From Methanothrix sp. (GTDB lineage: Archaea > Halobacteriota > Methanosarcinia > Methanotrichales > Methanotrichaceae): DNA of 64,000 nt. Shown here piece by piece: positions 1 to 64,000 of this stretch (positions within the stretch are counted from its first letter, which is position 1; each line of letters opens with the position of its first letter). The stretch covers positions 2,016,001-2,080,000 of the forward strand of contig OY821645.1 of NCBI GenBank assembly GCA_963682135.1, written 5' to 3'. Position numbers and translations under genes: made by a program. The notes beneath the pieces were generated by a model. It was not told the DNA's origin. It ran no database searches and saw nothing but the letters and a program-made list of their open reading frames with translations.

Positions 1-108
1 CGACATTGACGAGCACGATCCTATCGCAGGGCTGGGATGCTCCAGGATCTGGGTGGCCACAAGGCAGCTGCCCTGGTATGCCTGGAAATCTCGACATTTT
101 CTTCAATT

Positions 109-630
109 CTAGGCAATGTACAATATTACCATTTGAATTCCAGCTATAATCGCGAATAGAATTAGCATTAACGTAATACGCCCGCTCCATCGATGAACGG
201 TATGTATTCTCATATCCTTTGATTTGAATTGGAATATTCCGAGCAGAGGAGTCGCTACGAGAAAAACAAGGACGCTGGCGCCCAGATATGCATGCATTTC
301 TCGCACAAAAAATGTTTCCATGTACACGGATACCATATATGCTGCGATAGAAAGGCCTGCCAGAACAAATGCAACCCCTAACAGTGCCAGTTTTTTATGC
401 AATCCTACCCATCCCGTCCTTTGCTTTAGGTATCGTGCCGTGAATGCTCCACCTGTCAGAGACATAACCCCGACAACTACCATTATCATATGATATGGCC
501 AGGGTGGAGGAAATTGATGAGTATGAGCACTACCTCCTGCTTCTGAAGGATCATGTGCGCTTGCCACACCCATAAAAAATGATAGGAAAAATAATGAAAT
601 CATCAAGACATAGAGCATAGATTTCTGCAT
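109..630 (-). CDS. Cytochrome b561-like membrane protein with signal peptide
   Basis: Four TM helices with four His (YHMIM, LHKKL, MHAYLG, VHRWSGR) spaced as in diheme b561 domains. Confidence 0.65.
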   Translation of the reverse strand: MQKSMLYVLMISLFFLSFFMGVASAHDPSEAGGSAHTHQFPPPWPYHMIMVVVGVMSLTGGAFTARYLKQRTGWVGLHKKLALLGVAFVLAGLSIAAYMVSVYMETFFVREMHAYLGASVLVFLVATPLLGIFQFKSKDMRIHTVHRWSGRITLMLILFAIIAGIQMVILYIA

Positions 631-821
631 ATAACCGCCTCTATTGGTATTGGCTTCTCTATCTAGAAAAACGTTTGGCTATTTAGAAAATGTTTGAGAA
701 TCTGCCTATCTTCAGCATTGCTTACCGGCCCAACTCATAGTCACCCCTCAGTGGATGCTTGCAGGATCAGATTTATATTTCAATGCGCCATTGCTTGCTA
801 TCAAGTGAGTGAGGCGCAAAG

Positions 822-1472
822 ATGAGATGGATGCTTTTTACGATGCTGTTTGTTCTTGCTTGCATCGCTGCCAATATGGCTACTGTTAACGCAGATGATG
901 ATGATGCGGCTAGCGTCCAAACTACTGATGATTTATTAGCCCAGAACTTCACGGAGCATTCCTGGATATTTGTCAATGGCTACATGGAAGAGTCGAGAAT
1001 ACTGCAGACCGATATAGGATTTAAAGGCCAAAAGATGGCCCTCACCACAAGTGGAAGCGGAATGGCTACCAGAACTATAGACTCAGAGGTCTACCGGGAC
1101 TCGAATCGTGAAGAAGCATCGCTCACCATCTCAGCCAATTATGATTATGCACCCTACGTTCCTCCCCTCACACAAAGTGACCTTAGGAATGCTCTGTGCG
1201 CCAAGAATTACGAGGTGGGCTCTGTTTTTTCTGAGACCTACAACATCGATAAAGATCTCATAAAGGATACCAAGATCTACCAGAACGACAGCTTCTCCGT
1301 TTATGAGATCAGCTCCGAGATCCAGGGAACCGCCAGGATCGGCCAGCGGGTGCAGAAGAATGCCAAGACAGTGCCGTCCTTTATGATGAACGGGATGTAC
1401 GTGGGCTATGCGCAGATTAGGTCGGAGACCATTGTGGGAAATACCTCCGTCTTGACCCTGCCCTGCCCATAA
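822..1472 (+). CDS. Secreted hypothetical protein (paralog of 6089..7018)
   Basis: N-terminal signal peptide; LCAKNYEVGSV motif; ends in LPCP. Confidence 0.75.
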   Translation: MRWMLFTMLFVLACIAANMATVNADDDDAASVQTTDDLLAQNFTEHSWIFVNGYMEESRILQTDIGFKGQKMALTTSGSGMATRTIDSEVYRDSNREEASLTISANYDYAPYVPPLTQSDLRNALCAKNYEVGSVFSETYNIDKDLIKDTKIYQNDSFSVYEISSEIQGTARIGQRVQKNAKTVPSFMMNGMYVGYAQIRSETIVGNTSVLTLPCP

Positions 1473-1480
1473 GAGTGCCT

Positions 1481-1966
1481 TTAGATCGTGGTCGCATGGT
1501 GAGCCGCTGCTGCTACAGCTCGCATCTCCTGTGGGTCCAGAGCATAATGCAAGTGGCTCTGGCAGCGGCAATCCGTGCAGCCGAAACGGGGCACGGCCAT
1601 GAGCCGTTTCCCAATGGCTTTCGCGATGCTACACTCCAGATCCTGGGTGGTTTTGGTGATGAACACCTCCACTAAGCTGGTGTGGGGTAAGAGGTAGTCT
1701 ATGTGCCAGCGTCGAGTTGTTTTTATTCCCTCTAATACCTGAATGTGGCGATCTACACGCTTGAGGCCGCCCGGACCCCTCGCTGAACCGGTGTAAGAAT
1801 AAAAGCCGCTGACAAAGTCGATGACGTCCAGTGATCCGACCTCTATCTGCCTTGCCTGCGGCAAGAAAAGTATTAGTGAATAAATTCCCGGCTCATTTCT
1901 CTGCGGCTGCATGCCTGTTTCTCGTGATGGTGGATATTTGATCTTGGTGCTTTGTGGAGGAATCAT
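1481..1966 (-). CDS. DUF123 / GIY-YIG (Uri-superfamily) nuclease-like protein
   Basis: GIYSL..YSYTGSA, RWHIDYL, EC, FGCTDCRCQSHL motifs. Confidence 0.8.
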   Translation of the reverse strand: MIPPQSTKIKYPPSRETGMQPQRNEPGIYSLILFLPQARQIEVGSLDVIDFVSGFYSYTGSARGPGGLKRVDRHIQVLEGIKTTRRWHIDYLLPHTSLVEVFITKTTQDLECSIAKAIGKRLMAVPRFGCTDCRCQSHLHYALDPQEMRAVAAAAHHATTI

Positions 1967-2043
1967 GGAGGAAATATACGAGGGGCATATTAAAGCAAGT
2001 CTTTTCTAGGATGAAGGAGCAATTGGCTCTAGGTGAAAATTAA

Positions 2044-2637
2044 ATGAAGTTATTATTAGCAGCAACCATGATGCTGATGCTGTCTGCCATGGCGATGGCT
2101 GTGCCGGATAGCCAACAGCTCGGACCTTACACGGTATCGTTTGATCTAAATGCCAATTATCAGGTTCAGAATACCCAGCCCATTGAAATGAAGACTGCCA
2201 ACGCCTATCAGATGGGCTTATTTGTCGACAATTCCACCTATGCCACAATCGGCATAACTGAGTACGCCGAGCTGACAGATTCCACACTGATGGTTTTCAA
2301 GAGCATGTTACCGATGAGCATGATGCTCCAGGGCCTCAATGTCACAAATGTCGAAGATGTCGCAATTGAAGGGAAGGAAGGCTTCTTGGTTACAGGTACG
2401 CCTTACGAGGCAATGGCAGGAGCTCCAAGCCAAGTCTACCGAGCCATGTACTGGTTAGATAGCCAGGACTGCGAATGCGGACCGGTATCTGTAGGCAAGA
2501 CCAGCGTCGTAATCACCTCAACATATCCCTTGGATGTCACGCAGGGCCTGCTTTCCAGCCTACAAATAGTGATGGGCCAGGTCGCGACCACGGCTGCCCC
2601 ATCGGCTCAGGGCGGACAAATTCTGCCCCCTGCTTAG
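2044..2637 (+). CDS. Secreted hypothetical protein
   Basis: Signal peptide, RBS AGGTGA upstream, GPYTVSFDL N-terminal motif, DCECG motif. Confidence 0.75.
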   Translation: MKLLLAATMMLMLSAMAMAVPDSQQLGPYTVSFDLNANYQVQNTQPIEMKTANAYQMGLFVDNSTYATIGITEYAELTDSTLMVFKSMLPMSMMLQGLNVTNVEDVAIEGKEGFLVTGTPYEAMAGAPSQVYRAMYWLDSQDCECGPVSVGKTSVVITSTYPLDVTQGLLSSLQIVMGQVATTAAPSAQGGQILPPA

Positions 2638-2832
2638 GCGATTGAATTATCCGAGAAAACGACAACGGAAAAAGAGGCCTGAAATAGGCAGTTTCCGTTT
2701 TCGTCTCTCTTAAAAATCCGATCGATCCCCTCTGTACGACTTCTCGGAATCAAAGATTTATATCCATTGCGCGTCTTGGATGTTTGCATCTCTTTCAGTT
2801 TGAGGCGCTGAAATGTTTCGAGGTGGATTTGA

Positions 2833-3978
2833 ATGATCAGACCCAGGAAACTGTTTACGATTTCTATGTTTTTCATCCTGGCCGCTTTAATTGTGACCCT
2901 GCCGGGTCTTGGCCAGTGCTATGGTCTTCCCTCTCCGGGTGATGGGGAAGAACGCATCTTTGCTCAGAGTGCATGTGCCGGAGTGAGCAATGACCCGCCC
3001 AACCCTACAGTCTTTACCATTGATGAGCCAAGGACCATCACCAAAATTGGCACATATCACTGGAACGATGCCTCCGGCGAGTCGCCGGGGACTATTGGGT
3101 TGAGAGACGAACTGGGCAAGACCTACGGCCCCTGGCAGGCCGAAGGAGAATCAGGCCAGGGTGGCGTTCCTAATGCTTATTGGATCGTCTATTTAACTCC
3201 TGCATTGGATTTGCCTGCAGGAACCTATACTATTATCGACTCCAGCCCATCGACCTGGTCATACACTTACGAGAGCGGGGATTGCGGACTTGTCGCGGTT
3301 ATAGGTCTTATGGGCGGAAGCGACAGCGTGAAGTCTGCTCCCTGTGCTGGTGAAGGTGTGGACTATTCCCCCCGCAGTCCGACCGACCTTTATGATGCCG
3401 GCCCAGTGCTGGTTCCGGGCATGTACAATATCTGGTACGGCAAAAGGACCGGCACTCAGATAGGAATGCCTGACAAATGGAACCAACTGGGGCCAAAGGA
3501 GCTGTTGGGCGGCGAGTTCTATGTCTTTGATGTGACGGCAGCCGGCCTGGCCGAGTCTACACCCCAGATGATCGACCCCATGCTCACCAATCCAGCCCCC
3601 GGCGAGTCTCTGGTCTGGCTTAAGCTCAGCTTGGAAGATGCTTATGTGGTCTGCTTTGAGGGACCGCTGGACGGCGGGCTGAACCTGGCCGGTGCCTGGA
3701 AGATGTCCGGACATCAGGAAGGCTTCAACGATTGGAAGGCGGACCTGAATTTAAAGAAAGACGGCACCCTGGAATGGACGGAGACCGAGGGGGCTAATGT
3801 GGGGGCCAATCGAGAGGGAACCTGGCAATTCGATGGAACGGTCCTTACTCTGGAATGGGTATCGCCGGGCGGAGGACAGACCTCCTGGCAATCACGATCG
3901 GTTGCGAAAAATTCGATATCTTCCGGCACCTACACAGTTGAGAGAGCTCCGGGGGGGACCTGGTCTGCGATGAGGTAA
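2833..3978 (+). CDS. Secreted multidomain hypothetical protein (beta-rich, lipocalin-like C-terminal domain)
   Basis: Signal peptide, RBS GAGGTG, long ORF; LAGAWKM and GTWQF motifs in the C-terminal part. Confidence 0.7.
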   Translation: MIRPRKLFTISMFFILAALIVTLPGLGQCYGLPSPGDGEERIFAQSACAGVSNDPPNPTVFTIDEPRTITKIGTYHWNDASGESPGTIGLRDELGKTYGPWQAEGESGQGGVPNAYWIVYLTPALDLPAGTYTIIDSSPSTWSYTYESGDCGLVAVIGLMGGSDSVKSAPCAGEGVDYSPRSPTDLYDAGPVLVPGMYNIWYGKRTGTQIGMPDKWNQLGPKELLGGEFYVFDVTAAGLAESTPQMIDPMLTNPAPGESLVWLKLSLEDAYVVCFEGPLDGGLNLAGAWKMSGHQEGFNDWKADLNLKKDGTLEWTETEGANVGANREGTWQFDGTVLTLEWVSPGGGQTSWQSRSVAKNSISSGTYTVERAPGGTWSAMR

Positions 3979-3982
3979 AAGA

Positions 3983-4939
3983 ATGAATAACTTCTTGATA
4001 TCGATAATCACCATCATATCTTTGGTGGGGTGCATAGCTGCCGCAGATGGAAGCGGCGTGGAGCTGCGGCCAGGAGAAGCATTGGCAGAGATGCGATTTG
4101 AGAGTGGAATTGGCCAGCCATGGGTAGGCGGCAATCCACCATCATCCGGCACGTATGATTCCATATATTCTCAATACTATTGGAGCTACAAAGGATCAGC
4201 TCCCAAGAAGCATATTGATAGCCCAAAGAAGCATGTGATCGCTGATAGTCTGCCCAGCACAGTCTATTTCAGCTATCAGATGCAAGCCGTGCCGTACACT
4301 CAATATCAGAGCAATGCCGCCTACACCGGAGGAGACTCTTTGTGGATACTGGGCTCTTCCAGTTGGTCCCAGTATGCTAGAGTTCCCCAGTGGTCCGGTC
4401 TATCTCTGCTGGCAGCATCCACCAAAGGCGGCAAAGGATATCTGTATGAGATAACTCCTGATGGAAAGCTATCCAAGGAAAGCTTCTCCTTCTTCCCTGG
4501 CAGCAGCCAGATAGACTTCTATGCAGATACAATCGGCCAGCATGTGCTGCTCTTTGCAATTGGCGGCCAGGTAAGCAATGCCATAGTCATCGATGTTGTC
4601 AATGCCTATCCGCAAACATATCCGGCGACCCCTGGCTATCCACCTGCTCAGGTTCTTCCTCCTGCGACAACTGCTCCGCCTGCGATGGGTGACACCCCCG
4701 TGACGATAATCTCCCAGGGCATGAGTGGATATCAGGTTTTCCTGGATGGTAATTACATCGGCACTGAGGGGACGGGAGGAGACGCACTTGATGGAAGGTT
4801 CAGCTTCAGGGTGATTGGCGGCAGGAACCATGATGTTCGGGTCTATGATGGTCAGTTCAATTATCCGAAGACAATGTTCTTCCAAAAGGGCGTCCAGAAG
4901 ATAATCTACGTGGAACCGGGAACAGCAGTATATATTTGA
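3983..4939 (+). CDS. Secreted protein with Ig-like domain, Pro-rich linker and PEGA-like C-terminal domain
   Basis: Signal peptide; YQVFLDGNYIGT PEGA-like motif; closely follows the upstream gene; T-run after the stop. Confidence 0.7.
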   Translation: MNNFLISIITIISLVGCIAAADGSGVELRPGEALAEMRFESGIGQPWVGGNPPSSGTYDSIYSQYYWSYKGSAPKKHIDSPKKHVIADSLPSTVYFSYQMQAVPYTQYQSNAAYTGGDSLWILGSSSWSQYARVPQWSGLSLLAASTKGGKGYLYEITPDGKLSKESFSFFPGSSQIDFYADTIGQHVLLFAIGGQVSNAIVIDVVNAYPQTYPATPGYPPAQVLPPATTAPPAMGDTPVTIISQGMSGYQVFLDGNYIGTEGTGGDALDGRFSFRVIGGRNHDVRVYDGQFNYPKTMFFQKGVQKIIYVEPGTAVYI

Positions 4940-5103
4940 GCTGCTGTCTTCTTTTTTTCTATTGCCATTGTCTGAAAAATGAGGGGCTAAGAGGCTTATG
5001 GCGTCGGGAAAGTACTTATTCCAGAAGTATACATGCTAAGTGCTCAAAATCGTCATGGGACTCAATAAATACGATATGGGCTGCATAGGTATCCTAAATT
5101 GGA

Positions 5104-5187
5104 GCGGGGTTTGCCAAGCTGGCCAAAGGCGCGGGACTTAAGATCCCGTCTCGCAGGAGTTCGCGGGTTCGAATCCCGTACCCCGCA
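5104..5187 (+). tRNA. tRNA-Leu(UAA)
   Basis: Acceptor stem GCGGGGT/ACCCCGC, anticodon arm CGGGA-CTTAAGA-TCCCG, long variable arm, GGTTCGAATCC; no encoded CCA. Confidence 0.97.
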
Positions 5188-5366
5188 TTACGTATATCGA
5201 ATTATCGGTTAGCACATAGCTGTCTGATCAATTGCTTTTGGAATCTGTTAAGTCTAATGAATTCAAGCCTGTGGCAGAAAATTGTCGGCACCCCAATTTT
5301 TGAAATAGTAGAAGATACAATTATGATCAGTAAGTGTGATCAAGTATAGGATCTGAGGGAGATATT

Positions 5367-6020
5367 ATGAGGATATATTTATTAATACTAATATCTATAT
5401 TATTGCTATGTTGCTCTGCATTTCAGGCAGCAGCTGGAAACACCCTTAGCATAGAGGGTCCGAGTGGCTGGACAAAGAATCTGGAAGTGGCCCAGGGATC
5501 GACTGCAACTCTTGTCGTCCTGACTCCAAAAGAAGGCGATGGCATACTCTTTGATCAATATCCCGATGGAAGCATTCATGAATGCTCCTATTACTTCCTG
5601 TGCAACGATCGCCTGCCTTTCCGCGCGAATGCACCCGGGCGGCATGTATTGCATTACGTTCTGAATGGCAAAGAGAGCAACACCGTGGCCATAGATGTGA
5701 AAGGCACTCCTGCCCCGAAAGAATGCCCAACGCCCTCGCTGAGGCCCGAGCCATGTTCCATGCCTAAAGCGAGCATTCGCGCAACATCCGTTTGCGTTGT
5801 GCCTCGCATTGCGCCCGTCTCTCTCTCCCGAGAGATATCGAGTTATCCGATGTTGCTTGAGTACCGTCCGACAGGTGCTCATATCATGAATTACCAAAAT
5901 GGAATTGTCATCCCCAAGTCTGCATCTCAATATCATTTTGGCAAGGATTTCTCGTTAGGGACGATCGACAATAACTATCCTGGAACGCCATTTCTGCTCC
6001 AGTATCTTTCCGATCCCTAA
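5367..6020 (+). CDS. Secreted hypothetical protein sharing the Ig-like domain of 3983..4939
   Basis: Signal peptide, RBS GAGGGAG; PDG..F.A...G.HVL....G..SN...IDV pattern shared with the neighbour. Confidence 0.7.
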   Translation: MRIYLLILISILLLCCSAFQAAAGNTLSIEGPSGWTKNLEVAQGSTATLVVLTPKEGDGILFDQYPDGSIHECSYYFLCNDRLPFRANAPGRHVLHYVLNGKESNTVAIDVKGTPAPKECPTPSLRPEPCSMPKASIRATSVCVVPRIAPVSLSREISSYPMLLEYRPTGAHIMNYQNGIVIPKSASQYHFGKDFSLGTIDNNYPGTPFLLQYLSDP

Positions 6021-6088
6021 AGATTAGTCTAAAAAGAGCAGGTGCTTTTTAGAGGCCTCCTCTTTCTTTATACTATTCTTGCATCCAA

Positions 6089-7018
6089 TCATGTGCAAGG
6101 CAGCCAGTCAACGCTGACAGCGCCGCAGGTGGAGTTACCCCAAAGCTGGATGAACTTCTCGATGGAGAAGACGCCGGCAAGATCCTCGACGCTGCGTCCA
6201 TACTCGGCATGGCGGCCTTTCAATTGCGGATCTGAAGCAGGATCCCTGGAGAGCCAGCCAATGTGGGCCACACCGATGACAAACGAGTTTAAGTTGGCTT
6301 CAAGAACTCCTGTGCAACAGGGCAAAGGTGGATATCGAATGCTGAAATCGCGCTCTATCTGTCCGTATTTTACTGAAAAATATATTGATTCCTTTTTGTC
6401 CATGTAATTTCTCGTCTTGATCTCAGAGTTTCTTTGCAGATGCTCGGCATGGGTGTACATCTCGGTCATGACCGCTCCTATCTTGTAGTTTTGCACACAC
6501 AGCTTATCCATCCATTTCTGGTCGTATGTGCCGGTCTGGTAGGAGACAGGCATATACTCGAATTCTGCCTGCTTGGTGAAGTTGATATAATCCATGGGAC
6601 CAAAGCCGGTTGGCCATTGACGGTATCTGAATTTGAATTTATAAGGGAAGAAGTCATCCCAGTAAACCGGAGGTCCCCAGGGCCCGAAATCTCCATCGTA
6701 ATCACCCATTTCATCCGGCCAATCAGGCTCGGCTGTATCCTTCCAAATGGAGACTTCTGCCAGGTAAGGCCCACCACATCTGCTGCCGATCTGCCTCTCC
6801 GCCTCCAGCTCGGTCTTATCGGTGATAACATTGCCGCTGCCGGATTCCTTTTCAACAAGCTTGGAGCCATTAAACCCATTCTGAGTGGAAATTATCTTCT
6901 CGACGTTTTTGTATCCTACACCCTGGACGGATGCCTTCTCATACATGTAGTTGGCAGCACCAACTCCTCCGATCATCGAAATAGCCAGTATTATGCAGAT
7001 TAGTGATCGATTTATCAT
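6089..7018 (-). CDS. Secreted hypothetical protein (paralog of 822..1472)
   Basis: Start moved to MINRSLICII (RBS GGAGAGAGTGA); LCVQNYKIGAV motif; ends in WLPCT. Confidence 0.75.
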   Translation of the reverse strand: MINRSLICIILAISMIGGVGAANYMYEKASVQGVGYKNVEKIISTQNGFNGSKLVEKESGSGNVITDKTELEAERQIGSRCGGPYLAEVSIWKDTAEPDWPDEMGDYDGDFGPWGPPVYWDDFFPYKFKFRYRQWPTGFGPMDYINFTKQAEFEYMPVSYQTGTYDQKWMDKLCVQNYKIGAVMTEMYTHAEHLQRNSEIKTRNYMDKKESIYFSVKYGQIERDFSIRYPPLPCCTGVLEANLNSFVIGVAHIGWLSRDPASDPQLKGRHAEYGRSVEDLAGVFSIEKFIQLWGNSTCGAVSVDWLPCT

Positions 7019-7073
7019 TTCACTCTCTCCGAGCATTGTGAGTCGGTGGGTCATGACAATTGGTTTCTTCATA

Positions 7074-7850
7074 TCATCGCTTCGAACTCTTGCAGTTTCC
7101 TCCCAAGAGGCAGACGATCCCCGCGGCAAGAAGAACGGCGATGATGCCCGTCAGGAAGATGCCGTCGAAGACTCCCGCTCCACCGATGGATAGAGTCAAA
7201 GGCCTGGTCTGGTGCAGCTCCAGTGGGGAGAGGGCAGGCAGTATTCCCGGGGTGAGCAGGCTGAGCAGGTCCGCTCCAATCAGTGTTCCCAGAGTGCCGC
7301 TGATGTAGGCCAGGGGCGGAGCGCGGCGAAAGCCGCTCGCCAGGAGCAGGCCCATAGCTGCGGCCAGAAGGGGCGAGAGCCAGACCGGCAGGACAATGCC
7401 CTCGCCTGCGATGGCCTGGGCGGCCCAGTAGGTGATAGCAGCTACCACGGCCATTCCCAGCAGGGCCTTTTTGGGGCTGACCTGGCCGCGCAAGAGAAGA
7501 TGAGCGGAGATGAGCAGAGGTATGATGCACCCCCCCAGGTTGACCGCCAGATAGACGGGATGAAATGTGGTGGCTGCATCTTGGGCGGTCAGGCTCATCA
7601 GAGAAACATACCAATCCGGATAGGATGATATGGGTGCCTCGATGAGCTGAATGTCCACAAGGCTGCCCAGGATGGAGCCGAAGACGGCCAGAGTGGCGTG
7701 CCAGTGGGAGAAGCCCACCATCTCAAAGGCCGTCTCGGAGAGGCGGAGAAAGAGGTAGACGATGATGAGGGGCGCAACCAAGATGAGCAGCAAGATGACG
7801 ACGGTCAGCGGCAGGAAGAGAAGTTCGAACAAGGCAATTAGCACCCGCAA
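7074..7850 (-). CDS. DUF1614 family membrane protein
   Basis: AVNLGGCIIP, AYISGTLGTLIGADL, SIGGAGVFDGIFL motifs. Confidence 0.85.
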   Translation of the reverse strand: MRVLIALFELLFLPLTVVILLLILVAPLIIVYLFLRLSETAFEMVGFSHWHATLAVFGSILGSLVDIQLIEAPISSYPDWYVSLMSLTAQDAATTFHPVYLAVNLGGCIIPLLISAHLLLRGQVSPKKALLGMAVVAAITYWAAQAIAGEGIVLPVWLSPLLAAAMGLLLASGFRRAPPLAYISGTLGTLIGADLLSLLTPGILPALSPLELHQTRPLTLSIGGAGVFDGIFLTGIIAVLLAAGIVCLLGGNCKSSKR

Positions 7851-7896
7851 ATGAGTTATCTTTGATAGTTAATAGAGCTTTGCAGGGTGTTTACAG

Positions 7897-8388
7897 ATGA
7901 CCATTCTTACCGGCAGCGAGGCGCAGGGCCTTGTGGAATGCATGATCGACCCAAAGACGCAGACGCAGATGTGCGGCATGGAGTTGACGCTGCAAAAGAT
8001 CGAACGCTTCACCTCCGCCGGAGCGGTAGCTTTTGATAACAATGAGAGAGTGCTGCCTCAGACTGAGCCGATCGAGTTTGATTCATCAGGCTGGATTGCT
8101 TTGCCCGCAGGCTGTTACCTGGTGACCTTCAATGAGATCGTGAACATTCCCAAGGACGCTGCCGCCCTGGCCCGTGCCCGTTCCACTCTCTTGCGCTGCG
8201 GGGCCGGCCTGGAGACGGCCCTCTGGGACCCGGGATACCGGGGACGCAGCCAGAGCCTGCTGGTGGTCTACAATCCCCATGGACTGAGGCTCAAGAAGAA
8301 CGCCCGGCTCATGCAACTGGTATTCCTGCGGCTGGGAAAAGAGGCGGAGACTGTCTATTCTGGGAAGTACCAGGGCGAGAACATCTGA
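7897..8388 (+). CDS. dut: Archaeal dUTPase (dCTP deaminase/dUTPase superfamily)
   Basis: ARSTLLRCG, WDPGYRG, ARLMQLVF and C-terminal YSGKYQGE motifs. Confidence 0.85.
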   Translation: MTILTGSEAQGLVECMIDPKTQTQMCGMELTLQKIERFTSAGAVAFDNNERVLPQTEPIEFDSSGWIALPAGCYLVTFNEIVNIPKDAAALARARSTLLRCGAGLETALWDPGYRGRSQSLLVVYNPHGLRLKKNARLMQLVFLRLGKEAETVYSGKYQGENI

Positions 8389-8416
8389 TTCAAAAAATTA
8401 GACAAACAACTCTGGC

Positions 8417-8959
8417 TTAGCTTATGGCCAGAGTCTTGACGATTTGTGTGGTATTATTCTTATCGAGCAGCGATACCATTACTGCAAAGTTGGGTCCATC
8501 CAGATTCCAGACCGCCATATCGTAGCTGCCGCCGAGTGTGTCAATGCGTGAATCATTGGTGCTCATAGTATGAACGGTCACGTTGTTTCCCTGATGATCT
8601 ATTGCCGTCCAGTTTCCTGTTTCTTCGTCGCCTCTGGCTTTCACCCCTGAAATACCGCCCACCAGGAAAAGCTCGGAGAGTGCACCAGGGCTCAATTTGC
8701 TAAGGTTCTCATCATAAACGCTCAAAACAGATATGAATGTCGCACCGGATGCGTCTGTGTTGTTGATGATGAAATCCTGGCCGACCATTCCGTTTTCGCT
8801 GGTGTTGAATTCGCCTCTAACCATCTCGAAGCTTGGACTCATATCCAGAGAAATAGTCTTTTGCGTGACTGTTAAGAACTTCGATTCCAGGGCAGTGCTG
8901 GGCAAGGCCAGGCAGGCCAGGAGAAGTATGGCCGGTACAAGTGCAGTAAATGGCTTCAT
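8417..8959 (-). CDS. Secreted hypothetical protein
   Basis: Signal peptide; RBS GGAGTGA; divergent from the next gene across a TTTATAT box. Confidence 0.7.
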   Translation of the reverse strand: MKPFTALVPAILLLACLALPSTALESKFLTVTQKTISLDMSPSFEMVRGEFNTSENGMVGQDFIINNTDASGATFISVLSVYDENLSKLSPGALSELFLVGGISGVKARGDEETGNWTAIDHQGNNVTVHTMSTNDSRIDTLGGSYDMAVWNLDGPNFAVMVSLLDKNNTTQIVKTLAIS

Positions 8960-9043
8960 TTTTTCACTCCAATACTCTATTTGTGCTTTATGGATTATGA
9001 AGGTATGATATTTATATCAAATGAGTGTAGATCAAAAGCAATT

Positions 9044-9628
9044 ATGGCAGAGAACCTAAAAGCAATTCTGATAGTACTGTTATTCATCAGCTTGGCCCCC
9101 AATGCGTCCGGTCAGGGTTACATGGGCACGGTAAGCACCGGCACAGGAATTATACCCGCCTTAACTGTGGGCAAGAGCCAGATTTCAGGCACCAATGTGG
9201 GCGCGGTATCATCGCAAGCAAACCTCACGGGAAGCTGGTCTCTTGATTTGAAGGGGACCCGCATCAGGCATTTTGATCTACAGATGTATCAGGAGGGTGA
9301 CCTCATTCTTGGTGCGGGACGCAGTCCGGACCAAAGCGTCCCTGCAGTGACAGCGGCCGGATCTGTGGCCGGGAACAGACCGACCATATTCGTATCATTG
9401 ATTGATGGCGGGCAGGTGTTCCGTCTCAAGCTCTCAGTCTCGGGAGAGGCTCTTGCTGGAGAATATGACTGCATCGCTCAAACGCAATCGAGCGAGTCGG
9501 GAACGGTGACTGGTCGCATAACTTTTGCTGCCAAGAGGAGCCCGGCAACGGCTCTTGGCAAGAGCGTCAGTCCCAGTGCAACTGCGGGTGCATGGGTGGG
9601 AAAAGCGGCGCAAAGCATCAACAAATGA
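9044..9628 (+). CDS. Secreted beta-barrel-like hypothetical protein
   Basis: Start MAENLK about 30 nt after TTTATAT; signal peptide; LTGSWSL motif shared with 29567..30253. Confidence 0.7.
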   Translation: MAENLKAILIVLLFISLAPNASGQGYMGTVSTGTGIIPALTVGKSQISGTNVGAVSSQANLTGSWSLDLKGTRIRHFDLQMYQEGDLILGAGRSPDQSVPAVTAAGSVAGNRPTIFVSLIDGGQVFRLKLSVSGEALAGEYDCIAQTQSSESGTVTGRITFAAKRSPATALGKSVSPSATAGAWVGKAAQSINK

Positions 9629-9662
9629 GGGATTCAAGACGATAGATCCGTTCACGAGAGAG

Positions 9663-10172
9663 TTGTTCCTGACGAGAGGAGTCACTGCGTTGCTGGTTAT
9701 ACTGCTTGCTGTCAGCTCTCCAACAGCAGCCAAGTGTTGTTCATTGGGCGGCGGAGCATCCTACGACTTTCTGGGGGACCCGGCCATGGACATCGGTATG
9801 AATAGCTATGATCAATTCCTCAGTGAGGAGTATCCTGTCAGCGTTGCAGCAGCAACAGATGTGAAAGAAGCGGCATCAAGCCAGATCCGTCTGAATCTGT
9901 CAAATAATAGCAGCATCGATCTCCTTCTTACATTGGCCGGGGGAAGCCTTCTTGGCAAGGGAAATGTGACTTCTGGCAATGCTACCATGCCGGCAGAGGC
10001 TGTGGGACAGCTTCTCGGAAACAAACTTTCTCTTGATGTAACTGCCTTGAGCGGGGAGATCTATAAAATGAGTCTGGCAGCAGAAGGCAGCAGCATTCTG
10101 GGAGACTATAGCATGACCATGCCTGATGGAGAACGACAGAACGCAACTGCAGAAGGAAAATGGGTGACTTGA
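9663..10172 (+). CDS. Secreted beta-barrel-like hypothetical protein
   Basis: Probable TTG start before the signal peptide (start uncertain); mature N-terminus KCCSLGGGASYDFLGD. Confidence 0.65.
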   Translation: MFLTRGVTALLVILLAVSSPTAAKCCSLGGGASYDFLGDPAMDIGMNSYDQFLSEEYPVSVAAATDVKEAASSQIRLNLSNNSSIDLLLTLAGGSLLGKGNVTSGNATMPAEAVGQLLGNKLSLDVTALSGEIYKMSLAAEGSSILGDYSMTMPDGERQNATAEGKWVT

Positions 10173-10220
10173 AGCATCTGTGGGGCGCCCTGCTCCTGTC
10201 GTTTGCATTCTGATAAAATT

Positions 10221-11567
10221 TTACATTTCTCCTGTCTTCGATCCCGGGGAAAATCTCTTCATAAGGCGCTTCATATTCATCTTGCCAGCCCCGCCTCTCA
10301 TGCCTTTGATCGCCTTTTGCATGGCCTGATGGGACTTGAGAAGCTCACGAACCACCTCCGGAGTGGCGCCGCTGCCTCGGGATATGCGCTTGATACGTGA
10401 GGCGGTTATTATTTTAGGGTCCTCCAGCTCGTTGGCAGTCATGGAGTCCATGATCACCCGGTACTTGTCCAGGCGGTCTTTGGTCATCTGATACTCTTTA
10501 TCAGAGAGTTCCAGTCCCAGGCCGCCCATGGGCAGCATCTGCATGATCTGCTTTAGGGGTCCCAGCTTGTTCATAGCCTCCATCTGGTGGTACATATCTT
10601 TCAGGGTGAACTTGCCCCGCATGAGCGACTCAACGTCCACCTGGGTATCGGTCTGCACCTCCTGGGCTCTCTCGATAAGCGTCTTGATGTCGCCCATGCC
10701 CAGCATGCGGGATATGAATCGGTCCGCTTCGAATTTTTCCAGGTCGGTAGGCGTCTCGCCCATGCCAATGAAGGCCACGGAGGTCTTGGTCTCAGCCACT
10801 GCGGAGAGCGCTCCCCCGCCCTTGGCTGTACCGTCGAGCTTGGTGATGATGACGCCCGTGATCTGTACCGCTTCGTTAAAGGCGCGCGCCTGTTCGGAAG
10901 CCTGCTGGCCCAAGGCGGCGTCCATCACCAGCAATTTTTGCTCGGCATTGACCACGGCGTGAATGTCCTTCATCTCCTGGATCAGATCGCCCTCCAGGGC
11001 ATGCCTGCCGGCCGTATCGACGATGCGAATGTCATACTTCTTGGCAATCTCCAGGCCGGCCTTGGCTACAGCAGGTGCATCGGGGTTGCCCTTGTCCCCG
11101 TAAAAAAAGACTCCCTGTCTCTCGCAGAGTGCCTTTAGCTGATCATAGGCTCCGGCGCGAAAGGTATCGGCACAGATGACTGCCGTTCGCAGCCCCTTTC
11201 GCTGGAAGAAGGTGGCAAGTTTCGCTGCGGTGGTGGTCTTTCCCGATCCTTGCAGTCCCACAAGCATGATGTTCTGTTTTTTCAGGGGAATGTCAGAGCC
11301 GCGGCCTACCAGGTTGATCAGCTCCTGATAGACGATATTGATGACGTGCTCGCGCGGGTTCATGCCCGCAGCCGGCTTTTCATTTAGGGCTCTCTCTTTG
11401 ATGGTGGTGGAGAGCTGCATCACCAGCTTGACATTCACATCTGCCTGCAGAAGCGCCCGCTGAATCTCCCGCACGGCATCGTCTACTAAAGCCTTATCTA
11501 TCTTATTCGCCGACGCAATCTTTTTTAGAGCGTTACGCAGCGATCCGCCTAAGTTTTCCAGGACCAT
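10221..11567 (-). CDS. srp54: Signal recognition particle protein Srp54
   Basis: [25 protein letters not shown] and Met-rich M domain. Confidence 0.98.
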
Positions 11568-11706
11568 AGTGCTTCAGGCATGAGGAGGCGGGCAAACCAT
11601 ATAAAAATGTTCCTTGCAGAAATCTCCCTTGCCGAAAAAAAAGGTTGCCCACAGATGGAAAAATAGCCTGAAAAAAAAATGGAAACGCAGGTGGCAATAC
11701 CACTGC

Positions 11707-13623
11707 TCAGTCAGGCATTTTTAGGGATTGTCTCTGCAAAATCACGCCACCCCTTGCCAATTCTGCCAATAATCCATTCGCTTGGATGATGTCTTCCTTG
11801 GCCACATCCTTGAATAGGTCTTCGTAAGCCTTTGACAACTCAGCCGGCTTGCCGGCCTCCAATGAGATTGTATCATTCTCCTTAAAGTCTCCAAAGACCA
11901 CCCTTCCCTCCAATAAGGTAGTCAACACTTCCGCTCTGTTGATTTCTTCGGGTGGCAGCTTGAACAGGTTTCTATCAATCACTATCAAATCAGCCAATTT
12001 GCCAACTTCCAGAGATCCGGTCTCGTTCTCCATGAAGCTGGCATACGCTCCGTTGATTGTGGCGCATTCGATCATCGTCTTGAGATCGACCTTTTCCTCC
12101 GGCCAATAAGGTTTAGTGATATTGCTGTACGTCGGCAATGGAAGCCTGGTCACCCCCGTCTTGATCTCATCCAGCGGATTGATTGTAGGATAGTCTCCGC
12201 AGGCAGGGAAGTCGGTTCCAATAGCAACGATCGCACCGTTATCAATGAAGCTCTTCATGGGCATCATGTGCTCTGCTCTCCCTTTCCCCAGGTATGGAAG
12301 ATTATTCTGCTCATAGGTTGCGTCATAGTAGAACCAGTTGGGAGATGGCACGGGAATGACGCCCAGGGCATTAAAGCGCGGCAGGTCTTCTGGCGATACA
12401 ATCACTACATGAGCAATCTTATGCCGGGAGTCCCTCTTGCCGTTCTTCTCCATAGCTCTTTGGTAGGCATCAAGGGCCATCCGGACTGCACCATCTCCAA
12501 TGGCATGTATTTCAATCTGAAATCCGGCTTTATCCAGAGCGTTTATGGTATCATTGAATGTCTCCGGCTTCCAGATGGGTGACGACTTGAATCCGGGGCG
12601 ATCGATATAAGGCTCCAGAAGCAAGGCAGTATGACCCTCAACAACACCATCCAACAATAGCTTTGCCGTCTTCACCTGCACGAGGTCTGACGAATAGTTT
12701 TTTCTCTCTACAATCAGATCTGAGACCTGATTCACACCAAGGCTGGCGTCGCATAACTGCTCTCCTCTAATTCTAACGTCGAGCTTTCCTTCTTTATCCA
12801 GATTTGAGTATGCTTTCATCATGCTTTCGTCGAAGACACCGGAATCCTGGACGGTCGTAATCCCAAATCCTTTGGCTATATCCAGTATTCTCGTCATGCC
12901 CTGTTTAATCTCATCTTCACTAATGGGCGCAAGCTTAGCAATGATTAGGGCCGCAGCAGATGTCTCTCTTAGGGTCCCGGAGGGATTGCCCAGCGAATCG
13001 CGCTCAATAATGCCGCCCGCGGGATCTGGTGTCATATTGGTGATGCCTGCCATCTCCAGGGCCTTGGAATTGGCCCAGGCGGAATGACCATCTAGGGCAA
13101 AAAGAATCACTGGCTTATCGGGGACAATCGAATCAATGAGTTCTTTTGTCGGTCCTTTTGCACCAAATGCTGGATAGTTCCAGCCAAATCCACGGATAAC
13201 CCTGGAATCAGGATTTTTCGATGCGTATTCCTTTATCAATTTCAGATAACCGTCGCTGGTTGTGGCATTAAACAGGCTCACTCCTGCCAAAAGAAGTGCC
13301 GCGCCGCTTGGATGCGTATGGGCCTCAATGAATCCAGGCAAAACCATCTTGCCGGCAAGGTCTACTATTCTGGTCTTTGAGCCGATGATATCCAAAGCTT
13401 CCGAATCATTGCCCACATAGACGATTCTCTTACCAGCTACAGCTAGGATTTGTTGTGGCTGTTTATCCCAATCAACCTTTCCATTTACGGTATAAATAGT
13501 CCCGTTAAGCAATAACAGGTCAGCTTCATTATTATCAGACGCGTATACCGCAGTTATGATCAACGAAAAAAAAAATGCCAGAAACAACGTTGTCAGAAGC
13601 AGAGCCTTATGACCTATCCTCAT
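11707..13623 (-). CDS. Secreted YtcJ-like metal-dependent amidohydrolase
   Basis: PGFIEAHTH, DGHSAWANS, HAIGD, GSLEVGKLADL; N-terminal signal peptide. Confidence 0.9.
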   Translation of the reverse strand: MRIGHKALLLTTLFLAFFFSLIITAVYASDNNEADLLLLNGTIYTVNGKVDWDKQPQQILAVAGKRIVYVGNDSEALDIIGSKTRIVDLAGKMVLPGFIEAHTHPSGAALLLAGVSLFNATTSDGYLKLIKEYASKNPDSRVIRGFGWNYPAFGAKGPTKELIDSIVPDKPVILFALDGHSAWANSKALEMAGITNMTPDPAGGIIERDSLGNPSGTLRETSAAALIIAKLAPISEDEIKQGMTRILDIAKGFGITTVQDSGVFDESMMKAYSNLDKEGKLDVRIRGEQLCDASLGVNQVSDLIVERKNYSSDLVQVKTAKLLLDGVVEGHTALLLEPYIDRPGFKSSPIWKPETFNDTINALDKAGFQIEIHAIGDGAVRMALDAYQRAMEKNGKRDSRHKIAHVVIVSPEDLPRFNALGVIPVPSPNWFYYDATYEQNNLPYLGKGRAEHMMPMKSFIDNGAIVAIGTDFPACGDYPTINPLDEIKTGVTRLPLPTYSNITKPYWPEEKVDLKTMIECATINGAYASFMENETGSLEVGKLADLIVIDRNLFKLPPEEINRAEVLTTLLEGRVVFGDFKENDTISLEAGKPAELSKAYEDLFKDVAKEDIIQANGLLAELARGGVILQRQSLKMPD

Positions 13624-13784
13624 TTTCGTACCTCAAAATTGCCATCTGTTTGATCAAGAGACCAATTATAACGAACTTGTTCTCTTTATAATTCATTATA
13701 TTTGTATGAATCAATTATATATCCTTTCGGAAGTTCCAAAGTTAGAAAGAATGCATTCAATTAGGAATGCCTCCGATATGTATG

Positions 13785-13954
13785 CTAGTACAGCCGCGCC
13801 TGAATAGAGCCATGATTGTGAGTGGATAATGTGCCTTTGTGAACGGCTGATCGTTCTTCGCGCCTTCGTGGCTTCGCGTGAGATTTAACCGGGTCCTGTT
13901 TCACGCGAAGCCGCGAAGTAAAAACATTGGTTTATTTCGTCCTTACTGTACTAG
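13785..13954. mobile_element. Putative MITE with CTAG-TACAG ends and internal hairpin
   Basis: CTAGTACAG (13785) and CTGTACTAG (ends 13954), weak subterminal similarity; 18-bp internal inverted repeat 13864-13881/13901-13918. Confidence 0.55.
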
Positions 13955-14071
13955 AAAGATTGAGCCGCGCACAGTTGTGCGCCGAAAATTCGACTCGCCT
14001 CGTAGGGTGTCGACCATAAGAGTACCAGCGTGACCCGTCCTCGCATCTCAGGCCGAAACCGGAAGGCAATC

Positions 14072-14139
14072 TTTATAGGGGATGACATCTTCACCAGGGT
14101 TGCGGCGCAAGGGATGCGCCCAACCGATAAAGGTTTAAG
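14072..14139 (+). promoter_or_regulatory. Tandem TATA promoters upstream of tRNA-Cys
   Basis: TTTATA at 14072 and TTTAAG at 14134 (after GATAAAGG), separated by a GC hairpin. Confidence 0.5.
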
Positions 14140-14174
14140 TCAGATCGACAATCTTATCGGACGCCAACACACTT

Positions 14175-14246
14175 GCCAAGGTGGCGGAGCGGCTACGCAA
14201 ATGCCTGCAGAGCATTACCACTCCGGTTCGAATCCGGACCTTGGCT
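14175..14246 (+). tRNA. tRNA-Cys(GCA)
   Basis: GCCAAGG/CCTTGGC acceptor stem, AATGC-CTGCAGA-GCATT anticodon arm, GGTTCGAATCC, U discriminator. Confidence 0.97.
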
Positions 14247-14486
14247 TAAATAATTTGGTGCTGCAATTCTGTGTGACACTCTTCTTATAATTTTTGAGGA
14301 AACTCTGCTCTGAGCCAACCTTGTTTGTCCTCGATGACGGGATGAATAATTCCCTCGTATTATTCTCATCATTCCAGTATGGGGCATTGCATCAAATGTT
14401 TTGATAAAAATTTAGATATATTTCAGGGAAAAGCTTATATCGTCTCAGGTTATTTCGTTACAGTCCTAATTATTCAGGAGGCTTAA

Positions 14487-16385
<1,899 letters not shown>

Positions 16386-16400
16386 TGTCTGATAATTGAG

Positions 16401-18800
16401 GTGGCTTTGACAGAAGTATTGGTTAACATCACTGAGGAGATGAAATCCTCCTACATTGATTATGCTATGAGTGTGATTGTGAGTCGAGCCTTGCCAGACG
16501 TGCGCGATGGCCTCAAGCCCGTTCATCGGCGCATACTCTATGCCATGAATGAGCAAGGCATGACCCACGACCAGCCCTACAAGAAATCGGCGCGTGTGGT
16601 GGGAGATGTCATGGGTAAGTACCATCCCCACGGGGATGCGGCTATCTATGAAACAATGGTGCGCATGGCCCAGCCATTCTCCATGCGATACCCCCTCATC
16701 GACGGCCAGGGAAACTTCGGTTCCGTCGATGGAGATCCGGCTGCAGCCATGCGTTACACTGAGGTTCGCCTCTCCAAGATCGCCGAAGAGATGCTGGTGG
16801 ATATTGAGAAGAACACAGTGGACTTTATCCCCAATTATGACGGCTCGCTGAAAGAGCCCGTTGTGCTGCCGGCAAAGCTGCCCGATCTACTCCTCAACGG
16901 TTCCAGTGGCATTGCCGTGGGCATGGCCACCAATATTCCGCCCCATAACCTGACGGAGCTATGCGGTGCCATCATTCACCTCATCGACGAGCCCCAGGCG
17001 TCGCTTTCTGAGCTAATGCACATCTTGCCAGGGCCCGACTTTCCCACCGGCGCCTACATCGTGGGCCGGGCAGGAATTGAGGCCGCCTATCAAACCGGCA
17101 AGGGCAGCATTCTGATGAAGGCCAAGTCGGAGATTGAGGAAGGGACGAGAAGCACAAAGCTCGTCTTTACACAGCTGCCCTACCAGGTCAATAAGGCCAA
17201 GCTAATCGAGGATATGGCAGAGATGGTCAAAGGCGGTCGTCTGGAGGGTATATCCGATCTGCGGGACGAGTCGGATAGGGACGGCATTCGCATGGTGGTG
17301 GAGGTCAAGAGCGGATTTAATGTTCACGTGGTATTAAATCAACTGTATAAACACACGGCTCTTCAGACCAGCTTCGGCATCAACAATATGGTCCTAATAG
17401 ACGGTCTGCCCAAGATCGCCTCTTTGAAGGAGACCCTGGAGAATTATATCCACTACCGAACGCTAGTGATTGAGAGGCGCACCAGATTCGAGCTTGATGC
17501 TGCCGAGAAGAGGGCTCATATCCTGGCGGGTCTGCTCATCGCTCTGCGCAACATCGATGAGGTAATAAGAATAATCAAAGCTGCGCATTCTCCCGTAGAG
17601 GCAAGAGATGCCCTGATTGAGGCCTTCTTACTCAGCGAGGAGCAGGCCAAGGCTATTTTGGATATGAGGCTGCAGCGGCTCACCGGTCTCGAGCAGGAGA
17701 AGATAGTCTCCGAGGCGGCTGACCTCGAAAAGCTCATTGCCAAATTGAGGAAGATCCTCGCTAGCAACCTGGAGATCTTGAGCATCATCAAGGAAGAACT
17801 GACATATCTCATCGATACCTACGGGGATGAGCGGCGCACTCAAATCATCGAGGCGGAGGGCGAGGTTTCCCGGGAGGATCTCATACAGGAGGAGGAGGTG
17901 GCGGTTACTATCACCTCTTCCGGGTACATCAAACGCCAGCCCCTTACGGCTTACCGCATGCAGCGGCGCGGTGGGCGGGGAGTCATTGGAGCTGAGACCA
18001 AGAGCGAGGAATTTGTAACCGACGTCTTTACCGCCTCCACCAAGGATTATCTGCTCTTCTTCACAGACAAGGGCAAGTCCCACTGGCTCAAGGTATATGA
18101 GGTTCCATCCCTGGGAAGGGCAACTCGGGGCAAGTCCATTGTCAATCTTCTGCAACTGGAGCCTGATGAGAAGATCACGGGCGCAATACCAGTGAAGAGC
18201 TTTGATTCGGGTTTCATAATCCTTGTGACCCGAGCCGGCAGCATTGTCAAGATGCCTTTGCAGGCATTTTCCAATCCGAGAAAGGGCGGTATCAAGGCCG
18301 TAAACCTGAAAGGAGACAGCTTGGTCTCGGCCAAGCTCACGGACGGAAGCAAGGAGCTGTTGGTGGCCACAAAGTTTGGCAAAGCCATCCGCTTCAAGGA
18401 GGATGATGTGCGTGCCTCCAATCGTGGCACCATGGGTGTGAAGGCCATCAGCCTGAACATGGGAGATGAGCTCATCAGCATGGATGTAATCCGGCCTAGC
18501 GCTAATTTCACATTGCTCACCATTACCAATCAGGGCTATGGCAAAAGGACTGAGCTGGAGGAGTATCCCCAGCAGAGGCGCGGTGGCAAGGGCGTCAAGA
18601 ACATCGATGCCCGAAAGGGTTTCGTCTGCTGCACAACCACTGTTTCTGAAGACGATGAGCTGCTGGTCACCACCAAGGACGGAGTGGTGATCCGAATTCC
18701 GGCCAGCGAGATACGGGTGCAGGGTCGTTCCACGCAGGGCGTGCGCATCATGAATGTCAAGCCGGGCGATGAGGTGTCGGCGGTGGCCAGGATTACCTGA
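16401..18800 (+). CDS. gyrA: DNA gyrase subunit A
   Basis: [19 protein letters not shown] catalytic Tyr, GyrA-box QRRGGRG. Confidence 0.98.
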
Positions 18801-18939
18801 GGCATATCGCCATATTTTTTAGATAATCTCCGGGCCCGACTCTTCGAAAGGTGCCGCATGCCGGCGGGGCGAAGGTCAATGTCGTCCCCGCCTTCTCTCC
18901 TTCGCAAAGCTTCACTCCGGCTTTCCAATAGCATCACTC

Positions 18940-19043
18940 TTGGTTCTATTTTATATTTTACTATTGGGGGAATCGTTATGAACGACTACAGTCAATGGGA
19001 TGGTGCCGCTTCACCCAAGCCGCCTGTGAGAGCTGACTGTTGA
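18940..19043 (+). pseudogene. Collapsed relic of a histidine kinase C-terminus plus response regulator
   Basis: 18970-18988 matches 24548-24566 at 17/19 nt (HK-end/RR-start junction, MNDY); YFTI resembles YFTL. Confidence 0.55.
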
Positions 19044-19055
19044 TGAGGATTAGCT

Positions 19056-20990
19056 ATGACCCGTTCACTTAAAGTCCTTATATTGGAGGATGTAGAGGCA
19101 GATGCAGAGCTTATGGTCCATGAGCTGGTGCAGGAGGGTTTCTTGCCGGATTGGATCCGAGTAGATACGGAAAACTCGTATCTAAGCGCTCTGGGATCGG
19201 ACCCGGATCTGATCCTGTCGGATTTCATTCTGCCTCAGTTCGATGCTTTTCTGGCCTTGCAGCTCATGCAGGAACAGAAGCTGGATATTCCTTTTATTGT
19301 TATCAGCGGGGCCATAACTGAGGATGTTGCCGTCGAGTTTATGAAAAGAGGAGCCTCCGACTATCTGCTCAAGGACCGCATGGCCCGGTTAGGTCAGGCG
19401 GTCGTCCGGGCTCTGGAGCAAAAAGAACTGCGTGAAGAGAAGAGAAGGACTGAAGAGGCACTGAGGGAGAACGAACGACGATTCCGAATTGTCTCTGAGC
19501 TGATCACGGATTTTGCGTATTCTTGCGTTATGTTATCAGATGGAACTTTAAAAATTGAATGGATGACCGGAGCAATTGAGAAGATCACCGGGTATACGAT
19601 TGATGAGATCCGGGATATGATCTGCTGGCGGCCCATTGTTTTAGACGATGACATTCCTGTTTTTGAGCGTTACGTAGAAGGCCTCTCACCGGGAGAATCA
19701 GCTCGTTCCGAGATTCGGATTCGGAAAAAGGACGGAGGAATTGTCTGGCTGGCATCATTTGCACAATGCCTTATCGACCAACATGGCCCGAAAATACACC
19801 GCATCTATGGCGGGTGTCGTGACATCACCGAACGCAAGCAGGCGGAAGAGATATTGCGCAGGAACGAGGAGCATTTGCACTTGGCAACTCAAAGTGCAAA
19901 TCTGGGAACTTACACCTACGATTATATTTCCGGACAACGCTATCTGTCACCTAAACTTAAGGCGCTCTATGGCTTGAAGGCGGATGAACCACTCATTTTG
20001 GATGAAGATCAGGTAGCTGTCGCTGTTCATCCTGATGATCGGTCTGCCTTCTTATCTGCAATGATGGCTGCTAATGATCCTTACGGAAAATCGGATGGTG
20101 TTTTGGAAGTGGATTATCGCATCATTCTCACTGATGGTTCGATCCGGTGGTTGAGAATTCATGGTCACACCGAGTATATAGAAGAAATCAACAATCGACG
20201 CCCATGGCGTGCCTCAGGTGTGGTGATCGATATAACCGAATACAAGAATGCGGAACGAGCGATGCTCAAGACATCGGAAGACCTGGAACGATCCAATGCC
20301 GATCTGGTGCAGTTCGCCTATGTCGCATCTCACGATCTCCAAGAGCCGCTTCGCACAATAACTCGTTTTGTACAGCTTCTTGAGAATCGTTACAAAGGTA
20401 GGCTCGATCAGGATGCAGACGAGTTCATAGACTTTATTGTCGGGGGAACGAAACGAATGCAACAGCTCATTAACGATCTGTTGACATATTCGCGGGTAAA
20501 TACAAGGAGTGAGCCGCTCGCCTTCATGAAACTTGAGGATGCACTGCAAAGAGCCCTGCAAAATCTCAGTTATGTTCTGGTGGAGTCCGAGGGCACGGTC
20601 ACATACGATGAAATGCCGACAATTGTTGCAGATGAGCTGCAAATGACTCAGCTGTTTCAGAATCTCATCGGCAATGCGCTGAAGTTTCATGGAGAAGAAT
20701 CACCCAAGGTGAATATATCCGCGATTAGAAACGAAAATGATTGGATTATTTCCGTTCGGGATAATGGTATAGGAATTGATCTAAAGTATAAAGATCGCAT
20801 CTTTGAGCTATTTCAGCGGCTCCATACCCGTGAAGAGTACCCAGGCACCGGCATTGGACTGACCATCGCCAAGAAGATCGTGCAACGACACGGGGGGCAG
20901 ATATGGGTGGACAGCGAGCCGGGGAGAGGCACGACATTCAGTTTTAGCATCCCTGCAATGACAGATGGGGATCCGAGAGTGGGTGATTGA
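19056..20990 (+). CDS. REC-PAS-PAS histidine kinase
   Basis: N-terminal receiver (ILED, SD, K), PAS/PAC repeats, H-box ASHDLQEPLR, DNGIG, GTGIGL. Confidence 0.93.
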   Translation: MTRSLKVLILEDVEADAELMVHELVQEGFLPDWIRVDTENSYLSALGSDPDLILSDFILPQFDAFLALQLMQEQKLDIPFIVISGAITEDVAVEFMKRGASDYLLKDRMARLGQAVVRALEQKELREEKRRTEEALRENERRFRIVSELITDFAYSCVMLSDGTLKIEWMTGAIEKITGYTIDEIRDMICWRPIVLDDDIPVFERYVEGLSPGESARSEIRIRKKDGGIVWLASFAQCLIDQHGPKIHRIYGGCRDITERKQAEEILRRNEEHLHLATQSANLGTYTYDYISGQRYLSPKLKALYGLKADEPLILDEDQVAVAVHPDDRSAFLSAMMAANDPYGKSDGVLEVDYRIILTDGSIRWLRIHGHTEYIEEINNRRPWRASGVVIDITEYKNAERAMLKTSEDLERSNADLVQFAYVASHDLQEPLRTITRFVQLLENRYKGRLDQDADEFIDFIVGGTKRMQQLINDLLTYSRVNTRSEPLAFMKLEDALQRALQNLSYVLVESEGTVTYDEMPTIVADELQMTQLFQNLIGNALKFHGEESPKVNISAIRNENDWIISVRDNGIGIDLKYKDRIFELFQRLHTREEYPGTGIGLTIAKKIVQRHGGQIWVDSEPGRGTTFSFSIPAMTDGDPRVGD

Positions 20991-23900
20991 AATTGAACCC
21001 TCTCCCCTGGCTTTTTATCATTCTGCTTCTCATTGGTATGCTAACCCATCTTGCGCTGGGAATGTACAGTCGTCGGTTCAAAAAACAGCCCGTTCAGCTA
21101 CCTTTCGAGATTCTGATGTACCTATGCGCACTCTGGACGGTAACCTTTGTGCTGGACATATCAAGCGAAAGCCTTGCCTTCAAAATCTTCCTCATGAAGA
21201 TACGTTTTCTGGGCGTGCCGTTCATTTCACTCAGCCTGATGCTGATTGCAATCCTCTTCTCCGGACATGAAAAGTGGCTGACAAAGAGACGCATGGCACT
21301 CCTCTTGGCAATTCCCGTCATCACTGTATTCTTGGCGCTCACAACGGAGTATTCGACCGTCTTCCGTTACAATTATTCTCTTATTCAGACAGACGCTGGC
21401 TTTTTTGTGCTGGGCTTTGCAAACGGAATCTGGACTCGGACCGTTTATTTGCCATTCAATTATCTAGAGGAAGCTGTTACTCTGCTGCTCCTCCTCCAGA
21501 TGATATTTGGGAGCATGAGGCTCTATGCGCGCCAGGCCCTGTTCTTCTTTATTGCGGTTCTGATACCGGCCATCGCTGACATACTCTTCCTTTTCGGCAT
21601 AACTCCGGTTAAGAATTACAATATCGTCCCCAGTACCTTTGCTTTTACAGCCGTCCTTCTGGCAATTGCTCTTTTTCAGTATCGCTTTCTCGATATAGTT
21701 CCAATCGCTCGCAACACCCTCTTCGAACGAATGAGCGATCCAATGCTGGTTATAGATAGGGAAGGCAGATTTGCGGATTTTAATCCGGCTGCGGAAAAGA
21801 CGCTGGGATTATGCCGGGCAACAAATCTCTGGAAGGGTGCGATCGAAAGCCTGCATGATCATGAGCAGCTATGTGCATGCATTAAAGAGACGCATCCAGC
21901 ATGTCGCACCATCACCATCGGAACTGGTGCGGCTGCCCGGGAGTTTGAGATCTCTATGGAGAAGCTGGTATCGGGTGAAGGAGTGCTGCATGAGAAGCTT
22001 ATTCTGCTGCGAGATGTCACCGATTACAGGCGGATGGAGAGAGATGAAGTTCGCCATACAAACCAGATTCAAATGCTCTTGGAGCTTCATCAGCACGCCA
22101 ATAAGTCTGCAGAGTTCATTATGGACTTCGTTCTTGAAGCGACATTAAATACTACACAAAGCTGCTATTCCTGGTTGGGGCTTCTGGACGAAGCCGAGTC
22201 GGTAATGACAATTCGTCGATGGTCAAGGGAAGCGATGGCAGATTGTGCAATCATCGAGAAACCGATTCAATATCCACTCGTTGAAGCCGGGCTATGGGGG
22301 GAATGCATCAAGCAGAGAACGCCGCTATTAATCAACAGCTATGATGACTCTCATCCTGGCAAGAATGGCTTTCCCGGGGGGCATGTGCCTATTCACAGGC
22401 TTCTTGTTGTTCCGATATTTGACGAGGGACGCATCGTTGCCGCTGCCGCGGTTGCCAACAAGCAAGAAATCTATATGAAATACGACCAGGACGCCCTAAC
22501 TTCTCTGTTCAACAAGATGTGGGAAATTTTGAAGCGCAAAAAAGCTGAAGAGGCTCTGCTGGTGAGCGAAGAGAAATTTAGGAAAGCATTCTTTATTAGT
22601 CCTGATTCCGTTAGCATCAATCGTTTAAGTGACGGGATGTTTGTCTCCATAAATCGTGGATTTACAGAGATATCCGGATATACGGATGAGGAGATTATCG
22701 GCAAGACATCATTGGAGATCGATATTTGGAAAAACCAGGCGGATCGAAAAAATATTGTACAAGAATTACTGGCCAAGGGCGAAGTTCGAGATTATGAGGC
22801 CAGTTTTCTCACTAAAAAGGGTGAGATCGACGGCCTGATGTTCGCATCAATTATCGAACTAAATGGTGTACCGCACATTCTCAATATTACTCGTGATATG
22901 ACCGCGCGTAAAAAGGCAGAAAGGTCGCTGCGAGAAAGCGAAGAGAGATATCACACCCTCTATAACAACATGCAGGAGGGTGTGGCTTTGCATGAACTTG
23001 TTTATGATGATATGGGGCAGGCTGTTGAATATAAAATTATTGATGTAAATCCCAAGTTTGTATCCATCCTCAACTTAGCGAGAGACTTCGTTATCAACAA
23101 GCCATCGGCACAGGCTTACGGCACAACCCTCCCTCCCTACCTGTCTCAATACTCTGCAGTTGCTCTAAGCGGCATTCCATCTAATTTTGAAACATATTTT
23201 CCTCCTTTGGATAAGCATCTTGAGATTTCAGTATCTCCATGGGGCTGCAATGGATTTGCCACCATATTCACCGATATTACCGAGCGCAAACGTGCACAAG
23301 AGGAACTTGCCCGTTATGCTCGCCGTCTGATCATCATTAATCGCATGGATCGCATTGTAACTTCCAGTCTGGATATCGAGCAGGTCTACGATCGCTTCGT
23401 CGAGGATCTGAGAGGGCTGGTGCCTATCGACAGGACCTCAATCGTATTGCTCGACGAGTCCGGAGAGCATTGGACCGTGGCCATGATCTGGACGGGATAC
23501 GAGCCGCTCATCAGGAAGGGCGAATGGGGAGATGTCAAAGGCTCGGCGATTGAGTGGATTGTAAACCAAAAGCTGCCACTGGTGGAGAGCGAAATTGGCG
23601 AAAAAGGCGATTGGACGGAAAACGAACCACTCCGTCAAGAGAAAATCAGATCCCGTGTGCTCTTGCCCTTGATCATCAGGGATGAGGTCGCAGGCATGCT
23701 CAGTCTGGCCAGCCGCCAGCCTGCTGCTTTTGGCGAAACGGATCTTGATATTCTGATGCCGCTGTCCGATCAGTTCTCTTTGGCCCTGCAAAACTCCCGG
23801 CTTTACGACCAGCTAAAACAGCAGTCTCAGCAACTGGAAAAGACTGTAGAGGAACGAACGGCTCAATTGAAGAAAGCCAATAAGGAGCTGGAGGCCTTCT

Positions 23901-24559
23901 CTTACTCTGTCTCCCATGATCTTCGCTCACCCTTACGAGCGGTGGACGGTTTCTCACGCATTCTTCTCGAAGAGCATCTTGCAGAGCTTTCCCCGGATGC
24001 TCGGCATTATCTGAATCTGGTGCGAAGCAATGCCGTGCAGATGGGTCAGCTAATAGACGATCTGCTGACCTTCTCTCGCACCAGCCGGCAGCCGTTGGCG
24101 AAGCGTTCTGTGGACCCTGCTGAAGTAGTGCGCCAGGTGCTCGAAGAGCTGCATGGCGAGCTGGAAGGCCGAAAAGTGGATGTAATAGTTGGCGCTCTTC
24201 CTTCTTGCCAGGCTGACCCGGCTATGCTGAGGCGCGTCTTCTTCAACCTCATTTCCAATGCCGTCAAGTTTACTCATAAGAAAGAAGAGGCACGCATTGA
24301 GGTAGGTAGTATTAATAATGAGGGAAAGACAGTATATTTTGTCAAAGATAACGGCGTAGGCTTTGATATGCGTTATTCGGGTAAGCTCTTTGGTGTCTTC
24401 TCGCGCCTCCATTCGGAGAGTGATTACGAAGGCACGGGAGTAGGGCTGGCCTTGGTGCAGCGTATCGTGCACAGGCACGGTGGAAGTGTTTGGGCAGAGG
24501 CATGTGTAGATAAAGGTGCTACATTCTATTTCACGCTGGTGGGAAGCGAATCCTTATGA
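20987..24559 (+). CDS. Membrane histidine kinase: HisKA_7TM-PAS-GAF-PAS-PAS-GAF-HisKA-HATPase
   Basis: 7-TM N-terminus, PAS/GAF motifs, VSHDLRSPL, DNGVG, GTGVGL; TTG start overlapping the upstream stop. Confidence 0.93.
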   Translation: MKLNPLPWLFIILLLIGMLTHLALGMYSRRFKKQPVQLPFEILMYLCALWTVTFVLDISSESLAFKIFLMKIRFLGVPFISLSLMLIAILFSGHEKWLTKRRMALLLAIPVITVFLALTTEYSTVFRYNYSLIQTDAGFFVLGFANGIWTRTVYLPFNYLEEAVTLLLLLQMIFGSMRLYARQALFFFIAVLIPAIADILFLFGITPVKNYNIVPSTFAFTAVLLAIALFQYRFLDIVPIARNTLFERMSDPMLVIDREGRFADFNPAAEKTLGLCRATNLWKGAIESLHDHEQLCACIKETHPACRTITIGTGAAAREFEISMEKLVSGEGVLHEKLILLRDVTDYRRMERDEVRHTNQIQMLLELHQHANKSAEFIMDFVLEATLNTTQSCYSWLGLLDEAESVMTIRRWSREAMADCAIIEKPIQYPLVEAGLWGECIKQRTPLLINSYDDSHPGKNGFPGGHVPIHRLLVVPIFDEGRIVAAAAVANKQEIYMKYDQDALTSLFNKMWEILKRKKAEEALLVSEEKFRKAFFISPDSVSINRLSDGMFVSINRGFTEISGYTDEEIIGKTSLEIDIWKNQADRKNIVQELLAKGEVRDYEASFLTKKGEIDGLMFASIIELNGVPHILNITRDMTARKKAERSLRESEERYHTLYNNMQEGVALHELVYDDMGQAVEYKIIDVNPKFVSILNLARDFVINKPSAQAYGTTLPPYLSQYSAVALSGIPSNFETYFPPLDKHLEISVSPWGCNGFATIFTDITERKRAQEELARYARRLIIINRMDRIVTSSLDIEQVYDRFVEDLRGLVPIDRTSIVLLDESGEHWTVAMIWTGYEPLIRKGEWGDVKGSAIEWIVNQKLPLVESEIGEKGDWTENEPLRQEKIRSRVLLPLIIRDEVAGMLSLASRQPAAFGETDLDILMPLSDQFSLALQNSRLYDQLKQQSQQLEKTVEERTAQLKKANKELEAFSYSVSHDLRSPLRAVDGFSRILLEEHLAELSPDARHYLNLVRSNAVQMGQLIDDLLTFSRTSRQPLAKRSVDPAEVVRQVLEELHGELEGRKVDVIVGALPSCQADPAMLRRVFFNLISNAVKFTHKKEEARIEVGSINNEGKTVYFVKDNGVGFDMRYSGKLFGVFSRLHSESDYEGTGVGLALVQRIVHRHGGSVWAEACVDKGATFYFTLVGSESL

Positions 24560-25026
24560 ACGATTATGATAACTGCATGAGCATGCAGGTCGAGATCTTG
24601 CTGGTAGAGGACAATCCAAGCGATGTGGAGCTGACACTGCACGTTTTCAAGAGGAATAACATCTGTAACCGAATTCACGTTGCGCATGATGGAAAGGAAG
24701 CCTTGGAGTACATCTTTTGTAACGGCCGGTATGCCGGCAGAAACATGGACGAAGGTCCCAAGGTGATACTCCTGGATCTGAAGCTTCCGCTGGTGGACGG
24801 GAAAGAAGTTCTGCGAAAGATCCGTGAAGATCCCCAAACCCGAAATATCCCTGTCGTGGTTCTCACCTCTTCCAGAGAGGACAGGGATATTGTGGATAGC
24901 TATGCTCTAGGTGTTAATAGCTATATTGTAAAGCCCGTAGACTTCAATCAGTTTAACCAGGCGGTTAAAGATCTTGGACACTACTGGCTCCTTCTCAACC
25001 AGCCGCCCCTGAATACTAATCGCTGA
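24556..25026 (+). CDS. Single-domain response regulator (Rcp1-like)
   Basis: LLVEDN, LLDLKLP, LTSS, NSYIVKP. Confidence 0.93.
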   Translation: MNDYDNCMSMQVEILLVEDNPSDVELTLHVFKRNNICNRIHVAHDGKEALEYIFCNGRYAGRNMDEGPKVILLDLKLPLVDGKEVLRKIREDPQTRNIPVVVLTSSREDRDIVDSYALGVNSYIVKPVDFNQFNQAVKDLGHYWLLLNQPPLNTNR

Positions 25027-25036
25027 TCGATTGACT

Positions 25037-27319
25037 ATGAATCGCCCGCTCAAAGTATTGATATTGGAGGATGCACAGGCCGATGCCGAGCTTATGGTTC
25101 ATGAGCTGAAGCAGGCAGGCTTTTTGCCTGATTGGATACGCGTGGATACAGAGGACTCGTATCTAGCCGCTCTCGCATCGGATCCGGATCTGATACTCTC
25201 TGATTGCCATCTGCCTCAGTTCGATGCTTTTCTGGCTCTACAGCTCATGCAGGGTCGCAAGCAGGACATACCTTTTATTGTGATCAGCGGGACCATAACC
25301 GAGGATGCGGCCGTTGAGTTCATGAAACGAGGTGCCTCCGACTACCTGCTTAAGGATCGCCTGGCCCGGCTGGGCCAGGCTGTGATCAGGGCTCTGGAGC
25401 AGAGAGAATTAAGAGAAGAGAAAAAAAGGACAGAAGAGGCTCTGCGGGAGAGCGAGGCCCTGTACAGTGCGGTTATCGGGCAGGCTTTTGATATAATTTT
25501 TCTTGTTGATGTGAATACCAAACAAATAGTTGATGGCAATATTGCCTTTCAAGAGATGCTCGGTTATAGCTCAAAAGATCTCTCCAGCCTGACCCTTTAC
25601 GATGTCGTTGCTTACGATAAAGAGAGCATAGAATGCAATATTGAATGCATTAAGGCGTCGGGAAATTACCTCATAGGCTCGCGAAAATACCGGCGAAAAG
25701 ACGGCTCCATCATTGATATGGAGGTCAGTTCAACCCTTATTCATTATGGAAATAAAGAGGTTTTGTGTGTTATTGCTCGTGACGTTACAGAGCGCAAGAA
25801 GGCGGAGGAAGCGCTGCATAAGTCTATGCAATTGTTAGAAAAGGTCTACTCCAGTCTTCATGATGCACTTTTTATTATTGAAGCTAATTCAACGAAGATT
25901 ATTGACTGCAATCCGGCAGCTTCTGATATGTTCGGTTATTGTCGGGAAGATATGCTAACTCGCTCGACTGGTTTTCTCCACATAAGCAGCGCCTCACTGG
26001 ATCTTTTCAGAGTCCGTCTGCAGTCCGATATTGCTGAGATGGGATACCTATTTTTGCCTGAATTCCAGATGAAACGTAAAGATGGAACTATATTTTTCAC
26101 AGAAAATAGTGTAGTTCCATTGACTAACGATCAAGGTGTGAATATCGGTTGGGTGAGCATAGTACGCGACATCACTGAGCGCAAGCGTACAGAGGAGGCG
26201 ATTCATGAGAGTGAAGCCACGCTTGCAAACCTCATGGATAGCATGCCCGTCGGAATACAGGGCTATGACGCTGAAGGGACGGTCTTTTACTGGAATCGGA
26301 TGAGTTCTAAGATCTATGGCTACGTCGCAGAGGAGGCAATAGGACGAAAATTGGGCGATCTCATTATACCGGAAGAGATCAGGCCGATGTACCGCGAGGC
26401 TCTGGCACACGCCGCCACCCTCAAGGGATCGGGCGAATTCTTGCCGGCGAATGAGGTGAGCCTCCTTCGAAAGGACGGTTCACGCGTCTGTGTGCATTCG
26501 ATCCATACGGCGGTCTGCCTTCCTGGAAAGGCGCCGCTGCTCTTTTGTATCGATGTCGATCTCACCGAGCGCAGGCGTGCGGAGGAAGAACTGATCAAGA
26601 AGTCGGAAGATCTGGCAAGGTCCAACGCCGACCTGGCGCAGTTCGCCTATGTGGCCTCCCATGATCTGCAAGAGCCCTTGCGCATGGTGACCAGCTATGT
26701 GCAGCTCCTGCAAATGCGTTACAAAGGCAAGCTCGATACTGATGCCGATGAGTTTATCGGCTACGTCGTGGAGGGAACGAAACGCATGAAGCTGCTCCTT
26801 GCTGCACTTCTGGATTATTCTAGAGTGGGCACGCGAGGCAATCCTTTTCGCATTGTGGAGTGTGAGACGGTGCTGGAGAATGCTCTGCAAAATCTAAGAA
26901 TGGTTTTGGATGAAACCAATGGTCGTGTAACTCATGATCCATTGCCGGCTATTATTGCCGACGAGACGCAGATGGTGCAACTCTTCCAGAATTTAATAAG
27001 CAATGGCCTCAAATTTCATGGCCCAAAGCCGCCTTTGATTCATGTCTCGGCTGAACAGAATGGGACGAACTGGATCTTCTCTTTCCAAGATAATGGCATA
27101 GGCATAGATCCCATATATTTCGAGAAGATATTTATTATATTCCAGAGGCTGCATGGCAGAGATAAGTACACTGGAACAGGTATCGGCCTGACTATTGCCA
27201 AAAAAATAGTGCAGCGGCACGGGGGACAGATCTGGGTGGAATCAGAGGTGGCAAAAGGCAGCACTTTCTATTTCACTGTTCCATGCAAACGCTCGATAGA
27301 AGCCGAGACGAAGCATTGA
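25037..27319 (+). CDS. REC-PAS-PAS-PAS histidine kinase (paralog of 19056..20990)
   Basis: Receiver nearly identical to that of 19056; ASHDLQEPLR; HATPase motifs. Confidence 0.93.
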   Translation: MNRPLKVLILEDAQADAELMVHELKQAGFLPDWIRVDTEDSYLAALASDPDLILSDCHLPQFDAFLALQLMQGRKQDIPFIVISGTITEDAAVEFMKRGASDYLLKDRLARLGQAVIRALEQRELREEKKRTEEALRESEALYSAVIGQAFDIIFLVDVNTKQIVDGNIAFQEMLGYSSKDLSSLTLYDVVAYDKESIECNIECIKASGNYLIGSRKYRRKDGSIIDMEVSSTLIHYGNKEVLCVIARDVTERKKAEEALHKSMQLLEKVYSSLHDALFIIEANSTKIIDCNPAASDMFGYCREDMLTRSTGFLHISSASLDLFRVRLQSDIAEMGYLFLPEFQMKRKDGTIFFTENSVVPLTNDQGVNIGWVSIVRDITERKRTEEAIHESEATLANLMDSMPVGIQGYDAEGTVFYWNRMSSKIYGYVAEEAIGRKLGDLIIPEEIRPMYREALAHAATLKGSGEFLPANEVSLLRKDGSRVCVHSIHTAVCLPGKAPLLFCIDVDLTERRRAEEELIKKSEDLARSNADLAQFAYVASHDLQEPLRMVTSYVQLLQMRYKGKLDTDADEFIGYVVEGTKRMKLLLAALLDYSRVGTRGNPFRIVECETVLENALQNLRMVLDETNGRVTHDPLPAIIADETQMVQLFQNLISNGLKFHGPKPPLIHVSAEQNGTNWIFSFQDNGIGIDPIYFEKIFIIFQRLHGRDKYTGTGIGLTIAKKIVQRHGGQIWVESEVAKGSTFYFTVPCKRSIEAETKH

Positions 27320-27388
27320 GATAACCATGCTTTGTGATCGGGGTGCCTTGCGGGATAAGGTGCGCGATGAGGATCAAGAAGGAGGTAG

Positions 27389-27652
27389 ATGGGATTGCAG
27401 AGACGGGATAAATTGGACATCATGAAAGACATACTCTCCCTATGCCTGGTACAGGACATGAAGAAGACGCAGATAACCTACAAATCGAACCTCAATTTTC
27501 AGAAGGCCAGCGAGTTCGTTGAATGGCTGAAATTTCACAACCTTATCCAAGAAGGGAAGAAAGGAGTTTATAAAACCACACCGGCTGGCGAGATATTGCT
27601 TCATAAACTGGAGAAGCTGACAACCGTACCCTCCGAATCTGAAAAAAAGTGA
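27389..27652 (+). CDS. Winged-helix transcriptional regulator (archaeal HTH_45-like)
   Basis: RRDKLDI..DIL, KTQITYKSNLNF, YKTTPAG; RBS GGAGG. Confidence 0.8.
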   Translation: MGLQRRDKLDIMKDILSLCLVQDMKKTQITYKSNLNFQKASEFVEWLKFHNLIQEGKKGVYKTTPAGEILLHKLEKLTTVPSESEKK

Positions 27653-27710
27653 GGCGTGAATCGATTGCTTTTTATCCATCCGGGTGTTCATGGTAAGAGG
27701 TTGATCATCA

Positions 27711-29015
27711 ATGTCCGGTTACTGGGATCCGCATATTGAGCGTATGCCTCTGGAAGACTTGCATGCTCTTCAAGAGGATCGGCTCAAATCCGTAGTAAGA
27801 TATGTTTACGACCATTCTGCTTTCTATCGGCAGAGGTTCAAAGAGGCAGGGGTTGAGCCCAGCGACATCCGCACTCTGGCCGATGTCTCCAAGCTGCCCT
27901 TCACCAGGAAGGTGGACCTGCGGGACAACTACCCCACAGGCATGTTCAGTGCCCCTAAGAGCCAGGTGGTGCGCTACCACGTATCCAGCGGCACCACTGG
28001 AAAGCCAACCGTTGTCGGTTACACCAAGGGTGACATCGAGACCTGGTCCGAGTCACTGGCCCGGGCCCTTACCTCTATTGGCCTGGGTCGAGACGATGTG
28101 GTGCAGGTGGGTTACGGCTATGGCCTTTTCACAGGGGGCCTCGGCCTGCACTACGGCGCAGAGCGCATCGGTGCTGCTGTGCTGCCGGTGGGCACGGGCA
28201 ACACGGAGCGGCAGATCGAGCTGATGCAGGACCTGGGCACGACTGCCATCGCCTGCACGCCCTCCTACTTCCTGCATATCATGGAAGTGGCGGAGAAGAT
28301 GGGTATCTCCATCAAGAAGGATACGAATCTTAAGGCCGGCATCTTCGGGGCCGAGCCCTGGTCCCTGGAAACCAGGAAACGAATCGAGGATGCCACGGGT
28401 ATCAATGCTTACGACATCTACGGCACCAGCGAGATTTCCGGTCCATTGTTCACGGAGTGTCATATCAAGAAGGGCATTCACGTCTGGGCGGACATGTTCT
28501 TGATTGAGGTGCTCGATCCCAAGACAGGTGAGCCCGTAGCGGACGGCGAAACTGGCGAGCTGGTCTTCACCACCTTGCACAAGTACGCTCTGCCACTCAT
28601 CCGTTATCGTATCGGGGATCTGACAATCATGGACAGCGAACCCTGTGAGTGCGGGCGAACTCATCCACGCATCATGAGAATTTTGGGCAGAACAGACGAC
28701 ATGCTAATAATTCGCGGCATCAATGTCTTCCCAAGTCAAGTGGAGTCGGTCTTGATGGATATACCCGAGGTGGGAGACCACTGGGAGATTCTGGTGGATC
28801 GCAAAGGTCCGCTGGATATGATGACGGTGCGTGTCGAGTTGACGCAGGCAGGCTTCTCTGACAAGATCGGGGACCTGATGAAGCTTAAGAAGAGAATCTC
28901 CAAAGAGTTAAAAGGCGTGCTGAACATAGCTGCTGAAGTGGATCTGGTTGAGCCCGGCACCATTCCCCGTTCCATGGGCAAGGCCAAGAGAGTAACAGAT
29001 AACCGAAAGGTGTAG
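27711..29015 (+). CDS. paaK: Phenylacetate-CoA ligase family protein
   Basis: SSGTTGKP, YGLFTGGLG, FGAEPW, YGTSE, GRTDDMLIIRGINVFP. Confidence 0.93.
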   Translation: MSGYWDPHIERMPLEDLHALQEDRLKSVVRYVYDHSAFYRQRFKEAGVEPSDIRTLADVSKLPFTRKVDLRDNYPTGMFSAPKSQVVRYHVSSGTTGKPTVVGYTKGDIETWSESLARALTSIGLGRDDVVQVGYGYGLFTGGLGLHYGAERIGAAVLPVGTGNTERQIELMQDLGTTAIACTPSYFLHIMEVAEKMGISIKKDTNLKAGIFGAEPWSLETRKRIEDATGINAYDIYGTSEISGPLFTECHIKKGIHVWADMFLIEVLDPKTGEPVADGETGELVFTTLHKYALPLIRYRIGDLTIMDSEPCECGRTHPRIMRILGRTDDMLIIRGINVFPSQVESVLMDIPEVGDHWEILVDRKGPLDMMTVRVELTQAGFSDKIGDLMKLKKRISKELKGVLNIAAEVDLVEPGTIPRSMGKAKRVTDNRKV

Positions 29016-29027
29016 GAGGCTTTTGAA

Positions 29028-29462
29028 ATGTCGGAGATCAAACAAATTTCCCTTTTTGTGGAGAATAGGCCGGGCAGAACCGCCAAGGTTGCCAAGACTC
29101 TATCTGATGCTGGTGTGAATATCCGGGCTCTGACCATCGCCGAGGCGGGCGACTTCGGTGTCATCCGCATGGTTCTGGATGATCCGGAAAAGGGGTACAG
29201 AGTTCTCAAGGAGAATGCCTTCACAGTCTCTATGACTGATGTCTTGGCCGTGGAGATGAAGGATACTCCCGGTGGGCTTTATGAGATCGTGGACACGCTG
29301 GGGCAGAATCATGTAAATGTGGATTATGCTTACGCCTTCGTCACAGCCAAGGCACAGCGTGCCATGCTCATCCTGCGAGTGGATGATATCGCCAAGGCCA
29401 GGCAGGTACTGGGCGAAAAGAAGGTCAAGATCGCCACAAAAGAAGAGATACAGGCCATATAA
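29028..29462 (+). CDS. Tandem ACT domain protein
   Basis: QISLFVENRPG, NIRALTIAE, NVDYAYAF; usual paaK partner. Confidence 0.9.
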   Translation: MSEIKQISLFVENRPGRTAKVAKTLSDAGVNIRALTIAEAGDFGVIRMVLDDPEKGYRVLKENAFTVSMTDVLAVEMKDTPGGLYEIVDTLGQNHVNVDYAYAFVTAKAQRAMLILRVDDIAKARQVLGEKKVKIATKEEIQAI

Positions 29463-29566
29463 GATCAACCCTAAATCTCTTCATATTTTTATATCCTTTT
29501 TTTAAATATCCTTTCAAAAATAGAAACTGCAGACCCGAAATGCAAACCCGGACAATTGTCCGGATC

Positions 29567-30253
29567 TTATGCATTTGTGGGTGCAGTCACTGGCAGGCTT
29601 TGAGCGACCTGCTGAGTTTGAGCCGTCTGCTGGGCAGATGCGGAAGAAGCCAGCGGTGATAGCATGCTGCCGAAGGCCACACCCGGCTGGGTTATTCCCT
29701 GTGATGTGAAGATGTACTCTCCATCCATGGTGCCTGGTTTAATTGTAAGGCTGAAGCGATACATATTCTGACTGCCGGTCGGGACCACAAATAATGCCAG
29801 CCGGTCACCCAATATGCTGCCTCCCACGGTAACGGGTGTTACTATTCCGTTAGCTGCCAGCTCTCCAGATCCAAATACTGCATCCGCAGTCTGATAAAGA
29901 TCGATCTTGAGGTAGCTCTTATCAATGTCATTAAGGGTAAATGCCCAGCTTCCTGCCGCCGGAGCGACACCTAATACGACAACCGGTGTCCTGACTCCTT
30001 TGCCCGGAACATGGGGGCTCATGCCTGTATCCTTTCTTATTGTAAACAAGCTCTCGTTTCGAAAAGACAGAGCAGAATCAGCCGGATTATCATAGGGGCC
30101 TACCTCTTGCACTTCCTGATAAATTTGGCGCCCAGACATATCCTCTGCGGGATACTCCGCCTCAACCTCTTCATTCTTTGGGCCCAGCGCGAAGGCAGTC
30201 ATGCAAAGACATGCCACAAAGGCCAAAGCTATTATCGCACACTTAAATCCCAT
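29567..30253 (-). CDS. Secreted beta-barrel-like hypothetical protein (paralog of 9044..9628)
   Basis: Signal peptide, RBS GGAGG; AGSWAFTL..LYQ..G.G..GS..G.R pattern. Confidence 0.72.
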   Translation of the reverse strand: MGFKCAIIALAFVACLCMTAFALGPKNEEVEAEYPAEDMSGRQIYQEVQEVGPYDNPADSALSFRNESLFTIRKDTGMSPHVPGKGVRTPVVVLGVAPAAGSWAFTLNDIDKSYLKIDLYQTADAVFGSGELAANGIVTPVTVGGSILGDRLALFVVPTGSQNMYRFSLTIKPGTMDGEYIFTSQGITQPGVAFGSMLSPLASSASAQQTAQTQQVAQSLPVTAPTNA

Positions 30254-30330
30254 TCTCCTAATACCTCCGCACTCTAAATCAAGCGCCGAGGTCTTAAAGT
30301 TAACCCCTCTTTTTTGAAAAAAAAAGATGA

Positions 30331-32415
30331 TCAGATTATCTCATATAGGGCCGCAGGCTCCATCAGAGGATTTTCATCGATATCGGCGCCTATGTTGTGA
30401 TACAGATCGCTGATGCCGTCATTATTGTCGTCCAACATTCGCGTCCCATGCCAGTAGTTTCCCAGGCGATTCTTGAAGGTCTTTCCTTGGAATCGATAGG
30501 AAAGTGCCTGGGGAGAATTCCAGGAGTTGATTGAAATAAATGAATTAACGTCTTGAGAATTATTTATAAACGAATTTAAATAGATCTCATTTTCGCTGGA
30601 TTGCTGAGGATACACCCCCTCATCCAAATGAATACCTTCATTGTTTTGGCGAATATCATTGAAGTACAGCTGGTTGAAACTGCAATTGACCATTTTTATG
30701 CCCTGACGAGAGTCATGGACACTGTTGCCTGTGATATTGCACCTCGTAGAGCTGATTAGACTGATACTCGCATCTTTGCTCGTTGCTATATTTTTCTCTA
30801 AAGTGTTCTGTATAGACGAGACAATTATTATGCCTTCATTGTTCTCTGACAGTTCATTGGATTGTATAATATTATTGGGGGATTGGTCCAGATTTATGCC
30901 GATATTGCTGCGCAGGATGTTGTTTTCGCAAAAGCTATTGTGATTTGATGCTTGGAGCATGATGCCATTATCATTATCTTGCAGATGATTGCGGGAGAGA
31001 TTATTATCCCTACTGTGCACCAGGTGAATTCCCTCCGGGCAATCATAAATATCATTCTCTCGAAGGTTATTCCGTTGGGACAAGTTAAGATATATGCCCC
31101 GAGCGGTATTCTTGCTGATATCATTCTCTGCAATGGTATTGTTGTTCGCCTCAAAAACCAGGATGCCAAAATTGCACCCGCTCACAACGTTCTCTATAAG
31201 CAGATTTTCTTCGCTGGTGCCAAAGATCGCAACTCCATTTGGATTCTTATGAATTGTGTTATTTTCTAATATATTTCTGCTCGAATTCGTGATCTGTATT
31301 CCCTGATCAAAATTAGCGAATACCCGATTTTCAGTGAAGTTGTTTAGAGATGATTCTTCAAAGTATGCGCCGCTACCTGTGGTTACATTGCTAAATGAGT
31401 TTCTCAAAATGAGGTTATTATTGGAAGAGATAAGGTGAATACCATATTGCTTATTGAGGTCTGCATCGTTGTTCTCGAAACGATTTTCATGGGAATAAAA
31501 GAGGGTGATTCCGCTTCCGTCATTATTTTCCAGGTTATTATTTTTGAATTTGTTGCCTTGGGAATCCCAAAGATAGATGGCATAGTCATTCTTGAATGCG
31601 GTGTTATTAGTGATATCATTGCCTTGTGATAAATATGGATAAATGCCGTAGTCGTTATTAACTGCAGTGTTGTTATGTATATAATTATTATCTGCGTTTG
31701 ATAAAACAATTCCATAATCGTTGGTGATTATAGCATTATTTTCTACGAAGTTATCCCTGGATTGGAACAATTTAATGCCTATTCCCATATTTTCGCTGGC
31801 ATTATTATTAATAATTGTATTTTTAGTAGAATTAATGATCATAACACCTACCTGATTATTTTCGAAGAGACTGTTATTCGAGATTGTATTTCTCGCTGCT
31901 GAAAAGATAACCAATCCTCCCAGGTAGTTATCATCTATTTCGTTAGAGTCGATTGTGTTATTTCCCGAAGACACAAAAATGCCGATTGCGTTGCCCTTTA
32001 ATGTATTGTTTGCGATGATATTGTCTTGAGAATGCACCTGGACAGCAGCCATGGACCAGTCAGTGGCACCGGTCAGAATCAAGTGTTCCAAACGTGAGCT
32101 GTTTGCGAAAATTCGGACGGTATGGCCTCTATCGCCAGCTACCAAGATGGGCCGATCTTTCCCTGAAATGCCCCGTATGATCAGGCTCTTAGTGATATTG
32201 ATGCTCTCATTGTAGGTTCCGGGTAATATCTCAATTATGTCTCCTGTTGATGCGTCATCAATTGCCTTTTGGATGCTCTGACCGGGTCCCAGAGAAATTA
32301 TCGATGCATGGGCTGTAATTGCCAGCATAAATGCCGCCAAGCAGCAGCAAGATGTGCAAATTAGTGACAATTTTTTCGTCATAGCTTCCCGCATCTCCTT
32401 TACGACGTTTTCCAT
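30331..32415 (-). CDS. Secreted NosD/CASH right-handed beta-helix surface protein
   Basis: SIQKAID..PGTY, many GIxLxxSxNNxIxxN repeats, LGNYW..DGI.D C-terminus. Confidence 0.9.
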   Translation of the reverse strand: MENVVKEMREAMTKKLSLICTSCCCLAAFMLAITAHASIISLGPGQSIQKAIDDASTGDIIEILPGTYNESINITKSLIIRGISGKDRPILVAGDRGHTVRIFANSSRLEHLILTGATDWSMAAVQVHSQDNIIANNTLKGNAIGIFVSSGNNTIDSNEIDDNYLGGLVIFSAARNTISNNSLFENNQVGVMIINSTKNTIINNNASENMGIGIKLFQSRDNFVENNAIITNDYGIVLSNADNNYIHNNTAVNNDYGIYPYLSQGNDITNNTAFKNDYAIYLWDSQGNKFKNNNLENNDGSGITLFYSHENRFENNDADLNKQYGIHLISSNNNLILRNSFSNVTTGSGAYFEESSLNNFTENRVFANFDQGIQITNSSRNILENNTIHKNPNGVAIFGTSEENLLIENVVSGCNFGILVFEANNNTIAENDISKNTARGIYLNLSQRNNLRENDIYDCPEGIHLVHSRDNNLSRNHLQDNDNGIMLQASNHNSFCENNILRSNIGINLDQSPNNIIQSNELSENNEGIIIVSSIQNTLEKNIATSKDASISLISSTRCNITGNSVHDSRQGIKMVNCSFNQLYFNDIRQNNEGIHLDEGVYPQQSSENEIYLNSFINNSQDVNSFISINSWNSPQALSYRFQGKTFKNRLGNYWHGTRMLDDNNDGISDLYHNIGADIDENPLMEPAALYEII

Positions 32416-32423
32416 GCCCGGAA

Positions 32424-33617
32424 TTATGGTGGGGATACTGCCAGCGGATCTTTCTGGATGCGACCTAGGTCCGCTTTCAGATTGTCTGATATCTTTGCAC
32501 CATCGGTCTTGGCATTAGAGAGCGAATAGAGGGTAAACTGGTCATATTTGATTCGCTCCAGGTTGGCGCCGGTAAGATCCGCGCCTGTCATCTCCACCCG
32601 GTCTAATGTGGCATCTCTCAAATCGGCCCCATTCATTTTAGCATTGGCCAGATACACCAGAACCAGACTTGAGCCCCTGAAAGAGGATTCGGTTAGATCT
32701 ACGCCCCTCAGGTCCATCTCGGATAACCTGGTACGATCTAGCTTGACTTTGCGGAGGACAGAACCGGTCAGCCTCGTCGAGGTCAAGTCTGCATCGGAAA
32801 GATCGGCTCCTGTGAGGTTCGCACGGCTAAGGTCGGCAAAAGGCATCTTAGCAGAATTCAGGTTTGCTTGCATGAGTTTTGCCTCTGTCAAATCGGCATA
32901 AGAGAGACTTGTCCATTTTAGGTTGGCCCCTGTTAGGTTTGCACTCATGAGATACGCTCTGGTAAAATCGGCCTCGGAGAGGTCGGCGCCATGCAGGTTG
33001 GTACTGTAGAGTTCCGATCGGGAAAATTGACCTTTCGAGAGATAGCTCCCGCTTAGGTCCGCCCAGCTCACATGGGCCCCAATCATGTTTGCACCGATCA
33101 GATAGATGCCCATAAGATTGGCGCCGGAGAGGTCTGTTCGAAATAACCTGGCGTCGGTTAAATCCGCATCGGCTAAATTCGCATCGGATAGATCAGCTTC
33201 TGTAAGATCTGTCTTCTTCAGGACGGCATTAGTAAGATTGGCATTGGACATTAGAGAATATGCCAAAACAGCCTGAGAGAGGTCCGCTCCGCTCAGGTCC
33301 GCATCTCTGAGAACAGCAGCTGTCAAGTCCGCTCTTATCATCTTTGTTCCTTGAAGATGGGAATTTAGAAGCCACGCCGAGCGCAAATAAGTGCCACTTA
33401 GGTTCGAACCGGATAGATTTGCGCCGGATATGTTCGATTGATTGAGCTGCATGCCGGCGAGATTCATCTGTGTCAGGTCCATATTGGCCAGATCGGCTCG
33501 ATCCGTCATCTTGCTGCTGATATCCTGTGGCTGCGCCGCAGAGATGCAACATGCTACCATCAATGTGCCGAGCATCAATGGGCCAAATACATGCGACATC
33601 AAGAATTCGGTTTTCAT
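32424..33617 (-). CDS. Secreted pentapeptide-repeat protein
   Basis: Dozens of A(D/N)LXX repeats after a signal peptide. Confidence 0.92.
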   Translation of the reverse strand: MKTEFLMSHVFGPLMLGTLMVACCISAAQPQDISSKMTDRADLANMDLTQMNLAGMQLNQSNISGANLSGSNLSGTYLRSAWLLNSHLQGTKMIRADLTAAVLRDADLSGADLSQAVLAYSLMSNANLTNAVLKKTDLTEADLSDANLADADLTDARLFRTDLSGANLMGIYLIGANMIGAHVSWADLSGSYLSKGQFSRSELYSTNLHGADLSEADFTRAYLMSANLTGANLKWTSLSYADLTEAKLMQANLNSAKMPFADLSRANLTGADLSDADLTSTRLTGSVLRKVKLDRTRLSEMDLRGVDLTESSFRGSSLVLVYLANAKMNGADLRDATLDRVEMTGADLTGANLERIKYDQFTLYSLSNAKTDGAKISDNLKADLGRIQKDPLAVSPP

Positions 33618-33629
33618 ATCTCTCCTATA

Positions 33630-34097
33630 TTAGTATCCCTTTCCTAATGACATTTCAAGTTTCTGGTGATACTCGGAAGCTATTAAGCTGCGAATGAAGA
33701 GTCTCGTACATGGATGCTCCATCAAGCCGAGATGCGGCCGGATAAGGCAGAGTGAATTGATCGCATTTGTTCCCAATATCTCTGTGAACTCCAGCAAGAC
33801 CCTCGTCAGATCAGCATAAGCCAAATCAGCTTTATCCATTCTAGTTCCACTTAAGTTCGACCTCATCATGTAGGCCCTGGTGAAATCCGAACCGCTCAGG
33901 TCGGAACCGCTAAGGTCTGCGCGATAGAGCTCTGTTCGGGAGAGCAGGCTGCCGTACATTTTACATTTTTTCATATCTGTCCAGCTTAAACGTGCCGCAA
34001 TCAGATTAGCACCATCCAGCAATGCACCCCTCATGCGGGCATTCATGAGGTTTGCGGAATATAGCAGGGTGCCGGTTAGATTTGCTTCATCCAAACG
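33630..34097 (-). pseudogene. Truncated pentapeptide-repeat paralog
   Basis: ANLIAARLSW..SRTELY..DFTRAYM aligns with the 32424 protein; N-terminus replaced by the tnpB remnant; 3' part does not look repeat-coding. Confidence 0.7.
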
Positions 34098-34098
34098 T

Positions 34099-34417
34099 AT
34101 GATGATCATTTGGATGCTTGCAGGTGGCTCTATAATCGGCTTCTCGAAGATCTGAATGATGCTAAAGAGAACGGCCATAATAACGGTATGCATCGCAGCA
34201 TTCATGACGCATCCTGGTCAAAGTTCATATTCATGCTTTCGTACGAGGCTCAAAGCGCTGGTCGAAAGCTGATAAAAGTGGGTCCCAGGAACATACTCCT
34301 CACAGGGATGGAACAGCCCGTAGCGCCCATAGAACTAAAACCGCTACATCACATAACAGTGATGCAAGTATTGGCGATGAAGTGGGAAGCCGCGCCCTTC
34401 AGGACGCGGTAGTTCAC
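34099..34417 (+). mobile_element. tnpB: Internally deleted IS200/IS605-family tnpB remnant with intact right end
   Basis: DACRWLYN, RSIHDASW..F..ML.Y.A...G, C-terminal MKWEAAPF; right-end hairpin CCGCG..CGCGG followed by TTCAC. Confidence 0.85.
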
Positions 34418-35088
34418 GCGAGCCTCCATTGAGGATTGATCGCATCTAGGTATTGAAATTCATCGAAGCTGTAGGGTGCGGAGTAGTACTCGGGATCCTT
34501 CATTACTCCGTAGTAGCTATCGACTGCAAGCCAGGCATTTGGATGGTCTTTATCCTCTACAGCTACCCAGATATGGCCCTGGGAGTCAAATCCGCTGGGA
34601 TTATACAGGAATATAACTTTGCATCCAAAATCCCTGTAAGTGCCATCCAGCTTTTGGGAACCGTCATAGCACATTCCCAGAGGCGTCACGGGAAACATGG
34701 TGTATCTACTGATTTTCTTGATAAATTCGGCATTATCAGTCATGCTGTAAGTAGCGTTGATTCTGATGGCGTCGCTTGATATCACCTGGACCGGTCCGGT
34801 CTTGGCGGTGGGGGGAGTCATCCACAGATCTGCAAGTCTTGGCGATGCGCCGTTAGGTGTGAGATAAACCTCTTTGCCGACCTTTAGCTTGACGGTGACA
34901 TAGGATTGATCCGGTGCAGGTTGTGCGTCATAACCATGTGTTGCAAGAAAGAATGCTAAATCTTTCATTGTGATGCCGATATCCTCATAGCTGGATAGGA
35001 GCAGCCACAGATCATTCTCCTCAGATGCCTGGCAGGCTGGGGCGAATAGAATCAGGAGCATTAATATCAGAAGGACTTTTCCTCTCAA
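34414..35088 (-). CDS. Secreted hypothetical protein (possible papain/transglutaminase-like C-H-D triad)
   Basis: Signal peptide, TTG start with RBS GAGGT; GMCYD, GHIWV, AVDSY. Confidence 0.7.
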   Translation of the reverse strand: MRGKVLLILMLLILFAPACQASEENDLWLLLSSYEDIGITMKDLAFFLATHGYDAQPAPDQSYVTVKLKVGKEVYLTPNGASPRLADLWMTPPTAKTGPVQVISSDAIRINATYSMTDNAEFIKKISRYTMFPVTPLGMCYDGSQKLDGTYRDFGCKVIFLYNPSGFDSQGHIWVAVEDKDHPNAWLAVDSYYGVMKDPEYYSAPYSFDEFQYLDAINPQWRLA

Positions 35089-35341
35089 CTCTACCTCGAA
35101 TTGCCTATATCCTGGCGACGCAGTTTTGTTTTCAGCATTTATGTAAAGGGCCGCGTCTATAAAGATTTATTGTTTTTTCTTTAAGTAAGATCTAATGTAG
35201 GATTGCCGTTTATCGGGACAACAAGCCGTATGTCATTTATTTCTGCAAAGAAACGCCCGTTATAAATTCTCAGGCTGATCAATATTAATAGCCAATGCTA
35301 TTCGAGACTGAATGAAAAATAAAAAATGCCTAGCGGCGCCC

Positions 35342-35443
35342 TTAGACGTTGAACAAGCTAGTCAAGAAGGCGAGAGGCACTAAGAATAGTATTACGAACC
35401 CGATAACCATCAAACCGATTGCCAGCCCATTTCCACCTGCCAT
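35342..35443 (-). CDS. Unannotated 33-aa single-TM protein MAGGNGLAIGLMVIGFVILFLVPLAFLTSLFNV
   Basis: ATG preceded by AGGAGG, clean hydrophobic helix, TAA followed by a T-rich tract on the minus strand. Confidence 0.7.
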   Translation of the reverse strand: MAGGNGLAIGLMVIGFVILFLVPLAFLTSLFNV

Positions 35444-35561
35444 GAAGATCCTCCTACTGCATATTCTTTGCTTTCCCCTTGGAAGAGGTAATATTAATTA
35501 CTGTCGGACCCGAGGGGAAAGGCCAATACATTTAACTATCAATACCGGCAAGATTTATATC

Positions 35562-36662
35562 GTGCGATCTATCCAAAAGAGCCAAAGCAAGGCACAGGGG
35601 GCGAAACTGGAGAAGCGAAAAGCAATCGGTGCAAGATTTGTGCTCTTGCGACCGGCGGGCTACCCACTGAAGAGCATATTTCAGGAGCATCCTGTCGTCT
35701 CTGACCCCAAGCTATTCGAGCTTTATGCTCAAGAACAGTGGTATGGAGAGAAACTGCTCTCGGGGAGCTATCTATTCGATAGCAGGCTTTATCCGGACTT
35801 TGCCTTCCAGGTGGTTAAAGTCTACCCCAAATATTCGGTGATGGGCTCACAGACTACCATTAAGGTGGAGGCCAAGGCGGAGCCCAAGAATACTGTAGTG
35901 TACGATGTAAGCTTTGATGATGTTATCGGCCAGGAGACGGCTAAGCGCAAGGTCAAGATTGTAGAGAAATTCCTGGCAGATCCTGAGAAATTTGGGCGGT
36001 GGGCACCGCGCAACATTCTGTTTTACGGAGTCTCAGGTACCGGAAAGACCATGATCGCAAAAGCGCTCTCCGCCAAGACGGGGGTGCCGATGCTGGCGGT
36101 CAAGTCCACCAGCCTGATCGGTGAATTTGTGGGTGAAGGGGCCAGGCAGATTCACAGTCTCTATGAAAAAGCCGCGGAAAGCGCGCCGTGTATCATATTC
36201 ATCGATGAGCTGGATGCTATTGCCCTCGACCGAAGATATCAGGATTTGAGAGGCGATGTCTCGGAGATCGTCAACTCTCTCCTGACAGAGATGGACGGCA
36301 TCTCCAATCGAAAGGGAATTTGCACCATCGCGGCCACCAACCAGATCGAGGTTCTGGATGCATCGGTGCGGTCGCGTTTCGAGGAGGAGATTGAGTTTCG
36401 GCTTCCTAACCGGGAGGAGCGCCTGCTTCTCTTGGAGAAGAATGCCGCCACTATGCCGCTGGCGATGGAAAACGTGTCTCTGAGCGAGATTGCTCGCCAG
36501 ACCGAGGGCTTCTCAGGACGCGATCTGGTGGAGAAGGTGCTCAAGGCTGCGCTGCACCATGCCATCATGGATGAGTGCAATATCACACAACGGCATCTGG
36601 AAGAGACCATTCCCAAGGCCAGAAAGGAGTATCGCCAGCCTCCCAGAGAGATGTTCTCCTAA
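35562..36662 (+). CDS. Archaeal AAA+ ATPase (COG1223-like)
   Basis: GTG start VRSIQK; RPAGYPL N-domain, GVSGTGKT, FIDELD, AATN, RSRF. Confidence 0.88.
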   Translation: MRSIQKSQSKAQGAKLEKRKAIGARFVLLRPAGYPLKSIFQEHPVVSDPKLFELYAQEQWYGEKLLSGSYLFDSRLYPDFAFQVVKVYPKYSVMGSQTTIKVEAKAEPKNTVVYDVSFDDVIGQETAKRKVKIVEKFLADPEKFGRWAPRNILFYGVSGTGKTMIAKALSAKTGVPMLAVKSTSLIGEFVGEGARQIHSLYEKAAESAPCIIFIDELDAIALDRRYQDLRGDVSEIVNSLLTEMDGISNRKGICTIAATNQIEVLDASVRSRFEEEIEFRLPNREERLLLLEKNAATMPLAMENVSLSEIARQTEGFSGRDLVEKVLKAALHHAIMDECNITQRHLEETIPKARKEYRQPPREMFS

Positions 36663-36682
36663 ATTAGAGAAAAGGACTTACC

Positions 36683-37186
36683 ATGTGGCAGGAGATTTTA
36701 GATAAGTTTCGGAGATTCCCGGCTCAGGAGAAGGTCATTCGTCTCATTTTGCAGAGGGGCTTTCAGATCAACGATGCCTCTCGCGTTGTCTCGGGCGGGA
36801 TAGAGATTCCTCACGCCCAGATCGCCAAGGAGCTGGATGTGGACCGGCGCGTGGTGGACACCACGGCGCAGGCCATTCGCGATGATGAAAAATTATGGAA
36901 GGTCTTCAAGAATGTGCGCTCCATGACCTTCCTGGGTGACGTGGCCCCCATTTTGGGCCTGGGTGTGATAGAGATTACTCCCATCAATGCTGCCAAGACC
37001 GGCCTCTTGGGTAATGTGGCCAGCGCCGTGGCCAATAGCGGCCTATCCATCCGCCAGGCCGTATCCGACGATCCATATTTTGTGGAAAGCCCCAAGCTGA
37101 CCCTCATCACGGAAGGCAAAATTCCCGGCGACCTGGTGCGCCTGCTCACGGAGATTGAGGGTGTGAAGAAGGTAACGGTGTATTAG
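36683..37186 (+). CDS. ACT-domain regulator of amino acid metabolism (COG2150-like)
   Basis: FPAQEKV, IAKELDVDRRVV HTH-like segment, C-terminal ACT SIRQAVSDDP. Confidence 0.82.
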   Translation: MWQEILDKFRRFPAQEKVIRLILQRGFQINDASRVVSGGIEIPHAQIAKELDVDRRVVDTTAQAIRDDEKLWKVFKNVRSMTFLGDVAPILGLGVIEITPINAAKTGLLGNVASAVANSGLSIRQAVSDDPYFVESPKLTLITEGKIPGDLVRLLTEIEGVKKVTVY

Positions 37187-37240
37187 CGAGGCCTGGGGCA
37201 AATTCGACACGAATCTTCAAGTGTATTCTCTAAATCTGAA

Positions 37241-38170
37241 TCATATGCAATTGTCTCGATTGCCTAATCCTGACCTTAAGATCCCGAGCAGCTCGCAGGC
37301 TTTGCACAGTTCCTTGACGCAGGGCTCGTCGCACTGCCGACATGCTGCCAGGTCTATCTGGGCATAGCTGCCCTGCGCCTTCGCCGCGATCTTTTCAAAT
37401 CCCTGCACAGTGGACTGCTTGGTGCCGGGAAACCGGCTCTCCAGGCTATTGAGCATGTCTCTTACATCTGCACGTAGAGAAAGCTGAGCATAGGGGCACT
37501 CCCGTGACTCTGTGAAGACTTCGTTTACCATGCAGTAAAGGGCGATCTCCTTTTCCGGCATCTCTCGCAGCGGCTTGATGCGAGGCACCAGCCCCTTCCG
37601 GGCTCGCCAGGGCCGAAAACGCATCAGCCTCTCAATGTCGCCTTTGAGATAATTCATCACAATGGTCTGTGCTTCATCGTCAAGGTTATGGCCGGTGGCG
37701 ACTTTATCAGCCCCCAGGCGTTTGGCAGCCCGGTTGAGGGCGTTCTTGCGAAAGACACCGCAATAGGTGCAGGGCGCAACCTTCTTGCCCGGCACCATCT
37801 CATCCAGCTCGTAGCCATACTCTTCCCGGAAGGAGACGATATGCTGCTCAATTCCGAGCTTCTGTGCAATAGCTTTCGCCGCCTCGATGGTGTCATCCCG
37901 ATAGCCGGCGATGCCCTCGTCCACGGTGACGGCTACCAGCTCCACATCCCTTTTTGCCAAAATCCGCCGCAGGCAAAAGAGCAGAGCGGTGCTGTCTTTC
38001 CCCCCGCTCACGGCCACAGCGATGCGCTCGCCGTCCCTGACCATGTTATTTTTCTGCAAAGTCTCTGCCACTCTTCTCTCAAAATCCTGGACGAAGTGGT
38101 CCCGGCAGAGGTGTTGGCCGGAGTAACGCTGGGAGACAATGGCCCTCTCACTGCATTTGGTGCAGATCAT
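37241..38170 (-). CDS. ncsA: tRNA 2-thiolation protein NcsA/TtuA (TIGR00269)
   Basis: N- and C-terminal Zn fingers, SGGKDS PP-loop, CTYCGVFR, GHNLDD, ECPY. Confidence 0.9.
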   Translation of the reverse strand: MICTKCSERAIVSQRYSGQHLCRDHFVQDFERRVAETLQKNNMVRDGERIAVAVSGGKDSTALLFCLRRILAKRDVELVAVTVDEGIAGYRDDTIEAAKAIAQKLGIEQHIVSFREEYGYELDEMVPGKKVAPCTYCGVFRKNALNRAAKRLGADKVATGHNLDDEAQTIVMNYLKGDIERLMRFRPWRARKGLVPRIKPLREMPEKEIALYCMVNEVFTESRECPYAQLSLRADVRDMLNSLESRFPGTKQSTVQGFEKIAAKAQGSYAQIDLAACRQCDEPCVKELCKACELLGILRSGLGNRDNCI

Positions 38171-38206
38171 GCCGACGCCCGCAACCATTTGGCTTGCATG
38201 GTCGTT

Positions 38207-38234
38207 CTTTGTGTCTTTGTGCCTTTGTGGTGAG
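38207..38234. repeat. Triple 8-nt repeat CTTTGTGT/CTTTGTGC/CTTTGTGG-TGAG
   Basis: Read directly; same architecture as 13856-13882. Confidence 0.6.
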
Positions 38235-38266
38235 GCGCATCGCAAATATTCCCACGAAAGGCGCCT

Positions 38267-39025
38267 TCAGTCAATGGCAAATCTCTCCCGGCAGGTATAA
38301 ACGGAGAGCCTCTTTCCCCGCAGAAAACCGATGATGCATAGATTCGTCCTCTCGGCGATGGAGATGGCCAGGCTGGTAGTGGCTCCCCGCGAGACAATGA
38401 TGGGAATGCCGGCCACTGAGCACTTGAGTGCCATGTCGGAAGATACCCGGCCTGTGCAGGCCACAAAGGTTTGGCCGAAATCGAAATATTGCCTCTGGAG
38501 TAGCGCATAGCCGATGGCTTTGTCCAGGGCATTGTGCCTGCCTATGTCCTCGATGATGCAGATTGGCCCGTCTTCTGCAAAGAGGCCAACGGAATGCACC
38601 CCCCCCGTGGCTATGTGCGTCTCGGAGAGCGAGATGGCCCCCATGGCCTCCTGGGCCTGCATTCTGTCTATTCTCAGATTCGAGTTGATCTCAGGAAGCT
38701 TGGACTCATCCAGAAAGGAAGCAATTCCGCCGCAACCGCTCACGATGGGCCGACGGGGGACGATCGCCCGCATGGGATGGGCAACAATGGCGCGAGCCAC
38801 ATTGCCCTCGATCTCCAGAGACTCGATCTCTTGCGGTCCGCAAATAATTCTCTCGGCAAAAAGGTGGCCGTAAACAAACTCCTTTCTCATATGGGGGCTG
38901 GTCATGGCGGTTACGAAATGCCGGCCGTTGATGAAGATGGAGAGCGGCACCTCTTCCACCACCTGGCAGATCGCTTCCCCGGCATTGCCGCCATCCAGCC
39001 TTAGACACTTGTACTCTTTGATCAT
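38267..39025 (-). CDS. fdhD: Formate dehydrogenase accessory sulfurtransferase FdhD
   Basis: EEVPL, SGCG, TGGVH, EDIGRHNALDKAIG, TGRVS. Confidence 0.92.
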   Translation of the reverse strand: MIKEYKCLRLDGGNAGEAICQVVEEVPLSIFINGRHFVTAMTSPHMRKEFVYGHLFAERIICGPQEIESLEIEGNVARAIVAHPMRAIVPRRPIVSGCGGIASFLDESKLPEINSNLRIDRMQAQEAMGAISLSETHIATGGVHSVGLFAEDGPICIIEDIGRHNALDKAIGYALLQRQYFDFGQTFVACTGRVSSDMALKCSVAGIPIIVSRGATTSLAISIAERTNLCIIGFLRGKRLSVYTCRERFAID

Positions 39026-39043
39026 TCCTCGCTGTTCCCCCGG

Positions 39044-40243
39044 CTATGCCATCCTGGCTATCTGTTCCAGCGTTGCCAGCAGCTTTTCAATCTCTTCTTC
39101 GGTGTTATAAAGGTAAAGCGAGGCGCGCACGGTGCCGTATTTTAGCCCAAGATGCTTCATTAAGGGAATACAGCAGTGATGGCCGGAACGAACGCATATA
39201 TTCGAGGCCTGATCAAGCATGAGGGCCACCTCGTGAGGCAAGAGGCCTTCCACTGCAAAGGATACCACGCCGCCTCGCGCCTGCCGACCTGAGCCGGTGC
39301 CCGGGCCATAGACCTTTACTCCTTCTATCTCCTGCAAGCCTTCCAGCAGTTTTTTGGTAAGCGATTGCTCATGATGGTGGATATTCTCAACGCCCACCCG
39401 GGTGAGGTAGTCCACGGCAGCGCCTAGGCCAATGCCTGCCGAGATGTCGGGCGTGCCGGCTTCAAAGCCCTCATAGCCCTTCTTGATATCATACCCGTCT
39501 TCGCCTACATCCTGTACCATGCCTCCGCCCACCAGGAGCGGCTCGATCTCCCCTTCCTTCCTGATCCAGAGAACGCCGCTGCCCAAGGGCGCGAGCATCT
39601 TGTGCCCGGAAAAGCAGAGGAAATCGCAATCGATATCATCAACGTCAATGGGCATGTGAGGCACGGACTGGGCGCCGTCCACCAGCAATGCTGCGCCCCG
39701 CTCCCGGCAGATCTTGCTGATCTCCTTTACAGGAAGGACCGTTCCCAGGGCATTGGAGAGCTGGCTTACAGCCACCAGCCGGGTGCCTTTGGTTATCGCT
39801 TTTTCATATTCTGCCGGATCGATCATTCCCGTTTGGTCCGGCTTTATGATCTTTAGCTCTACGCCTTTCTCTCTCAGTCTCATCCAGGGTAAAAGATTGG
39901 AGTGATGCTCCTGAAGGGTAGTGACGATGCGCTCCCCCTTCTTCCACCGAAGGCCGCGAGCGACGATATTGATGGACTCGGTGGTGTTCCTGGTGAAGAT
40001 CGTCATGCCTTCCTTTCCGGACGCGCCTATGAACTCAGCCGTTTTTCGATGAGCGTCCCGAAAGCGCTGGTCGGCGAGCTGCGCCATGCGGTAAACGCCC
40101 CGGCCCACATTGGCCTTGTAGCTATGGTAATAATCCAGGACCGCCTCTAAAACCGGTTGGGGAGTTAGGCTGGTGGAGGCGCTGTCCAGATAGATGACAT
40201 CCTTGAGCAAGGGAAAATCCGCTCTTATCTCCTGAATGTCCAT
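39044..40243 (-). CDS. sufS: Cysteine desulfurase (SufS/CsdA group II)
   Basis: YLDSAST, EHHSN, DGAQS, SGHKM, FEAGTP, VRSGHHC. Confidence 0.93.
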   Translation of the reverse strand: MDIQEIRADFPLLKDVIYLDSASTSLTPQPVLEAVLDYYHSYKANVGRGVYRMAQLADQRFRDAHRKTAEFIGASGKEGMTIFTRNTTESINIVARGLRWKKGERIVTTLQEHHSNLLPWMRLREKGVELKIIKPDQTGMIDPAEYEKAITKGTRLVAVSQLSNALGTVLPVKEISKICRERGAALLVDGAQSVPHMPIDVDDIDCDFLCFSGHKMLAPLGSGVLWIRKEGEIEPLLVGGGMVQDVGEDGYDIKKGYEGFEAGTPDISAGIGLGAAVDYLTRVGVENIHHHEQSLTKKLLEGLQEIEGVKVYGPGTGSGRQARGGVVSFAVEGLLPHEVALMLDQASNICVRSGHHCCIPLMKHLGLKYGTVRASLYLYNTEEEIEKLLATLEQIARMA

Positions 40244-40253
40244 AGAACCTCTT

Positions 40254-41066
40254 TCATAAGACCTCTTTGATGAGACCCTCGTCCATGCTCCCGCTGCGAA
40301 AGCCCTGCAGATCCAGGGCGACATAGTCAAACCCAATGGCTTTGAGCGTCCTGGCGATCTCATCGCGACAATTCAGGCCCCTGGCCATATCCTGTTTTAA
40401 CAGCTCAATTCGGGCCAGGCGTCTGTGGAATCTCACCCGAAGCTGCAAAAAGCCCAGGCTCTTCAGGTATTCTTCCGCCTCTTCCACCATTCTCAAGCTC
40501 TCCGACGTGATCGGCTGGCCATAAGGTATTCGGGAGGCGAGGCAGGCCGCTGAAGGTTTGTTCCAGAGGGCCAGGCCCAGGTTACGAGCCAGGGCGCGAA
40601 TATCCTCTTTGGTTATAGCCGCATCCACAAAAGGGTGCCAGATTCCTTCTTCATCACAGGCGGCAATTCCGGGCCGATAGTCCCGGAAATCGGAGAGGTT
40701 GACACCATCAGCGATGCAGCCTATGCCTTCCTCTCTGGCGATGCTCTTTAAAACCGCGGCAGACCTTTTCTTGCAGATGTAGCAGCGCGTGACCGGATTA
40801 GTGCAAAATTGCTCATCTTTCAGGATGGGAAATTCTGCTACTCGGTAATTGAGCCCCAGGGATCTTGCTTGCTCCTTTGCACTCAATAGCTCGCTTCTGG
40901 GCATGACAATGCTGTCCAGGATCACGGCCAGAGCATTGCCGCCCAGAGCATCATGTGCCACCCTGGCCAAAAGGCTGCTGTCCACGCCGCCGGAGTAGGC
41001 CACCAGGAGATTTCCTTTCTCTGCAATCCTCTTTTTCAGGTCTTCCAGCTTATCGGCCTGATTCAT
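40254..41066 (-). CDS. larE: ATP-dependent sulfur transferase LarE (TIGR00268), CxxC type
   Basis: AYSGGVDS, RCYICK, DYRPG, PSAACLASRIPYG, FRSGSM. Confidence 0.9.
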   Translation of the reverse strand: MNQADKLEDLKKRIAEKGNLLVAYSGGVDSSLLARVAHDALGGNALAVILDSIVMPRSELLSAKEQARSLGLNYRVAEFPILKDEQFCTNPVTRCYICKKRSAAVLKSIAREEGIGCIADGVNLSDFRDYRPGIAACDEEGIWHPFVDAAITKEDIRALARNLGLALWNKPSAACLASRIPYGQPITSESLRMVEEAEEYLKSLGFLQLRVRFHRRLARIELLKQDMARGLNCRDEIARTLKAIGFDYVALDLQGFRSGSMDEGLIKEVL

Positions 41067-41067
41067 T

Positions 41068-41400
41068 TCACAGTCCCTTGCATTTGGTGGAGATGCACGC
41101 TGCATCATCATCTTGCAGCATTCGGCAGATCTGGCAGATCCTGGGCACGAGTTCATTGCCTTTTACCCTTTCCTCGATCAGGTCGTCGGCAAGCGCTCCT
41201 ATGGACTGGCGGATGTCTTCTCTAAATTCGATATTGTAGCCTCTTTTCTTGGAGACGTACTGGGACACAGCCGGAGGCGTAATGCCCAGCATCCTGGAGA
41301 CCTCTTTTTGGGATATTCCTCTCTTAATCAGCTCTTCGGCGATTGCCGCCCTGATGCTGGGCAGGATATCCCATACGATCTGTTCACATGGCGATTTCAT
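41068..41400 (-). CDS. HTH transcriptional regulator (COG2522-like) with Cys-rich tail
   Basis: MKSPCE, SQKEVSRMLGITPPAVSQYVSKKRG, ICQIC. Confidence 0.85.
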   Translation of the reverse strand: MKSPCEQIVWDILPSIRAAIAEELIKRGISQKEVSRMLGITPPAVSQYVSKKRGYNIEFREDIRQSIGALADDLIEERVKGNELVPRICQICRMLQDDDAACISTKCKGL

Positions 41401-41433
41401 TTGCGTTGGACCCTCAAATTAGCGAATCATTCG

Positions 41434-41474
41434 ATTGATTACAATTGTTAACCAATGGCTATACATGTATATAA
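41434..41474 (-). promoter_or_regulatory. Promoter/operator of the sulfur operon
   Basis: Minus-strand TTATATAC TATA overlapping the palindrome TATACATGTATA (41460-41471); palindrome ACAATTGT (41441-41448). Confidence 0.5.
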
Positions 41475-41689
41475 TCTTGCCATAATCATATGAATTTAAT
41501 CCTTGCGTTATTGCCACCAAGGATGAAAGAATCCTAGGCGATATTTAGAGAGAATGCCGCCAGGGTTGAATATGCACTCATGCGGTAGGTATTTATGTAT
41601 GTATCATTTATTTATAGAAGAGTAAGCCATACTTAGGCCGATCATTGCTAAGACATTTATTCAGTAAAACAGCAAATGATAGTATTAAT

Positions 41690-42592
41690 ATGTTCCAATA
41701 CAGGCAGATCAGAGGACCAGTTCTGATGATGCTGGTCATCCTAATAGCGGTACAGCTAATAGCTATTGCTATAACGCAACCAATAAAAGAAAGCTTTGAA
41801 CGTGGCGATGTCCCACCGCCGATTTCTGAAAGTACATCATCAACAGAAATCTCGAATGATATTATTATATTTATGATTGTCATTATGGCCTATACAGCGC
41901 TTCTTATTCTGGCAGCCAAGCTAAAAAATCCTTGGCTGCTAAATGGTCTTATTCTGCTATCAATGGGGATTTGCATTGATTATGTGCTAATGATTTACTT
42001 GCCTGAAATAAACTATTTGCCCGAAACGGCCAACACTCCACTCATTGCCCTCATCTCCACATTTGCATTATTATTGCTGATGAAGATGTATCCTCGATGG
42101 TATGTCATAGATCTAATCTGCATCATGATTTGCGCAGGAATCAGCACCATATACGGCATCAATATGAACATATATACGGCAATTTTTTTGCTGATAATCA
42201 TGGCCATTTATGATATTATCTCTGTATATAAAACAAGGCATATGGAATATTTGGCCCAGGCGATGATCAGGATAAAGGCACCATTGATCTTTGTTCTGCC
42301 CAGGAGTAAGAGTCACAGCCCTGGAAGACATAATGATTCGGCCCAATCTGATGATGGCAAAATGACCCCGCCATTCTTTTTAGGGCTGGGAGATGCCATA
42401 ATTCCCACAATGCTTGTCGTATCTGTTTATCATAATAATGTGGGACCCCTTCCCATGCTGGGCGCGATGCTCGGAACCTATCTTGGATTTATTATTCTGA
42501 TGACTGCATTATCTGATCGAATGCATGCAGGTCTTCCTTTTCTAAATGGTGGCGCAATTCTCGGGTACTTTTTAGGGTGTATCCTTTCGTGA
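41690..42592 (+). CDS. Presenilin/SPP-family intramembrane aspartyl protease (PSH)
   Basis: Multi-TM; YD (AIYDIISVYKTRHM), GLGD and AGLPFLN motifs. Confidence 0.9.
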   Translation: MFQYRQIRGPVLMMLVILIAVQLIAIAITQPIKESFERGDVPPPISESTSSTEISNDIIIFMIVIMAYTALLILAAKLKNPWLLNGLILLSMGICIDYVLMIYLPEINYLPETANTPLIALISTFALLLLMKMYPRWYVIDLICIMICAGISTIYGINMNIYTAIFLLIIMAIYDIISVYKTRHMEYLAQAMIRIKAPLIFVLPRSKSHSPGRHNDSAQSDDGKMTPPFFLGLGDAIIPTMLVVSVYHNNVGPLPMLGAMLGTYLGFIILMTALSDRMHAGLPFLNGGAILGYFLGCILS

Positions 42593-42614
42593 TGCGGGCT
42601 TTCCTGTTTTATAT

Positions 42615-43616
42615 TTATTTTTTATAATCTAATAAGTACTTTCTTAATTTGCGCCAGCTTTCCATCTCATCCTCGTCGGGAATCAGATACTTTGAAGGTA
42701 TGGGCACCTCCATTTTGCTTGCCAGATCAAATCTGTAGAGGTCAAATACTGCCTTTACATGTCGTCCATAGTCTTTAACTGACGAAATCGATGTTGAATA
42801 AAATAAGTAGGCTAATATTAGAGAACAAATCGAGCAGACAATAGCCTCCAGAGTAAAACCGCAGAAATGAAACGCGGCACTGCCTACAAATGCATAGACC
42901 AGAAAAATGAACGAGAGATAGACCAGGAAATCCACCTTAGCACCCCTGAGGTCTAAATCCTCTTTTATCTCGGAAGGCAGAATTAGCCATAGATGTTGCC
43001 AGAAGACCAGCATATGCATGCCGTATTGAATCTCAGAATATTGTTCATATTCAGCAATTATATTTCCAAACCTGGTAGCCGCATCAGGGTATCTCTTGCA
43101 GAATGTCCCCATATTCGGATTATAGGGGTATTCCCTTGCTTTTGCAGATAGCTCGGACTCCTTGCATAATAGCTCTCGAAGTTCCATCTCATCGCAGGAG
43201 TTTTCCTCCATCTCATGAATCTCTTTTTTACGCAGTTTTACCTGGTAAAGACCCCTGTCGATCTCGTTAAACTCATCGAGAACCGCCCTGTATCGCCAAT
43301 TCCAGACAGGCTCCGGCCAGAAGCGCAGGCTTTCAAAGAACTGATAGATCTGCACGTCAAGCTCGCTGAGCATAATCCCCAATAGTATCCCCAAAATTGC
43401 AAACACCAGGATTATATCTGTAAATGAAGAATTATTTGTATTTAACATATTGATGATTTCTTGAAAACAATCCGGGTAGGTATATTTATTTTGGATTAAG
43501 TTATGATATAAACTATAAAATGGAATATAATAGATCAATGAAGCTATGAACCCAGGAATGAATGTCCTGATGATAAAAGAGGGACCAAAGCTGGTTGGAA
43601 TATCAGCAATTCCCAT
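42615..43616 (-). CDS. Multi-TM membrane protein of unknown function
   Basis: 2+2 TM around a soluble segment; TRFGNI..E.Y...YG, W.HLW, YG..VKAVFDLYRFDL motifs. Confidence 0.75.
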   Translation of the reverse strand: MGIADIPTSFGPSFIIRTFIPGFIASLIYYIPFYSLYHNLIQNKYTYPDCFQEIINMLNTNNSSFTDIILVFAILGILLGIMLSELDVQIYQFFESLRFWPEPVWNWRYRAVLDEFNEIDRGLYQVKLRKKEIHEMEENSCDEMELRELLCKESELSAKAREYPYNPNMGTFCKRYPDAATRFGNIIAEYEQYSEIQYGMHMLVFWQHLWLILPSEIKEDLDLRGAKVDFLVYLSFIFLVYAFVGSAAFHFCGFTLEAIVCSICSLILAYLFYSTSISSVKDYGRHVKAVFDLYRFDLASKMEVPIPSKYLIPDEDEMESWRKLRKYLLDYKK

Positions 43617-43629
43617 TTACATGCACCGC

Positions 43630-45441
43630 TTATTTACCAGATCGCTTGTTGTCTATGTTTCTCTTAAACGAAACGATATCATCGAAATCATCGTCATCCA
43701 TTGGGGGCTCTCTTCCCCTATACCCAGTTGCAATTATGACGATGAATCCGCCCGCTATCAGGCCCATCAATTTTAAAATATAATATATTATTACGTTCGA
43801 ATCTTTACCACCACCCATCGCTTCCGCAGCAGTTGCGTTTTCAGTTGTCTTCTCTTCCGTCGCCGCTTCCGCTTCAGTAGCTGCTTCAACGGGATGCTCA
43901 TTGCCGGCCATCTCGTACGCGATCTTATACCTATCATCGTTATCGTTTTCTGAATGGTGTGATGGTATCATAGATTTACTCTCGGGAGGTTTAGGCGAAT
44001 TTGATTTTGAAGGGACATTGGTATCCTCGGTTACCTTTGAATCACTCTCTGGAGGGTTAGATGGAATTGATCTGGATATTTCTAACTTATTGCCAATATT
44101 TAATTTAGAGGGAGAGATATCTACTTCATCTATAATATTGGCACGTTTGCTAAAATCATCTCTAACAATAGACTCAATCTGCCCATCAAGAGTCTCTCCG
44201 TAATTCGCGGAATACATGCTTTTTTGAAAAGATTCGATTGAACTGGATGGACGGATCATGTAATTCTTGTTGAGTTTGGTTTCAGGTTCTATAAAATCCT
44301 TTAAATTCTTGTAACCGACGAGATCTGTGCTATTGAATACATCCAATGACGCAGTCACATTCTCATTCACAATTGAAGGCACAAAATCAACTACGTTCGA
44401 TGGCGTTTCATTTGCTTTGATGCTTGTTTCATTGATCGATTTGTTGGATTGGTTATCAAGGCTGCTTATGTAAACCTGCATTTGTTTTGGCGAGGCATTG
44501 AATGGCCCACCAGGATATGGCGATGCCACATCAAGGTTCAGCCAGACATCATTTGTGCTGAGATTGATATGACTGTAGACATCGCTTACATTATATCTTT
44601 TTTTGATTTGGTCCACAGCCACCAAAACATCATTTCTTTCTTGGGAATTATGCGTTCCCAGGTATGCCTCGGCATACAAATGCAAGTTATCTGAAGAGAG
44701 ATTCGAGGAAATATTTTCAACTTTGCTCGTCACACCATATCCAGCAATAATTCTCGCATCTATTCCTAATTTCTCGCAAAACGCGCTAAGTAGGATGGCA
44801 GGATCTTTTGAACTCTCGTTGACATTATTTATAAAATACAGCATGCTCTGCCACCCAGATTGGGTACCATTTAAGGTCGAACTATTACTGGCATTAATTA
44901 ATATAGAAATTAGTAATCGGGAGTTTTTATTATCCTCTTTTTTGCTAAGATAGTCGAATAGCAAATAGATCAGCAACAGCCTTTCTTCGAAAGAATAATT
45001 GGCAAGCTGGTAATAGCTTAGAGTTTTGCCGTTGTCGTAAATCACATACAAATTGCGGTTTAGAGGGACATTTCCCGCCAGATATTTGCTCAAGTAGGCT
45101 GCGGTAATATTTGTTGATGCCTCAGAATCCGTGAAATTTCCATGGCGGGCCAGAACAGTTCCCAAGATTTCCGACCCATTATAGCCTAACACAGAATTAT
45201 TGTCCAATATATAATCGCCCATATCTGAAAAGACATATGCAATGCTATCCGAGGCATTGACGGCTAAGGGGGTGACAAAGGTCGGTGCATTCTGCAAAGC
45301 TTCTTGCTTTGACAAAATATCTGCGGGCCCGACTTTATTTTCCAGCGAACATGCCAAGTCCAATTCAAGGCAAATCAGGGTCACAGACAGAACAACGGTA
45401 AGTGCTAGTCGGACTGCTGCAATATTGTTGTCCATTATCAT
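43630..45441 (-). CDS. Type-I membrane protein with degenerate transglutaminase-like domain
   Basis: Signal peptide; AILLS....LG..AR, HLYAEAY, WLNLD; S/P/E/A-rich stalk; single C-terminal TM; short tail. Confidence 0.7.
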   Translation of the reverse strand: MIMDNNIAAVRLALTVVLSVTLICLELDLACSLENKVGPADILSKQEALQNAPTFVTPLAVNASDSIAYVFSDMGDYILDNNSVLGYNGSEILGTVLARHGNFTDSEASTNITAAYLSKYLAGNVPLNRNLYVIYDNGKTLSYYQLANYSFEERLLLIYLLFDYLSKKEDNKNSRLLISILINASNSSTLNGTQSGWQSMLYFINNVNESSKDPAILLSAFCEKLGIDARIIAGYGVTSKVENISSNLSSDNLHLYAEAYLGTHNSQERNDVLVAVDQIKKRYNVSDVYSHINLSTNDVWLNLDVASPYPGGPFNASPKQMQVYISSLDNQSNKSINETSIKANETPSNVVDFVPSIVNENVTASLDVFNSTDLVGYKNLKDFIEPETKLNKNYMIRPSSSIESFQKSMYSANYGETLDGQIESIVRDDFSKRANIIDEVDISPSKLNIGNKLEISRSIPSNPPESDSKVTEDTNVPSKSNSPKPPESKSMIPSHHSENDNDDRYKIAYEMAGNEHPVEAATEAEAATEEKTTENATAAEAMGGGKDSNVIIYYILKLMGLIAGGFIVIIATGYRGREPPMDDDDFDDIVSFKRNIDNKRSGK

Positions 45442-46194
45442 CGGCCTTCTTTTGTTCTTATACAATTTGATTCGATTCAAGAGCTGAATTGTATACTTGT
45501 ATGGACTTTTGCCGGGTTTCCGAAATGTACCATCATGCAGATGGCATTATTTTTTAAGGATATATAGTTTTTTTCATAAGAGGCTTCCTATAAGTCAACC
45601 TAAAGTTTAACACCGATTATTTATATGTGCATCAAGTTTGCGAGGGTATTTCATACCAGGATATTGGAAACCTTTTCCTCCCGCGGTTAAATCTCTCGGA
45701 GCGATTTTCGAAAAATTAAATTCCGATCACTTCCAGAATTGCCACCATCACTTTTTCTTTGTCTTCTCTTCGCCGGGCTTCAATGATAACTGGCTTATGC
45801 TTTGGGTGAGCTGAGCCACATGGCATTCTAATTATGATCGCAGATGAATATTATTTCTTGAGCTGGTTAGATATTCAAATCTGATCGTTGCCAATTGATA
45901 CGGTTGGTAGCGTCACATTCCTCATTGACAGACGGATAAGATATTGCCCAGGATTGCTACCACGTTGTCCTGGATTGTGACCGGACTGTTCGGGTGCAGC
46001 AGGATTGGCAATCTTGATCTGCGCGACTGCCCATTATAATTAAGGGTAATACATCAATAAGGATTGGATAACTGGTAATAGGTATTTATCCTCGGAGGAG
46101 TGAGTAATCAGGATATAGGGCCACTGCGAATTTACAGCAGACGAGGCATGCTACCACAGTACCATAAATACAGGAGACGGAAGGAGATGAAAAC

Positions 46195-46959
46195 ATGAAA
46201 TGGTTGATATGCACATTTTGTATCCTTGCGCTAGCTGGGGTCGCATTGAGTGCTGACAAGATGGAAAATCAGACTAAGTTTATATTTCTTCAAGAAGGAT
46301 CTAGCGGCAGTTTTGTAAATGACAGCTCAGGCAACTACACCCTGACCATGAACGATGTAGTTCCTTATACCGTATTCTTCGCAGATCGTCCTGCACGGGA
46401 TGTCGGATTAGCACCGATAGATAAGTTCCTCAAAGGATTTAACTTTGGAATCAATAATCCACCTAATGCTGCAATAATACTCCCTGATGAAAATGAGACA
46501 TCCGACATGATGGTAGTGGAACTGACGAACCCACAATATAACAATATTACTAAGACGCTGACATACAAGGCCAAACGACTCAAGAATTATTCATTTCAAT
46601 CAGGGTGGTTACAGGATCATGCCAGTGAGGTTGATCCCGCTATTCCTGAAAAATTTGGTAGTGTCAATCTGGTAATTGACGACAGCCCACTGTTGTTGAG
46701 CAGAGTTGCATTGACCAAGCATGATAAAAAGGGTTCTGATAACACGGGGCCAGATAAAAAGGAGGAGGGCAAGGATAAAGATCTGGGGCCTGTGAAGGAT
46801 TGTCCGCAGGGAGTATGCGGCGACTTGCAATGTCCTCCTCCAGGGTATGTGTGTTGTGGCGGAGCGCCGTGCCTTTCGGATGAATGCATTAATGACCAAT
46901 GTGACAACGATCCCACCGCACACCCTGATCATAAGGAGCTTGAACATAAGGGGGGTTGA
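46195..46959 (+). CDS. Secreted protein with Cys-rich C-terminus
   Basis: Signal peptide, RBS GGAG; FADRP.R, PPNAA, LVID domain; CPQGVCG..CCG..C..C..C tail. Confidence 0.75.
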   Translation: MKWLICTFCILALAGVALSADKMENQTKFIFLQEGSSGSFVNDSSGNYTLTMNDVVPYTVFFADRPARDVGLAPIDKFLKGFNFGINNPPNAAIILPDENETSDMMVVELTNPQYNNITKTLTYKAKRLKNYSFQSGWLQDHASEVDPAIPEKFGSVNLVIDDSPLLLSRVALTKHDKKGSDNTGPDKKEEGKDKDLGPVKDCPQGVCGDLQCPPPGYVCCGGAPCLSDECINDQCDNDPTAHPDHKELEHKGG

Positions 46960-47070
46960 ATCCTGCTTACTTTTTCAGCAAAGGGTTTTGAGTCGTCTAT
47001 CTCCAGTCCGATCTCCCGCACTATATCAGGTCGGCCCGAAAAATGCATTTAAATCTTACCTGTAAGAAGA

Positions 47071-47176
47071 TGCCGGGGGCGGGATTCGAGCCCGCGACTT
47101 CGAGATACCTCAGGAAGCGCGCGTTAATCGTATTACCCTATGAGTCTCGCGCCCTAACCAGCTAGGCCACCCCGGC
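47071..47176 (-). tRNA. Elongator tRNA-Met(CAU) with 32-nt canonical intron (47107-47138)
   Basis: GCCGGGG/CCCCGGC acceptor stem, CGAGA-CTCATA|intron|A-TCTCG, CTCA/TGAG bulge-helix-bulge core. Confidence 0.93.
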
Positions 47177-47308
47177 ACGGCATAGATCCTCAATTGAATT
47201 GTTAAATAAGGTTTGTGCCTGCACGCTCACAGGTGCGTGCGCCCGTGGCCCACGGGCGGGTGGGGAAAGAGCCATCATTTAGTAGCTCTATAGATCTGCA
47301 AGACCATC

Positions 47309-48505
47309 ATGCCCTCCGACATAACAGGCTCAGTAAGCGATACGCTTTCCAAAAAGACGATAGTAGTAGGAGTTACAGGCAGCATCGCCGCCGTGCGGGT
47401 GGTGGACCTCATTCGCGATCTGATCCGGCGCGGCGCAGAGGTGCACACTGTTGCAAGCAGCGCCGCCCTGCAGATCCTGCATCCCTACGCTCTGCAGTAC
47501 GCCACTAACCATGCCGTGATTACGGAGATAACCGGCCAGGTGGAGCATGTGCAGTTTTGCGGCGTGGGCGGTCTGGCGGACCTTCTGCTCATCGCGCCTG
47601 CCACTGCCAACACCATCGGCAAAATGGCTTGCGGCATCGACGACACGCCCGTGACCACGTTCGCCACCACGGCTTTGGGCAGCGGAAAGCTCGTCGCCGT
47701 TGTTCCTGCCATGCATGAAGCCATGTACCGCCACCCGGCAGTGCTGCGCAATTTGCAGACGCTGCAGGGCATGGGCGTGACACTCATCGATCCACGCCTG
47801 GAAGAGGGCAAGGCCAAGATCGCCGACAACCTGACCGTGGTGCGAGAGGTGGAAAGGCTGCTGGGGCCGGCAGACCTGGCCGGCAAAAGGATCGTCATCA
47901 CCAGCGGCTCGAATGCCGAGACAGTCGATCCCATCCGCATCCTCACCAACCGCGCCTCGGGCAAGACCGGCATGGCCCTGGCACTGGAGGCGCGCCGGCG
48001 CGGCGCAGAGGTGACGCTGGTGCACCGCTTCATGCAGGACATCCCTGTTCGCCAGGTCTACGCCGAGAGCGCCAGGGAGATGCTGAACGCAGTTCTCGCT
48101 GAGCTGGAGAGGGGCTGCGACGCCCTGATCAGCGCCGCTGCCGTGGCCGACTACACGCTGGACGCAAGCGCGGATAAGATCAAGTCCGGCCAGGATCTGG
48201 TGCTGCATCTTTTGCCCACCCAAAAGATCATCAAGACGGTGCGTGAGGCCTATCCCCATCTGAAGATTGTGGGCTTCAAAGCCGAGACGGGTGTGACAGA
48301 CGAAGAGCTTGTACTTCGGGCAAAGAAATCCATGCAGGGCGCTGGGTTGGATCTGGTGGTGGCCAACGATGTCGCCCGGGGCGGCATGGGCACGGATGAC
48401 AATCGTGTCCTAATAATAGACCGCCTGGTTTCGCGCAAAGTGGCGGAGGGCAAAAAGGGCCTGATTGCAAAGATGATTATAGATGCCCTGGTGGAGATTT
48501 TATGA
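47309..48505 (+). CDS. coaBC: Phosphopantothenoylcysteine decarboxylase/ligase
   Basis: GVTGSIAA, APATANT, PAMH, DPIRILTNRASGKTG, AAVAD, GFKAE, VAND. Confidence 0.95.
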   Translation: MPSDITGSVSDTLSKKTIVVGVTGSIAAVRVVDLIRDLIRRGAEVHTVASSAALQILHPYALQYATNHAVITEITGQVEHVQFCGVGGLADLLLIAPATANTIGKMACGIDDTPVTTFATTALGSGKLVAVVPAMHEAMYRHPAVLRNLQTLQGMGVTLIDPRLEEGKAKIADNLTVVREVERLLGPADLAGKRIVITSGSNAETVDPIRILTNRASGKTGMALALEARRRGAEVTLVHRFMQDIPVRQVYAESAREMLNAVLAELERGCDALISAAAVADYTLDASADKIKSGQDLVLHLLPTQKIIKTVREAYPHLKIVGFKAETGVTDEELVLRAKKSMQGAGLDLVVANDVARGGMGTDDNRVLIIDRLVSRKVAEGKKGLIAKMIIDALVEIL

Positions 48506-49362
48506 GCGGCTGCACCAAGTGCGCTCAGGCCTTTGTGCCCTCTCACATTACCGGCTTTTTTGCCGCCCACCGCCGCGAGGAGCCGCGCCTCGCAGGCTCC
48601 GTTGGCTGCGGCCTGTGTCTTTCCCTGGGTGCTACTACTATCGTAGAATCCGCTCCTGATATCCAGGAGACGGAAATCTTTCTCAACGGTGTCCTCTCTG
48701 AGGCTCCCGTTTCCAGGTATGTGGTGGAAAAACTGGCCAAGGGGCCGGTGCGGGTGAAGACAGAGCTGCAGATGCCTTTTGGGGCGGGCTTCGGAGCCAG
48801 CGGGGCAGGGGCCCTGGGCTGTGCCTATGCCCTTAACTCATTTTTTGATCTGGGCCTCACGGCGCACGGGGTCGCAGCCGTAGCCCACGAGGCAGAGGTC
48901 ATGCATCGAACTGGTCTGGGAGACGTCATCGCCCAGAATGCCGGCGGCCTGGTAGTGCGACTGGAGCCGGGCGCGCCCGGTACAGGGAGAATCGATCACA
49001 TACCAGTTCCGCCCCTGCCCATCAGCTATGTGGTGCGAGGCCCCATCTCCACTAGCCAGGTTCTCTCCGACGAACGGGTAATGGCCTCGGTCAACGCAGC
49101 GGGCGAGGCGGCCTTGAAGGAGCTATTGAAGAGGCCCACATTCACAAATTTCCTGCAGCTCTCCCGCCGCTTCACTGTGACCTGTGGCCTGGCCAGCGAT
49201 TGGGCCTTGCAGGCCATCGAGGCAGTGGAGGCGGCGGGCGGCATGGCCGGCATGATCATGCTGGGCGACGCAGTCTTCGCCTTTGGGGGGGCCACGGCCC
49301 TCCGGGGCTTCGGCGAGGTTCATACTACTACTATCTCACAAAGAGGTGCCAATCTTGACTGA
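48502..49362 (+). CDS. pok: Pantoate kinase (GHMP family)
   Basis: FVPSHITGFF, GSVGCG, PFGAGFGASGA, TGLGDV. Confidence 0.9.
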   Translation: MSGCTKCAQAFVPSHITGFFAAHRREEPRLAGSVGCGLCLSLGATTIVESAPDIQETEIFLNGVLSEAPVSRYVVEKLAKGPVRVKTELQMPFGAGFGASGAGALGCAYALNSFFDLGLTAHGVAAVAHEAEVMHRTGLGDVIAQNAGGLVVRLEPGAPGTGRIDHIPVPPLPISYVVRGPISTSQVLSDERVMASVNAAGEAALKELLKRPTFTNFLQLSRRFTVTCGLASDWALQAIEAVEAAGGMAGMIMLGDAVFAFGGATALRGFGEVHTTTISQRGANLD

Positions 49363-50119
49363 TATTCCAGCGTCTCATCCCAGGTATGCTTCTTTGGTGG
49401 CACGCGAGCGCGTAGCCCAGGGAGTGAAGAGCGGTTACACCAGCAGCCAGGGGCTCATTGCCCAGGGCAGAGGCGAATGTTTTGACTATCTTTTGGGCGA
49501 GAAGACTACAGCTTCGGCAGAGGTGGCAACGAAGGCGGCTGCGGCCCTGCTGCTCCTGGCGCGCCGGCCTGCGCTCAGCGTAAACGGCAACGTGGCCGTG
49601 CTCGTCGCAGAGGAGATGGTAGCCCTGGCCACGGCGCTTTGCATCCCTCTGGAGGTCAACCTCTTCCACCGCTCCGAGGAGCGAGTTAAGAAGATCGCCG
49701 ACCTCCTGCGGGAGAAAGGCGCAAAAGAGGTGCTGGGAGAGAATCCTGATGCATCCGTTCCCGGTCTGGACCACGCCCGGGCGCTGGCGACAAGGGGCGG
49801 GATTTACGATGCCGATGTGGTCCTCATTCCCCTGGAGGACGGCGACCGCTGCGAGGCGCTGGTGGACATGGGAAAGAAGGTCATCGCCATCGATCTCAAT
49901 CCATTGTCCCGCACGGCCCGAAAGGCCACGGTGAGCATCGTGGACAATATTCTGAGGGCGGTGCCCAACATGGCGGGTCAGGTCAGGAGGCTATCGGAGC
50001 TGCCGCGCGCGGATCTGGAGAGAATGGTGCAGGAGTACGACAACGAAACGATTTTGCGCCAGGCAGTGCAGGAGATACAGGATCATCTGGAAAGGCAGTT
50101 TCGAGAGGGCGCTAACTAA
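49355..50119 (+). CDS. pps: Phosphopantothenate synthetase (4-phosphopantoate--beta-alanine ligase)
   Basis: IPASHPRY, GRGECFDYLLGE, SVNGN, PLEDGDR, IDLNPLSRT. Confidence 0.93.
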   Translation: MTDIPASHPRYASLVARERVAQGVKSGYTSSQGLIAQGRGECFDYLLGEKTTASAEVATKAAAALLLLARRPALSVNGNVAVLVAEEMVALATALCIPLEVNLFHRSEERVKKIADLLREKGAKEVLGENPDASVPGLDHARALATRGGIYDADVVLIPLEDGDRCEALVDMGKKVIAIDLNPLSRTARKATVSIVDNILRAVPNMAGQVRRLSELPRADLERMVQEYDNETILRQAVQEIQDHLERQFREGAN

Positions 50120-50163
50120 CTTATCCGGGCCTCTTGTCGCCTTCTGCACGCTCTGGTCCGGGT

Positions 50164-50199
50164 TTGAAGATAAGTGCGTATAACTTGCACTTATTTCAA
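50164..50199. terminator. Inverted repeat downstream of pps
   Basis: TTGAAGATAAGTGC-N9-GCACTTATTTCAA. Confidence 0.4.
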
Positions 50200-50491
50200 T
50201 GATTGCCTGCTGTTGATTAACTCGCACCTGTAAAACGAAAAAAATGCCGCAAAATCCGCCGCGAACCATCAGAGACCTTGCGATGACGAAAGCATATTTA
50301 TAAAAATATTATCTGCCTTCTTCACGCCGAAAGAGCTGGAGGAATTTCAGAAATTGGAGTTTTAAAGAGGCGGTGCATATGCCGCACGCTCCTCTTTAGT
50401 TAACGTTGAGTGGCATTGTCTCCTGCCTCGTCGCGCTCCCGGCAATCTTTCTTCTGGGCGCAGCAGCTCGCATCACCCATGAAGGGATAAT

Positions 50492-52132
50492 TCATCTCAT
50501 CACAGTTCCGCTAATTGTGATGAATAATAAGATCGAGAATAAACCTCCGAGAATTCTCTCCAGAACAAATACCTTTTTTATCAGATAGGGAGTCAGATAA
50601 AGAGCATCTGGTACGGCAGGCGGATCGATAAATAGCTTTGTTCCGGAAAGAAAGATCGTTGCGCTAAAGCTTATTGCGTACAAGAATCTATTAACCTTGC
50701 TCCATAAAATAGAATAACGCGATGGTTTTTTAATAATATTGTCTGCGAAGCTATATTCATCTCGTACGATCATATTGACTTCTGGTTTTCCTAGTCCAAC
50801 CCATGTCCAGAAAAGGCCAAAGATGGTTATGACCAATAAAGACCAGAGCAAAGGATTCAGGGGCTTCTTGCCATATCCATAGGAATATTGCAGGAATGTA
50901 TCCAGATATTTCATAAATGGGCGGGTCCCTGGCCAAGGCTGTTTTCTATGCTCAATTCGGTATTCGTAATAACAACTATCAAAGTCCTCATAGTAGCCGA
51001 GTTTCTTAAAATTCTCCAATAAAGATAAATATGCAGAATCATCGTAATCGAGCTTTTTAATATTATACCACCTTATATACAATTTATTGTAACTTGACCT
51101 CTTTAAAAAAAGAACGCCTTTGATTGTCGTGCCTTCAAATACCGCATCCCTACTAAATTGTCTATTGATGAAACTAAGATTATTATCAAAAATACTATCA
51201 AGAAAATAAGCTTCTTTGCCGAAATAACCTTGGCCGAAATCTACTGGTCCATGATAATTGGTTAGACTGAAGTAGGAACATTCGTCAAATCTTGAGTTAC
51301 TAAAGTCCGATGATCCGTTGAACTCAGAAGCAGTAAAATCAGCCAAATTTTTAAAATCAGACTCAAAGAAGCTAATATTCCCTTTAAAATAGGCATTTCC
51401 GAATTTGGTAAGGCCGTTGAATTTGCCATAATTGAAATCTGTTTGATCTCCAAAATAGGAGTACGAGAAGATCGCATCTTTATTAAACCTGGAATCGGTG
51501 AAAGCGACTGACTTTTGAAAACTTGATGCCTCAAAGTACGCATTTTTATTGAATGTCGAATGGATAAATCCGGCGGATTCACCAAATGTCGAGCTTTGAA
51601 AATCGGCTTCGTCATCGAACATGGATTCGCTGAAATCTACTGGCCCGATGAATCTGGAGTCCCAAAAGTGAGATTGACCGTTGAACTCAGAGTTTTGGAA
51701 ATTGGCGTACTTATTAAACTCACAGGCCGTAAAGTCAGCGATCCCGGTGATGTGGACGTTATTGAAGTCTGCCGATTCGCTGAAATTGGCGCAGCTATAG
51801 TACGCAGATTTATTAAAATCACAGTAACTGAAATCTGCAATTTCGCCAAACTTACAGTTGTTAAAATAGGCACCGCCATTGAAGCAACTTGTATTAAATT
51901 TAGCTCCGTTTGAGAAGGTGGTGTTATTAAAGTGCACATCCTCTTCTATCTTCGTTCCATTGAGAACCAGATTTCCGATTACGATGCAATTATCAAAATT
52001 AGCAATATCTCCACTTCTGATTGCAGTCTCGACTGCTCTGGCCGAAACCACCTCTTGGCTAATTGCATTGCATGTGGCAAACAGTGTCGCAATAACTAAA
52101 ATTATCATTATTTGCCACATGTGTACTAGCAT
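50492..52132 (-). CDS. Phe-type pentapeptide-repeat protein with C-terminal membrane domain
   Basis: Signal peptide, 11-residue (A/T)xFxxxxFxxx repeats, YGYGKKP followed by TM helices. Confidence 0.85.
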   Translation of the reverse strand: MLVHMWQIMIILVIATLFATCNAISQEVVSARAVETAIRSGDIANFDNCIVIGNLVLNGTKIEEDVHFNNTTFSNGAKFNTSCFNGGAYFNNCKFGEIADFSYCDFNKSAYYSCANFSESADFNNVHITGIADFTACEFNKYANFQNSEFNGQSHFWDSRFIGPVDFSESMFDDEADFQSSTFGESAGFIHSTFNKNAYFEASSFQKSVAFTDSRFNKDAIFSYSYFGDQTDFNYGKFNGLTKFGNAYFKGNISFFESDFKNLADFTASEFNGSSDFSNSRFDECSYFSLTNYHGPVDFGQGYFGKEAYFLDSIFDNNLSFINRQFSRDAVFEGTTIKGVLFLKRSSYNKLYIRWYNIKKLDYDDSAYLSLLENFKKLGYYEDFDSCYYEYRIEHRKQPWPGTRPFMKYLDTFLQYSYGYGKKPLNPLLWSLLVITIFGLFWTWVGLGKPEVNMIVRDEYSFADNIIKKPSRYSILWSKVNRFLYAISFSATIFLSGTKLFIDPPAVPDALYLTPYLIKKVFVLERILGGLFSILLFITISGTVMR

Positions 52133-52485
52133 GCACCACCTTTTATTATTCTTATATTAATATCCGGTGCATATCCTGATCTAGGGTTTCCAACCTTTAC
52201 ACCGCTGATAGAACCGCAAAGAATATCTGAACCTCTAATTTTTTTTGCCGATATTTTGTGAGATCCGTTAGGTGAAATCTGGATGGTCAGGCTTCCTTGT
52301 GTGTCTGTTGATCCCTTTTTCACGTTATCTAATGATATGGATGCCCCCTGTACAGGAATTTTATTATTATTCCTGTCAAATTCATAGACCTTAACCCTTA
52401 CATTTGTAGCGCTCACCGACGATACTAATGCAAAAACTAATATAAAAATCATTAATGTCCTTGTTGCATTCATTTCAACCACCAC
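52126..52485 (-). CDS. Small secreted protein with carboxypeptidase-regulatory/PEGA-like domain
   Basis: Signal peptide; PVQGASISLD..GSTD..G motif. Confidence 0.65.
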   Translation of the reverse strand: MVVEMNATRTLMIFILVFALVSSVSATNVRVKVYEFDRNNNKIPVQGASISLDNVKKGSTDTQGSLTIQISPNGSHKISAKKIRGSDILCGSISGVKVGNPRSGYAPDINIRIIKGGAC

Positions 52486-52529
52486 AATGGTGCACTAAAT
52501 TATTGGTGCAAGTATTTATTATTTTGTCT

Positions 52530-52929
52530 TAGCCTCTAAATCCTAACGGCGAGGCTATGCCGTATATGCAACCTATAATCGTTCCATCTGTTTTCGACAT
52601 CAGCATGTTTTGGTTGGTGGTCCACTAAAATATTCGCCATCTAAAATTATGCAAATTATAAAAAGCATACTCGCGAGGGAAATTTTTAAACGATATCCTG
52701 AAATCAAGAAGCAGCTTTGGGGTGGACATTTTTGGAGCGAAGGTGGGTATGTTGGCACGGTTGGTGATGATGTAACATCGGAAATTGTTCGAGAGTATAT
52801 CAATAAGCAAGGAATCAAAAATGAACTGGAAAGCCATGCTCAATTAAAGCTTATCGATTTCAGCTAAACCAGCGGCGGCGCCTTGCATGCCCCGATGCTT
52901 GCTGCGCGAGTGCGCCGCCGCCGTTTGAC
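52530..52929 (+). mobile_element. tnpA: Internally deleted IS200-family tnpA element
   Basis: KYSPS..IKS..AREIF, LWGGHFWSEGGYVGTVG, YI..Q; left hairpin TAGCCTC/GAGGCTA; right hairpin GCGGCGGCGC/GCGCCGCCGC. Confidence 0.85.
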
Positions 52930-53078
52930 TATAAGGCCCTCATCTCGGGCTCAAATCTTTCGATGGCGCGCGGCGAATTGTGGGTTAGCTATTTGCTTTC
53001 GCTGATGCGGACAAATCGCCATCATTGAATTGTAAAATTGATTTTACCAAGATTATTTGGGCGAGCAGTTAGTTAAAA

Positions 53079-53582
53079 TTAGGAACAACCTCCGCCACAT
53101 CCTCCCCCGCCCGACGTCGAGGTTGTGGTCCCCCTCGATCCGGAGATGGGATACATGATGTTCGTGTACCCGGCCAGGTTCCTATTGACACGATCTCTGG
53201 AATAACCGGATAGATCCAGAACCTTTTTGCCAGTAGAATCTGATGCAAGAGATGGATTAGTTGGATCTAACGGATCATTTTCCGATCCAGCCGGGGAAAG
53301 CACGGCATTGGCGTTGGTGGCATTGAGACCTTCCGTTGAAGTCGTATTTATCGAGGTGCTATTCGACGAAGAGTTGCTCATTGAGGTGTTGTTCATTATC
53401 GCCTGAGCAGGAGATCCGCCCAGAGCTTGCACCTCTTTTCCACTGGAGACAGATGATGCTGCAAGATTAAGATCCCCCATGTACACCATTGCTCCGCCCG
53501 GAGACCACTGGGCAGAGGCATTGAAGGCCAGGGCGAAGAACGTGATGAGCAAGACTAAAGCCATATTATTAGCATTTAGCAT
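53079..53582 (-). CDS. Secreted S/T/N-rich protein ending GGGGCGGGCS
   Basis: Signal peptide, RBS GGGAGG. Confidence 0.72.
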   Translation of the reverse strand: MLNANNMALVLLITFFALAFNASAQWSPGGAMVYMGDLNLAASSVSSGKEVQALGGSPAQAIMNNTSMSNSSSNSTSINTTSTEGLNATNANAVLSPAGSENDPLDPTNPSLASDSTGKKVLDLSGYSRDRVNRNLAGYTNIMYPISGSRGTTTSTSGGGGCGGGCS

Positions 53583-53645
53583 AAGTATCGATTCCTCCCT
53601 ATAGAAATCAACTATGTTTCGAAAAAGCGCTCTCAGAAAATAAGA

Positions 53646-53670
53646 TTATGTGCCCGCTCGGGGCACATAA
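53646..53670 (-). terminator. Hairpin after cdhE
   Basis: Perfect 10-bp stem TTATGTGCCC/GGGCACATAA followed on the minus strand by T-rich sequence. Confidence 0.6.
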
Positions 53671-53694
53671 CTTTGCATTCCTGGGTCAACTGAT

Positions 53695-55119
53695 TTACTT
53701 CTTGGGTGGCCAGTATTCCTTCATCCAGCCGATGATGCGTCCGGAGTCTTCTGGGCCGACCATAATCTTGGCCTTGCCTGCGAAGAGGTCTTCCAGCTCA
53801 CCGGAGAACTTGGCAGCCATTCCGGGCAGAACCATTGCCGGGAACTTCTGACCTGCCCAGTTGAAGGCAGCCTCGTTGAAGGAATCCAGGATCTTGGTCG
53901 GGCTCAACTGACCGCCGGCCACAGACGCCTGTACGCCAATTCCATCGGTATTGATGGCGATGATGTAGGCATCGATGCCGTTGGAGGCGATATCCGACTC
54001 TACTGTGTAGTAGGTCAGGGCGAAGTTCGTGGTCAGGAAGACCGGAGACTCAGCGCCTGGATTACCGACCTTGTAGATGCCGGGCTTGACCTGCACGGGT
54101 GTCCTTGGATCGGTGTAGATGTTGAAGCGCAGATGCATATCGGGCATCATGCTGTGAGCCTCAAGCGAGTGCTTGATCATGATGGCTCCGCCGCGAATGA
54201 CGAAGGCAGCAGTAAGCACGGACTCCCAGTAAGAAGCACGAACTGGATCGTCGGTAGTCAGCCAGGCGTTGATGGGCAGCACCATGACTGGATAGGCGAT
54301 ATCCCTCTGGGCTTCTTCAACAGCCGCTCTTCTCAGGTTGATGAAGTTGAGCAATGTCTGTTGCAGCAATTTGCCGTTTGGTGCGGTGCCGGGGTCCAAG
54401 ACGAGATCGTTAAGGCCCATTTCGGCAAAGGTGACGGCCATGGACTTCAGGCCATCCAGATCGAAGGGCACGGACAGCGTTACGGGCACCTTATAGTCAA
54501 AGGCGAGCTGAGCGACTTCCTTCCAGTTGTCCTTGTTGGCGGCGTAAATGAGTGGATTCACCTTGGCGGCGACCTCAAGTCCGGCCTTGAGAACGGCGGG
54601 ATTGAAGGAGCAGAGGATTAGCGGAAAGTCCGAATTGGCCATGACTGTCTTGACACAGGCTGCGAACTTGGCCGGGTCGTCGGTCACGGAACGGACGGCA
54701 ATCATCTCTACACCCTGCCACTTGCCGATGTAGAACTTGCGCCAGGTAGAGATCTTCTTGACACGTTCTACCAGCTTGGCCTCTTCCATGTTATCGGCAA
54801 CATCGTAGGCAAATGGCGGCTTGTTGAAGAAGGTCATCTGGTGGCGGAACATGACGTCCTCGCCGCCAACCTTGACCTGCTTTTCGCCAACGCCAACGTA
54901 TACCATTCTGAGCTCGGGAGCGACGATGCTCTTCAGAGCCACAAGCTTCTTGGCGTACTTCTTCTCATCTACCAGTGGAGTGCACTCCTCTACCTTGCGG
55001 GTCCTGGCAATCAGGCCGGCGGCAAAGGCCATGCAGGTCTCCTCTTTGCACTTCTTACAGTTAGTCTGTGGAAGCTGCTTGTAAAGGTTAAGCGGGCTAG
55101 TTTCCTTCATTTTACTCAC
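53695..55119 (-). CDS. cdhE: ACDS gamma subunit (corrinoid FeS protein large subunit)
   Basis: [33 protein letters not shown]. Confidence 0.96.
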
Positions 55120-56468
55120 ACCCCCATCTTGAGCCAGGCAGCAGTATCAGGCGTCTTGGCCTCAATTCTTCCCATCAGGGACTGAGTGATCTCATGCACA
55201 TAGGCAACCGCAGTCGGGTGCATCATCATGAAGATGTCCACACCGGCCATGGCCAGAGAGTATCCGGTCAGAATCTCCCAGATTGGGCCTCTCAGCATGC
55301 GGTCTCCCCAGTCGGAGTCGTCCTTGTTGGGTGAGCGGACCATCCAGGACTCTCTGACACCCCAGGCGTTGGTGGTGCCGGAGGACATGGGGAAAGTAAG
55401 CTCGTCATCGCCCTTCAGAGCGCCGAGACGAATTCTCTCCATGTTGGAGTAGGCGAAGTCCAGGCCGTAAGCGAGCGCTGCTGTGGTTGGGTCCATAACG
55501 ATGGACTCGCGGGGAACGCCGGCGACCTTCATGAGCTTCCTGTTCAGTTCCTTCTGAGAGTTGATCTCGAGCTGAGTCCAGGCCAGGCACACATGTCCGT
55601 TGTCGACACAAGCCTTGCCGATCTTCTCCCAATCCATATTCAGGTTGGCAGAGGCGATAAGAACGCGCTCGCCCTGGGCTACTTCTGCTGCCTTGGAGAG
55701 CACAATTGGGTCCTTATTGGGGTTGCCGGATCCGCCGATACAGATTGGCACATCCACAGCCTGCAATACCTCTTCAACGGTCTTGACTGCATCTTGAGCA
55801 GAGGTGTCCTTGAGGAGCGGATCAGTGCTGATCAGGTGAACGGTGACCATGTCGGCGCCGAACTTCTTGACAGCCTTCTTGGCCCACTCACCGGGAGAGT
55901 TGATGACATCCTCATAATGCATTTTGACGGCCTTGGCCATGCCGATGGGCATGTCGAAGACGTCCATGGTGATCTTGGGTGCATGAGGCATGGCTGCATC
56001 CGGGAAGAAAGGCATAGCCTTCTCGCCGCCCAGCTTGACCACATGACCGCGGCTTCCACCGTCTGCTTTGGTGGCGCCCAGTGTGACCTCTTGGATGGGG
56101 TTCCGCCAGGACTTGTCCACTCCGACGGCAAACTTGGCGCTGGCCAAGGCAGATGCTACCTTGAATGCCGGGACTGCCGCTGCCGCTGCTGCCAGATCCT
56201 TAGGAGCAGGAGAAATAGCCTGAGCTACTGCTACCGGCTGGAGCAGATTCTCTACGGGATAGCCTACAGCCTTGGCGAAGTTCATAAGCTGCATGGCAAT
56301 CTTGGCTGCCTCTTGCCCGAAATAGTATGCAAAGAGGGGGCCTACGCCGCCTGCACCTGCATCTATCTCTATCTCTACATCACCCTCGATCTTTAATCCC
56401 TCGAGGGATTGAACATTCATTTCCGCTAATGTCTTATTAAGGTCAGATAAAGAGATCTTCTCTGCCAT
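55116..56468 (-). CDS. cdhD: ACDS delta subunit (corrinoid FeS protein small subunit)
   Basis: GGSGNP.KD, MDPTT, MERIRL.AL.GD, NAWG.RE.W, MMMHP. Confidence 0.96.
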
Positions 56469-56479
56469 TCAAATCACCC

Positions 56480-57241
56480 TCACAGGCCCAATTTCCCGAC
56501 GACCTGAGTTATTTCTTGCACTGCAGGTGATTCATCGGGAAGGCCTACTATTGGATCTCCCACTAAATCGATTTTGGCTAAGTTTTCATCATAGGGAATA
56601 GTGCCGATAACCGAGAGACCGATGCCTTTAGCATTCTCCAGAACCCTATCCTTGCTTCCCGCTGTGACCTTGTTGACGATCACATAGAGATTTTGATACT
56701 TCAGCTCGATCTCGCGAGCAGTGTCACGTATGCGCTCGCCTGTGGTAAGCCCTCTTCTGGACTCATCCGTCACCACGATAAGATCGTCAAGGTCGGGAAT
56801 GGTCTTCCTGCTGAAATGCTCCAGGCCCGCCGGCGTGTCAATGATGATTAGATCGTAGCTGGCCGTGGTCTTATCCATAACGGCGCGCAAAAGATTGTTG
56901 ACAAAACAGTAACACCCAGATCCTTCCGGCTTGCCCATGACAAGAAGATCATAGCCTTCCTCCTCCAAGAGAATCTCGAAGAGTTTGGCCTCAAGAAGCG
57001 CTTGCTTGTCAGTATCCGGTGAAGCTGTGAACCGGGACTGCTGCACGAACTCCCTCATGTCGCCAATGGTCTTTCCGACCTTTGCGCCCAGCGCATCTGC
57101 CAGATTGGCATCAGGATCCGCATCAATTGCAAGTATTCGGTACTTTTTTTCAGAGTTCTTTACAAGGTGTCTGATAAGCATCGCGGTCACAGCTGTCTTG
57201 CCGGTGCCGCCCTTGCCGGTTACCGCTATTACTTTCCCCAA
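56480..57241 (-). CDS. cooC: CooC/AcsF nickel-insertion ATPase
   Basis: GKGGTGKT, IDADP, GCYC, DTPAGLEH. Confidence 0.93.
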   Translation of the reverse strand: MGKVIAVTGKGGTGKTAVTAMLIRHLVKNSEKKYRILAIDADPDANLADALGAKVGKTIGDMREFVQQSRFTASPDTDKQALLEAKLFEILLEEEGYDLLVMGKPEGSGCYCFVNNLLRAVMDKTTASYDLIIIDTPAGLEHFSRKTIPDLDDLIVVTDESRRGLTTGERIRDTAREIELKYQNLYVIVNKVTAGSKDRVLENAKGIGLSVIGTIPYDENLAKIDLVGDPIVGLPDESPAVQEITQVVGKLGL

Positions 57242-57254
57242 GGTCTAGCCTTCC

Positions 57255-57431
57255 TTATTTTTTCGGTTTTATGACAACTTCCGCTACATGGATGGATGCG
57301 CCTCTTAGCTCAATGGTCATTCCACCCGATGATGCTGCTGGCATAGCGAAAGCCGGAGCTGCTGCGCCTGCTGCTGCCGCAGGTGCGGCTGCGGCTGGAG
57401 CTGCTTCTTTCTTTTTAAGCTTAAGCTGCAT
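57255..57431 (-). CDS. 58-aa ACDS-beta-tail-like protein 2 (absent from ORF track)
   Basis: MQLKLKKKEAAPAAAAPAAAAGAAAPAFAMPAASSGGMTIELRGASIHVAEVVIKPKK; RBS GAGGGAG. Confidence 0.85.
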   Translation of the reverse strand: MQLKLKKKEAAPAAAAPAAAAGAAAPAFAMPAASSGGMTIELRGASIHVAEVVIKPKK

Positions 57432-57515
57432 AATATCTCCCTCACTTTGAACTAAAACGATAGGACTCGCTTGGTAAAATCCGCCCGGCTCCCCAAAAAA
57501 GGGGATAGGCAGACT

Positions 57516-57689
57516 CTACTTAGCGAGTACTACCTTGTCTATGCTGATCTTGGCATCCTTCAGTATCAGCTTAATGCCGCCGGCGCTGCCGGACATGGAG
57601 AAAGCTGGTGCTGCTGCCCCTGCGGCTGCAGGCGCGGCTGCTGGAGCCGCGGCTGGGGCCGCTTCCTTCTTCTTGAGTTTTAACTGCAT
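57516..57689 (-). CDS. 57-aa ACDS-beta-tail-like protein 1
   Basis: MQLKLKKKEAAP...GGIKLILKDAKISIDKVVLAK; RBS GAGGGTGA. Confidence 0.85.
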   Translation of the reverse strand: MQLKLKKKEAAPAAAPAAAPAAAGAAAPAFSMSGSAGGIKLILKDAKISIDKVVLAK

Positions 57690-57731
57690 AGATTTCACCC
57701 TCTTTTATTCTTTCTAACTCTGAAATTCACT

Positions 57732-59138
57732 TCACTCAAGTACGCCGTCTTCCTGCAGAGCCTCGACGACCTGCATGAACTGGCCCTCGGTCAAGGCAAG
57801 CTCGGACTTAACGGTATCGATGTTGATGTCTCCGCCGGTCTTCTCGATATAGGCCATGACCTTCTCTTTGATCTCGTCGGAAATATCCTCGAGCTTCCAG
57901 CCCTCGGTGATCTTCTTGCCATCGACCTTTCTGGCGACACCATCGACAACGGGGTGGTTGACCTTGAGCAAGAAGGCCTTAAGAGCAGTAATATCCTTGG
58001 CATCGTCTTCAGTGGCGATCTTGGCCATCATGTCCTCATCGATGCCTGCCTTTACTCTCTCCTTGAGACCCTTGGACATCCAGACGATCCTTCTCCAGCC
58101 GCCGTCGGCCTGGAGGAACTTGGGTGAGAAGTAGTAGAGAATACCCATTCCCAGGAATCCTACAACCTGCTTGCCGCCGCCGGTCTGACCTGCCATGGTA
58201 GAGAAGGGCAGTCCGTTGGGGGTTGCGCCCCTGAAGTCACGGTCGGCTAGACCAATGCCGTCAACCTCGGGCATGTAGAAGCCGATGGTCTCGAAGCAGC
58301 CACAAGAGGTGTGGGGTGCATCGAAGAACGTGTAGAGGAGCATCCTGCTGTACTCGCCGCCGGAACGCTTCGCAGCCATCTCGTTGATGGCTTCATACTC
58401 GCCGGCAACGGCGTCAACTGCGGTTCCCTTGGGTATGGGGAACTGGGGGCCCTCTGGGTCCACCTTGGCAGCTGCGCGTCCATCGAACCAGGTGATAGCT
58501 CCGCACAGGGATGGCCTGTCCGGGGTAACCACGCAGGCGCTGGTGGGAGCGAATGCCTGGCACAGTGTGCAGCCGTAGAAGACATCGACGTCCTCATCGT
58601 GCAGTCCCTTGGCGCGCTCATCACGTGTCTTGTAGACTGCCATGGCGTTGGCCAGCTCTTCCTTTACCTTGGCTGGATCGGTGACGATGGTGATCTCCAT
58701 CTTCTCGATGAAGGGCATCTCGGCCTTGTACAGCTCGATGACGGGGGTAAAGATCTCCTTCCAGGATGTTACACCCTTCTTCTTGAGGCTCTTGCCGATT
58801 CTCATCCAGATATCATATCTCTGGTTGAGGTGCATGAGGCCGCTGATGTAGGACAGCAGGGCATGGTTGCGCCTCTCGATGATGGACTCCAGGTCCTTCT
58901 CAATCTTCTCGCCGCCAACCTTGAAGATCATGCCGAAGGCCATGGTTGTGCCTTCTTTCATCTCTCCAAGATCCGGACCGATAACAGTTACCTTTCCATC
59001 GGTGATCTGGTCCATAGGTGTGGCCAGGGACAGCTCGAATCCGTCTGCCTTGGGGCCGCCCAGCTCTACCCATAGATCGTCTTTTCTAATTCTTTCGCCC
59101 TCAAACATAGGGGATATATCCAACTTTATGTCTGCCAT
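57732..59138 (-). CDS. cdhC: ACDS beta subunit (acetyl-CoA synthase)
   Basis: FYGCTLCQ, RPSLCGA, PHTSCGCFE, GGWRRIVW, NHPVV. Confidence 0.96.
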   Translation of the reverse strand: MADIKLDISPMFEGERIRKDDLWVELGGPKADGFELSLATPMDQITDGKVTVIGPDLGEMKEGTTMAFGMIFKVGGEKIEKDLESIIERRNHALLSYISGLMHLNQRYDIWMRIGKSLKKKGVTSWKEIFTPVIELYKAEMPFIEKMEITIVTDPAKVKEELANAMAVYKTRDERAKGLHDEDVDVFYGCTLCQAFAPTSACVVTPDRPSLCGAITWFDGRAAAKVDPEGPQFPIPKGTAVDAVAGEYEAINEMAAKRSGGEYSRMLLYTFFDAPHTSCGCFETIGFYMPEVDGIGLADRDFRGATPNGLPFSTMAGQTGGGKQVVGFLGMGILYYFSPKFLQADGGWRRIVWMSKGLKERVKAGIDEDMMAKIATEDDAKDITALKAFLLKVNHPVVDGVARKVDGKKITEGWKLEDISDEIKEKVMAYIEKTGGDINIDTVKSELALTEGQFMQVVEALQEDGVLE

Positions 59139-59170
59139 TAATACACCTCTTCTGTTAAATGAGATGAACT

Positions 59171-59734
59171 TTATTTCTTCATCGCTGCGATTACTTCATC
59201 CACCGCGGCGTGATAGTCGTCTGGGTTGAAGGCCATGTTGCCAAAGGTCATATTCGCATTGACGTGATAGTAGCGGTCAATGGATATGCGCTTGATGTCC
59301 CTGTTGAAGTTCTTGAGAGTTGCGAACATGGCGTTGGCGAATTTGTAGAAGATGCCCATAAAGATAACGGCATCATACTGGCCCTGGCCATCCAAGCCCT
59401 TCCAGTCAGGGAAGCGCAGGAAATTGGTCAAGGGATGCAGGCCGATCTGATAGACGTTCTCCAGGTAGCCTCTGTCCACAAAGCCCTTCACGGAATGTGC
59501 CGTGGCGGCAATGGGTATGCCCATCTTGCCCATCTCGATCATCTTATCGAACATGATGGGGTCGTCAAAGAGCTCTGCTCCAACCACGAGCAATGGTCTC
59601 TTGGACTTCTTGATAATAGCGCCGAGAACCTTCGGCATGTAGGTCTTGGCCATCTCCGGCCCAGGAATCTGGGCCATCTCAAAGGGAACGGCGTTCTTGG
59701 TGGTGTCAATGCCCTTCTTAACTTCTGCTGCCAT
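59171..59734 (-). CDS. cdhB: ACDS epsilon subunit
   Basis: KRPLLVVG, W.GLDGQG.YD, YHVNANMTF. Confidence 0.93.
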   Translation of the reverse strand: MAAEVKKGIDTTKNAVPFEMAQIPGPEMAKTYMPKVLGAIIKKSKRPLLVVGAELFDDPIMFDKMIEMGKMGIPIAATAHSVKGFVDRGYLENVYQIGLHPLTNFLRFPDWKGLDGQGQYDAVIFMGIFYKFANAMFATLKNFNRDIKRISIDRYYHVNANMTFGNMAFNPDDYHAAVDEVIAAMKK

Positions 59735-59754
59735 TTTTATCTCCTCCTTTGCCC

Positions 59755-62172
59755 TCACTTCTTGGTCCTGATCTTTCTCGGCAGGTTGGTCGGATCGAAG
59801 CTTACATCAGCAGGCCGCAGCGGTCCGGAAAGGATCTTCTTGGCCTTCCAATCGATCGTCCAGCCAAACTTCGACTCGAGAGTCTTCATCATGTTCTCCT
59901 TGTATGCCAAGGGCAGATCCTTGACATCTCGAACGAAAATGTGCCAGTCGTCGGGCAATTTGCCGAAGTACTTCATGGAGATATCGCAGTAGTGGGTCAG
60001 CTTGATCGATCTGCCGATACTGTTATCGGAAGGTCTGAAGCAGAGCTTGGCCATCTCCAGCATGGCTTCTTCCTTGGTCTCAGCGATATACAGCATGGCC
60101 TCAGGTGCGGGCTCAATCTGCTGCATCTTGCCGTCGCGAGCATCGATGACCATCCAGTCCTCAGGCTTGTCCGTCCTGCCTATGAAGGAGCGGCGGTACA
60201 TGACGGAGTGTGGCTGAACTACCACAGGTATTCCCAGCCTGTTGCAGCCGGTTGCAATGGCGGCTGCCTTCTGAGAGTATGCACCCCAGGCGACACCGCA
60301 GGCGCCTACCTTGTTCAGGATGTAGTCGGCGATATCATCGAAATTGCCTCGGTGATTTCTGTGAGCGAAGATAGTGGCCACCTTGATGGCAGCATCGCCG
60401 ATATTGGCGTTGGAGACGCATGAGCCGGTGTTGCAGATGTTCCTGCCGTCAAAGCCGCCGGGATACTGCTCCCAGATGGTCTTGCCATCGGCATCGGTGT
60501 AAAGGGACATATCCATGGCCATGCATCCAGAGGTTACGACTATGTAGCCGCGGTCCACGAACTCCTTGGCCATATCGTAGGCTTCCTTGGTGCCGTTAGG
60601 ATAGTTGCTGCATCCGACAAGAGCAATGACTCCGGGAATGCTTCCCATGACAATGGGCATGCCCACAGCCCTGATCTCAGTGTCGCGCGCGGGGCCGCGT
60701 CCGGATCTCATCTTGAACTTCTGATCCTTGACAGCCTGGCGGTTAGCATACTCGAACAAATCGAGAATGTTTATGCCCTGTGGACAAACCTGCTCGCATC
60801 TGCCGCAGCCAACGCAAACCTCGTATGTGTTGGAGAAGGTGCTCAAGTCGCCCTTGACTGCATCGCCGATAAGCTTGCTGATTCGGATATGAGGCGGGCA
60901 GACGAAGGCGCATTCGTTACAGGTGGTGCACTTTTTGATGCCTTCCTGGAAGGCAGCCTCTGTGATCAGGCTCTGCGTCCTTGCCTCGGCACGCTTTGGC
61001 TTGACAGCAATAGCGGTCTTGATGCCCACAATTCCTGCCTTGGCTGGATCGAGAATAGCTACGCCTGGTACCTTGAAGTTCACCAGATCATCAACAATCT
61101 CATCTATGGGATCATTGGTCCTGTCCTTCAAGCCCAGCATGATCTTATCTGTAGTGGCAATGACCGGTATCTTGCGCTTTTCGGAATCCGCCAGCACATC
61201 ACACCAGACGCACTGCTCATCCACCATCACGCAGTCCATGACTCCGGCCCGGACCATCTTTCTCCACCAGCCAATCGCGCCAGCCACCTTGGGCTTGGTA
61301 CCTATGCCAGCAGGAACCTTGGCTTCGCCCTTGCCCAGGCCGATTCTGTTCAGGTCGTGGGCTGTGCAGCAAACGCCACCGATATCCACTTTATCCCAGA
61401 GGTTATTCTCTTCTGCGTAGACCATGGCCTCGGCACCAGCTGCCAGGTTATGGCCGTAGGCTATGAGAACACCCTTGTTCTGGTCCATAGTGCCCATGCC
61501 GATCTCGATGATTGGGGCATCAGCCGCACCACGGGGCATGTTGTAGGCCACGATCTGCAGCATATCGCAGATTTCCATGCCCAGCAAATCCAGCATGCCG
61601 GCGTGCAGAGCTTTGGACTCGAAGTCTATGTAGGCGCCCTCTTGGCCGGTATGGGTGGCAGCCAGAAGCTGTACGACCCCTTCCTCCAGGTAATAGAGCC
61701 CCTCATTGAAGTCTTTGAAGGATCTGGGCTTAGTGCCCATGATAGTCTGGTACAGGGGAGAGTCTACCAGAATCTCGTCGCCCATGTCGAACTTCATGTC
61801 GCCGAACTTATCCATGCACCAGTGGTAAAGGTGCCTGCCGTGGGCGGAGTGGGCACAGGTACCCATTAAACATGCAATCAAAACGATTTTGCCGCAGGCA
61901 CCGGCCTGATCAATGCCACAGGCACCGCGCTTGTTTCCGGTCAGGTCGCACGGACCGTAGGTACACAGCGAGCAGGTATCGTCTGCCGGTGCGTACATAA
62001 TCTTGTACCTGTTGGCGATGATGTGATCCCAGGTTCTGAGCGTTGCCACGCCTGGCTTGGGATGTGGACCCATCTCCTGGTCCCACTCCTCGGCCTCCTT
62101 AACGACAGCTCCGATGTTGATCTGGACGTTCTTCATGTCCTCAACCGAAAAGCTGCCCTCTTTTGTTGCCAT
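59755..62172 (-). CDS. cdhA: ACDS alpha subunit (CO dehydrogenase)
   Basis: CSLCTYGPC, GVCCTAHD, two ferredoxin CxxCxxC motifs, GSCVSN, WGAYSQKA; start MATKEG with RBS GAGGAGG. Confidence 0.97.
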   Translation of the reverse strand: MATKEGSFSVEDMKNVQINIGAVVKEAEEWDQEMGPHPKPGVATLRTWDHIIANRYKIMYAPADDTCSLCTYGPCDLTGNKRGACGIDQAGACGKIVLIACLMGTCAHSAHGRHLYHWCMDKFGDMKFDMGDEILVDSPLYQTIMGTKPRSFKDFNEGLYYLEEGVVQLLAATHTGQEGAYIDFESKALHAGMLDLLGMEICDMLQIVAYNMPRGAADAPIIEIGMGTMDQNKGVLIAYGHNLAAGAEAMVYAEENNLWDKVDIGGVCCTAHDLNRIGLGKGEAKVPAGIGTKPKVAGAIGWWRKMVRAGVMDCVMVDEQCVWCDVLADSEKRKIPVIATTDKIMLGLKDRTNDPIDEIVDDLVNFKVPGVAILDPAKAGIVGIKTAIAVKPKRAEARTQSLITEAAFQEGIKKCTTCNECAFVCPPHIRISKLIGDAVKGDLSTFSNTYEVCVGCGRCEQVCPQGINILDLFEYANRQAVKDQKFKMRSGRGPARDTEIRAVGMPIVMGSIPGVIALVGCSNYPNGTKEAYDMAKEFVDRGYIVVTSGCMAMDMSLYTDADGKTIWEQYPGGFDGRNICNTGSCVSNANIGDAAIKVATIFAHRNHRGNFDDIADYILNKVGACGVAWGAYSQKAAAIATGCNRLGIPVVVQPHSVMYRRSFIGRTDKPEDWMVIDARDGKMQQIEPAPEAMLYIAETKEEAMLEMAKLCFRPSDNSIGRSIKLTHYCDISMKYFGKLPDDWHIFVRDVKDLPLAYKENMMKTLESKFGWTIDWKAKKILSGPLRPADVSFDPTNLPRKIRTKK

Positions 62173-62405
62173 CGGAATCTTAGCCTCCTCTTCCTTTGAT
62201 ATACGGCGTTTGGGTTCGCATAGAGTAGATAAAACACTTTCGGATATCAAATAATATAAAATTTGCGAGATCCTGAAGAATTTCATAGTAGTGTTTTTAT
62301 AAATTAACCAACATAGCATAGCGATGCCATCCAATCACGATCGTTAATGGAAGATTTTCCGTCCACAAGATTGAAATGCCATCAAAAATGAAGGCAAGGA
62401 AATCC

Positions 62406-63500
62406 ATGATAAACCGGATACGGAGGAGCTTTACCGGGGTGGCGGTTTGCCAGCATGGCGGCAAAGTGCAGGAGGCGGCATCTATTTTGGGAGCGGAGCC
62501 TTTAGACTTCTCTGCCAATATCAATCCACTGGGCTCACCGCCTCTCAAGGAATTGTTTTTAGAAGAGCTTAAACATTTAGGCCATTACCCGGACAGCAGC
62601 TACCGCAACTTTCGTCGCGCCGCCGCAAAATTCGTAAATGTTGATATGGATTGCATTGTGCCCGGCAACGGCTCTTCGGAGCTGATCCGGTTATTTGCCG
62701 AATGCTGCCTGGAGGATGGAGACACGGTCCTGGTGCCCACGCCCTCCTTTGGCGAGTACACTAACCAGTCGATGCTTGCCGGAGGAAATGTAATTAAAGT
62801 AGACATCGGAGAGGACGGCCTGCCCATATTAAGCGACCGACAGCTGGCGCAAGCGAAGCTGCTCTTCCTCTGCAACCCCAACAATCCCACAGGAAAGCTT
62901 CTTTCTGCAAGCCAGGTGACTGACCTTGCCGATCGATGCGAGGCATCTGAGACCTTCCTCCTGGTAGACGAGGCATTCATTGAGCTTTCTAAGCCCGAAG
63001 AGAGCGTGGCAACCCTCGCGCCGAATAGAGAATCGCTCTTCGTCATGAGGTCGCTCACCAAGTCCTTTGGAGTGCCCGGCCTGCGCCTGGGCTTTGGGGT
63101 GACAAACGTCGATTTAACCCGGATCATGAACCTGGCCAGAATCCCCTGGTCTATAGGCTCGCTCGCAGCGGCGGCGGCAGAATATCTGCTTGGCTGTGAT
63201 GAACATCTTATGCGTTCGCGGCAGATTATTAAGACGGAGATTGCCTGGCTGCAGGACTCCCTGCGGGGATTAGGGCTGCATCCCATTCCGAGCAGCGTCA
63301 ACTTCATTCTAGTGAACATAGAGCCTTGCGGTCTGGCATCCGATGTTCTGGCAAAGAGGTCCATGCGAGAAGGAGTGCTGGTGCGCGACTGCCAGTCCTT
63401 TGGCCTGGGCAAGAGCTACATCCGGGTAGCAGTACGAAGCCATAGCGAGAACAAGCAGCTGATCGCAGCCCTGGAGAAGGCTTTAGCATGCAGAGACTGA
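62406..63500 (+). CDS. cobD: L-threonine-O-3-phosphate decarboxylase
   Basis: HGG, DFSANINPLG, CNPNNPTG, VDEAF, RSLTKSFGVPGLRLG; upstream of cbiB. Confidence 0.88.
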   Translation: MINRIRRSFTGVAVCQHGGKVQEAASILGAEPLDFSANINPLGSPPLKELFLEELKHLGHYPDSSYRNFRRAAAKFVNVDMDCIVPGNGSSELIRLFAECCLEDGDTVLVPTPSFGEYTNQSMLAGGNVIKVDIGEDGLPILSDRQLAQAKLLFLCNPNNPTGKLLSASQVTDLADRCEASETFLLVDEAFIELSKPEESVATLAPNRESLFVMRSLTKSFGVPGLRLGFGVTNVDLTRIMNLARIPWSIGSLAAAAAEYLLGCDEHLMRSRQIIKTEIAWLQDSLRGLGLHPIPSSVNFILVNIEPCGLASDVLAKRSMREGVLVRDCQSFGLGKSYIRVAVRSHSENKQLIAALEKALACRD

Positions 63501-63730
63501 ATTGCGAGAAATTTCCCTGTCACTCTCTGGATCAGGACTGCTCCCTCTGCTTTTGTCCATTTTATCCCTGCCTGGACAGGAGAACAGGCGGCAGAGAGCA
63601 GGACGGAAGCTGGTTTTGCGGCTCATGCCTGTTCATCCACCGCCCGGAGGTGGCCGGCATGATATTGGACGCACTCATGAACGGCGAGGCTCTTGGCACC
63701 GTCTGGAAAAAGCTGGAGGAAGAGCTGTGA
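63488..63730 (+). CDS. Cysteine-rich small domain protein
   Basis: [23 protein letters not shown]. Confidence 0.8.
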
Positions 63731-63740
63731 GGAGACCGCA

Positions 63741-64000
63741 ATGATTACAGAAAGCCTGGCAGTATTTCTCCTGGCTGCGGCCTACGACATCTTCTTAGGC
63801 GAGATGCCGGCAAAAGTACACCCCGTGGTCTGGATAGGGAAACTGATCGCCTTCCTGCGCGCGCGGGCCAGGCCCACTCGGGCGAGCGGAATTGCTCTGG
63901 CCATAACAGTGATAGTAGTAACCGTTCTGGCCGGCCACCTGGCAGTGATGGCAGCAGGATTTGTGCCGCTACTTCCCCTATTAGTCTCTGCCTATCTTCT
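63741..64000 (+). CDS. cbiB: Adenosylcobinamide-phosphate synthase CbiB (partial, runs off window)
   Basis: MITESL..D..LGE...HPVVWIG; RBS GAGGAG. Confidence 0.85.

Follow-up and report, generated by a model that had tools for sequence, protein, structure and literature searches.

What two very small open reading frames contribute to the ACDS complex of Methanothrix, where they lie between the gene for acetyl-CoA synthase (ACS; CdhC) and that for a nickel-insertion ATPase, is the question raised by the locus described here. According to the available text of PMC12621877, Methanothrix is one of few methanogens whose growth is supported by acetate alone. Two recent structural studies, as far as their accessible text goes, have left the C-terminal tail of archaeal ACS either without a function or as a proposed tether. 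The first describes an extension of about 75 residues of 'unknown function' that is unresolved by EM (PMC11474084). The second, a 2026 preprint, proposes that residues 401-470 of CdhC and residues 1-43 of CdhA bind the N-terminal region of CdhD, a disordered region put forward as a central coiled-coil scaffold, and its authors admit a 'lack of biochemical data' for the tether proposal (PMC13370988).

The minus strand of the window, the whole stretch of 64,000 nt of Methanothrix sp. DNA that was analysed, carries the cdh (ACDS) operon in full, in the order cdhA-cdhB-cdhC-sA-sB-cooC-cdhD-cdhE, where sA and sB denote the two small genes (Table 1). The genome, a single 3.04-Mb contig, carries one copy of cdhC. 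The cdhC stop codon, a 42-nt spacer, a ribosome-binding site (RBS) and an ATG separate cdhC from sA, which leaves no covalent continuity with the A3 domain of ACS, and 37 of 41 Methanotrichaceae loci, as well as six other families, show the same separation of the two genes. No terminator was detected on the coding strand in a pattern scan for promoters and terminators.

Table 1. Features of the cdh operon in the window, in the order of the operon (positions counted from the first nucleotide of the window)
Feature	Positions	Strand	Basis or remark
cdhA (CODH alpha subunit)	59755..62334	-	Prismane and Fe-S domains; ORF as listed; true start probably the internal ATG giving MATKEGSF...
cdhB (CODH epsilon subunit)	59171..59758	-	PF02552
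cdhC, acetyl-CoA synthase (ACDS beta subunit), 468 aa	57732..59138	-	PF03598 and PF19436; NF003379 E 5e-206 over residues 2-417
CdhC C-terminal domain (CTD), aa 399-468	57735..57944	-	Acidic, three-helix, winged-helix-like; proposed dock for the N-terminal strand of sA/sB
sA RBS, GAGGGTGA	57695..57702	-	5-12 nt upstream of the sA ATG
sA, free-standing CdhC-tail protein, 57 aa + stop	57516..57689	-	Translation; NF003379 match
CCCCTTTTTTGGGG, possible hairpin or oligo-T attenuator between sA and sB	57491..57504	-	Directly 3' of the sA stop; sequence only
sB RBS, GTGAGGGAG	57437..57445	-	5-13 nt upstream of the sB ATG
sB, divergent sA paralogue, 58 aa + stop	57255..57431	-	Translation; similarity to sA
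cooC-type nickel-insertion ATPase	56480..57241	-	CbiA/ParA-type P-loop matches; starts 13 nt past the sB stop
cdhD (CoFeSP small subunit)	55116..56468	-	PF03599
cdhE (CoFeSP large subunit)	53695..55119	-	PF03599 and PF04060

Both sA and sB are real, conserved genes. Their proteins are 57% identical and begin with the same residues, MQLKLKKKEAAPAA; eight of the first 14 codons differ between the two genes, all eight differences are synonymous, and 33 of the 42 nucleotides are identical. In sA, the N-terminal strand is basic and alternating (QLKLKKK), the Ala/Pro linker contains a PAFSM motif and GGIKLILKDAKISIDKVVLAK forms the C-terminal motif; sB shares the N-terminus and the linker and ends in the tail GGMTIELRGASIHVAEVVIKPKK. 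Cys is absent from both, and the single His is found in sB only. In a six-frame search of 61 Methanotrichaceae genomes, matches at E <= 1 occur in 58 genomes and in all 16 genera, nearly always as two tandem copies in short open frames; two of the 61 genomes give weak matches only, and a match is missing in three, whose assemblies are 94-97% complete. The order cdhC-sA-sB is kept in the 37 loci mentioned above, with cooC next in 35 of them, and the remaining four of the 41 loci inspected consist of one with a lone sA-like copy (L034), one with a cdhC-sA pair (L041) and two with masked bases. The RBS of either gene is a strong one; an equivalent GGAGG/GAGGG lies at the same distance from the start in the orthologues of the family, and the ATG is kept. 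Purifying selection acts on both genes, with pN/pS values against the window copy of 0.12 for sA (39 sequences) and 0.21 for sB (36 sequences) over 17 tail codons, and of 0.41 for sA (26 sequences) and 0.21 for sB (36 sequences) over eight N-terminal codons. A preliminary description of this DNA had pointed to two tandem ORFs between cdhC and cooC, each with its own RBS, to a common start encoded by synonymously different codons and to a GG-led motif in either protein; all of this was recovered when the genes were located on the minus strand, the RBS read, the codons recounted and the translations found to contain both motifs letter for letter, and the conservation in related genomes on which that description had made its reading depend is present across the family.

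Metatranscriptome contigs from all four runs cover every bin of positions 57000-59200, and one RNA contig of 322 nt bridges sB to sA. These runs consist of contigs, which show presence in RNA libraries only and give no transcript ends, strand, level or translation. The exact sequence of sB is present in the protein collection (34 contigs) and the ATG form of sA is absent from it; both genes are probably translated. The summed depth of the RNA contigs, a quantity that cannot rank expression, is among the lowest in the bin 57444-57517 in three of the four runs. The close relatives of sA and sB come from Methanothrix, Methanosaeta, Methanocrinis and Methanotrichaceae at all 70 confirmed loci, except for a few that are labelled only 'uncultured Methanosarcinales archaeon' or 'uncultured archaeon'. 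Such relatives are annotated as 'hypothetical' or 'secreted protein', or are missing from the annotation, and IMG names two free forms 'CODH/ACS beta subunit'.

Profile comparisons show sA and sB to be homologues of the C-terminal tail of CdhC. CdhC of the window matches the family model NF003379 only to model position 418 of 464 (its residue 417), and the small proteins cover the rest: sA matches positions 417-458 of NF003379 (E 3.4e-5) and positions 411-460 of TIGR00316 (E 9.3e-4), and sB matches positions 417-460 of NF003379 at an E value of 0.058, which is not significant alone, but it is tied to the family by its identity to sA. With sA as the query, 63 of 67 Methanosarcinaceae genomes give a match at the 3' end of cdhC, and among the matches listed these lie inside frames of 466-483 aa, with the exception of one 62-aa frame. 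The tail that the preliminary description ascribed to Methanosarcina-type CdhC is confirmed, as are its absence from the window CdhC and its likeness to the small proteins. In five Methanosarcinaceae CdhC sequences, HP(V/I)V..W is followed by poly-Glu, an Ala/Pro/Met linker and then GG(I/V)K(L/I/V).(L/F)KNAK(I/V)S(I/V)D(K/R)..I, with an ending that reads GGIKLTLKNAKISID..II. Each of the small proteins is built from three modules, namely an LKLKxKKK basic strand, an Ala/Pro-rich linker of 20-30 residues and a GG-IKLILK(D/N)AKIxIxKVxL motif, the last being common to all CdhC tails. The canonical form of this motif is kept in sA; the sB variant (..ELRGAS.H.AEV..) is similar to the one found as a single copy in the Syntrophoarchaeum and Alkanophaga types.

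Compared with the canonical CdhC/ACS extension (residues 398-472 of the M. thermophila beta subunit and 401-470 of M. acetivorans CdhC), sA and sB share the same GG-(I/V)K(L/I)xLK(N/D)AK(I/V)xIxK motif, the low-complexity and flexible Ala/Pro(/Met) linker that precedes this GG-led amphipathic element, and the same place past the A3 domain of ACS and ahead of cooC. Unlike that extension, they are separate products with an RBS each, they carry a basic N-terminal strand where the fused tail has poly-Glu, they exist as two diverged copies in Methanothrix, and the CdhC beside which they are encoded bears a winged-helix-like domain instead.

This C-terminal domain (CTD) occupies the 70 residues that the window CdhC runs past the conserved HPVV. 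It is conserved across Methanotrichaceae and in 28 sequences of five families, it has no recorded Pfam domain, and it is a domain of winged-helix-like character. A profile of the 28 domains, compared with the PDB, gives as its top match the winged helix of the archaeal ESCRT-III protein CdvB (2xvc_A, E 7.7e-4), in which residues 12-55 of the 59-residue chain align with profile positions 32-75; LrpA, IclR and SNF8 come next, and all matches are winged-helix or HTH domains. DUF7343 (PF24034) is matched by 26 of the 28 members at E <= 1, with a best E of 2.8e-5. The CTD of the window scores 16.8 bits against DUF7343 (E 0.0064), and because this lies below the Pfam gathering cut-off of 27.6 bits, the domain is not filed as a DUF7343 member and is described only as winged-helix-like. 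The AF2 model of 76 residues (CdhC residues 393-468), which has low confidence with both alignments used (pLDDT 51.5 and 56.3), places helices at 29-42, 48-54 and 59-72, so that the domain is predicted to end four residues after helix 3. VIA superimposes the model on Lrp/AsnC HTH domains with Z 5.5-6.2 and rmsd 1.6-2.6 over 48-50 residues, and on 2xvc with Z 4.7 and rmsd 2.4 over 48 residues, Z values in the range that the tool calls common. A Foldseek search of the CTD against the PDB gave no match at E <= 0.001, and an ESM Atlas search returned only clusters of the protein itself. A word-indexed search returned 38 matches, all in Methanothrix-like CdhC, by a method that is uninformative on range. 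An NCBI entry for a 46-aa fragment in the Alkanophagales CdhC cluster bears the label 'DeoR family transcriptional regulator'. A role of the CTD as a DNA-binding regulator is unlikely because the domain is acidic, with a net charge of -2 to -19.

The likeness to CdvB is of interest in view of what that domain binds. According to the available text of a review, the CdvB domain is a 'broken' winged helix in which the E3B peptide of CdvA, bound with a Kd of 6 uM, takes the place of the missing strand (PMC5840170). Among solved structures, CdvB (PDB 2XVC) matches the CTD profile best; both domains stop a few residues after helix 3 and are without the rest of the wing, as far as the AF2 model of the CTD can be followed. 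Nothing beyond the general winged-helix fold speaks for common descent of the two, and the structural scores are modest. The CdhC domain differs in an extra N-terminal element, R.VDGKKITEGW, which five of the seven split families possess and which also occurs in many CdhC proteins of the fused type.

The CTD and the free small protein co-occur strictly. A search of 1.84 billion representative proteins with a profile of the small proteins gave 46 matches at E <= 0.001, among which are free proteins of 60-84 aa that have quite different linkers and share the N-terminal KKLKLKxKKK strand and the C-terminal motif. The same profile matches 217 of 401 sampled genomes of the phylum, mostly inside cdhC frames of 447-539 aa, which represent the fused type. 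A full-length CTD is present in 29 of these 401 genomes, distributed over seven families: Methanotrichaceae (13 genomes) and six others that, by the labels of identical proteins, are 'Methanocellales archaeon' (f8, three genomes), 'Methanosarcinales archaeon Met12' or 'Methanocellales archaeon' (f10, three), Ca. Methanolliviera (f11, four), Ca. Syntrophoarchaeum (f21, three), Ca. Alkanophaga (f32, two) and Methanonatronarchaeales (f24, one). In every one of the 29, a free small ORF with the N-terminal strand stands directly after the CTD-bearing cdhC. CdhC proteins with a fused tail match the CTD profile only from position 1 to about 35, which corresponds to the R.VDGKKITEGW element ahead of poly-Glu. 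Among 37 metagenome loci, a full CTD is found in all eight that have a free small ORF and in none of the 27 that have the tail in a long frame, the other two being fragments. The suggestion that free tails would go together with a tail-less CdhC is thus borne out in the family loci, the sampled genomes and the metagenomes alike. The split is not specific to Methanothrix or Methanotrichaceae; the duplication alone is. Two tandem copies at one locus occur in Methanotrichaceae only, among the matches listed, and the six other families have one free copy after the CTD-bearing cdhC.

The charges of the CTD and the small protein have opposite signs. In six families the net charge is -2 to -6 over the last 12 residues of the CTD and +2 to +6 over the first 16 residues of the small protein. 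In the Methanonatronarchaeales-labelled genome the signs are exchanged, the end of the CTD (...KELKKRKILA) having a charge of +4 and the start of the small protein (MSEEEVLELSLAGEDE) one of -7, and the alternating hydrophobic pattern is kept in this pair. A reciprocal swap of this kind, seen here in one lineage, is what direct contact between the CTD and the small protein would predict.

Taken with the domain match and the co-occurrence, sA and sB are probably small subunits of ACDS that act as a free-standing, flexible C-terminal tether of ACS, docked on the CTD through their N-terminal strand and holding the scaffold with their tail. The basic N-terminal strand would re-attach the tether to ACS non-covalently by filling in the truncated, acidic winged-helix CTD, much as CdvA E3B completes CdvB, and the Ala/Pro linker would give reach. 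The idea in the preliminary description that the basic N-terminus could dock on ACS gains indirect support from the acidic CTD that always accompanies the free form, and from the charge swap. The C-terminal motif may then bind the central scaffold of the complex, for which the disordered N-terminal region of CdhD is the candidate, in line with the proposal made for the fused tail in the available text of PMC13370988. Tethers of this type would keep ACS within reach of both CODH and CoFeSP. The diverged tails of sA and sB in Methanotrichaceae would probably address two different sites or pair together, in a presumed division of labour.

The main rival to this reading supposes that sA and sB are an independent glue of the ACDS core, both of whose ends bind the scaffold (the termini of CdhD and/or CdhA) or CODH and not ACS, the CTD having its role elsewhere, for example in contacting CODH or CoFeSP. 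The lone sA-like gene of L034 follows cdhA-cdhB in a related genome with no cdhC beside it, so that CODH may be served by the small protein in addition to, or in place of, ACS. At L041, a second cdhC-sA pair without sB or cooC adjoins HdrE/HdrD-like genes. The N-terminal ~120 aa of the window CdhD comprise an acidic alternating strand, a helix and an Ala-rich linker, and this acidic strand could pair with the basic strand of the small proteins. A paralogue of the CdhD N-terminus, 75-79 aa long, also stands as a free-standing extra small gene in two families (L120, L125). Like the tail, the CdhD N-terminus is a conserved stretch at the end of an ACDS protein for which a part in building the core is proposed in the text available of PMC13370988. 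It is not homologous to sA or sB and is composed of a helix, an acidic strand and a coiled-coil helix. A glue that ignores ACS, however, does not account for the fact that the CTD and the strand are present or absent as a pair, both being found in all the genomes and metagenome loci with a full CTD, nor for the joint charge swap, and we consider it rather unlikely.

Much less probable is a role in maturation, in which sA and sB would aid CooC in nickel delivery to the A-cluster or escort apo-CdhC. The position of the small genes directly upstream of cooC in the great majority of complete family loci, with only 13 nt between the sB stop and cooC in the window, would fit such a role, but genes that arose from the 3' end of cdhC, or gave rise to it by fusion, would lie there in any case. 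The Syntropharchaeum, Alkanophaga and Methanonatronarchaeales-labelled loci, moreover, have cdhD after the small gene and no cooC, and the proteins offer no metal-binding residues, given their lack of Cys and the one His of sB. The absence of the ATG form of sA from the protein collection and the label 'hypothetical' given to relatives by several databases might suggest that neither ORF is translated and that both are relics left by the decay of a cdhC 3' end or by its duplication, but this is scarcely credible in the face of purifying selection, synonymous-only divergence, a conserved RBS and start, and frames kept intact over seven families.

The tethering of ACS by sA and sB, which remains the preferred reading, leads to the question of whether the free or the fused tail came first. 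A maximum-likelihood tree of 44 CdhC cores (22 split and 22 fused) contains five changes of state, at least three of which are forced by well-supported branches, and none of 200 bootstrap trees has a single change. A topology constrained to keep the split type together is worse by 213 log-likelihood units (AU p 8e-83). Split-type CdhC sequences do not form a single clade, and therefore the state changed several times or the 3' module was exchanged; a single fission in the ancestor of Methanotrichaceae is rejected by both the tree and the AU test. The preliminary description had held that the tail was 'split off and duplicated': homology, detachment and duplication stand, the last with cdhC-sA-sB in most loci of the family, and the assumed direction, fission, is not supported, as the split cores do not form one clade. 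On this unrooted tree, an older split form that fused repeatedly and a fused form that split repeatedly are equally likely, and an in-frame deletion could convert the split form to the fused one more readily than repeated insertion could introduce the same dock. A bolder version, which we regard as distinctly improbable, would make the free tether on a CdvA-CdvB-like dock the older state and the fused tail the product of repeated, dock-losing fusion, with sA and sB alternating ACS between CdhD and CdhA. ACDS would in that case have an unrecognised class of small subunit, and the hand-over of ACS between CoFeSP (CdhD) and CODH (CdhA) would be set by non-covalent tether exchange and not by one fixed leash.

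Methanothrix thus appears to make the tail of ACS as separate 6-kDa proteins, and several alkane-oxidising archaea appear to do so too. The split form constitutes a natural experiment, in which the tail can be deleted, tagged, titrated or swapped with the enzyme untouched, and the proposed dock, consisting of the CTD and the basic strand, offers a simple pair for in vitro testing. The annotation is corrected at the same time, for the small genes listed as 'hypothetical' or 'secreted protein' or missing altogether and for a CTD of CdhC that carried no domain annotation. No publication was found on the split tail, the CTD dock or their co-occurrence; the supplements of PMC13370988 and PMC11474084 may show CdhC alignments. 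The available text of PMC13370988 makes no mention of winged, Methanosaeta, Methanotrich, Methanoliparia or 'small protein', and that of PMC12621877 and PMC11493965 contains nothing on the CdhC tail. New are the proposed dock domain and its strict co-occurrence with the free protein, the reciprocal change of charge, the occurrence outside Methanotrichaceae and the finding that the split type is not monophyletic.

The small proteins also give weak NCBIfam matches to SucB, MmdC and MmdD (E 0.02-0.5). Membership among the lipoyl/biotinyl swinging arms is rejected because these matches cover only the Ala/Pro linker, and sA and sB are without a lipoyl/biotinyl domain or a cofactor-lysine motif conserved in both paralogues. 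What they share with the arms of 2-oxoacid dehydrogenase E2 and biotin carrier proteins is an architecture in which a small terminal module is connected to a large multienzyme complex through a flexible Ala/Pro linker.

Extra cdh pieces are present in genomes of g8, a genus of Methanotrichaceae, at two loci, L034 and L041. The sA-like gene of L034, which stands alone and encodes 52 aa, lies beside the 3' end of cdhA and cdhB at a locus with no cdhC; therefore, the tail protein is also encoded together with CODH, without ACS. At L041, the sA-like gene accompanies a second cdhC bearing the acidic winged-helix-like C-terminal domain (CTD), and both sB and cooC are absent. Downstream of the pieces at both loci, a membrane protein resembling NarI/HdrE (PF02665, E 2.8e-4) is encoded, together with an Fe-S dicluster protein.

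Syntrophoarchaeum-labelled and Alkanophaga-labelled genomes each contain two cdhC genes on separate contigs, one of the split type (CTD-bearing, with a free small gene) and one of the fused type (tail motif within the cdhC frame). In the CdhC tree, the split-type copies from these genomes form their own deep clade. A further unusual cdhC, that of L123, encodes 739 aa, including an N-terminal extension of about 285 aa that may be either an additional domain acquired by fusion or an artefact of joining during assembly; the frame measures 454 aa in two sister genomes.

A second copy of the tail motif and a CTD-like match are also found. In L156 and L157, a 66-aa frame carrying a second tail-motif copy, without the basic N-terminal strand, lies about 700 nt 3' of a fused-type CdhC of 471 aa. 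G322 has a fused-type cdhC; the CTD-like match in this genome covers profile positions 6-73 (E 5e-8) and may be a free-standing domain copy or a contig-end fragment.

The CdhD N-terminus likewise has a free-standing paralogue. In L120 and L125, from families f11 (Methanolliviera-labelled) and f8, an ORF of 75-79 aa with no Pfam match is paralogous to the first ~70 residues of CdhD, which belong to its proposed scaffold region, and a full-length cdhD is present next to it.

Within the window, CCCCTTTTTTGGGG may give sA and sB different levels, acting as an attenuator or as a site of processing. No terminator was called there by the pattern scan, and the bin containing it had a summed contig depth among the lowest in three of four RNA runs, a contig-based value that cannot rank expression. 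Elsewhere in the window, an ORF has many pentapeptide-like FN/FS repeats and hydrophobic segments at its C-terminus.

Coordinates of the extra cdh-related features and of two window elements
Feature	Location	Positions	Strand	Remark
cdhA 3' end, cdhB, lone sA-like gene	L034 (G008:C8:25500-29000)	736-1895		
Second cdhC with CTD, sA-like gene	L041 (G022:C1:850300-854300)	524-4000		
Paired split/fused cdhC	L128/L129 with L147/L148; L132/L133 with L149			
cdhC, long frame	L123 (G215:C10:13000-19500)	835-3051		f10 genome
Fused-type CdhC, then second tail-motif frame	L157	1181-2593 and 3312-3509		metagenome; also L156
CTD-like match	G322:C250	3047-3259		87-aa open frame, f14 genome
CdhD N-terminus paralogue	L120	2029-2253	-	between cooC and cdhD
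CdhD N-terminus paralogue	L125	4093-4329	+	between cooC and cdhD
CCCCTTTTTTGGGG	window	57491-57504	-	directly 3' of sA stop
546-aa ORF	window	50492-52132	-	ORF list only
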